A DNA stretch of 60,000 nucleotides, from positions 9,860,001 to 9,920,000 of the forward strand of contig OZ249436.1 of the NCBI GenBank assembly GCA_965235115.1, written 5' to 3'. The position numbers were made by a program, and so were the translations under genes. Shown one piece after another: positions 1 to 60,000 of this stretch. Under the pieces are notes generated by a model. It saw only the letters and a list, made by a program, of their open reading frames with translations, was not told the DNA's origin and did no database searches. The first letter of the stretch is position 1. Every line of letters starts with the position of its first letter. The stretch is from Laetmonice hystrix. Its lineage: Eukaryota.

Positions 1-1073
1 GGTCTCACCAGGGTGGAATGAGCTGCACGCGGTTACCGCGGTTACCGGTGCTGGGTGGGGGCACCAGGCAGTGGCTGCAGCCAGCTCCAATTTATCAAAC
101 TATGTTCCCTTTCTTACCCTTGATTTAATAGCACGAGGTCGTGCATGGGCACGGTTAAAATTAGCTACAGTAGTCGCTACTATGAACTCATGGAGATTGT
201 GGTTTGTGGCTTGCAGTACACAGAGCTTCACGATGAAACTACTGCCACACACACTGCCGTCATGAGGCAGTTACCGGTGTAACAGAAGAACATGATCAAA
301 GGAAATATTAGTGCTCCTCATACAAATGCAATTAACTATACAGCTCAACTTTAACACAATCAAGTATCAGGATCTACAATACAAGATCTACAATTACCTA
401 AAATAAAACTGCTGGACCTATAATAGCTGCCATAAAAAGGTTCTACAACAAGGGTAACGCTCAGCCTTCACGAGGGCTTCTGTTAGTGTGCATCTCTGAC
501 ATTCTAGCAAAATTTATACCCAGAGAAAAAATCAGTAAAATTGTTAAATACAAACAAAATATTCTATTCTTATTCATACACAGCATTCCCCACCTGTCAG
601 CGTCCTTGACCAGATCGATCATGGCCCAACTAACCGGGCTTCAAGTACCCTCTTGCAAAAATAAGGGATTAATATAGGGGAATTTTTTTTTTAAATGGTG
701 ATGGTTGCTAGGCAAGCAAAAAGGTATCCCATTCCCAACTTGATATAATAAGTTGGAGCCTGATTGAATAGAAAAGATTTCAATTTCACGTTCTTTGTAT
801 TTTTGAGATACAGTCCATGTGAGATCATCCATCATACATTAGTCACAAAGAAACTTATGTCTTCATCCATCATTTGGAGTAAGTGGTTTTCTTGAAGTGT
901 TTTCGAGATATGAATTGTCGAAAATGTCCCGAATTGATTGAGTTACAAATGAGACTTAACCCTTTCTAGATTGTCCCCTTACGGCCAAGACGTGCACTAG
1001 TGATGCCGTAATAATGGAGTGCATACATGTGCCGTAAGGACGGGCCTTTCTGTGATAACGGATTGCCTCCCAT

Positions 1074-1444
1074 CAGGGTTCCCACAGAAATCTGATATTT
1101 GAACCAATTCCATGACTTTTCCATGATGAAATACCTATTTTCCATGACTAGTTGAAAGCATGATGAAGGTTGAAAGAGAATGATTGCGAGAAGACGCCAC
1201 ACAAACTGTAGCGCAAAAATATTAATAAATGCAGAACTGAAAACTGGAAGACTGCCATAGCCAGGGACAACAAATTACACGAGAATGTGATGGCACATGA
1301 TCATCGATTCCATGACTTTTCCATGACCTTTTCCTTTGCATTTCACCTTTCCATGACTTTTTGAAAAATTACACTTTTCCATGACTTTTCATGAGTGTTT
1401 TTTTTCCAGGATTTCCAGGATTTCCGGGACACGTGGGAACCCTG
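1074..1444. mobile_element. Non-autonomous DNA transposon, CAGGG termini, 7-bp TSD
   Basis: TIR CAGGGTTCCCAC/GTGGGAACCCTG; CTCCCAT duplicated at 1067-1073 and 1445-1451; internal TTCCATGACT repeats. Confidence 0.8.
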
Positions 1445-2315
1445 CTCCCATGCTCCCAATCACTGTCATCCCCAGAAAAAATATCCATGTTTTAGACAAA
1501 AGTAGGGATTTGAGTCTAGAGTTGGTCTAGGTCTAGCGTAGCTAGCACTCAATGACGTTACGTCATGATGCTGCGATGTGGCTCTATACAAAATGGGCTT
1601 TGGCAAGGCATCACCCGTTTAATTTAATACAACTTCCTAACTTTAGTTTATAGAAAGTATATGTTACCTTGTTCACTTATATTTAAGCTGAACACAAAAA
1701 AAATTATCTTGCTTGTTGTGACAATGTCCCTCATATGCCTTCCCTTGTCACCGAGTTTGAAAGAAATCCTGACAATTATCGCTCCAGATGTCTTTATATC
1801 CAAGATGGCCACCAAGCAGCTCCATTTTGAATGATGTTTGACCTGTATCATCTTTAAAGTTAGACTGTCCCTAGTTATAATGTAATGTAATATTATGTTT
1901 CATACAAGATTACGTCGTTATTAACTGTTTTGAGGGTACAGGCTGTTACTCATGACCTTGATTAACCTTTCAAAGTTGCTCAAGGACATGGAAAATGGCG
2001 CCGAACGAAACTAAATTCCTATCTATCAATAATAGTAACTATTGCGTTATCATTATCTTGCACCGTTTTTGAGATATGAGCCAAAACGCTTTTATTTGAT
2101 GGTGAAAAAACAATGACCACCATGTCGTGATATTTGCTCTGAACTCAGAATATATGTCAGCATTTGTTTATTGTCTCTGGTTGGGGATAAAGAGGCAAGG
2201 ACAATTTACAATTTGCCTGTTGCTCTATGGCCAACTCTATAATGAAAGCATACAAAACTTTGGTCTCAGTGAAGCAGTGATTTGAACCATAGCTGAAAAA
2301 AATATCATTGCTTAC

Positions 2316-5300
2316 CTTCTTCTGCTAAATCTTTGTTTACGACTAATTTCCCATGCCTCAGGTAGTTTAGTACTGGGCCAAAGTAGGTTGGATCACGGTC
2401 AATCAGATATGCTCCATTTTCGTCCTGAAAAATATGAATAAATATATAATAGACCTCTATGTAAAATACAATCAGTAAAAAGTTCACAGTTTGGTACTGC
2501 ATTTTATCGATACCACTGCTGACCTGTACAAGACAATAGCAAAGAAATGGTAAGCAGGCTTCCCACGCGTTAAGATGGATGGATGGATGGATGGGATGGG
2601 ATGGGATGGGATGGGATGGGATATGGGATGGGATATGGGATATGGGATATGGGGGATGGGATGGATGGATGGATGGATGGATGGATGGATGGATGGAGGG
2701 AGGGAGGGAGGGAGGGAGGGAGGGAGGGAGGGAGGGAGGGAGGGAGGGAGGGAGGGAGGGAGGGAGGGAGGGAGGGAGGGAATCCTTCACTGGCTTCATC
2801 AGACACTTACTCACAACTGACACATTCACTACTGACTCTAATTATCCCATTTCCCCCCCGAAGTTGCCTTGCCCTTTTTTAATTCGGCTGCCAGACTCTG
2901 GCAGTTACATGTGAACTCGGATCAGGGTGATCTCAGCCCGAAATTATAAACTCGCCCCAGTACCTTGGCCTTTTAGTCACTAACTTTTCAGGCTGGTGTC
3001 AAAGCAGCTGTCGCAGTTGAGCCTCGCCCGCCTTGGGCCAACTTCACCACATCTTTCCAACATCCCCTAGATATGGGCCGAGATCACCGTGGTCTGAGGT
3101 CACCAGTGCTGGGCCGAGTTTACCAGGGGGGTGTTTCACTAACAGCGACAGACAGTCCGACCGGACGACAGACTGACCGTCTGTGTCTTAAAAAAGTGTT
3201 TCTAAACTGTCCGACCCAGTCGGACTGTCCGACTTTCTAGGAGTAGGACTACTCAGGAGTTGTCCTACACGGCAGTCGGACCAAAAAACATGGTGGACCA
3301 ACTACTGTTTGATTCTCGACATGTCAACTTTGGCTGCCAATTTGAGAAATTTCTTCGTCCTTACTAATGTTAAGTGCACTCCTCAGGACTGTAGTGAAGG
3401 TTTTCATATTTGTATTCCTATCCTGATTAGATGTATCTGATAATTATAGCATTTATAGAGATCGACTGTTTACAAGTGAACCGATATGCTGCAAGCATGT
3501 GGCTGTGCCAGATTGACCCACTTAGATTGTGACGTAATCTTCTCAAACCTCAATATATGACCCGGAAGGCAAACATTGACCTTGGATCAGGACAACGTTA
3601 GCAACGTATCTTTAGCCAAAAAGTGACAGGTTTTATATCTATTAAATATATAAAATCTGCATCATACAGGCTAATGACAGACGATTACACAATGAAAATC
3701 AGTGCGAACTATTGCCGAGTGAGAAGATGTCTCAAAACCTCTTTTTTGTACATCACAAACTGCCAGAAAATATATAGATCAAGGCTTGGGAAATGCACGC
3801 TTGTTCGACGTGGTATTGTGACGTCGCTCTTTGTTTGCTACTATTGTCATGTCAGCATGGCAGCGTCGGACAGTCCGTCTCAGTCGAAATACGCATGGAC
3901 AACGTTAGTGAAACACCTCATGGGCATTGTCCGTGGCAATTCTGACTTTTCATCCGACAGACGGTCCGACCCGGTTGGACAAGTAAACGTTAGCGAAACA
4001 TCCCCCAGTACCCGACTCTGCCTCTGGGGCCCGTTTTACTAATAGCGAGCACAGTGATTTTAGACGAAGTATAGTCAATGCGTCCGATCGCCAAAGTGTC
4101 CGCTGAGTCAATGCGTCCGGGGGCTAGTCAAAGTGTCCGATGGGGAAAGTCAAAGTGTCCGCGGTCGTTAGTCAAAGTGTCTGAGGTCGTTAGTCAAAGT
4201 GTCTGAGCACAGACTACCACACATAAATGAATAAAATCCGACAGAAAATGGTGGATCTTAAATATTAAATTGGAAATAAAACCTGGCCACCTTTAGCTTT
4301 AGCCCGGCAGGTGAGCCAGGGTTCGTACTGCCCGCCCGGGCTTGACCAGGCCTGAACCCCGGGCCCGCGGCCTGCCTTGCGCTCTCGGTCCGGTGGGAGA
4401 TCTCGGCCGGCTGGCCGGGCGGGCGGTCGGCCTTGATTGGTTCACAAAACGACTTGTTTACGGATTGGCCTAAGGCTAGGAGGCCAAGTATTTCTTCTGT
4501 GACTGGCGACTGACTCGGACACTTCTACCGGCGGACACTTTGACTCCCATTGGCGGACTCTTTGAGAATACACGGCATATGAGCCCGTCGCGATTTGAGC
4601 CCGTCACTTGAGCCCGCCGGGTTAAACCCCGCGAGGGTCCCGTCAAAGCAGAGCCTATAGCGGCGCCCTGGTGCCGGTTGGTGTAGGTCAGCCAATTATA
4701 ATCCAATTCTCGGCAATTGTTCAAAAGATTATATAGATCCGCCTAGCCATATCCCGCTCTCTACCGACCGGCTGAGGCCCCTGCTTCAACAAGCCCAGGC
4801 CGAACGGCCCGGCCGAGGGCAAGGCCCATACAAGTCCCGGCCGATCGGACCGGCCGAGGCCCCCTACAACTTAGCCCGGCAGCGAGCGAGCCGCTGGCGG
4901 TCCCGTAGCAGCTTGAGCGAGTAAGCGAGCGGGCGAGTGACCGGCCACCGCTCCCTCGCTCACCCCGGGCAGGCTCGGCGGCTCCCCGAGGGGCTCATAT
5001 GACGGGATCATTTCGCGGCGGGCTCAAGTGACGTGATACCCTCTTTGACTCTAACGGCAGACACATTGACCCAAGCGGCGGACACATTGACTCGGACGCT
5101 TTTACCATCGGACACTTTGACCAACCCCCTTTTAGACGTAGTATTTTTCGACCTTTAGTATGATATTTAGCATGATAGTAAAACCGGCCCCTGGCTTGTT
5201 GTTGGAGTAGCAGCCAGTAGGGTCTGGGAGCGGGATCAGGATGGGATGGGACTGGGACTAACCTACCTAACCTAACCTACCTTGTCGGAATTGAGATCTG

Positions 5301-5475
5301 GATCGTCTTGGCACAATCTATACAAGAAAGACTTGGGGTCTCTGCTTAATGTGGTCCGTGTTGTTTGAAATAATGTTCCTCCTACGTTCAATTTTACCCA
5401 TGCATCTTTCCTCACTGACCGAGAGTCGGTTTTGTTATCGTGAACATGGTTCACTTCCATCCTCTCCGCCGCCAT
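2316..5475 (-). CDS. KCTD5: BTB/POZ domain-containing protein KCTD5/KCTD2/KCTD17-like, 5' part (exons 1-2; remainder not found in window)
   Basis: Exon 1 5475..5281 (MAAERMEV...[40 protein letters not shown], donor GTAGG); exon 2 2424..2316 ([44 protein letters not shown] acceptor, GTAAG donor). Diagnostic KCTD5-subfamily T1/BTB motifs; paralog identity not resolvable. Confidence 0.92.
2574..2780. repeat. Compound microsatellite (GGAT)n/(GGGAT)n/(GGGA)n
   Basis: Directly visible; source of spurious low-complexity ORFs. Confidence 0.95.
3127..4005. mobile_element. PIF/Harbinger-like MITE
   Basis: TIR GGGGGTGTTTCACTAAC / GTTAGCGAAACATCCCC; CAG duplicated at 3124-3126 and 4006-4008; subterminal GTCCGAC/GTCGGAC repeats. 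Confidence 0.75.
4027..5190. mobile_element. PIF/Harbinger-like MITE interrupted by a nested element
   Basis: TIR GGGCCCGTTTTACTA / TAGTAAAACCGGCCC; CTG duplicated at 4024-4026 and 5191-5193. Confidence 0.75.
4067..5129. mobile_element. GC-rich Mutator/foldback-like element with 9-bp TSD
   Basis: TTTTAGACG duplicated at 4058-4066 and 5130-5138; tandem AGTCAAAGTGTCCG subrepeats at the left end, inverted copies CGGACACTTTGAC at the right end. Confidence 0.7.
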
Positions 5476-5751
5476 GATGGGTTCTGACAACTTGCTCACG
5501 AACTCACGAGAATAGGTGGGAAATTTATTCATAGAGCTGAAAATAGATCAAACCATGGTTATGATAAAAATATTGTAAGAAAATATTCTTAGGATCACCT
5601 CATTTATAAGTTTATAGCTTAATTAAAATTATGTGTATTCTCATTTCTAGCGAGATTTTAACGAGAGTTATAGCCTCCATATTGTCATCATCAGTGGGGA
5701 GAGGAGTTGGAAGAAGGGTGTGCTGCATCCAAGGACTGCAAAGCATAAATT
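5476..5751. promoter_or_regulatory. Putative bidirectional promoter KCTD5-like / ATP5PD
   Basis: Divergent ATGs at 5475 (-) and 5752 (+) separated by only 276 bp, AT-rich core. Confidence 0.7.
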
Positions 5752-8700
5752 ATGGCAGCACGCAGAATTGCAAAATCTGCAGTAGAATGGGCTGCATTTG
5801 CAGAACGTGTGCCACCCGCACAAAAGGATGCCTTTCGTGCTTTCAAGGCTAAATCGGACATGTTCATAAGCAAGTGAGTGCCGGTTTCAGAGTCCGACGT
5901 CAACAACATCAAACTATTCAAAGTCACAGGGGTCAAGCTCGCTGACAGAGAGATTGAATGAAAACTGAGCTTGAATCAACCTGACGCAGATAATGGCATA
6001 AGTAGCCTAACTGAATGACGGGTAGTCCGAGATCTGTCACTAAGTACCATGTCACTGAGTCAGCAGTTGTGGTTATTTTAATTTTTGGAAGATAATATGA
6101 CATTGTCATTGACCATAATGTTGACAATGAATGATATGACATAGGCCTATGTTCAGATTTCAGGGAGTGTATGACTATGACTGAGTGTGAGACCCAGTCT
6201 CTATGACTATAATGTGCACGTCATGTCCCAGAGGCCAGACGAATACACGGAGTATGAGCCCGATGCCATGCGAGCCCTTGATGTCAGCCCCTCCTAGTCC
6301 TATTCTGTCCTGAGCCGGTTTAACCCCAGTGAGGGTCCCATCAAAGCGTACGGTGGCGGGGTGTGTTGCGTAAATCCCGCTTGTTAAAATCCTCTGCTCA
6401 CTGTCAGTTAACGGGATGTTGTGTTGCATAATACATTCCCACACACTACACTGACTACAGAGACCGTGAAACAGTTTAGACAGTGGGGGGGGGGGGGAGG
6501 GGGCTGCAGTTTGGGATGGCAGTCACGCAAATACTAATATGATGTAGGTGCTACCTAGAGGGCGAGCGCAGCGACGGGAGGCCTACAATATTATAAGTAC
6601 ACACTGTATAACAATATACAATGTCAGGACTGGTCACTTAGCAGCACGGACGTCGGGATATTGTGGCGTCACAGTGAACAAACACTCACGCGACTGTTTG
6701 TTCACTGTGACGTCACAAATCACACACGCTCTGAAAGGGTCACATGACCCTCCATGGATTTCTCCATGGATTTGCTCCATGGTTTTTCCGGTTCCGGTTT
6801 TACGTGACGAAATTTTTTGGTGAGACAGTATGTGTCACCTTGGCAACCCTTTCACACGTGTTAATCATAGAGCTCGCTTCGCGAGCCGCTGCGCGGCTCG
6901 CTTGCGCTCGCTATTAGAGATTTTTTTATTAAAACGGGTGCCTAAAAAGGTCGCCGCAGTGAGAATTTTTTTATGCAACACACCCCAGACTATGCCAATT
7001 TGATCAGTCGACAATATAGCGAAAAATCTGGTCGCCTAAACTAACAGGAATTCGTCGCAATAATTGTCAGAAAACTTTTATTTATAAGATAAAATGTTGA
7101 CTGGAGAATGAAGTGTACACTTCACTTGGGACATGGAGTCTGAAATACTGGGACATGGCGCGCATGAAACATGGAGTCTCACCCTGTTTAAGTGTCGTGG
7201 TCTGTTTTCTCTGCCAGTCTGCAATCTCTGGGCGCATGGTTTTCTATTGTTTAGAGGCTGAACCTGACTAAGTGAGCATGTGTGTGTCACAGTTTGGGCT
7301 CACACCTCCTGTGGGGACACTTGTCAAAAAAAGTATTGTATGGGTGAGATCTGGGCCAAATTTGGTGCTTTTTGAAGAATTTGAACCAAGTGGTGCCAAT
7401 AATGCCCTGACTGTAGTTGGATGAGTGGCTGCCTTAATTTTGACGTATCAGGCTTTCCTGGAGATTTTGGACTTTTGGGGGGGAACGCTGCGAGTTTGGG
7501 GGGGGGGGAGAGAGTAATGCAAAATATTTCCCCCTGGAAATTTTTTTTGGGGGAGTAGCTGAATAATGGGGGGGGGGGCGAGTCCCCTCCCCCCCCCCCA
7601 AAAAAAAAGGGCCTGCAGGAAACCCTGCCTATGCACAGTGTATTGCAGCACATCATCTTTTAATCACTCCAATTTGAGGAATTTTCAATGGTACCATGCA
7701 CACTGGTCCGGCGCAATAAGTGTGTGCAGCAAAATTCACTCTCCAATGCAATTTGTTTGCTGCAATGCCCTGTGCTGCATCTGTGTGCATTGGCCTTAGG
7801 AACCTAGGTCAAGTGAAGCTACTGGGGGGGGGGGGGGGGGTGGCATGTTTAAGTAAAACTCATAGATTATTCAGGTACTGAATATAGCATTATTGTTTTT
7901 GTTTTGCAGAGTGCACAGTAAACCAGAGAACCTACCTACCATCGACTGGGCTTTCTACAAGTCAAGGGTTGCATCACCAGCCGTGGTTGACCAGTTTCAG
8001 AAAGCAGTATGTGCAGTCAATTGCAGACTATGCTCTTTCTGATCTTAAGTTGTATAATTGTTAGTTAGGGATTGGTCAAGTGCAATATTGATGCTATTTT
8101 TAATGGGGGCGGCAGTAATGAAATCGGGGCATGATATAATCCTAATTTCATAGGGAATTTGACTGATCGGCATTTCTCCACACTGTTGCAAAACAAAAGA
8201 TAGATAGGAATCAGGCGATTTGCATTTAGTGGCAAATTGCTAAGAATGGCATGTTAACTGACCATATAACTAAATAAGTTCAGATTTTGCAGCATGCATG
8301 TCTTTAAATTAAGAGAGAATGGCCTTGACAGTCCTTCCAAAGTGGTTAAATTTTTTTGGTGAAATTTGGTGCACATGCTGGTTCCTTCTTCATTAAAAAT
8401 GTACACAGTTGGAGTGACATGAATGAAATATAATGCAGTATTTTACTATAAAAAAAAAGACTCCTCCCCCCCCCACCCATGTGGAATTTCAAGGCTGGCC
8501 GCATACACAATGACATTGTATTATCTGCTTCAGAAAGCAAACTGAAGCTGATGATAACAGATGTGGATACTTTTATTTTCCAGTATGAAAGCCTTGCCAT
8601 ACCTTACCCAAAAGATAAAGGCAATCTGAAGGCAGAAGTGGATGCACAAGAGAAGGAAGCAGTAAGAGATCAAAATTATTATGATTTCATTAGTATTACT

Positions 8701-9530
8701 AGTAAATAGTAATACAACGTATTTATGCGAGTGATTTTTTAAATGTGCATCTTTTGAACTTAAGCTATCAGATTAATCATTGAAACTATTTTTGAACAGA
8801 AGTGCATAATGCAAAGTCTACTTTGCAAATCAGAGGATATGATTAGGTTAATGGTGAGACAGTAACATCTTCTATTTGTGCTTTTCCTAGGCTGAGGTGT
8901 CTAAAAAGTTTATAGCAGATTGCCAGGCAGTTTCCAAGGATGCACAGAGTCTGGTGAGTCGCTTCTAGAAATTTCTAGAAAAATTCTGCAGAATATACTT
9001 GTTATTAAACTTTAAAAGACCAACTATTATGAATATCCAGTCAACCAACCCAGAAATACAAGATTCGGGTCAAACATGCAATGGCTGTGAACAGTAAATG
9101 GTCACAAATTCAAGTCGGGGACCATTAGCCAAATGAAATTATTCCAATGTACATGCGTGTTTATTGAGAGCGTAGATTGTTTTTGAGGTAGGGTGATGGA
9201 ATAATATGAAATAAAAAGATATTGGTGGGGGATGCAGATGTAGTACAAAGCAATTTAGTTCTTGTTTTTTCTAAGGATTTTACAAGTCAGTGGGATCTTA
9301 CATTGTGTTTATTGTGGTTGATGCATTAGCTGTGTATAATTGACTTGTATTATTTTCCTTTTCTTCCGTCGCTAAAGTTGAACAAGATTGATTCCTTGCC
9401 TCCTTTGGATGAAATGACACACGAGATGTATGCAGAGTACTTCCCTGACATGGCACTCTCAGTGAATAAGCCATCCATCTGGCCCCACAACAAGGCCAGC
9501 CAGCCTGGCACTCCAGGCGAGATCAAATAA
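5752..9530 (+). CDS. ATP5PD: ATP synthase subunit d, mitochondrial (complete, 5 exons, 170 aa)
   Basis: Exons 5752-5873, 7910-8006, 8584-8661, 8891-8953, 9378-9530 total 513 nt, phases consistent; MAARRIAKSAVEWAAFAERVP...PENLPTIDWAFYKSRV...YESLAIPYPKD...LPPLDEMTHEMYAEYFPD...IWPH. AATAAA at 9663-9668. Confidence 0.95.
6555..6915 (-). mobile_element. Short putative Helentron/HINE-like element
   Basis: Begins CTAG, GCGAGCG-type subterminal inverted motifs, terminal hairpin GCGAGCCGC-tgc-GCGGCTCGC, internal perfect 18-bp stem 6667-6712. Confidence 0.4.
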
Positions 9531-10046
9531 AGCAGCTGGATGGAACTTCCTTAAACCCAGTGATCCGTGAAGAGTATCACAAGAAGGGTCGATCTGACCA
9601 TGTTGTTTTCTGATCGTCCTAAAATTTAGAGTGTGCCAGTACAGCATGTAAGCTCTTGTATGAATAAATTGTTGACCAAGGACAGAGATTTGTGCTCCCT
9701 TTTCCATTCGAGTTCTGGAAATCAGTATCCAATCCATAAATGAGAGAGATTATAGTTTGTAATCCTTCCTATGAGAGTGGATATGGGCAAATGGAATTAC
9801 TTCCGTATTTGGTGCATTTTGGCAATGTAGACAAATCGTTTCATTTAGATGTGGTTAGATTCAAACAAATACTCTCTAAGGCTTACTAAAACTTCTATCG
9901 GAATCGCTTCACTTGCCCATCTGTAGTGCGCGAGTCGCTGCCCTGACGATGTGTCGCCACCTGTTTTTAAGTGGGTGAATGCTGTCCCTAGGCATTGAAA
10001 ACAAACGTGCCTTTCTGTTCTGAATCCGTCTCCTTGTCAGTCTATA

Positions 10047-10265
10047 TATATTCCCAATTAAAGCACTGGGCGTTTGTGGGAACACCATTGTAATAGTCGA
10101 TATAATAATTATATTCCCAATTAAAACAATGGGCATTTGTGGGAGTACTATATTGTAGTAGTCGATATATATTCCCCTTAAAACAATGGGCGTTTGTGGG
10201 AGCACTATATCGTAATAGTTGATATATATTCCCCTTAAAACAATGGGCGTTTGTGGGAACACCAT
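10047..10265. repeat. Minisatellite, ~60-bp unit, ~3.7 copies
   Basis: Repeated ATATTCCC...AAAACAATGGGCGTTTGTGGGA..CAC.AT unit. Confidence 0.85.
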
Positions 10266-11701
10266 GGTTATTGGTATAAAGGTAATACCCGTACAGCTCG
10301 TAACTAGACATGCAGATTGCAGGCAATCAGGTATCCCGTTCCTCTATGGATGTATCTAGAAAGGTTCTGTATAGCATGAAAGCAAGTCAATCATACCAAT
10401 TATGAGCATAGGGTTACAAGAGAAAGACTGTAGGAAAGGTATATTCCAAATCTGGAGAAGATTCTCCAAAAAATGAGGGAGTAGATGCATTTTGACCAGT
10501 AATGAGCATAGGGTACCGACAGACCACTTAGACACCTGTGTACACAAAAATTTCTTCAAAATAAAAAATATAAAAATGAATACCAAAAAAAGGGTTGACA
10601 TAGGTGGGATTTGAAGGCAATACCCTTGTCATAAAATTCCCACACATCTGTTCACACACATATTTTGTGTTTCTGTAAATTCATGACCACAGTAATTTAA
10701 AAGTACTAAGTAGAAAATATTTTTAAAAAATTATAAAATCATGCCATGGATAGGATTCGAATCCACGACCCTTGGGAAGAAAGTCCTACACTCTACCACA
10801 GCACCATCCGTGCACGCACACAATTAGTAGAGTCCTGCAATAAATGAATGACCATTGCCATAGGCATAGAACTAAACAACGATGAATTACATCATACCGG
10901 GGAGACGCCATAGCAGGCTTATAAAGTCCCCTATTGTAAGAGAGCTATTTACCAAGATTATCAGAGGTAGAACATATATAAATAAATGAAAACGGACCTC
11001 TGGCATGAAGATCAGACACTGTACCACTAAGCCATCTGGGCACACACTCAATTTGTTGAGTGTAGCTGTAAATGAATCACCATAGTGGTAGATAACTGTG
11101 TGTTACGTCATACCATCGTTACGTCATAGCAGGCTTATAAAGGACGCTTAGTGGAAGAGAATTATGCCATTATCATTAGATATCAACGAAATTCCACGAA
11201 CTTCCTCATTACATGCAAAATAGACAAATTTCAAAGTCACGTGACTCAGCGATATGACGTCATATTTTAAAAAAAGCTGCCATTAATCGATCAGCCCCAC
11301 TATGACGAAGCTATAAATCAAATTTGGGGAAGATTCTGCAAAAAATGAAGGAGTAGATAGATTTTGACTGTTTTCTATGGCTTGACCTGTATGTCAGAAA
11401 GGTCAAAGGTCAAAGGTCAAATGTATGTGGTAAATGATAAAGGTACTAGTCGTAAGTGAGATGACATGAATAAGTTTTGTGTATCTCTGACTGGAAGTGT
11501 ACCACGTGATATCAAAGTTGCCAGCTATAAAACGTCATAACATAACGTCATGACGTCACATGACATATTCCATCATATTTCGAGGTCTCCATGTCATGAA
11601 GTATCTAGCCTGAAAGTTTCATCCAGATATCTTGAAAACTGAGGGAGATATTCACCAGACCTTAACTACAACTACAACAACTACTACTACTACTACGACA
11701 A

Positions 11702-14700
11702 CTAGACACGTTGTGGCGATACCACAATTGATCCCATCCCCGGGGAGTCACGTGATATATGACTTCCTATTCCTGTTCAATAGTAACCATGGCTCAATCT
11801 TTCACCGTTTACGAGTTGGAGGCTTAGGAAAATAATTTTAATATCATTATAATCTCATACGTCATGATCCTGCTTTCATGCAGGCTCAGATCCAGTACCG
11901 CAAGAAAGGAGGGGCACCAAAGGTGCAAGGCGAACATGGGCGCGGGGGGGGGGGGGGACTTGAATTTAGAAAGTCAAAGAACGTTACTTCTGGAGCTAGA
12001 TGTGAAGTTTCTCAAAGTATTTCAGGCGCATGTAGGGGTCCGGGGGTTGGACCCCCTCTCCTGCTCCCCCAGAGCATAGATTCATTTTTCCTTAGATTCA
12101 GCGGGACACCATCGAACGAAGAGGTGCAAAGCATTCTGCCTATTTTAAACTGGTTGAGTGATGAATAGGCCTACACAAAATATAGTGCACTAAATGGGTC
12201 CATAAAAGGCTTCTAATTTAAAAAAAAAAACATTTCGGCGACCACCCTGCTGAAAATCCTAGATACGTGGCTGTATTTAGACCTAGCCTAACAATAATGT
12301 CAATTCTTCAAAAAGAAAGAGTGCAGATACGCCCCTGACATGTCGAAAGGGATCATAGAGATCTACTGCATGGTATATCTACCTATTTTGATATATTAAT
12401 CATTGTGGAAGGATACATTAAAATCGTAATTATATCTAGAGACTCTGATTGCCAAGCAATACAGGTAGGTCCCATTTCCCGAATGGTTTTCTATCATTAC
12501 CTATATTTTTCTCTCATTTAATTATTGTCCCAACAATAGCGTCATTTCCATTCACATGGAAGTTACTAAGTATCCTTTTGACATTATGAAATATTATAGT
12601 CCTGATGGATTATATGGATTATACCCGTTACGGGCATCATGAAAAATATCACAGACTCAAGAACAATAGGTGCGAATGTCATCCACACCAGGCTGTTGGC
12701 TCACGCTGAAACCAAGTGCAGCTGGCCAAAAGTTTGCCGTGTCTCTTGAACTCCACAGCCAACAATCAGTAGTAGCCTAGTGTTTTATTCAGCTCTCCTA
12801 TGTAAGATTTAAAAACAAATGCATTAGACAGTTATATCTACAGTTCAAAGGCACAGCTAATTCAGTTATGTCAGTTCTGAATACACAATCATCCTCCACC
12901 AAACCGACCCTGACTGGGAGGGAGGGGGCGGAGTCACAACCCGCCTGCCGACCCGGCCGCCTGGCCGGCCCTTATCACCAGCGCTTACGTAACCCTCTGC
13001 CGACCCTGGCTCTGGCCTCCCAGCAGGTGATTTGTGTATTCAGAGATGCCACCTGTCAGAGTGTAAAAATATTATAGTGAAGACTATACCCATTAAAACT
13101 TACAATTCTGGCCATATTACCTTTCCAAAACAAGAACTAAACAGTCAGTGGTATACCTGAATCTATACACTTTGTAATTGTTGTATTTGTATATGGCTAT
13201 CTTAAACAGGTTTAAGGTAGAGCCTGTCAACGTCAGATTACATTATTTCATCATAAATAAAAAAGATATTGGTAAATTTATGAAAAGAAATATGCAAAGT
13301 GACCAATCGTCAATAGCAGCACATATCTAGTGACCAAATACACGATTCCTATATGACTAAAGCAGTTTTAGAAAAAAATGTCAAAAGTGACAAACTTCAA
13401 AGTCACGTGGTTTGGCGAAAATAGGTCAAATCGCTAATCCTTGGAATCGTATTGTGAACCTTTCGTTAGAGAGTGTTTTTGCCGAATATTGTCGAATTTT
13501 ACCAAAAAATAGAGAAGGAGAAGCAATTTAACCGATTTGTGACCAATGACCCAGTTCACCCTAAGGTCAAAGGTCAAAGGTCAAATCAAGACTCAAATTA
13601 AGGCAGCACCTTTGGCCGATTATGAGGGCATGACAGGTTTTTAAAAAAAATTCCCAATATGAGCTTAAAAATGGCTTCAATTTTCATAATACGTTTGACG
13701 TCATCACGTCATGACGTGACGTTACATGACGTCAGGATTCGATGCCTGACCATACTTTGTCATTGTCAAGATGTGTGCCAAATTTCATTTTGATATTTTG
13801 AAAATTGACTGAGATAGACATACAAGTTTACTACTACTACTACTACAACTACGACGCCAAAAACTAGACACGTTGTGGCGATACCACAATTGATCCCATC
13901 CCCGGGGAGTCACGTGATATATGACTTCCTATTCCTGTTCAATAGTAACCATGGCTCAATCTTTCACCGTTTACGAGTTGGAGGCTTAAGAAAATAATGT
14001 TAACATCATTATAATCTCATACGTCATGATCCTGCTTTCATGCAGGCTCAGATCCAGTACCGCAAGAAAGGAGGGGCACCAAAGGTGCAAGGCGAACATG
14101 GGCGCGGGGGGGACTTGAATATAGAAAGTCAAAGAACGTTACTTCTGGAGCTAGATGTGAAGTTTCTCAAAGTATTTCAGGCGCATGTAGGGGTCCGGGG
14201 GTTGGACCCCCTCTCCTGCTCCCCCAGAGCATAGATTCATTTTTCCTTAGATTCAGCGGGACACCATCGAACGAACAGGTGCAAAGCCTTCTGCCTATTT
14301 TAAACTGGTTGAGTGATGAATAGGCCTACACAAAATATGGTGCACTAAATGGGTCCATAAAAGGCTTCTAATTTAAAAAAAAAACATTTCGGCGACCACC
14401 CTGCTGAAAATCCTAGATACGTGGCTGTATTTAGACCTAGCCTAACAATAATGTCAATTCTTCAAAAAGAAAGAGTGCAGATACGCCCCTGACATGTCGA
14501 AAGGGATCATAGAGATCTACTGCATGGTATATCTACCTATTTTGATATTTTAATCATTGTGGAAGGATACATTAAAATCGTAATTATATCTAGAGACTCT
14601 GATTGCCAAGCAATACAGGTAGGTCCCATTTCCCGAATGGTTTTCTATCATTACCTATATTTTTCTCTCATTTAATTATTGTCCCAACAATAGCGTCATT

Positions 14701-16149
14701 TCCATTCACATGGAAGTTACTAAGTATCCTTTTGACATTATGAAATATTATAGTCCTTATGGATTATATGGATTATACCCGTTACGGGCATCATGAAAAA
14801 TCTCACAGACTCAAGAACAATAGGTGCGAATGTCATCCACACCAGGCTGTTGGCTCACGCTGAAACCAAGTGCAGCTGGCCAAAAGTTTGCCGTGTCTCT
14901 TGAACTCCACAGCCAACAATCAGTAGTAGCCTAGTGTTTTATTCAGCTCTCCTATGTAAGATTTAAAAACAAATGCATTAGACAGTTATATCTACAGTTC
15001 AAAGGCACAGCTAATTCAGTTATGTCAGTTCTGAATACACAATCATCCTCCACCAAACCGACCCTGACTGGGAGGGAGGGGGCGGAGTCACAACCCGCCT
15101 GCCGACCCGGCCGCCTGGCCGGCCCTTATCACCAGCGCTTACGTAACCCTCTGCCGACCCTGGCTCTGGCCTCCCAGCAGGTGATTTGTGTATTCAGAGA
15201 TGCCACCTGTCAGAGTGTAAAAATATTATAGTGAAGACTATACCCATTAAAACTTACAATTCTGGCCATATTACCTTTCCAAAACAAGAACTAAACAGTC
15301 AGTGGTATACCTGAATCTATACACTTTGTAATTGTTGTATTTGTATATGGCTATCTTAAACAGGTTTAAGGTAGAGCCTGTCAACGTCAGATTACATTAT
15401 TTCATCATAAATAAAAAAATATTGGTAAATTTATGAAAAGAAATATGCAAAGTGACCAATCGTGAATAGCAGCACATATCTAGTGACCAAATACACGATT
15501 CCTATATGACTAAAGCAGTTTTAGAAAAAAATGTCAAAAGTGACAAACTTCAAAGTCACGTGGTTCGGCGAAAATAGGTCAAATCGCTAATCCTTGGAAT
15601 CGTATTGTGAACCTTTCGTTAGAGAGTGTTTTTGCCGAATATTGTCGAATTTTACCAAAAAATAGAGAAGGAGAAGCAATTTAACCGATTTGTGACCAAT
15701 GACCCAGTTCACCCTAAGGTCAAAGGTCAAAGGTCAAATCAAGACTCAAATTGAGGCAGCACCTTTGGCCCATTATGAGGGCATGACGGGTTTTTAAAAA
15801 AAATTCCCAATATGAGCTTAAAAATGGCTTCAATTTTCATAAGACGTTTGACGTCATCACGTCATGACGTGACGTCACATGACGTCAGGATTCGATGCCT
15901 GACCATACTTTGTCATTGTCAAGATGTGTGCCAAATTTCATTTTGATATTTTGAAAATTGACTGAGATAGACATACAAGTTTACTACTACTACTACTACT
16001 ACTACTACAACTACGACGCCAAAAATAATACAGAAGACGAAACCACACAATTTCTAAATCCCATCCCCTCCGTAGGGGATGGGATAATAATACAGAAGAC
16101 GAAACCACACAATTTCTAAATCCCATCCCCTCCGTAGGGGATGGGATAA
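11702..16149 (-). mobile_element. Non-autonomous Helentron family B, outer copy (11702-13863 plus 16088-16149)
   Basis: CTAG end, hairpin TTGTGG-N5-CCACAA (11711-11727), subTIR ATCCCATCCCC (11731-11741), terminal hairpin ATCCCATCCCCT-ccgt-AGGGGATGGGAT, (TAC)n microsatellite. Confidence 0.85.
13864..16087 (-). mobile_element. Non-autonomous Helentron family B, inner intact copy (2224 bp)
   Basis: Near-identical to the outer copy; removing it restores the outer junction GCCAAAAA|TAATACAGAAG exactly, with no TSD. Confidence 0.85.
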
Positions 16150-17634
16150 TAATAATAGTGTACACCCAAACCGTACAATTTCAGGATCCCGTTCCTCAGT
16201 CAGAGGAACGGGATAATAATATGTGTAAGATTTAAATATAAAACGACCCCCCCCCTGATTAATGTGAGGTAAAATCTGAGAGGGGTTGTTTCTGGAAAAT
16301 AATGGGGCCAAAGCTTGTACTAAGGTACCCTGTTCACACTGATAATCATAACACATCAACCCGACGTCGCCTTAGACCGTCCCCGTTAATGTACTGCTAA
16401 TGATCCAGTGTGTGGGTAGATTAACCGCTCACTACTCAAACCCCAATACACTACCCCTACTAGTGTGATTGTGTACAATGTACAGAGCTGTAAATACATT
16501 GGTATTAACATGGTTCAGTTTAGATGACCGTGTTAGGTGTTCGTCCACATTTGGTTGGATATTATAACATATCTTATTTCTAGGTCCTCTGAGGTAGGTT
16601 GTAACAAAGGTTGACTGTCAAGAAATCCGGAATTCAGAAAATCGTGTGAATTAATACATGTACATAAACTTGAATAGCATTGATAGCATTTGCTAGAGAT
16701 AAAGACACATTTATAATTCTTTCCCCAAACAATCTTTATTGTTCAGTAGTGCCCTTTGTTGACCTATAAACTTATGATGTGCATACAACTCCCATGTATT
16801 CCTGTACCCTTCGAAATGATACATTATAAATGCATTAGTTGACAGGATGCCGCCAGGCAAAGTATACCGGTACATGTTCTGTATTAGAGCTAGAGAATAT
16901 ATTGATCAGCCATTCGTGTATTTTTTATGGCCCGTAGCACAAAGCCACTGCCACTAGATATGATACATGTCCACTTTGAATATAAAACCAAGCATGTTTT
17001 GACCATTCATGCTTGTACTCAATCGGTTCCATGTGTGCAGTTTGCTGTCCAGTTGCTCCTTTACAAAATAATAAGCATAGCGGAAATGTGCTAGTCATAG
17101 AAACTAAGAAAGGGCCCTTTAGTCCTCGTTGTTTTCTGAATATATAAGATATTCTGGCATGGAACATTACACAATTGCAACGTGAGATTTATTATAAGGT
17201 ATGTTCGGTACACGATAGTGTTATATTAGAATTTACCTCCTTTCTGTTCTGTTTCTTCATAACGCCAACCTCAGTCATTATATAACCCCCGGTTAACCTT
17301 TCCCTTCATAGTTATTCTGCACCCAGTTTTAAAAACGAACGTGTATTCCATATCGCAATGATTGCTTTGAGACTCCTGTACAATCGGACAAGTTCAAACG
17401 GTTTGCATCATGTGATGCCAAAAACAGTCGCTATAATAACGAGTTGATTCTGGGAGAACTTAGCAAATATATACACATACACCCTTATTTACGTTTATCA
17501 CAGAATCTTACTTATTAATTAACAAGGCTTCATCTATAACAGAATAACCCTTAACAACACAGAGCATATCGTAACAACTTTGTACATACCTCACCACGCC
17601 TATTATCATGTAGCACAAGGTAAATCGATTGCTT

Positions 17635-17923
17635 CCTCATCACCGTCACCTCAAACCATCCTTTGTTTCTCAATGACCTCATCACCGTCACCTCAAACCA
17701 TCCTTTGTTTCTCAATGTCCTCATCACTGTCACCTCAAACCATCCTTTGTTTCTCAATGTCCTCATCACCGTCGCCTCAAACCATCCTTTGTTTCTCAAT
17801 GTCCTCATCACCGTCACCTCAAACCATCCTTTGTTTCTCAATGTCCTCATCACTGTCACCTCAAACCATCCTTTGTTTCTCAATGTCCTCATCACCGTCG
17901 CCTCAAACCATCCTTTGTTTCTC
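17635..17923. repeat. 42-bp minisatellite, ~7 copies
   Basis: Unit CCTCATCACCGTCACCTCAAACCATCCTTTGTTTCTCAATGT. Confidence 0.95.
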
Positions 17924-19015
17924 ACTGTATTTTACCACATATTCAATTAATTTCCCACTGATCTACTGATCAGTCATAAGTATCATAGAACATCTTTAAA
18001 AGAAGATTCACCCTTCATGTACAGCGGTTGAAATAACAATTTCTGCTAGCGGCACGTAAGAAGGGAAAGTCCCCTATAGGATGCACAATTATATATTACC
18101 TTTCAATATTTTAAATAGTTCAGTATTTATCATACTTATCAGTTCTATGCTTTCTGGCCTGACCACTTCCCGCTATGGGCAGTTTGTGTAACCAAACTTG
18201 TAATGACTCAATGGTTGGTCATACGTCACAGTGTTATCACACTTTATTAACGGGTACCTACAAGGGATAGCCTAAAGTTATAAATTATAGCTTTCGGCTC
18301 AAACCTTGAGCTTTTATTTATCACATCCCACAGCAGTATAGAGTATACATGCTGGTACATAATGCAAACCCAACATTCGCCATTATTTAGCAGTAAAATC
18401 CCCATATATACAAGGAACATTTATGTGACCACATAAAATGTTCTAACCCCCAGTTTTTTCTAAATAGGAATCCCATGCCTTGACAAAAGAGTTGGGAGGG
18501 CTATACACCTCTGCATTAGGGTAAAGTTATATGATCATACTTCATACCTTACATTTTCCCACTGAAACTGGCTCCCACATTGAAAAGACAACACAAGATA
18601 TTTTGTCAATTAAATTACAAGTCTCTAACCTGTAATAGAAGGTACAGGATAATACAGAATCCCTTAAACCATAAAACGTGACCTCCCCTTTCATTCTTAC
18701 TGAGCAGATACCCTGATCTCTCTCACTAAACACAGGTGTTCCTAAATGGAAATTTGACCTTTAAATATATACTGAGTGCACCAATATCTGGACATTAAAC
18801 AAACCTTTGTATTCTGTATGAAAATTTTTGTAATAACTTACCAACACTGACATATTTTTCTGTGGAATGTTCCTTGGGAACAAAATACAGATTGCAGATT
18901 CTAATTTGTGTTTTGTCAGTTAGTTGGGTGGCGTACCAGTCAGTGTAATGACATCTGGGCCTGCACTCTGCAATGGTTTTCGTGAATACATGATCGCTCC
19001 TTGAGGCAGGGCGGC

Positions 19016-22000
19016 TCATCTACGTTTTAGCAGCTCTTCAATCTGGAAAACAACAATCACAAACATACCGTAGCATTATTACATCTTTCTCCTATTTAGA
19101 AAGTTCATTCGTTATCTGAGAGATCAAAGGTTGTAAATCTGGTATGTATTATTTGACTCCTGGCACCAGCACAGTGTTTTCAAGGATGGTGATGGGAGGA
19201 AGTATAGATTACACACGTACCTGTGCTTTGTACATGTCTTTGACATCCTGGAGGTCCATGTTGAGCTCATCTGCTTCTTCTACTTTCTCCCCATACATCT
19301 GTAAGAGTGCTTGGTATCGACTGTCGAGGTCCTGCAATCAAACCGTCATTTAGGGTGAACCTCATAAAAATAAATATATTACAGTACTGTAATTACTGTA
19401 TATTGTATAGCTATGGTAAATTTGATACTATGCTGGAAGAAGATACATGTAATAGGAAAAACTGAAAAAAACTTTTTTGGCGATGAAAACAAATCACTTG
19501 TTTTGCCAAGTACACATGTACCGTTCTAAATAATGATCCCATGACACTGGATTTTGATAAAACTCTTAGAAATGCAGGCATATTAACCTTGTGAGCCAAC
19601 TTAATTTCTGGGTATTCTGTCAGCTGCTCAAGAAGGTCTTCATTTTTCGTTGACAGGTTGACAAGTTCGCGAGCCATTGACTCTCGTGTATGCTCCAACT
19701 CAGCAATTTCTGCCTGTATTTTTATAACAAAGATCATTTATAACGTAAAGGTAAAGTTTAGATAGAAAAACTGGATTTACTGCTTAATCAATGATATCAC
19801 AGGAAGAAAAAAAGACATAACGGTAAGAACAATGTCTGTCACTTAAAATATCACCAAAATTGATTGTTGCAACAATAATTACAAGGTTTACTTCGAACAC
19901 CAATAACCTATTACAAAGCTTTCTCGTCATTTATTAGCATTGTATTAAAAGATTTCGGACGTGTTTTATCTTTACCTGAAGTTGTGCAATTTCACCCTCC
20001 TTCATCTTCAACTGTGCTTGTAAACTTTCAATCAACGTCGCAGCACCTGACTGTCGCAGACTTTCATAAAGATTAGCTTTACTACCATTGGCTGAGGTCA
20101 ACATCAGCGTTTTCTCGAATACATCTTCCTAGAGGAACAAAAATGGCATGTGGTTCAGAGCACCTGTACAGAGCGTGTACATACATTAACTCGTCAGACT
20201 TTGTTTTCCTGGCTAAATCATACACTGTTAGTATCCATAATATCATGACAAGAATCTTTAGCCAAATATTAAAAACCTTACAAAACACTCGGTTTCTTTG
20301 AAAAATCAGTAACTGTCTCAGAGCATAAAACTGGTAATTAGAAATGATCAGAGTAGCAAGAAGATATGTAAGAAAGCAAAATTTAAATGAACTTTTAATG
20401 GCGAGTTTTTTTTTTACAAGATTTAAGGACACCATGCAATACTTTTCTTTTATCTTTTAGTCACTTTTTCAAAAGTTTTCACGAGTTTTCCAAACAGGCA
20501 ACGATACAGTACTTTATGTGTCCTCTAAGTGCTGGAATCTCTCATAGAAAAATCAACTTTTAAATACTTGAAAAAGTTGCACTGGGATCTTTTTGGCATA
20601 TTGATCTTCCTTCGACTAGGCAAATACCGGGCTCTCTTTACAAAATATATTGCCGATTACTTTTCTTCTTAATGATAAAACTAAGTGAATCAGCCAAGCA
20701 TGAACAGGCAGGTGCAGGAATTTCATTGGAATCATGAACCCAAGCAGTGAAACACTCCAACATCAACCTTACTGTCATAATTCTGTGACTTACAGGTAAT
20801 TACCCTAGGTATTAACAACTTGCCTGTCTCCTGTATTTGCCAAACTTCATGAGGGATAACAGTAAAAATCGAGACTTAAAATTCTTATCAGTTAGAAGGC
20901 AGAATAGTGCACAGATATGAAGTTAGTTACAGAAATTTAAATACCAAGATGTATTCAAATGTTATGGCTCCATCATGATATAACTGGCAAGATTAGTAGG
21001 TACCCCGGTAAGCAGCATGGGAAGAAACTGCCTCTTTAACACCATTGGTTCTCTACAATTACATGTTTCTCCACATTAAACTGATGATATAACCTTACCT
21101 TCACTCGAGCCACGTCCATCTCTCTCCCACCCCAACCTCCTGCCCATTACCTATACACTTTGATATCAGACAGCTGGTAGGCAATAATACCGGCCTTATC
21201 AATGGTAAACACTACTCTCATCAGTCCCAACTGATTTCCACATAATAACATTACCGAACTGATTTTTTTTATCACTTTTAAATGTTTTGTGCTTCATTTG
21301 TGTGTAAAAAGGTGTGTAAACGACTCACCTGTGAGATAGAGAGAGGTGTGACGGGGTCTCCGGTAATGCTTCCTTCCCGTGAGAATGAGTGAGGACTTGG
21401 TGTGGTACTGGGTCTCTGAAGCTGTAGCTCCTAAATCACAACCATAATATTGACCACTCTTGATTCAATAAGGCCACATTACTGAGAAAAACTTTTTTTT
21501 TGAGGGGATGTTTTTCAATCTGTAAGTGTCAATCAAGACCCCAGCTGTGCTACTGACATGAATGTTTGCTATAATTTTAAATATGACCAGCAAGTACATG
21601 AAACAGCAACCATGGAATTTGATCTGGGCTTACCTTGTCACGCAGCTGTTCTTGGACAATTACAAGCTTTTTCTTTTCTGCTTCAACTCTCATTTTTTCC
21701 ATCTCCAACTGATTTTCAAGCAAAATCTGCAGATAAATAACAATATATCACATGAACTGTCAGGCCTGATTCAAACAGTAGGAGAAAAGGGGAGGTTAAT
21801 TTGGTTTCAAATAACACCAAAGTTATCTGCTGACACTCACCTTATCTTTTTTGAGCCCAGATATTGCAGTTTCATTGGTGTCCTTTATTGCTTCCAATTT
21901 GGCGGTCTCACTATCATATAAATAAATCCACAAAAGAATTTAAATGACAAAAAGGATAATTTACTCTTATTTCTTCAAATACATGGTAAGATTTATTCTA

Positions 22001-25000
22001 TCCTTTACTGGAAGACCTCAGCTTAGAGTAACTACAAGTTCTCCATGGTAAGGATGAGTCAAAAGGAGTGCTGTTTGGTTGTATTATCTTTTTCAAACTT
22101 CATATATCATCCTTTAAAGTACAGCTAGCCATTGTTAGGTCTACCTGTTTTTGGTGTCCTCCAGTAAAATACACTTTGTTTTTTCTACCTCCAGCTGGGC
22201 CAGCAGCCGGGACTTATCCTGCCTCAAGGCTGACATTTGAGTCTCAAAGCTTGTCAGTCGTATCCGAGCTTCCATCATCTGTTCTCCTGAGGCCCGCTCC
22301 TTCTCTGTGGCTTCTGCCAGCAGTGTCTGGGCTTCAGCTAGTGTAACAGAAATTCATCTAATCACCCTACACCCACAGCTACCAACATTTGGACTTCAGA
22401 ATTCAGAATTTATTCGACAGGGGTTGAGCAATGAGTCATGGTGCGTCATGGTGGTACAAAAACATAGTGAGTTGCCCCAGCTATTATAAACCACGGCCTA
22501 CAAATAAATGTTTTTCAAATTTACTAGGCCAAGGATATTTGTACTGTGGTTCTGCGTCTGCCAGTGGATAAAGGGCCTAATTTTAGTATTGAGGTGGCTT
22601 TACTCTTACAATCATCACTGATATTCATGCATGAATTGGGAGAAAAAAAAACAATGGATTTGTGGAAACATATGAGGGTAGGGCAGAAAAGCCTAAAAGA
22701 GCAAAAATCAGAAAATTTTCGCCCAATTCGGAAGGGTTTGGAGGTTTGTCCTACACCAGAACTGTCAAACACTTTTATTCACGTGAGCACTGTACAACAT
22801 TTCAGGTGACAAAAAGTGTTGACCTACCAAGTCTTTCCGTAAGGTTGTGTTCCACTTTTTCATATGATGATGCCTGTGCGGCATACGTTGTCTGAAGGTT
22901 CTCTATCTGCCGTAGTAGGGGACGTGTTGCCACAGAAACACTCTCAGTCAAATCCTGATTCCGTTCTTCTGCTTCTTGCAACCGCTGAAGGCAAAGACAT
23001 TTTAATTCAAGTAATTTGTTATTCATCATCAACAAATGCAGCAGTCATTTCTTTCTAGACAGAAATTCATATACCCCCGGTACATGTATTACCTCGAGAA
23101 ATGTTTATGAAATGGTCTCTGATTACTCACTTTTCCTATTACCCTGCAGGTTATTTTGTATGCAGCAGTTTCAATGTTTAAAAAAAAAGATAATAGAACA
23201 ATAGATCAAAAACCTGTTTCCACAGCTAGCTCCAGCCCTCATGCCTCACCTGTTGGAGGTCTGAGATTTCCTGCCGTAAGACATCTTCTCGGCGCCCATG
23301 TTCTCTCTCAAGTCGCGTCAAGCTCATCTGCAGGTCTTCAATCTTCAACATAAAATCACATGCTCCCTTTATCTCAACTCTGTGTCTTTTGAAGCATTTG
23401 ACAATATTTAGGACCGCAAGTCAGAGCTCATATCTTGCAAGATTTAATTGCTGGTATGTACTGGTACAAAGAAGGCATGAACATATCTTTGGACCGAAAC
23501 GTATCTGTCCCAATGTGGTTAATCAAATCAACACACCTGTGTAATGAGAGCCTCTGTCTCCTGTTTGTGCACCAACAGCTGGCGATCCATGGCCATCTGT
23601 AGCTCCTGCTTCGCCTGCATCTCTACACTCAACCTGGCCACCTGTGTTTCACTTGCAGCTGCAGCATTTGCTTTGTGCAATTCAGCCATCTCCCTAATGG
23701 ACACAAAGACTAAATTACAATATCTCAGGCTCCTTAAACAAAAACCCATTGATAGATCTTTTAAAAAAAGGCTATGCATACCTTCCTTTTTTACTCAGAT
23801 GAATTTGATTACCTGATGTATAGTTTTACTTAAATGTGTAGAGAGTGATAATAATTACATGACAAGCATTCCTAAAGCATTAATAACTTCTGAACAACAC
23901 CTACTTGTAAGAGTTGTCAAGAGCAGCCTGGAGCCCCCTGGCCTTTTCTTGGACATCTTCAAGCTCACTCTGGTAAGCAGAGCAGATAAATTTATGTCAT
24001 GTCTGACTACAAAAGCAACAAATTACCGCCAACAGGTTAATTCTGAAACATCACTGACTGAAGCTGGTGTAATTTACATTCCTGGTTTATTTTAGATGAA
24101 ACTTTTTAACAGCAAAATCAGAAATATGGTAACAATACCAAGATGAGAAGTTACCTTTAGTTTATTCATCTCAATTTCTTGCTTCTTAATGCAAATGTTT
24201 TGTTGGTTGATGGCCTCTGAAACCAAATAATAAATACGGTAAACTTCATACACCTGCAAAATTACCTCAAATTGATCTCGTGGTTAAAACTAAGAAATCA
24301 GCAACCAGGATGACTTACCTATTTGTTTCTTTTCAACTTCCTCCTTGGCATCAAAAACCTTGTGTAAGTGGTCAAGCTCCTCCTTTTGTTGCTCCAGCTT
24401 TTGTCTGTAATAAATATTGTAGAATTCAGACATATCACAAACCCTCCCAATACCGGTAATTAGCACTCAAAACATTTTTTAGTTCAGTTCACTTAAATGA
24501 GAAAAGATATCCAACTCACTTCTGTGACTTGACAAGAGCATCATTGTCTTTTTCCTTTGCTCGTAGTTTCTTTATTATATTGTTGCTCTGCAGCTGCTGT
24601 TTGGAGAGTTTTTCTCCTTCATCAAGGAGCTCCGAGATTTGCTGGTCCTTCTCCTTCAACATCCTCTCAAGACCTGAACTGTTACTTGACCTATTGTAGA
24701 TAACACCTGGTTTAATTTTCGATCAAAAACAGGAATCCTATCTTGGCAGTCTCAGAGAAATCATCACATCAAAGACATCTAGGACTTATTTACTCACTTC
24801 TTTACCAATTCTGACTGTGCATCTTGTAGCTGCCTCCTCAAAGTATCTCTTTCCTAATGGAAAGAATGGGTGAAAACAAATCAAAATATAAGAAAACAAT
24901 AATTTTTAGGATTTTTGAACACTTTTAAAAAGGGAAGCCACCATTTGTTAGGGTTATCTAAATTTCCCTTTCTCCAATCAAATATCAGGATTATGCTTAG

Positions 25001-38517: not shown

Positions 38518-39996
38518 CTAGACATGCAGATTGCAGGCAATCAGGTATCCCGTTCCTCTATGGATGTATCTAGAAAGGTTCTGTATAGCATGAAAGCAAG
38601 TCAATCATACCAATAATGAGCATAGGGTTACAAGAGAAAGACTGTGGGGAAGGTATATGCCAAATCTGGAGAAGATTCTCCAAAAAATGAGGGAGCAGAT
38701 ACATTTTGACCAGTACTGAGCATAGGGTACCGACAGACCACTTAGACACCTGTGTACACAAAATTTTCTTCCAAATAAAAAATATAAAAATGAATACCAA
38801 AAAAAAGGGTTGACATAGGTGGGATTTTTAGGCAATACCCTTGTCATAAAATTCACACACATCTGTTCACACACATATTTTGTAGAGTGTTTCTGTAAAT
38901 TCATGACCACAGTAATTAAGAACTAAGTAGAAAATATTTAAAAAAAATAAAAATCATGCCATGGGTAGGATTCGAATCCACGACCCTTGGCAAGAAAGTC
39001 CTACACTCTACCACAGCACCATCCATACACGCACACAATTAGTAAAGTCCTGCAATAAATGAATGACCATTGCCATTGGCATAGAAGTAAACAACGATGA
39101 ATTACATCATACCGGGGAGACGCCATACCAGGCTTATAAAGGTCCCCTATTGTAAGAGAGCTATTTACCAAGATTACCAGAGGTAGAACATATATAAATA
39201 AATGAAAAAATCTTTTGTCACAGGTGGGATTCGAACCCGAGACCTCTGGCATGAAGATCATAGACTCTACCACTAAGCCATCCGGGCACCCACTCAATTT
39301 GTTGAGTGTTGCTGTAAATGAATCACCATAGTGGTAGAGAACTGTGTGTTACGTCATACCATCGTTACGTCATAGCAGGCTTATAAAGGACGCCTAGTGG
39401 AAGAGAATTATGCCATTATCATTAGATATCAACGAAATTCCACGAACTTCCTCATTACATGCAAAATAGACAAAATTCAAAGTCACGTGACTCAGCGATA
39501 TGACGTCATATTTAAAAAAAAACTGCCATCAATCGATTCGCCCCACTATGACGAAGCTATAAATCAAATTTGGAGAAGATTCTGTAAAAAATGAAGGAGT
39601 AGATAGATTTTGACTGTTTTCTATGGCTTGACCTGTATGTCAGAAAGGTCAAAGGTCAAAGGTCAAATGTATGTGGTAAATGATAAAGGTACAAGTCCTA
39701 AGTGAGATGACATGAATAACTTTTGTCTATCTCTGACTGGAAGTGTACCACGTGATCTCAAAGTTGCCGCACATAATACGTCATAACATGACGTCATGAC
39801 GTCATATGACATATTCCATCATATGTTGAGGTCTCCATGTCAGGATGTATCTAGCCTGAAAGTTTCATCCAGATATCTTGAAAACTGAGGGAGATATTGA
39901 CCCGACCTTAACTACAACAATAATAATAATAATAATAGTGTACACCCAAACCGTACAATTTCAGGATCCCGTTCCTCAGTCGGAGGAACGGGATAA
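38518..39996 (-). mobile_element. Non-autonomous Helentron family A, copy 2 (intact, 1479 bp)
   Basis: Same termini as copy 1 (CTAGACATGCAGATTGCAGG...ATCCCGTTCCTC-agtcg-GAGGAACGGGATAA), (TAA)n microsatellite, internal tRNA-like dimer. Confidence 0.88.
38958..39288 (-). other. Two tRNA-derived Pol III promoter modules inside Helentron A (38958-39024, 39217-39288)
   Basis: Minus strand TGGTGCTGTGG...GGATTCGAATCC and TGGCTTAGTGG...GGTTCGAATCCC (A and B boxes), each followed by a T5-T6 run; acceptor and anticodon stems degenerate. Confidence 0.7.
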
Positions 39997-41043
39997 TAAA
40001 TGTTATAGTATCTAAAAATAATATATATTATTCAAATATAGTCATAAAATCTTCATCAAAAACAAAGGAAAATCTACGGCGGGGCCGGGCCCCCCTGCCC
40101 CCCTCATCCCCCAGTCGAAGATGACGCACTAACTTCTTCGCCCCAGTGTAGTAGGCTGTAACAGGCCTAGTAGCCTAGTAGATCTATGTATAAGAAAAAC
40201 ACCACCCTATAGAGTCTATGTCTCCAGTATTTTTTTCCGTTTTATTATTCAAAAATAATATTTGCCACATTTCTACAGACATGGTTCTAAAATGTCGATA
40301 CTGGTATAACACTGTCCTCGGTAGGTACCATATGTTATGTAGGACGTCGTCAACAGTTCGATAATAATAGCAGGTATCTCAAGCACATGTAGGCCTTCAA
40401 GGCTTGTTTCTGTTGTAGCTGGCAGGTGGCCGTTCTTCATGCGAACGACACTCGTTACACGTGTCAGGCCCACACAGAAAGAAAAGAACGAAAGAAAGGG
40501 GAGGGGAAAAAGAAAGAAAGAAACGGCACAAGCACGCAGCCTTTATGCTACCCTGCTTATAGGCTCCCCTCCAAAATGGTTCTGTGTCACCGTGGCCGAG
40601 ATTTATCTCCGTATGCCTTGGCATAATAGATATATCTGACAGTGCCATGTGCAGAGTTCCAAATAACATTTTTCTGATGCGGATCCACAGCGGGTCATAG
40701 CTGTCAATGCAAACGTCAGAGATAGATCTATAGGCCTAGAGTAGATCTACTGTAGGCCTACATTCTAAACCCAGCAGTTTTCACGGCTCCTGTCGTATTA
40801 TTATATAAACTTTTATTATAGACATCGTTATACTGTATCTCAGGTTCTGACCACCCGATGTACCTACATCGTCTTCTAGAATCCTGCCTAGATCTATGTT
40901 TTTATTAAATGCACACAAAAGGATAATGTAGCTGTCTGACTCAGGATCCTGATATAGAGTCTACACTTGTAAGTTTACCAGAAACATATTTACGAATCAA
41001 CACCAACATTCCCCTAGGGCAGCTTCACGTGTACCCTTTGGTA

Positions 41044-41450
41044 CACCCACGGCAAATAAGGTTTCGTAGACCAAATGAAACACCAGCATTTACCTCAAGG
41101 CAATAAATGCCACAATTACGTTGTCTTAATGAGGAACCGCCCGATATGTGACGCCGCTGGTTCTTATACCTTGACCTTCTTGTGTGTTCATCGGAGCCGA
41201 ATGCTGCACACCGCGACGTATTGCGTAACATTACGTGTTACTCTGCTCACAGACCTTGTCTACACGATGTTTGGAGTCCCAACGTTTGTAAACGTCCGAG
41301 GTAATGAACACACAAGCAGAACCAGCGGCGTCACACATCGGGCAGTTACACGTTAATCACTTCATTCAGACAATGTAATTGCGGCATTTATTGCCCTGGG
41401 GTAAATGCTGGTGTTTCATTCGGTCTACGAAACCTTATTTGCTGTGGGTG
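41044..41450. mobile_element. MITE with ~80-bp TIRs, CAC...GTG termini
   Basis: CACCCACGGCAAATAAGGTTTCGTAGACC...GGTCTACGAAACCTTATTTGCTGTGGGTG; TSD unclear. Confidence 0.75.
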
Positions 41451-44400
41451 TTTTCCATCCCTTTAAACATCCATATTATTGCACGGTAATCATTATTTCG
41501 GCACTGCCGAAGTTCACAAACCATGAATAAATCAAAGGATTTTCCTGTTGGTTACAGTTACTTTCACATAAATTCATTCTGATCTTATAGATATACGATT
41601 ACACTTTGGCACTACAAACCTCTTGACAACAAAATTAATGTGATCTTTTCCATCTTCGGAATGGTGGAGAAATGGAATGTGGTACCCAGTGACTCTCCCT
41701 CCCGACAGCGGATATCGTTTGAACATATATTACCGTTTTTTTAAGGTGAACTCGTATTTCTATCCTTAGTTCAAACGATTTTGCATTTTGTTTTTATACA
41801 CATTACCCCCACATTTTCAAGTAATACATAGATAAGTATCGGTAAAATAACAATAAGCGATTCAAAGTTGAATCCGTTAATATTTTTCTTTTTTTACACA
41901 CTATACCTCTTGTAGAGGGGACTCATAGACACTGTTTAAGTAGTGTACAGGGCCAAAGTCTGTTAGCATAACACAATGTCTGTAACACTGATATATTCTG
42001 ATATATTCAATTACATGTACTATACTATCTCATTCCTATGTCTAAATCCCTGAATCTTTCCTGTACATAACATATTTCGGTAAATTCTATCGACATTTAC
42101 AAAGATGCAGAGGTTATTTACATTCAACTGTTTCAGCAACAATGCAGTGCAACAAATTATTTCTTTAATCTTAAAGATGAACTGGTTATTCGAGCATAAT
42201 AACCTGCCAACCTGGTGACCTGCCAAGATATCAGGTCACCTCCTGTGTCATACCGGCAATAAGAGATAGAAGTAGAATTCAGACACCTGCATCTGTAAAT
42301 AATTCCAGTACGAATGTTGGGGTACAGGATCATTACTTCATGGTAGAAACTCCGGTTTTAACATTCAACAAAGGTCGGAATAAATCCCTTCTTATCGGGA
42401 AATACGTTTGTAAGGAGGGAGCGGCGGAACAACCCCCCCCCCCCCCCCCAACAAAAAAGAAGAAATGAAGTCAGACATTGCTACTGAAAATGTTTCCAGA
42501 AAAAAAAATGTTTCCATAAAAAAAACCCGTAATTCCTGAAAACCTTTATACGAATAGATATGGAGTCATAATTACGACGAGATTCCACAGGTAATTCTAA
42601 ACTAAGGAATATCTTTGTACCGTAAGGAGCGTTGGGGGGGGGGGGGTATTTTAACGAAATGATATGACATTTGAACGTCACCGTCAATGGTGGAAGAGAA
42701 GTGTGCTCTCCGCAATAAGTTCTCACCCAAACTGACCGGGACTATTTCATATGTTTGTCATGATGAACTCTTGCATCAAACAAATTTAAAGAAGTTTGAA
42801 ATTAGTAGTCTTGGCACTTTCTCATGAAATACATCTTATACCGTATATCCGGAATAATCTAATAGCAAGAAACGGAATGCACCGGAAGTTTGTGACGTTT
42901 GACTCTGCGTCTTATTGCCTTTGGTTCTATGCGTCTGTTTTTACAAGACAACAAACATCTTTGGTTACAAACACTGTTGTGCATAAGCCAATATCATGTT
43001 TCTCTTTTTTGAACTGTTCTTGCAGATAATTATTCCCAATTTTGACGTTAACATCGATTTTTTGACCGATTTCAAAATTGTATTCTAGTAAATCCTGTCA
43101 ACAGCACTTCAGTTAATAAACCAACTTTGTTGTGGATTCAACAAGCTATATAACTGCATAGGAGAATGTCAACAGTAACTATTCTCCTCTTTTTTTTTTA
43201 TAACGAATGGCTTGCTTAACATACCAGGATTTCCGAAAAGAGATCGGTAAGACACTTGGCATTTCAATCTCATTTTTACCTCTCCATGTCAGGAGAGTCA
43301 AGTGTTTGTGCTTTGCACATGTACCGGTATACGTTTATCTGACAAAACAAAATACATGTATAACAATGAAATACTGCGTGTACCTTGGAACATAATCTTC
43401 ACTTCGTTGTATTTAGAGTAAATAAATAGAAGTCTTCCATTTTTATAAAGTGTTCCGTATGAATGCACAATACTTCAAGTCTAGAACAAAGGTTCTCTCT
43501 CTGCAGTTGACGTATTGCCAGCCCATTGAAAAAACATGCAACTTGAACATACACGATTTCAAATCAATCTGTTACGGTGGGTAGACGTCGTCACCAGTTA
43601 CATGGTAAGTACGGTACATGAATAAAAGTGTTTCGAGTTCTACATTAGAGTGTGTTTTATCATTTAGACCTAACTACAATATCATCTCCAACAGCCTACC
43701 TCGGCATGAGTACATGAGTATTAATTTTATATCGATGAAAAACAAACCATATAAATTTTAAGTATTATTTTTAACAAAGGCAAACTCATTTTAATTTGCC
43801 CATCTCATGACCCGCATTGCATTTGCCCTTCCTTGGTACCCATTCAAACTTTCCCTTGAGAGAACACTGTCGACAGCAGACATGCACCCAAACAAATTTT
43901 AACACGGGCAAGTTTGCCAATATTTCAAGTTGTATGTTGCGTTTGTAAGTAACCATGTGGTCATAACACGATAATTAACCTCACTTTCTGGATGGGTGTC
44001 TAATGGGTTTCCTCAATAGTTTCCTAAATATGGTTATTAACCAATTCTTCGCATGCATTTTCCCTTGTGTGAAAGAGGCCATTAACAGTTGAGATTGGCC
44101 GGAGATATGAACACACCTGTGATATTACAAGTCTGGCCGCCTTAATCCGTATAATTATCTAATAGATTATCTACCGACGCCTGCTACACGCGTCAGGTGG
44201 TCGGCTGATCAGAGTATACAACCCTCAGGCAGGGAACACTATACCGCTGTAGTGTACCCATCCCCGCCCCCCCCCCCCCATGCCTAAGCCGCGGGTATGA
44301 GGCTGGTAATATTGAACAAGTAATGGAAATGCACGCGAATTTACATTAACAACGCATAACAATCCCCTGAGAAGCACTGCCATCACTATTCAGTCTCGAA

Positions 44401-45470
44401 GTACCCCCGGTACTTACGTTTACTGTTTTCAAATAATCCACTGACAAACATATCGACCTTGATGTCATCCTTGCAGTTTAAAGATTCGCATTTCTTATGA
44501 CTGCAACACATTACCGTGAACGCCTGTTCTTTATATGATCCTCTAATTGCTACCATATTTACATTTATCATCGGGTATGTACACTATACTTTGTATAATA
44601 AACAAAACTAGGAATTCTCATTCTAATTAATAAGTATTAGAGAGTGAACGCGCATCAAAAAGGCGGGAAAATGCAGATTATTTCCTCCAGCTTAGTACAG
44701 TTTGAGGGTCAAAAATAAAAAAAAATAAAAAGAAAAAAAAGAAGGAAATCTCTCATGTCTGATGGCTATTCGCGGGTCTTTTGCACATTCACAGTGAAGC
44801 AAAACAACAATGATCTTGCACTTATGAATACACGGCAAATACACTGCTATTTAAGTATACATAGACCTACCATATAAACAAATATATTCAACAATAAACA
44901 TATTTTCATGGTCCAATTGGCACCCTAAAATACATACCGGTATCAAAAATATGACAACCCAAAAATCTCAATCCATTTTCTTTTTCACATATCTCTATAA
45001 TATTTCCACTGTTCCTTTGGCAACCTTTATAAGGAATTTACCAAGTCTCCAAATTGAATGCACAAATGGATTTTTGAAGAACATCTTCATCGCAACTGGA
45101 TTAAGATTATGACTTTACACTCTCGTTGACGCAGACACCATATTGCATACAAATAAACCAGAACACGTGATAAAATCACAGTGCTGGAACAACACGCATC
45201 AAACTGCACTTACCATTCAAAACATACTTTCGGTATAGTTCCATGTTTTCACGCCCATCCAACTGAATAAACGGGTATACGTGGAAAAGCTATCTTCTTA
45301 AAAGAAAATTACCCTCTAAAAATAAAACTGCATCAACGTGCAAGATTCTCGTTACATTATCCTGCCACGACGGCAAAGATTGACCTTAGGTTGTGCATCA
45401 ATCCAGTCCATCATCCTGTGTGGGTTTATAATTTTAAATTAAACGAACTTACCAAGTGAAGTTTGATGTT

Positions 45471-45711
45471 AATTCTACCGTTGGTCCTTCGACAGACGGG
45501 ATGTGAGATACGGGTCGGCGCGTTCAGGTCAATTGTTTAAAGGTACTGCAAGGAACCCCCCCCCCCCTTAACACCCCCTACCACACGTACCTCCCTGGTA
45601 CTTTCCTATTATGTAGCACACTGGGTGGGAGTGGTCCGTCTCGCGAAGGACCAACGCGCCGAACCGTATCTCACATGCTCTCGCGTCTCGCGAGGGCCAC
45701 AAGGTAGAATT
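45471..45711. mobile_element. Degenerate palindromic MITE
   Basis: AATTCTACC...ATGTGAGATACGG..CGGCGCGTT mirrored by AACGCGCCG..CCGTATCTCACAT...GGTAGAATT. Confidence 0.6.
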
Positions 45712-46973
45712 GTTGTTTGTCTCAGTATAGAATTCAGTCTGTGGTGAAAAATGATTGTTGTCGTTTTCGTAAAACTATAATCAAAGTAAACATATCAGGG
45801 CATGTCAGAAGAGTCGGGGAGAAGCATATTACACAAGTGTAGTAAAGGGGTCTACATGGGAGGAGATCATTTAACCTATTCATGTTCCGTGTTTCATTTG
45901 AATACATTTTATAACGTAAATAATGCTAGGTACCACTCTACCTAGAGTGTAGCACATTATTTACGAATTTCCATATGACTAGAACACGTCTATTAATCAT
46001 GTATCAACAAATTTGTTTCTTAGATCTGGTAGAAAAAAAACAAGGAGGAACTTCACTCTTGGCCCCTTGAAACATGAAGACCTGATAGATAAAATATCAA
46101 AGTAATGGAATGGGGTACCCTAACTGAGTGGCGCCATGTAAAACAGCTACTACATACAGCGCTACAGCAGGCAGCGAAACCCAGAGACAGTGCGACAGTG
46201 GTCCCAGTATGTAGTGAAAGTCAAGTTACGACTGTACATACGTACTACCCTCACTTACTGACAATGTAATAAACATGCAATTCAATCTGTCCTTGGGCTT
46301 CCCCATACTAAATTCGTTTTCATATACGGTACATGTACTTAGTTTTCTTTTGGAATCTCGATCAAAAGATATTTTAAATTATGGCCGCTGTTCAAGCAAA
46401 ATCTTCCCTCTGTATTCCTTACATCGGTGTATTCCAGCTGCCACTGTTTGTAGTGGGATGGGGTCCTTAAACCAAAGATACAGTGCAACATAGCTGCACT
46501 GTACTGAGTCTTGTAACCATTGGTTCTTTTCAATTCAACAAATCTTATCATTGAAAGGCAGACGGAAAAGCTGCCAAGGTTTCATACATGTTGTCTGCTA
46601 TGGTGTCCTCAACTGTAGCACCTAAACGTGACCAGTATAGGGGTTTCCAGTGACTGGTTGAGACGTAATAGTTTTAACGCCACTGCTCCCCTTCATCATA
46701 GAGACAGGCCATGCATCCCTAAATACCACGAGTCGCACCATAACTCATAAGAAAAGTAAGTTTCATACCAATCCTTCCTCAACTGAGGTCTAAATAATCA
46801 ACATTGCAACTTCATTTGAGATCTCCAGCCTTTTCTGATAATTCATTCTACTGGTACCTATACTTTGGTCTGTCTAAAGATTGTATCATACAAGTACACT
46901 GTATTCTCGTTCAGATTTCTTTGGTCTTTGCTCGATAGAGCTGAGTTTAGATTCTAACCAGGTTCTGTTGTTA

Positions 46974-46990
46974 GCCACTAGGTGGCAGCA
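46974..46990 (+). promoter_or_regulatory. CTCF consensus site
   Basis: GCCACTAGGTGGCAGCA fits the CCASYAGRKGGCRS core. Confidence 0.5.
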
Positions 46991-47347
46991 CGCTGACGTT
47001 ATTACCGTCGCCTCCCGCGAAATGTATGTGAAGCGCGATGACGATGTGGCCGCTTCACCCAACTCTTCGAGTTGACGTTCGCTGTTCGGGGCTGTTCTAA
47101 CGTGCGGAGATCTCTGTTCTCTAAAGGGCTGCCCTTCTTGTATGGATACAGAGTTTTTTGACGGTTACACTTTTAAAGTAACATTATATATCCTACATTC
47201 TGCTGTGCCCGTACTCTGCTAAAAAATTGGATTTCTTACAATCAACTCGGAAAGACAGCATATCATGGATATTTCACTTCCTGGTACTAGAAGGGCAACT
47301 TTTATATAAAGTATATAATGGAAGGACAGCCTCTGTATGACGGAGTA

Positions 47348-50300
47348 CTATTGCGTACTTGAAGGACAGCCTTTCATGTATGGATACAATGCACAGTGGA
47401 TGGATCTAAATCTGCAATCAAATCAGTTAATAACGAATCAGTAATCAACAAAACATTACAAAACGATATGTTCTTTAGCCCCAAACTTAGGCCGCGTTCA
47501 CACTGATCATTTCTTCTGGTAAATACCCGCTTTAGCGGGAGTGCGCTTGGTGTGAACGCGCTTACCCGAGGTAAATTACCCGAGGTAAGCTGCCGAGATA
47601 TCTCGGGTGGAGGCATGGAATAGCTCTACCGGCATAACTCTTACCTCGGGTGGCGGCAATGTGAACGTGAGATTTGCCGAGATTAACACCAGGGGGCATA
47701 ACTCCGATATATGTCATGGTTTGGTAAATCAATGTGAACGCGGCCTTATGGACAAGGAGAAAACATGTCCTTAAATAGTTATCTAATTTTAGACAATGTA
47801 TTTTTAATGTAATTAAATTTTATTCTGTTAATGGAATCAGTAGTTTATTGTGTTTCACTTGCAATGGCGTCAGTAATATGGATAATTAAAAGTAAAGCCT
47901 TTTAATGAGGGGGAAATGACAGGGAGGATAAATTAATATAAAGCTGATACTAGTGGTTGTTCCTACCTTGAAGGGTCTTCTGAGACGGAGAAGCCGGGAA
48001 TTCGTACAACGTTGGAGTGGTTTCGCTTCATAGCGTAACTGAATGTGATCTGTTAGAAAGGTTTTCATATTACATAGAATTTACAACATTTCAGTTGAAA
48101 TCTTTTATAAGAATATTTGCACTGATCATCCGACTTGCTCATGGATCGACAGGAGGTAGTAGTTTGGAATGTGCAGACTGCAAACGAATAATTTTCCAAA
48201 ATAAGTAATTATTCTACTTCCAGACTGATACTACATTTTTAGGGGGCTGAGGAAATGAAATTAGGGGGCATGCGAAAATGTCCCGAATATCTCACTCACC
48301 TGTTGGCTAAGGTCTCTATTTTTGACTGCCCACAGCCCCTCAAGGTGAGAATGAAAGTTAGGAATCACCGTTAGCTCCTTTTTGAGGTAATAATCTGAAA
48401 GACATTGATCCTGGTTAATTCTCATTTTTGGATAAATAATACTAGTACAATGTATGTACGTGTCCTGGTAGAAAAACGGGTCGTTCTACTTTGACTGACA
48501 GCAACGAAATTACGAGAGAAAGAATGAAAGGTTTGAAGGAAGGAAATGAGGAAAGGAAAGGGAGGGGAGGGGAGGGGAGGGGAGGGGAGGGGAGGGGAGG
48601 GGAGGGGAAGGGAGGGGAGGGGAAGGGAGGGAGGGAGGGGAAGGGAGGGAGGGCGGGAGGGAGGGAGGGAGGGAGGGAGGGAGGGAGGGAGGGAGGGAGG
48701 GAGGGAGGGAGGGAGGGAGGGAGGGAGGGAGGGAGGGAGGGAGGGAGGGAGGGAGGGAGGGAGGGAGGGAGGGAGGGAGGGAGGGAGGGAGGGAGGGAGG
48801 GAAACGCCCTCCCTAGCAGTAGGTACATATGCCCTTCGGAATGTGCCATCCGTCCCTCTTAAGTTTATGGCAATGTGAATTGTAAACCATTTCAGTTGTA
48901 CCTTTTACTGGAGCCTACCAACTTGGCACTGACCCTCTAAAAGTTTAATATAATATAGGTTCAAATAAAGCGTTGGACTGAATACCTCCAGCTGTCTACA
49001 CCAATCAGATTTTACAATAGAAGCGTGGAAAGACGGACTAAGCAATCTGCCGCCCAAATTAACATATGACGAGCATCCTTGCTACATTGTTCAAAATATC
49101 ACAGGAAGCGTCCAAGCGTATCAACCTCTTCACCCTCACTACAAATCACATGGAAGTGTAAAATAGTTCTCCCCCGAGACCGATCTGAGTCATACTTAGA
49201 AAGTAGGGTAAGAAATTTTCAACCATTGTGTGAAAGGAACAAGGAGTACTCAAGTTTACCCCTTCAGTATTTAGCATTTAGCGGTACTGCCACTTTTCCT
49301 CAAAAAGACTCACAAAAAGCATAATTTTCATACATATACGTATATATGGCACAGGTCTTCAGGGCTCTCAAAAGTAGCCGGTCAGCGGCGGCAAAACACC
49401 GTCTAAACCAGTTTTGCTGCTACCTACTTTTTGTTGAGTGACAAAATTTTTTTTTTAACAATGTTTTTTTTCACTTTCCTGCACATAGAATCCTCAGCAT
49501 GTAGCAAAACAACATGTCAGTGATGGCCAAATTGAATCTAAGGGAGACATTTTTTCAGATTTTTCTGGGGGAGGGCCCTCGGACCCCCCCCCCCCCCCCC
49601 GAGGGCCGTACCCTGCTACTTTTCTTCTGTACCCTGCTACTCCTGCCAACTTTGAGAGCCCTGGGTCTTGATGTTTGGACAAAGTCAGGCAAAACTGAAC
49701 TTGGCAAAGTCGGTTTTTATTGAACAAAATCATTCTCAATGATTCTTGAAGAAGGTTCACTGTTCTGGTTTTAATTTATACGCCAATACATGCTATAATT
49801 ACCCCAGGGTTCAACTTCTAGCGCATGTACCTTGTTTACTACATGTACTCTTTAACAATCACAGTGGAGTACACATTACTTACATATAATAAAGCCCACT
49901 GTGCAGTCATCTGGTAATCGTATCTTGTCACACACTGTCCACAGTCTGCCTCCCCTAAAAAAGTAACAATTCAACCACTAAATGGATGTTCACTGTTCCA
50001 TGCCACGTCCCATGTGACATGGCTTTCAAGTCGGTATTTTCACCACTAAAGAGAGAAATATCTACCAAACTTTTTCATTGTGAGGAGTACTCTTGCTGTC
50101 AACAGGTCTTATTGAATGTTTGTATGTACAATGCGATGTCGTTCTACCAGACCTACGGTTTTCTCATATTACAATATTGTTCCCTTCCAGCACATCAAAA
50201 TGTATAATATTGTATACAGTGTCTCCCTTCATTTCTTGGGGGGATCAAAAGTCCCCTTATCAAGAAATAACTTTATTTTGGTTTTGGTGTTTTTACAAAA

Positions 50301-53300
50301 GACAGGTCTTAATGTAGCTGTTAATGTCTTAATGTACGTTAAAATTGGACTTACGCAGTAAACGGCATCATCTTTAGGGCAAGTGAACGGCTGATACAAA
50401 AGCCAGCTCCACCCGTGGCAAACCAAAACAACGTCCTCTGCTGCAAATAGACACATAACATTTTTTTGACAAAAGGTTACTTCAATCAATGGCTACTGTA
50501 GGGAGAGAACTAGCATTACCTTATATAACATTTTTTTCAAAATGTTTGAATTGCCTGGCTGTACCTGTATCTGCAGTTTGAGGTATAAATCCCAACGTAT
50601 TTAGTTATTTTAAAACCAGGGTCACCCTACGCCAAGCGGTTTTCAAAACATGCGCTCCGCCTCCAACAGTCCAACCTACGTATAGTTCCAAAGGTAGGCA
50701 GACACATTCCGTGGCCATGACAACGTTTACGAAGAGCTGGAAGCAGTTACAGCATGCACCCAGTTGGCCAGAAGGGCGCGCGGGCGCAGCCTGGACAGAA
50801 TCTGTTTCAACCAGGAAGGTATGAGCAGGCGTCTATCACTCATCTCAAGCCGGGAATTGTGTGCCCCCAGCCCACTGACGACCTGCGCTTGCTGTCAGCA
50901 ACAAGGGCAATGGTTCCACTACTTCATCTGGCCCTCCAACATATACTGGGCGCTGACAGCATTTGTAGCCCACATTACTCTACGTCACCGCCACCAGAGT
51001 ATCAGAAAACGATTTTGAAGTACAGATAATCATTTCTTACCATTTATACTTTCGAAGGCAGTTTTATCCTATTTCAAAATATCTTGCAGCGAAGTTATCA
51101 GACACCGTTTCTAGGCTATACCATTCTTCTGCCCACATTAAATTACCAAAGTTTCCTTTGAACTAAAGATTCTGTCTGCGCTCTGTAGTTTCACCTTACC
51201 CCCATACACCAAACAACAGCAACAACAACAACATTTAAAAAAAAACTAGAGCGCTCCAGGAAATCCTTCAATGTAAAGCATTGCCGGTATGGTGTCAGTG
51301 AAACCCAAGTCAAACTGTATTATAGAAAGTTATCCACGAGCCGGCTTAATCTGCCGCTCACAAACACTCCCGTGTTGATGTCGCCCTCTCGGCCTCCCTA
51401 CTCGATACGTTTTTATTCGTGCTGATATCAGTATATTATCAGAGTGTGGCAGCATATTGTGGCAGGTTAGACGAGATGTTGCAGGGTCAGCACGCGCCTG
51501 CTGCCACTCCTATCAACTCTCGCACCAACACACACGACTACCAACGATGGCACACGGCCATTTCTGCCCTCATTCCTCTTTTTTTAATCGTGACCTACAC
51601 TTTTAAAGACGGCTCTTTTTTTAGTTTCTGAAACAATAATAAATAAAAAGATTCCACCTCAAGTAAAGATGTTAGTTGATTGTTTCCACATAAATCTTGA
51701 TTTGATGATCTCACCAGGTTATGTCCTGAGTACAGACTTTGTCGGCCCCAGTCCTAGCAATAATAGACACGTTATACCGTTCATGGTCGTGTCGCTTGGA
51801 CATAATTATAATACATTATAATGCAGAACATCCTTTGTCACATCATTCACATGCAGTCTGAGGCAAAGCCTGTTGACGGGCGACTTGGTATGCGAGGTGT
51901 GTAGTGTTTACTGTCATTCTGGGCTGGGCACGCCAGGTGATGGCAATCACTGGTACAGCTACAGAGTGGTGCAAGATCATAGACTCGCTGTCGTAACCTA
52001 CATCGTCAGATGGACCATGTCCTCAACAGCTGGATACGCACTGCTACTAGAGGGTGTCTCAAAAAGGGCAATGCATGTTCAAACGGTCATTATGGCCAAA
52101 CTATAATCAGATTCACGTTATTATGGTTTTGCCTAAAGTAGAGGCTGTGAGATTTCCAGTAATAACTCGGTTATCTTCCTCCAGTCCTATATCGTTGAGC
52201 ATCATTGTCTTGAAAATGGCATATAAAATCCTGCTTGGGGCAGTTCCATGGTGAAAACTATAATTCCGGGGAATTATACTTTTCTCCTCGGTGGAAAGTG
52301 ATAAGAATACAATTAAATTGTGAGACAAATCATCACAGAAACGGGTTCAGGCTGTACGTTTTGAGGGTTACAGAAATGTGCATGCTGTGCCAACGGCAAA
52401 GGGACCGAGAGCTTGATCTGACGTGTCCAACTACTGTCTGGGGCTGAAACTGAGCCTCGAACTCCGAGCACTGATAGGTCCAACAAGGCCGAACCCTTGA
52501 TCTTGCCACGGCAAACCGCCAGCCTGGAACACGACCGCGACCTCGTGCGCTACCTGCGCACGATTCAATCTGATTCAAGGCCCAGATACAGCCGATGTTG
52601 AGATACGGTAAAGCCCGCCGTACACTGTCACGACTTTGCCCAACTCCCGATTCACGGCCGTACACTCTGCCGACCGACCCCGTATACAGGGTCGGTCGGG
52701 ATAATCGTGACAGTGTACACTGTCACGATTATCGGCTCCCGATCCATGCAGTGTGGGTGGCAAGGGATTTTGGTCAACTGCCGCTGAGCCGCTTGGTTCC
52801 CAATTCACTTTTCGAATCGGCTACGATCTCCAACTGCAGTCGGGAGCGGTCGGGAACCATGGTTACCGACTCCACTTGGGCAAAATCGGGAAAGTGTATG
52901 GCGGGCTTGATTGGCGCCGAATCTCTGACGATCAACTGACAAACTGTAATAACGTCGTCCAAGTAGAAACTAGGTGATATAAAGTTGGTGGGCTTGGTCA
53001 GGATACATCGGGTCCTGTGCCACTTCTGCTTCCACGGACGCGATTCTGACACGATTCACCGACTGGCGACTGGGGTACAGATTTCCTTAGTCTGATATTT
53101 ACTCTAAATATACGTGATACTTCAAAAAATTATTGGCAAGATCGGCATACATGACGAAACTGTGACTGCCGAAGCAATAACTACCAAAAGTTGCACTTGC
53201 ATACACTCGGCTGGCCAGAGAAAACCCATGATGTTCCATGACGGAAGTTCCTACGACTTCCAGGCCCGTACCAAGGATTGGCCTGGTGGGGGGGGGGGGG

Positions 53301-55695
53301 GGGAGGGTCCATATTTTGTATTCAGTTCGTGGGGCCTCGGGTCGTAGAGGTATGGCTCCTGCTGCACAAGGTTTACCAGTTGTTCTACTGCCTCAGAGGA
53401 TGGCCGCCGAAACGATATAAAAAAAAACTGTTTGACGTGCATCATCCTCAGACCATCCCTCAGACTCGCAAATGGACGAAGATCGAATGAGAAGCCCACG
53501 CCCATTCTAATTGGGGGCTAATTATATAATAAGGCAGAGTGCCAACCTGAGACACACTTCAGTGGGTCAGCTGCATGAAGTATGCCCTGTCAACAAGCAG
53601 CCAAGACAAGTTAAACATACTTTTCAGGTTGTGGACACTGTCAACTGTGTGATGGAAGTTACCGAGAGTCCCCCACTCAGACTGGAAATAAAACTACCCA
53701 AGGATCGCATTTCATCTCGGTCAATCCAGAAGTCAGTGATAAGGAAACCAGTAGGAGCCCCGGCCATGACAGGTCCAATGTCCTCCTCAAGCCCAGAGGT
53801 CGTGCGAGGCGAGCCCCGCCCGGCCCAACAACTTGTGGAGAAGGTCACATCGGAAGGCACCCACAAGGTCACATCGGAGGGGACCCGCGTCCCAGAGCGT
53901 GCTTTTCCGACCCCGGGTTGATTTCTTCAGCATGTCCCCTGATGTTGACACTGCGCCACTGAGGATTCCATGCCTATCGCTGCTGGCACCCAGTCAGTTT
54001 CTGGTTGGTGGACCCCTGCAACTAGTGCAAGTCGACAACACTTTCCCACGATACAGCGGAGGCAGAGATATGACAAGTGTCTGCTACACTCCATCTCCTG
54101 CCAGCTGGGCCAAGCCACACAACTGTTGACTAAAGATTGGGTTTTATAGGCAAAGTGGCCCCACTTCGGGGATACTTTCCATCATTTAAGGCCAGAGAGT
54201 TCGAATGGGGAGCAGCTGGTTTCACTTGTCGACCCCTGACTGAGACCCTGTTCATGCCGCTGTAGCACATCACAGAAGTTACTGACTGAGGAAACTCGAT
54301 ACTGCACATCACAAATACAGGAAACACCGGGAAGTCTTTGTTAAATTCAGAAACAAAACGTCAAAATAAACTTACTGAAACTTGTTTCTCATTTAATTAA
54401 GCAACTTTTCATGTCATTTTAGATGACAGCATTGAAGACAGGCACCACCAGAGAAATGTCGGGTGTACACAACAAAGAAACTTTTGCTGCTAGTTTCCAA
54501 ATCTGGAAGTAATAATTGACTCAACCGCTAGTTTTCATTGCCAGTTGACAACTAAGAAATTCAAAATTTGCGTATTTTCCGAGTCAGTACATAGGACAAC
54601 ATGAATTTGCCTCATACACATTTGCTGGACGATTTTGACAACCGGTACTTGATCATTCTGATGATCATTACCGAAAACTTCCTCAGGATAAATAAACGAT
54701 ACATGAAAATGTATTCCTCATATATTCCATGCCTCATCTAGACATTTAACGTAATGAAAATGGCAGGTCTTCGGCTTGGCGTACCCTTGACGTTCACGAC
54801 TGCTTGACGTTTACAAACCAATACACACGTATAAGCAATGCTACAATACAGTTACACTCCCGATCCTTTCTTTGATTAACTCTTAAATTAATTAACGTGC
54901 AGATCGCTTAAAATAATTATGTACTCTTGCTTGACATAAAACATACGTGAAGGTGGCGTTAACAGACCTTTGTTGCATAGTTCTCATACTAATTCAGCTC
55001 AGTGCTTACAGTAATTACATGGTTCCCACCCTATCAGCTTTCCCAAATTCGCGGACTTTTCCCTGATCTTTAGGACTTTTCCGTGCCCATATTTAGGTCT
55101 CCTTCCATGTTTTCTTAGCCTGGGATATCGACGATGATAATTAAAGAACGGTACCCTTACTGTGAATCATCCACCTAGAATTGGAGGTTATTAGTCAAAT
55201 TCTTGGACTTTAGCACATATTTATCCCTTGACCTTTCCTGGCCCAGGAGGTCCCAATATAAAATTTCCGAACTTTCCCGGTTTGCCGGACCCGTGGTAAC
55301 AATTAGTTCAGACTTACGTCTCTGTGTTCGATGTCGGGTATTTCTAACGGGTGAGTGAGGCTGGGCTTGCCCAGGTACCAGTCCCGGGTGTGGTTGTACT
55401 GTTGAATCAAGGCCAGCAGTCCAGGAATGTTTACGTACGTGTCATCATCCACATGACAAAACCACCTGGGGCGAAAACATAGTGACTACAACATGACAAC
55501 TGAAACATTCTATATCACTTTTAAAATTACCACTAACTTCTGTTTGCCTTGGACTGGACTGATGGGAAGAAACACTAACGTATGGTGACGCATCAACGAG
55601 GGAAAAAGAGGTCCACTAGTACTTAGTACTTTTGCAAAGGGCCTGAAAAGTTTTTTTTGGGTGGGGGTGGCGGGCAAGTCACCCCCCCCCCCCCC

Positions 55696-55733
<38 letters not shown>

Positions 55734-58700
55734 TTCAACCCCAAGATTGCAGAAATTAGTTCAAATTACTATATGGCGTTCACAGATTTGAGTTTAAAAT
55801 TAATTAGATTGGTTTGGCCCCAAACCCTGAATACGAGGTTCATCAGCATACAGATACAAAATTAATGTATTGTGACTTGTATGGCAAAGTTGAAACAGGA
55901 GGCCCAAACCCTGAATACATTGCGGCTCCTATGGTAATGTGTACATTACAAGGTTCGTCAGCATACAGATATTGTGACTTGTATGGACAAGTGGGAACAG
56001 TAGGTGACATAGCCTCCAGTATGGAGATTGTTACCTCCCGTGTTTCAATGTGGCCGTGTACACAGGCGAACTCTGGACTGGTGTTTGTTTGTCTATCCCA
56101 GCACAGATTCCAGGTGTACACAGTGCGACCTTGCCCTTATGGCTCAATTCTCAGGCTTCAGATGCATTGAATAGTACCGGTATATTCCTTACGATTACTG
56201 ATTCCCTCTCTCAAATTAAAAAAACAAAGACATAGCCTTTTCACCCAAAATATGTCTGTGTAACGGTTCTCCGACGGGATGGATAGTTCCTCTACCATTT
56301 CATGTTGAGTTTGATAAGTAAAAAGTGTAAAAAATAAACTGAAAAAAATAATAAAATAATAAAAATTCTATTTAAAATAATTCCCCCAGCGCCTCATCAG
56401 ATTTTCTCCAAGTAAATTCTTCGGAACAAACAATTTTTTTAAGGCCGGCCTAAGAATAACTTTGCAGGAGGATGGTTTTAGGTACCATCACAGGATCATA
56501 TTCTATGAAATCAAAATTTAAGACATTTTAAATAGCATTTCACTTTTAACAAATGAAAATATGCTTTAATATTTTGAGCATACAAACATCTCGGTCAAGA
56601 ATGACATCAAGACATCAGTTTGCTTACTCCTCATGAAAATGCTGTCGCCTCAAAGAAGTGAAAATAAAACTCACCTTTTTCCTGATGCAAGGAATGTGTC
56701 ATATTCCACGGACATCTTGCAGCATAGGGCTGACCTACAACACATTACACAAGTGTACAGCACTGTCCTATTGTTTTTACTTGGCTGACAAAAAAGTAAT
56801 AAGAGATATTTTGTTGAAGGTAAAGTAGAAATGGTGCCACTTTTCCAAATGATCCGAAGGCAAACGTGCTTGAAGCCATCGGCTGCTTCTAATATATAAG
56901 CCATTGACTGCTTCTTTATTGATATATTTTTGCTGCTTCTATTATAGGCCCTATAGAGGTAGAAAATAGGGATCTCTGAACCACTACTTCCTCTCGCCAG
57001 AGAGTTCAACCCTTTATGTTTTAATACCTTTTAGCGTGGTGTCATGACCACTTCAACCAGAATCAAAGCGAACTTGCATGCATACACTGAATTTTCTAGC
57101 AGTGTATCATCTTTAGCCGGCTACCGATGGGTTCATCACATGATACTCCCTCACTGGCTCACAGCCAGACCTGCTAATTCGGCACCATTCACCCCAGGTT
57201 AGCACGAAACCTTAAGCTATAAATATATCCAATGCTGAATAATGTCTTGAAGGGTACATTTTAGATGCAAAGAACAATACAATCAGGCCCGTAGCCAGCC
57301 TTCCAGGTGGGGGGGGGGTCTGGACTTCGATGGGGCGGAACAAGGTATGGTTGGGCAGTCTAGGACAAGGCCGTAGCTAGAAATTTTTGAGTTGGGGGGG
57401 GGGGGGCAGTCATGGGTGGATCCAGGAGAAGGAGAAGGCTCCAAGACATGAGCGGGGGGTCTGGGGGCCCTCCCCCAGAAAAAAAATGGAAATTACAGGG
57501 CCAAATACGCGTTTTCCTGGCATCTGGGAAATAAATCCAAGGTTTTCCAGAGCCTATCCAGCACTAAAGGGTGGAACAAAATCTTAGGGATGGGCAACTG
57601 GGGGGGGGGGGCGTCCGACCCCCCCGACCCCCCCCCCCCCCCCCCTGGCTACGGGCCTGACAATATATTATCTTTGATTAATAAATAAGATGCCTTCAAG
57701 TTCAAGGACTCCAGCGAAAGAGTGACTTTCAACGCTCGGCAGGGTCGATGAAGTTCTACACCCATTAGATTAACTACAAACATGGCCATGGTAGCACGAC
57801 ATCTCCACCTTCAATCTTGTCTTCAGATTGCTACATGCTACAGCGGTTTAGAGTGTCGACCCCAGCACATCACCGCCACAACCTCGCCACGGTCACCCTC
57901 AATGTCTACCAACACGACAAGTTATCATGATTTCTGCCGTCACACTGAACATCACCCTTCACCCGGTGACACGCTTAGATCGTTTGGTAGGCAGCAGACC
58001 GCATCCGTTCAGAACCTATATCACACCATTGATCACGGGTCGACTCACAGACTACAGAAACAGCAGATGTGCAGGAGAAACCTACAACTTGGGTTTAGAA
58101 GAAAAACAAGAGCATGTGCCCAAACGGTATGCGGCAATGTCCCAGATGCTGAACTCGACCGCTGTTTTATGCCTTAACCATTTTTTTTTTAAAGATTTTT
58201 TTAGCCAGACTTTCAGACCTCTAACTGGCATCTAACCCATTCCTACCGCATTCACGGAATATTCTGAAGTGTTGAATTTGAGCATCAATGCTCTACAATT
58301 TCAACATCAAAAGAAACTTGATAGGTTTTAGGTGTTCTGCAGTGTTGAAGACAAGATAAGACTGAGATGTAGAGGGTTTGATCCACAACATGAAGGACAG
58401 ATTACAGGAATCAATACGGAATCCTTTTACAAAAATAGTTGCATGTTTCTATGCTCAGAATCTTTTAAACACTTTGTTCGTAACTAATATCGTCAACAGG
58501 AAGCATTTTCATATGACCGGTAGTTATCTGAGGAAGAGCATTGGCTGACTGTTGAGATTTCTTCCACAGATTCTACGGTCACCACAGAGACCTACATCAT
58601 TGGATTCCCACAGATTTTACGGTCACCACAGAGACCTACATCATTGGATTCCCACAGATTTTACGGTCACCGCAGAGACCTACATCATTGGATTCCTACC

Positions 58701-58958
58701 TCAGCTAATCGAGTGGCACTGCTGCCCTGCGCCTACCTACGCCTTTTAGTTTTATAGCAACTGTCGAGATCTCTTCCACACAATTAACGCTCATCACAGA
58801 AACCTACTTCAAAGATTCCCGCCTTAGCTTGAGAGACGAACTGAGAGACGAAGAGGAGAGCATTAAGCTCCTAAGTATACGGTACTAGGATTAGGACAGT
58901 ACGGAGTATAGTTACCTGCTATGGACTGAAGAGCAGTTGGTGTTAATTAAATGGCCAC
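47348..58958 (-). CDS. fng: Fringe (O-fucosylpeptide beta-1,3-N-acetylglucosaminyltransferase), 3' eight exons; 5' end off window
   Basis: Exons 58958-58916 ([14 protein letters not shown]), 56734-56675 ([20 protein letters not shown]), 55465-55318 ([12 protein letters not shown]...YLGKPSL), 50440-50355 ([20 protein letters not shown]), 49954-49884 ([13 protein letters not shown]), 48394-48300 (FHSHLE), 48049-47967 (ITFSY...DPSR), 47411-47348 ([10 protein letters not shown]...stop). All GT-AG and phase-consistent; most exons are absent from the ORF track. Confidence 0.95.
47490..47745. mobile_element. PIF/Harbinger MITE in the last fringe intron
   Basis: TTA|GGCCGCGTTCACACTGAT...ATCAATGTGAACGCGGCC|TTA. 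Confidence 0.85.
48551..48801. repeat. Polypurine microsatellite (GGGGA)n/(GGGA)n
   Basis: Directly visible ~250-bp purine tract. Confidence 0.95.
49360..49663. mobile_element. CAGGG-terminus MITE, 6-bp TSD
   Basis: GGTCTT|CAGGGCTCTCAAAAGT...ACTTTGAGAGCCCTG|GGTCTT. Confidence 0.8.
52612..52907. mobile_element. PIF/Harbinger-like MITE
   Basis: TIR AGCCCGCCGTACACT / AGTGTATGGCGGGCT, flanks TAA/TGA, internal palindromes. Confidence 0.7.
52980..53400 (-). pseudogene. Decayed MADF/Myb-SANT-like coding fragment (probably Harbinger-derived)
   Basis: [20 protein letters not shown]...VRAWKS and KQKWHRTR resemble the three MADF helices; broken by a poly-G tract and stops. Confidence 0.35.
57284..57659. 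mobile_element. CAGG-terminus poly-G MITE, 5-bp TSD
   Basis: ACAAT|CAGGCCCGTAGCCAG...CTGGCTACGGGCCTG|ACAAT. Confidence 0.8.
58562..58697. repeat. 44-bp minisatellite, 3 copies, in a fringe intron
   Basis: Unit TCCCACAGATTTTACGGTCACCACAGAGACCTACATCATTGGAT; GGTC at 58577, 58621, 58665. Confidence 0.92.
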
Positions 58959-60000
58959 CTGAAAAATAAAGATAAAAGTTGAAGATTTCTTGGAAAAAAA
59001 CGTAAAACTCCCCAGCTCCACAGCCAATTACACTCGGGAATTATTCTAATTTAGAGGAAGAGAGACGGTTGTGCCTCTAATCTAAAGTAGAAAATACCAG
59101 ACTAAGTGTTTAACACAACCCCTGGGCCATCAATTTCCAAATTGCGAATCCGGAACACGCCAAATACCTGTACACAAGATGTCACAAACATGTGATTATA
59201 CCTTGAAATTACATGTTACACGTCATGTGCAAGACTTAACATGCATGATGTTGAGACAACTAGGCTACTTGCGTCCCAAAGCCACAGGCGAACTTGACCT
59301 CGGCTTTTCTCTTCCAAACTGTTGATCCAATCAAGCTAAGAGCCGATATACTTGGGTAAAATCTTGAGTACTTACTTCGGCTTTCCAGAAACATTAGTTC
59401 AGGATTTTTAAAACATGACATTCAGTATACTGTATTCCCTAGACAAAAGTAATCAGACGAAAACACTTTATTTCCAGGTTGCAAAAATATTTTCATCCTT
59501 TTAATGTTTGAAACGTAAATCTACTGCCGTCCCTCATTGTGGCCAAGTTCGTGGGGCTCTTCAACCCGTGCCGTAATATTTAGGCGTTCACATTGGGGTG
59601 ACTGTGTAAAGCACCTTCTGTAGCCTGGGGCGTTGGCAGCCACCTTTCTGAGCCAGCCTTGTGCAACCCCTGACCCGCACCTCCCCCGACTGTGAGAAAC
59701 CAGGCCAGGCCAGGTGCCCGCCAACCCACTTTTTTAGGTCTTAAAAACTTCTTTATGGTGGGTTCATGCAAAATATTACCCCTTGAAAGCCAATAATCAA
59801 AGAGAACCCATTGTTTTACTGTTCTAATGCCCCTTGTACCAGGTACTTGTATGAAGATGTCAGACCGCTTCAGTTTCCTGACATATGCGGGTGTATTTTT
59901 TTTATGAGGGGGGGGGGGGATTGTGCATTTCATTAAACTTAAAACTAAAGCAATCTGACGTATCTTGATTTGGTTTTGAGATAATATGTCACCTTTTCAA

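What the first reader, a model, noticed from the sequence alone, without database searches (positions are those of the whole stretch)
10304..16216. Russian-doll nest of Helentron-type elements: A contains B, which contains B
Seen: what looks like a 2.2-kb tandem duplication resolves as nesting. B inserted beside the microsatellite of A (junction ACAA|TAATAATAGTG, intact in copy 38518-39996). A near-identical B then inserted at the equivalent position of the first B (GCCAAAAA|TAATACAG). The three 5' hairpin termini end up stacked at 16058-16214. All copies share orientation, AA/TT sites, no TSD, and insertion points 62-67 bp from the host's terminus. Known: this subTIR/hairpin/microsatellite/CTAG layout matches DINE-1 and HINE elements. 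Inference: orientation-specific self-targeting next to the terminal hairpin, recently active, and a route to satellite arrays.
Basis: partly seen in the sequence, partly recalled or inferred. Interest (0 to 1): 0.75.

Follow-up and report, generated by a model that had tools for sequence, protein, structure and literature searches.

The report
Transposons nested in their own ends
What looks like a 2.2-kb tandem duplication in an animal genome is three non-coding rolling-circle transposons inserted one inside the other, most likely because each carries its own preferred landing sequence near one end; similar stacking is already known from fungi.

Summary
The nest is real in the sequence: A (10304-11701 + 16150-16216) holds B1 (11702-13863 + 16088-16149), which holds B2 (13864-16087). 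All lie on the minus strand with HINE/DINE-1 ends. Removing B2 restores exactly the junction seen in intact B; B1 and B2 differ by 17 substitutions. No read or contig spanning the junctions was seen.

All four insertions (including free copy A2, 38518-39996) sit in TTA^TT, three in TATTA^TT. That 7-mer occurs once in B1 and twice in A1, only 62-67 nt from the 5' end and only on the sense strand. So a sequence target can explain orientation and position without hairpin guidance; with the 5-mer alone the joint chance is about 0.05.

An extra pull to resident ends is not excluded: motif-only expectation for a B-in-B nest is 0.001-0.19 per genome under assumed sizes, and a related family shows 2 of 14 neighbours near a resident 5' end (expected 0.23).

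Contig depth suggests roughly 100-250 near-identical B copies. Stacked 5' termini from self-insertion are published for Fusarium FoHeli1. New members of a known kind, and a clean example of the proposed intermediate.

The parts
10304..11701 (-). Element A1, body and 3' end (CTAG at 10304-10307 on +; 3' stem-loop about 10315-10328; 3' subTIR about 10332-10344; microsatellite about 11665-11701)
   Evidence: subTIR placed by offset from copy A2 (I4)
11702..13863 (-). Element B1, body and 3' end (3' stem-loop 11711-11727, subTIR 11731-11741), inserted at the edge of A's microsatellite
13864..16087 (-). Element B2, complete 2224-nt copy (3' stem-loop 13873-13889, subTIR 13893-13903, microsatellite 15982-16014), inserted 62 nt from B1's 5' end
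16058..16085 (-). B2 5' hairpin (subTIR plus inverted repeat, 12-bp stem)
   Evidence: fold -13.5 kcal/mol
16088..16149 (-). B1 5' cap, 62 nt, with hairpin 16120-16147; identical to B2's last 62 nt
16150..16216 (-). A1 5' cap, 67 nt, with hairpin 16186-16214
38518..39996 (-). Uninterrupted copy A2 (1479 nt; 13-nt subTIRs 38546-38558 and 39983-39995; 4.0% substitutions from A1), serving as the empty-site control
10741..10812 (-). tRNA-like unit (A-box and B-box-like motifs) in A's central repeat; two such units in A2 near 38979 and 39237
   Evidence: motif match; ARAGORN found no tRNA gene; box motifs recalled

Best explanation
A and B are two related non-autonomous HLE2 (Helentron/HINE-type) families. 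They are moved in trans by a Rep/Helicase that is not encoded here. Inferred mechanism, from Helitron literature: the enzyme nicks at the T-rich 5' end, peels one strand to the 3' stem-loop/CTAG, circularises it, and joins it with fixed polarity into a target TTA^TT, best TATTA^TT. Each element carries that target at the AT-rich border of its own microsatellite, 62-67 nt inside the 5' end and on the sense strand only. A new copy landing in a resident copy therefore tends to go in there, in the same orientation, pushing the host's short 5' cap outward. Two such events (B1 into A, then a B from another donor into B1) gave body-body-body / cap-cap-cap. Shown: structure, junctions, target motif and its distribution. 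Inferred: the enzyme, the order of events, and that sequence preference is enough.
For: Exact empty-site restoration at B1 and the same junction motif in free copy A2. The B1|B2 junction is B-type right up to CTAG, not A-type, as insertion predicts and unequal crossover through the A/B microsatellite does not. Target TTA^TT in 4 of 4 and TATTA^TT in 3 of 4 insertions. The 7-mer occurs 1+0 times (sense+antisense) in B1 and 2+0 in A1, all at 62-67 nt. A and B align at 57% over 485 nt near the 5' end. At 14549, 14121 and 15464 both the B1 and the B2 letter appear to carry depth far above single copy in X1-X3, which suggests different donor lineages. In related family F1, whose microsatellite is GACA-type with no TT, 0 of 30 5' termini are stacked. 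Helraiser shows circles and no local hopping (PMC4778049 passages).
Against: The motif comes from only four sites and was chosen after seeing them. With the 5-mer alone, the joint chance that both events fall there is about 0.05. Motif-only expectation of a B-in-B nest is 0.001-0.19 per genome for assumed 0.3-1 Gb and 100-250 copies, so some extra bias may be needed. In F1, neighbours cluster near resident 5' ends more than expected (2 of 14 within 120 nt, expected 0.23, P=0.02). No spanning read was seen. The B2 letters at 14288, 14339 and 14802 had no contig support; private variants dropped by the assembler would explain this, but so would errors.
Confidence: 0.6

Rival explanations
1. Terminus-guided targeting. 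Transposase bound to a resident 5' hairpin captures incoming circles and integrates them at the nearest suitable T-run, so nests are enriched beyond motif density.
For: Low motif-only expectation for B-in-B. In F1, 7 of 55 3' ends lie within about 120 nt of a same-orientation resident 5' end against 2 opposite, four of them exactly head to tail. The ascertainment-corrected test gives P=0.02 (2 of 14) and P=0.01 (1 exact). Fusarium FoHeli1 often has 2-5 5' termini.
Against: The position here coincides with the only 7-mer targets in the hosts. F1 neighbours lie mostly at or outside the terminus, not about 65 nt inside (one nest about 115 nt inside, L097). The 7:2 orientation split is not significant (P=0.18), and the within-120-nt excess vanishes under broader terminus counts (P=0.11-0.26). 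Exact tandems can also come from circles or re-use of the same target.
Confidence: 0.25
2. B2 is a cis self-copy of B1 (autointegration), or the B-in-B composite formed elsewhere and moved into A as one 4.4-kb unit by reading through the first 3' end.
For: B1 and B2 are 99.2% identical and their 62-nt caps are identical. Two B copies in one 60-kb window are unlikely at 100-250 copies per genome.
Against: Three differing sites seem to segregate across many family copies, so B1 and B2 look like different lineages (third letters cannot be excluded). This argues against the cis copy only, not against the pre-formed composite.
Confidence: 0.1
3. Assembly artefact or two ordinary local duplications (a 2162-nt body and a 62-nt cap).
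For: No listed contig spans the junctions. All four runs come from one sample, possibly the source of the window.
Against: It needs two separate duplications whose breakpoints both fall exactly on element ends. The 17 substitutions are spread along the copies. The B1-in-A junctions cannot arise this way.
Confidence: 0.05

Closest known systems
DINE-1 / HINE non-autonomous Helentrons (Thomas et al. 2014, PMC4067079; Yang and Barbash 2008, PMC2374699)
   Same: SubTIRs, a 5' inverted repeat forming a hairpin, a microsatellite near the 5' end, central repeats (in A), a 3' stem-loop, TT insertion without target duplication, no coding capacity.
   Different: New sequences. The target seems longer (TTA^TT or TATTA^TT). 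The passages read do not describe self-nesting at a fixed subterminal site. No autonomous partner was found here.
Cg_HINE, pearl and DTC84 elements of bivalves (PMC7492417, PMC3879986)
   Same: Same modular layout in marine invertebrates, T-rich TT targets (AA read as TSD in DTC84), insertion into other repeats. A review notes oyster Helitron parts inserted within other elements (PMC12628747).
   Different: B has no clear central tandem array and is 2.2 kb. Here whole elements nest precisely beside the microsatellite.
Fusarium FoHeli1 with multiple 5' termini (Chellapan et al. 2016, PMC5148889; PMC13342296)
   Same: HLE2-type element with short repeated 5' pieces (31, 65, 73, 85 nt; up to five termini), explained by self-insertion near the 5' end.
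   Different: Those are mostly composites with several 5' ends and one 3' end, and self-insertion was inferred. Here all three 3' ends and bodies are still present, two families take part, and the host is an animal.
TE dimers by insertion-site preference (McGurk and Barbash 2018, PMC5932611)
   Same: Repeated use of a preferred target yields tandem units that can seed satellites.
   Different: That work covers target-duplicating elements and head-to-tail whole copies; the words helitron and DINE had 0 occurrences in it. Here the tandem unit lacks its 5' cap.

Membership tests
HINE / DINE-1 (non-autonomous Helentron, HLE2) | Subterminal inverted repeats of about 11-15 nt, asymmetric | tested here: met
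   A: 13 nt, 100% complementary, at 38546-38558 and 39983-39995. B: 11 nt read from the termini.
HINE / DINE-1 (non-autonomous Helentron, HLE2) | Short inverted repeat next to the 5' subTIR (hairpin) | tested here: met
   12-bp stems at all four 5' ends; folds at -13.5 and -13.8 kcal/mol.
HINE / DINE-1 (non-autonomous Helentron, HLE2) | Short stem-loop near the 3' end | tested here: met
   6-bp stems beyond the 3' subTIR in A and B, seen in the sequence. The B stem is in the predicted fold; the A stem only partly.
HINE / DINE-1 (non-autonomous Helentron, HLE2) | Microsatellite inside the 5' end | tested here: met
   TRF arrays at 11665-11704 and 15982-16014.
HINE / DINE-1 (non-autonomous Helentron, HLE2) | Insertion in TT without target-site duplication | tested here: met
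   The B1 empty site equals intact B2 with no gain or loss when the 5' TT is counted as element. The same boundary ambiguity is described for DINE-1.
HINE / DINE-1 (non-autonomous Helentron, HLE2) | No coding capacity | tested here: met
   No frame of 120 aa or more lies wholly inside A or B. Seven internal frames of A1, A2, B1 and B2 gave no Pfam hit.
HINE / DINE-1 (non-autonomous Helentron, HLE2) | Interspersed, multicopy | tested here: met
   Second A in the window. B contigs at about 120-240 times single-copy depth (rough, the tool warns depth is no copy number).
Helentron proper (endonuclease-bearing Rep/Helicase partner) | Autonomous element with the same termini encoding Rep/Helicase/endonuclease | not testable with these tools
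   No genome held. No RepHel hit among 30 of the 158 window frames scanned. Helentron versus other HLE2 subgroups is therefore open.
Canonical Helitron (HLE1) | 5' TC, no inverted repeats, A^T target | tested here: not met
   Ends begin TTATCCC, carry subTIRs and insert in T^T context; only the 3' CTAG is shared.

The most novel reading that the evidence does not exclude
This HLE2 transposase homes to resident copies. It binds the 5' hairpin of an existing element and integrates into a target that the family keeps 62-67 nt inside its own end. Self-nesting would then be an evolved safe-harbour strategy that yields multi-capped chimeric elements and 2.2-kb tandem units genome-wide.
Probability: 0.2. 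Interest if true: 0.65.

Novelty: new member of a known kind. Interest (0 to 1): 0.36.

Why it matters
It is an intact example, in an animal, of the intermediate that the Fusarium work proposed for multi-5'-end Helitrons. It suggests the HINE target is longer than TT and is carried by the element itself. It predicts B copies elsewhere with two or three 5' caps and one 3' end. It also shows that apparent tandem duplications and small satellites can be nested transposons. With a young family of perhaps 100-250 copies, motif versus terminus targeting can be tested with one genome-wide count.

Tried and rejected
Whole genome: none held, so no genome-wide counts. Read evidence: four contig sets from one sample were laid on 13790-16330. 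No listed piece spans the junctions, and 63 joints and 1074 loose ends were hidden, so this is no test either way. The A/B terminus pattern found 0 matches in metagenome and viral contigs; the core motif found 0 in GTDB genomes. The AGGTCA-repeat scan of viral contigs gave 20 loci. The 2.2-2.3-kb circular ones, briefly suspected to be element circles, share only the motif with A and B; the one read in full looks like a small Rep-encoding virus (recognition recalled), and several others are heptamer arrays. Rfam gave only sub-threshold hits (mir-1294 on the hairpin stack, 37.8 bits against a cut-off of 90). ARAGORN found no tRNA. Simple tandem duplication and unequal crossover via the A/B microsatellite were rejected on junction sequence. 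An idea that B1 and B2 share a private allele at 15632 was dropped: depth was 106 and 66 in X1 and X2 but 3896 in X3. One search used boundaries off by two and is superseded except for its folds and terminal reads. Earlier-finding look-ups by sequence, by eight words and by place gave nothing.
Full report
Observation. Self-comparison shows 10301-11680 matching 38515-39926 at 92.7%, the match resuming at 16146 against 39926, and 11614-13863 matching 13780-16025. CTAGACA begins at 10304, 11702, 13864 and 38518, and perfect 12-bp hairpins stand at 16058, 16120, 16186 and 39966. With corrected limits (one search was off by two): A1 = 10304-11701 + 16150-16216 (1465 nt), B1 = 11702-13863 + 16088-16149 (2224 nt), B2 = 13864-16087 (2224 nt), A2 = 38518-39996 (1479 nt). 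All read on the minus strand from TTATCCC to CTAG. Taking B2 out of B1 gives exactly the sequence that B2 has at that place. B1 and B2 differ by 17 substitutions and 4 gap events (0.77%); A1 and A2 by 58 substitutions (4.0%).

What the elements are. Both have subTIRs, a 5' hairpin, a microsatellite inside the 5' end and a 3' stem-loop. They have no long frame and no Pfam hit in seven internal frames. This is the layout given for DINE-1 and HINEs (PMC4067079: abstract, Background, first third of Results and passages) and for oyster Cg_HINE (PMC7492417: parts 1-3 of 7). A and B align at 57% over 485 nt near the 5' end, so they are related families. No autonomous partner could be sought: no genome is held. 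The host is a eukaryote with a BTB-domain exon near 2.3-2.4 kb and a weak TMF1-like hit at 19.4-19.7 kb. That it is a marine invertebrate is my inference from recalled repeat motifs and was not tested.

Real or artefact. Four contig sets from one sample hold the region. Laid on 13790-16330 they show flank depth 56 and 66 (X1, X2; none in X3, X4) and B contigs without a difference at depth 8780, 8225 and 9250. The ratios are about 120-240, a rough figure since the tool warns that depth is no copy number. The uninterrupted B 5' junction appears at depth 15000 in X2, so most B copies are not nested there. No listed piece spans the nest junctions, and most rows were hidden, so read-level proof is missing. 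An artefact would need two separate duplications ending exactly at element ends. Unequal crossover through the A/B microsatellite would leave A-type sequence before the second CTAG, whereas it is B-type.

Donor. Seven of the 17 differing sites were in the visible table. At 14549, 14121 and 15464 the depth left for B2's letter is 859-8426 in all of X1-X3, while B1's letter is the majority. At 14288, 14339 and 14802 B2's letter has no support, and 15843 is inconsistent between runs. This leans towards B2 coming from another donor lineage, but third letters and dropped variants weaken it.

Why there and why that way round. All four insertions sit in TTA^TT (element sense), three in TATTA^TT. The 7-mer occurs once in B1 (62 nt from the 5' end) and twice in A1 (64 and 67 nt), and never on the other strand. 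Given nesting, the chance that both events fall 40-100 nt inside in the same orientation is 0.0007 for TT alone, 0.048 for the 5-mer and 1 for the 7-mer. The motif rests on four sites and was chosen after the fact. The 5' junction also recreates the target after each insertion, so the cap region is a cluster of sites. What the motif does not clearly explain is frequency: for assumed genomes of 0.3-1 Gb and 100-250 copies, 0.001-0.19 B-in-B nests are expected per genome. The scan reads very many windows and favours oddities, so one case is not decisive.

Relatives. The 79 with long flanks define an older related family, F1, of about 990 nt with a GACA-type microsatellite; hosts were not identified. 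Of 55 distinct 3' ends, 9 had F1-like sequence within 150 nt of flank. Seven lay near a same-orientation 5' end (four exactly head to tail, two just outside, one nested about 115 nt inside) and two were opposite. Of 30 5' termini, none was stacked. Exact tandems exceed expectation (P 0.00002-0.02 depending on the null), while the within-120-nt excess ranges from P 0.009 to 0.26 and the orientation split gives P 0.18. A test using only non-focal ends gave 2 of 14 within 120 nt (expected 0.23, P 0.02) and 1 exact (P 0.01); its 11:3 orientation count includes some ends that probably belong to the focal copy. So stacking is absent where the microsatellite lacks TT, which fits the motif model, while a weak pull to resident 5' ends remains possible.

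Mechanism. Inferred from Helraiser (PMC4778049, passages: circles, polarised junctions, no local hopping) and from HINE descriptions, not shown here: a trans-acting Rep/Helicase peels the element from its 5' T-run to the 3' CTAG and joins it with fixed polarity into the T-rich target. Order of events: A, then B1 into A's microsatellite edge, then B2 into B1. A nick at an outer cap with a stop at B2's 3' end would release a composite with two or three 5' caps.

Known precedent. Chellapan et al. report FoHeli1 copies with the first 31, 65, 73 or 85 nt repeated and propose self-insertion (PMC5148889: abstract, sections 6 and 10, passages of section 16). A 2026 paper finds two to five 5' termini in many copies (PMC13342296, passages). 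Insertion-site preference as a source of dimers and satellites is in PMC5932611 (passages), and nested oyster Helitron parts are noted in a review (PMC12628747, passages). Passages of PMC11417382, PMC3879986, PMC13085455, PMC2374699, PMC8268682 and PMC11136912 showed no complete animal HINE-in-HINE nest at a fixed subterminal site. Eight searches surfaced none, but the library is incomplete and I opened no supplements; Table S6 and Figure S11 of PMC5148889 may show complete nests. Earlier notes of this scan describe nested Helitron2-like arrays in other genomes; they are unchecked leads.

Verdict. A real triple nest (about 0.9 likely) of two new, young HINE-type families. It is most simply explained by a self-carried target motif (0.6), with terminus-guided homing the main rival (0.25). 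The satellite route is possible but has not gone past two units. New members of a known kind; interest 0.36.

Noticed in passing
window 10741-10812; 38956-39027 and 39214-39285: A's roughly 250-nt central repeats each hold a tRNA-like unit with A-box and B-box-like motifs in element sense; the second B box is deleted in A1. Not called as tRNA genes.
   Followed up: partly
window 13917-13979 (and 11755-11817): A roughly 60-nt core near B's 3' end has summed depth about 1.2 million in X1 and many different loose ends. It is shared with many other repeats in this genome and with family F1 in other animals.
   Followed up: partly
window about 11890-12275 and 12900-13060 (and the B2 equivalents): B's interior includes a G-run segment that resembles a MITE (recalled, not tested) and a GC-rich island; possible captured cargo.
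   Followed up: no
window 26687-27331: A roughly 640-nt element that is its own inverted repeat, with poly-T tracts inside; foldback or MITE-like.
   Followed up: no
window 52670-52733: Two adjacent perfect hairpins (11-bp and 17-bp stems).
   Followed up: no
L035:1128, L071:1298, L096:1960, L097:2993, L069:427: A variant F1 subfamily; four of its five copies sit next to or inside another F1 copy, three at or near a same-orientation 5' end. They may be visible only for that reason.
   Followed up: partly
L030, L032, L049, L051 (first 3' end): F1 3' ends flanked by what look like other repeat families (recognised by eye, not tested).
   Followed up: no
window 2308-2430, 19414-19737, 33751-36114: Host exons on the minus strand: BTB domain, a weak TMF1-like hit, and a 787-aa low-complexity frame. 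The nest lies between the first two.
   Followed up: partly
window 10110-10262: A 57-nt x2.7 tandem repeat just left of A1's 3' end.
   Followed up: no
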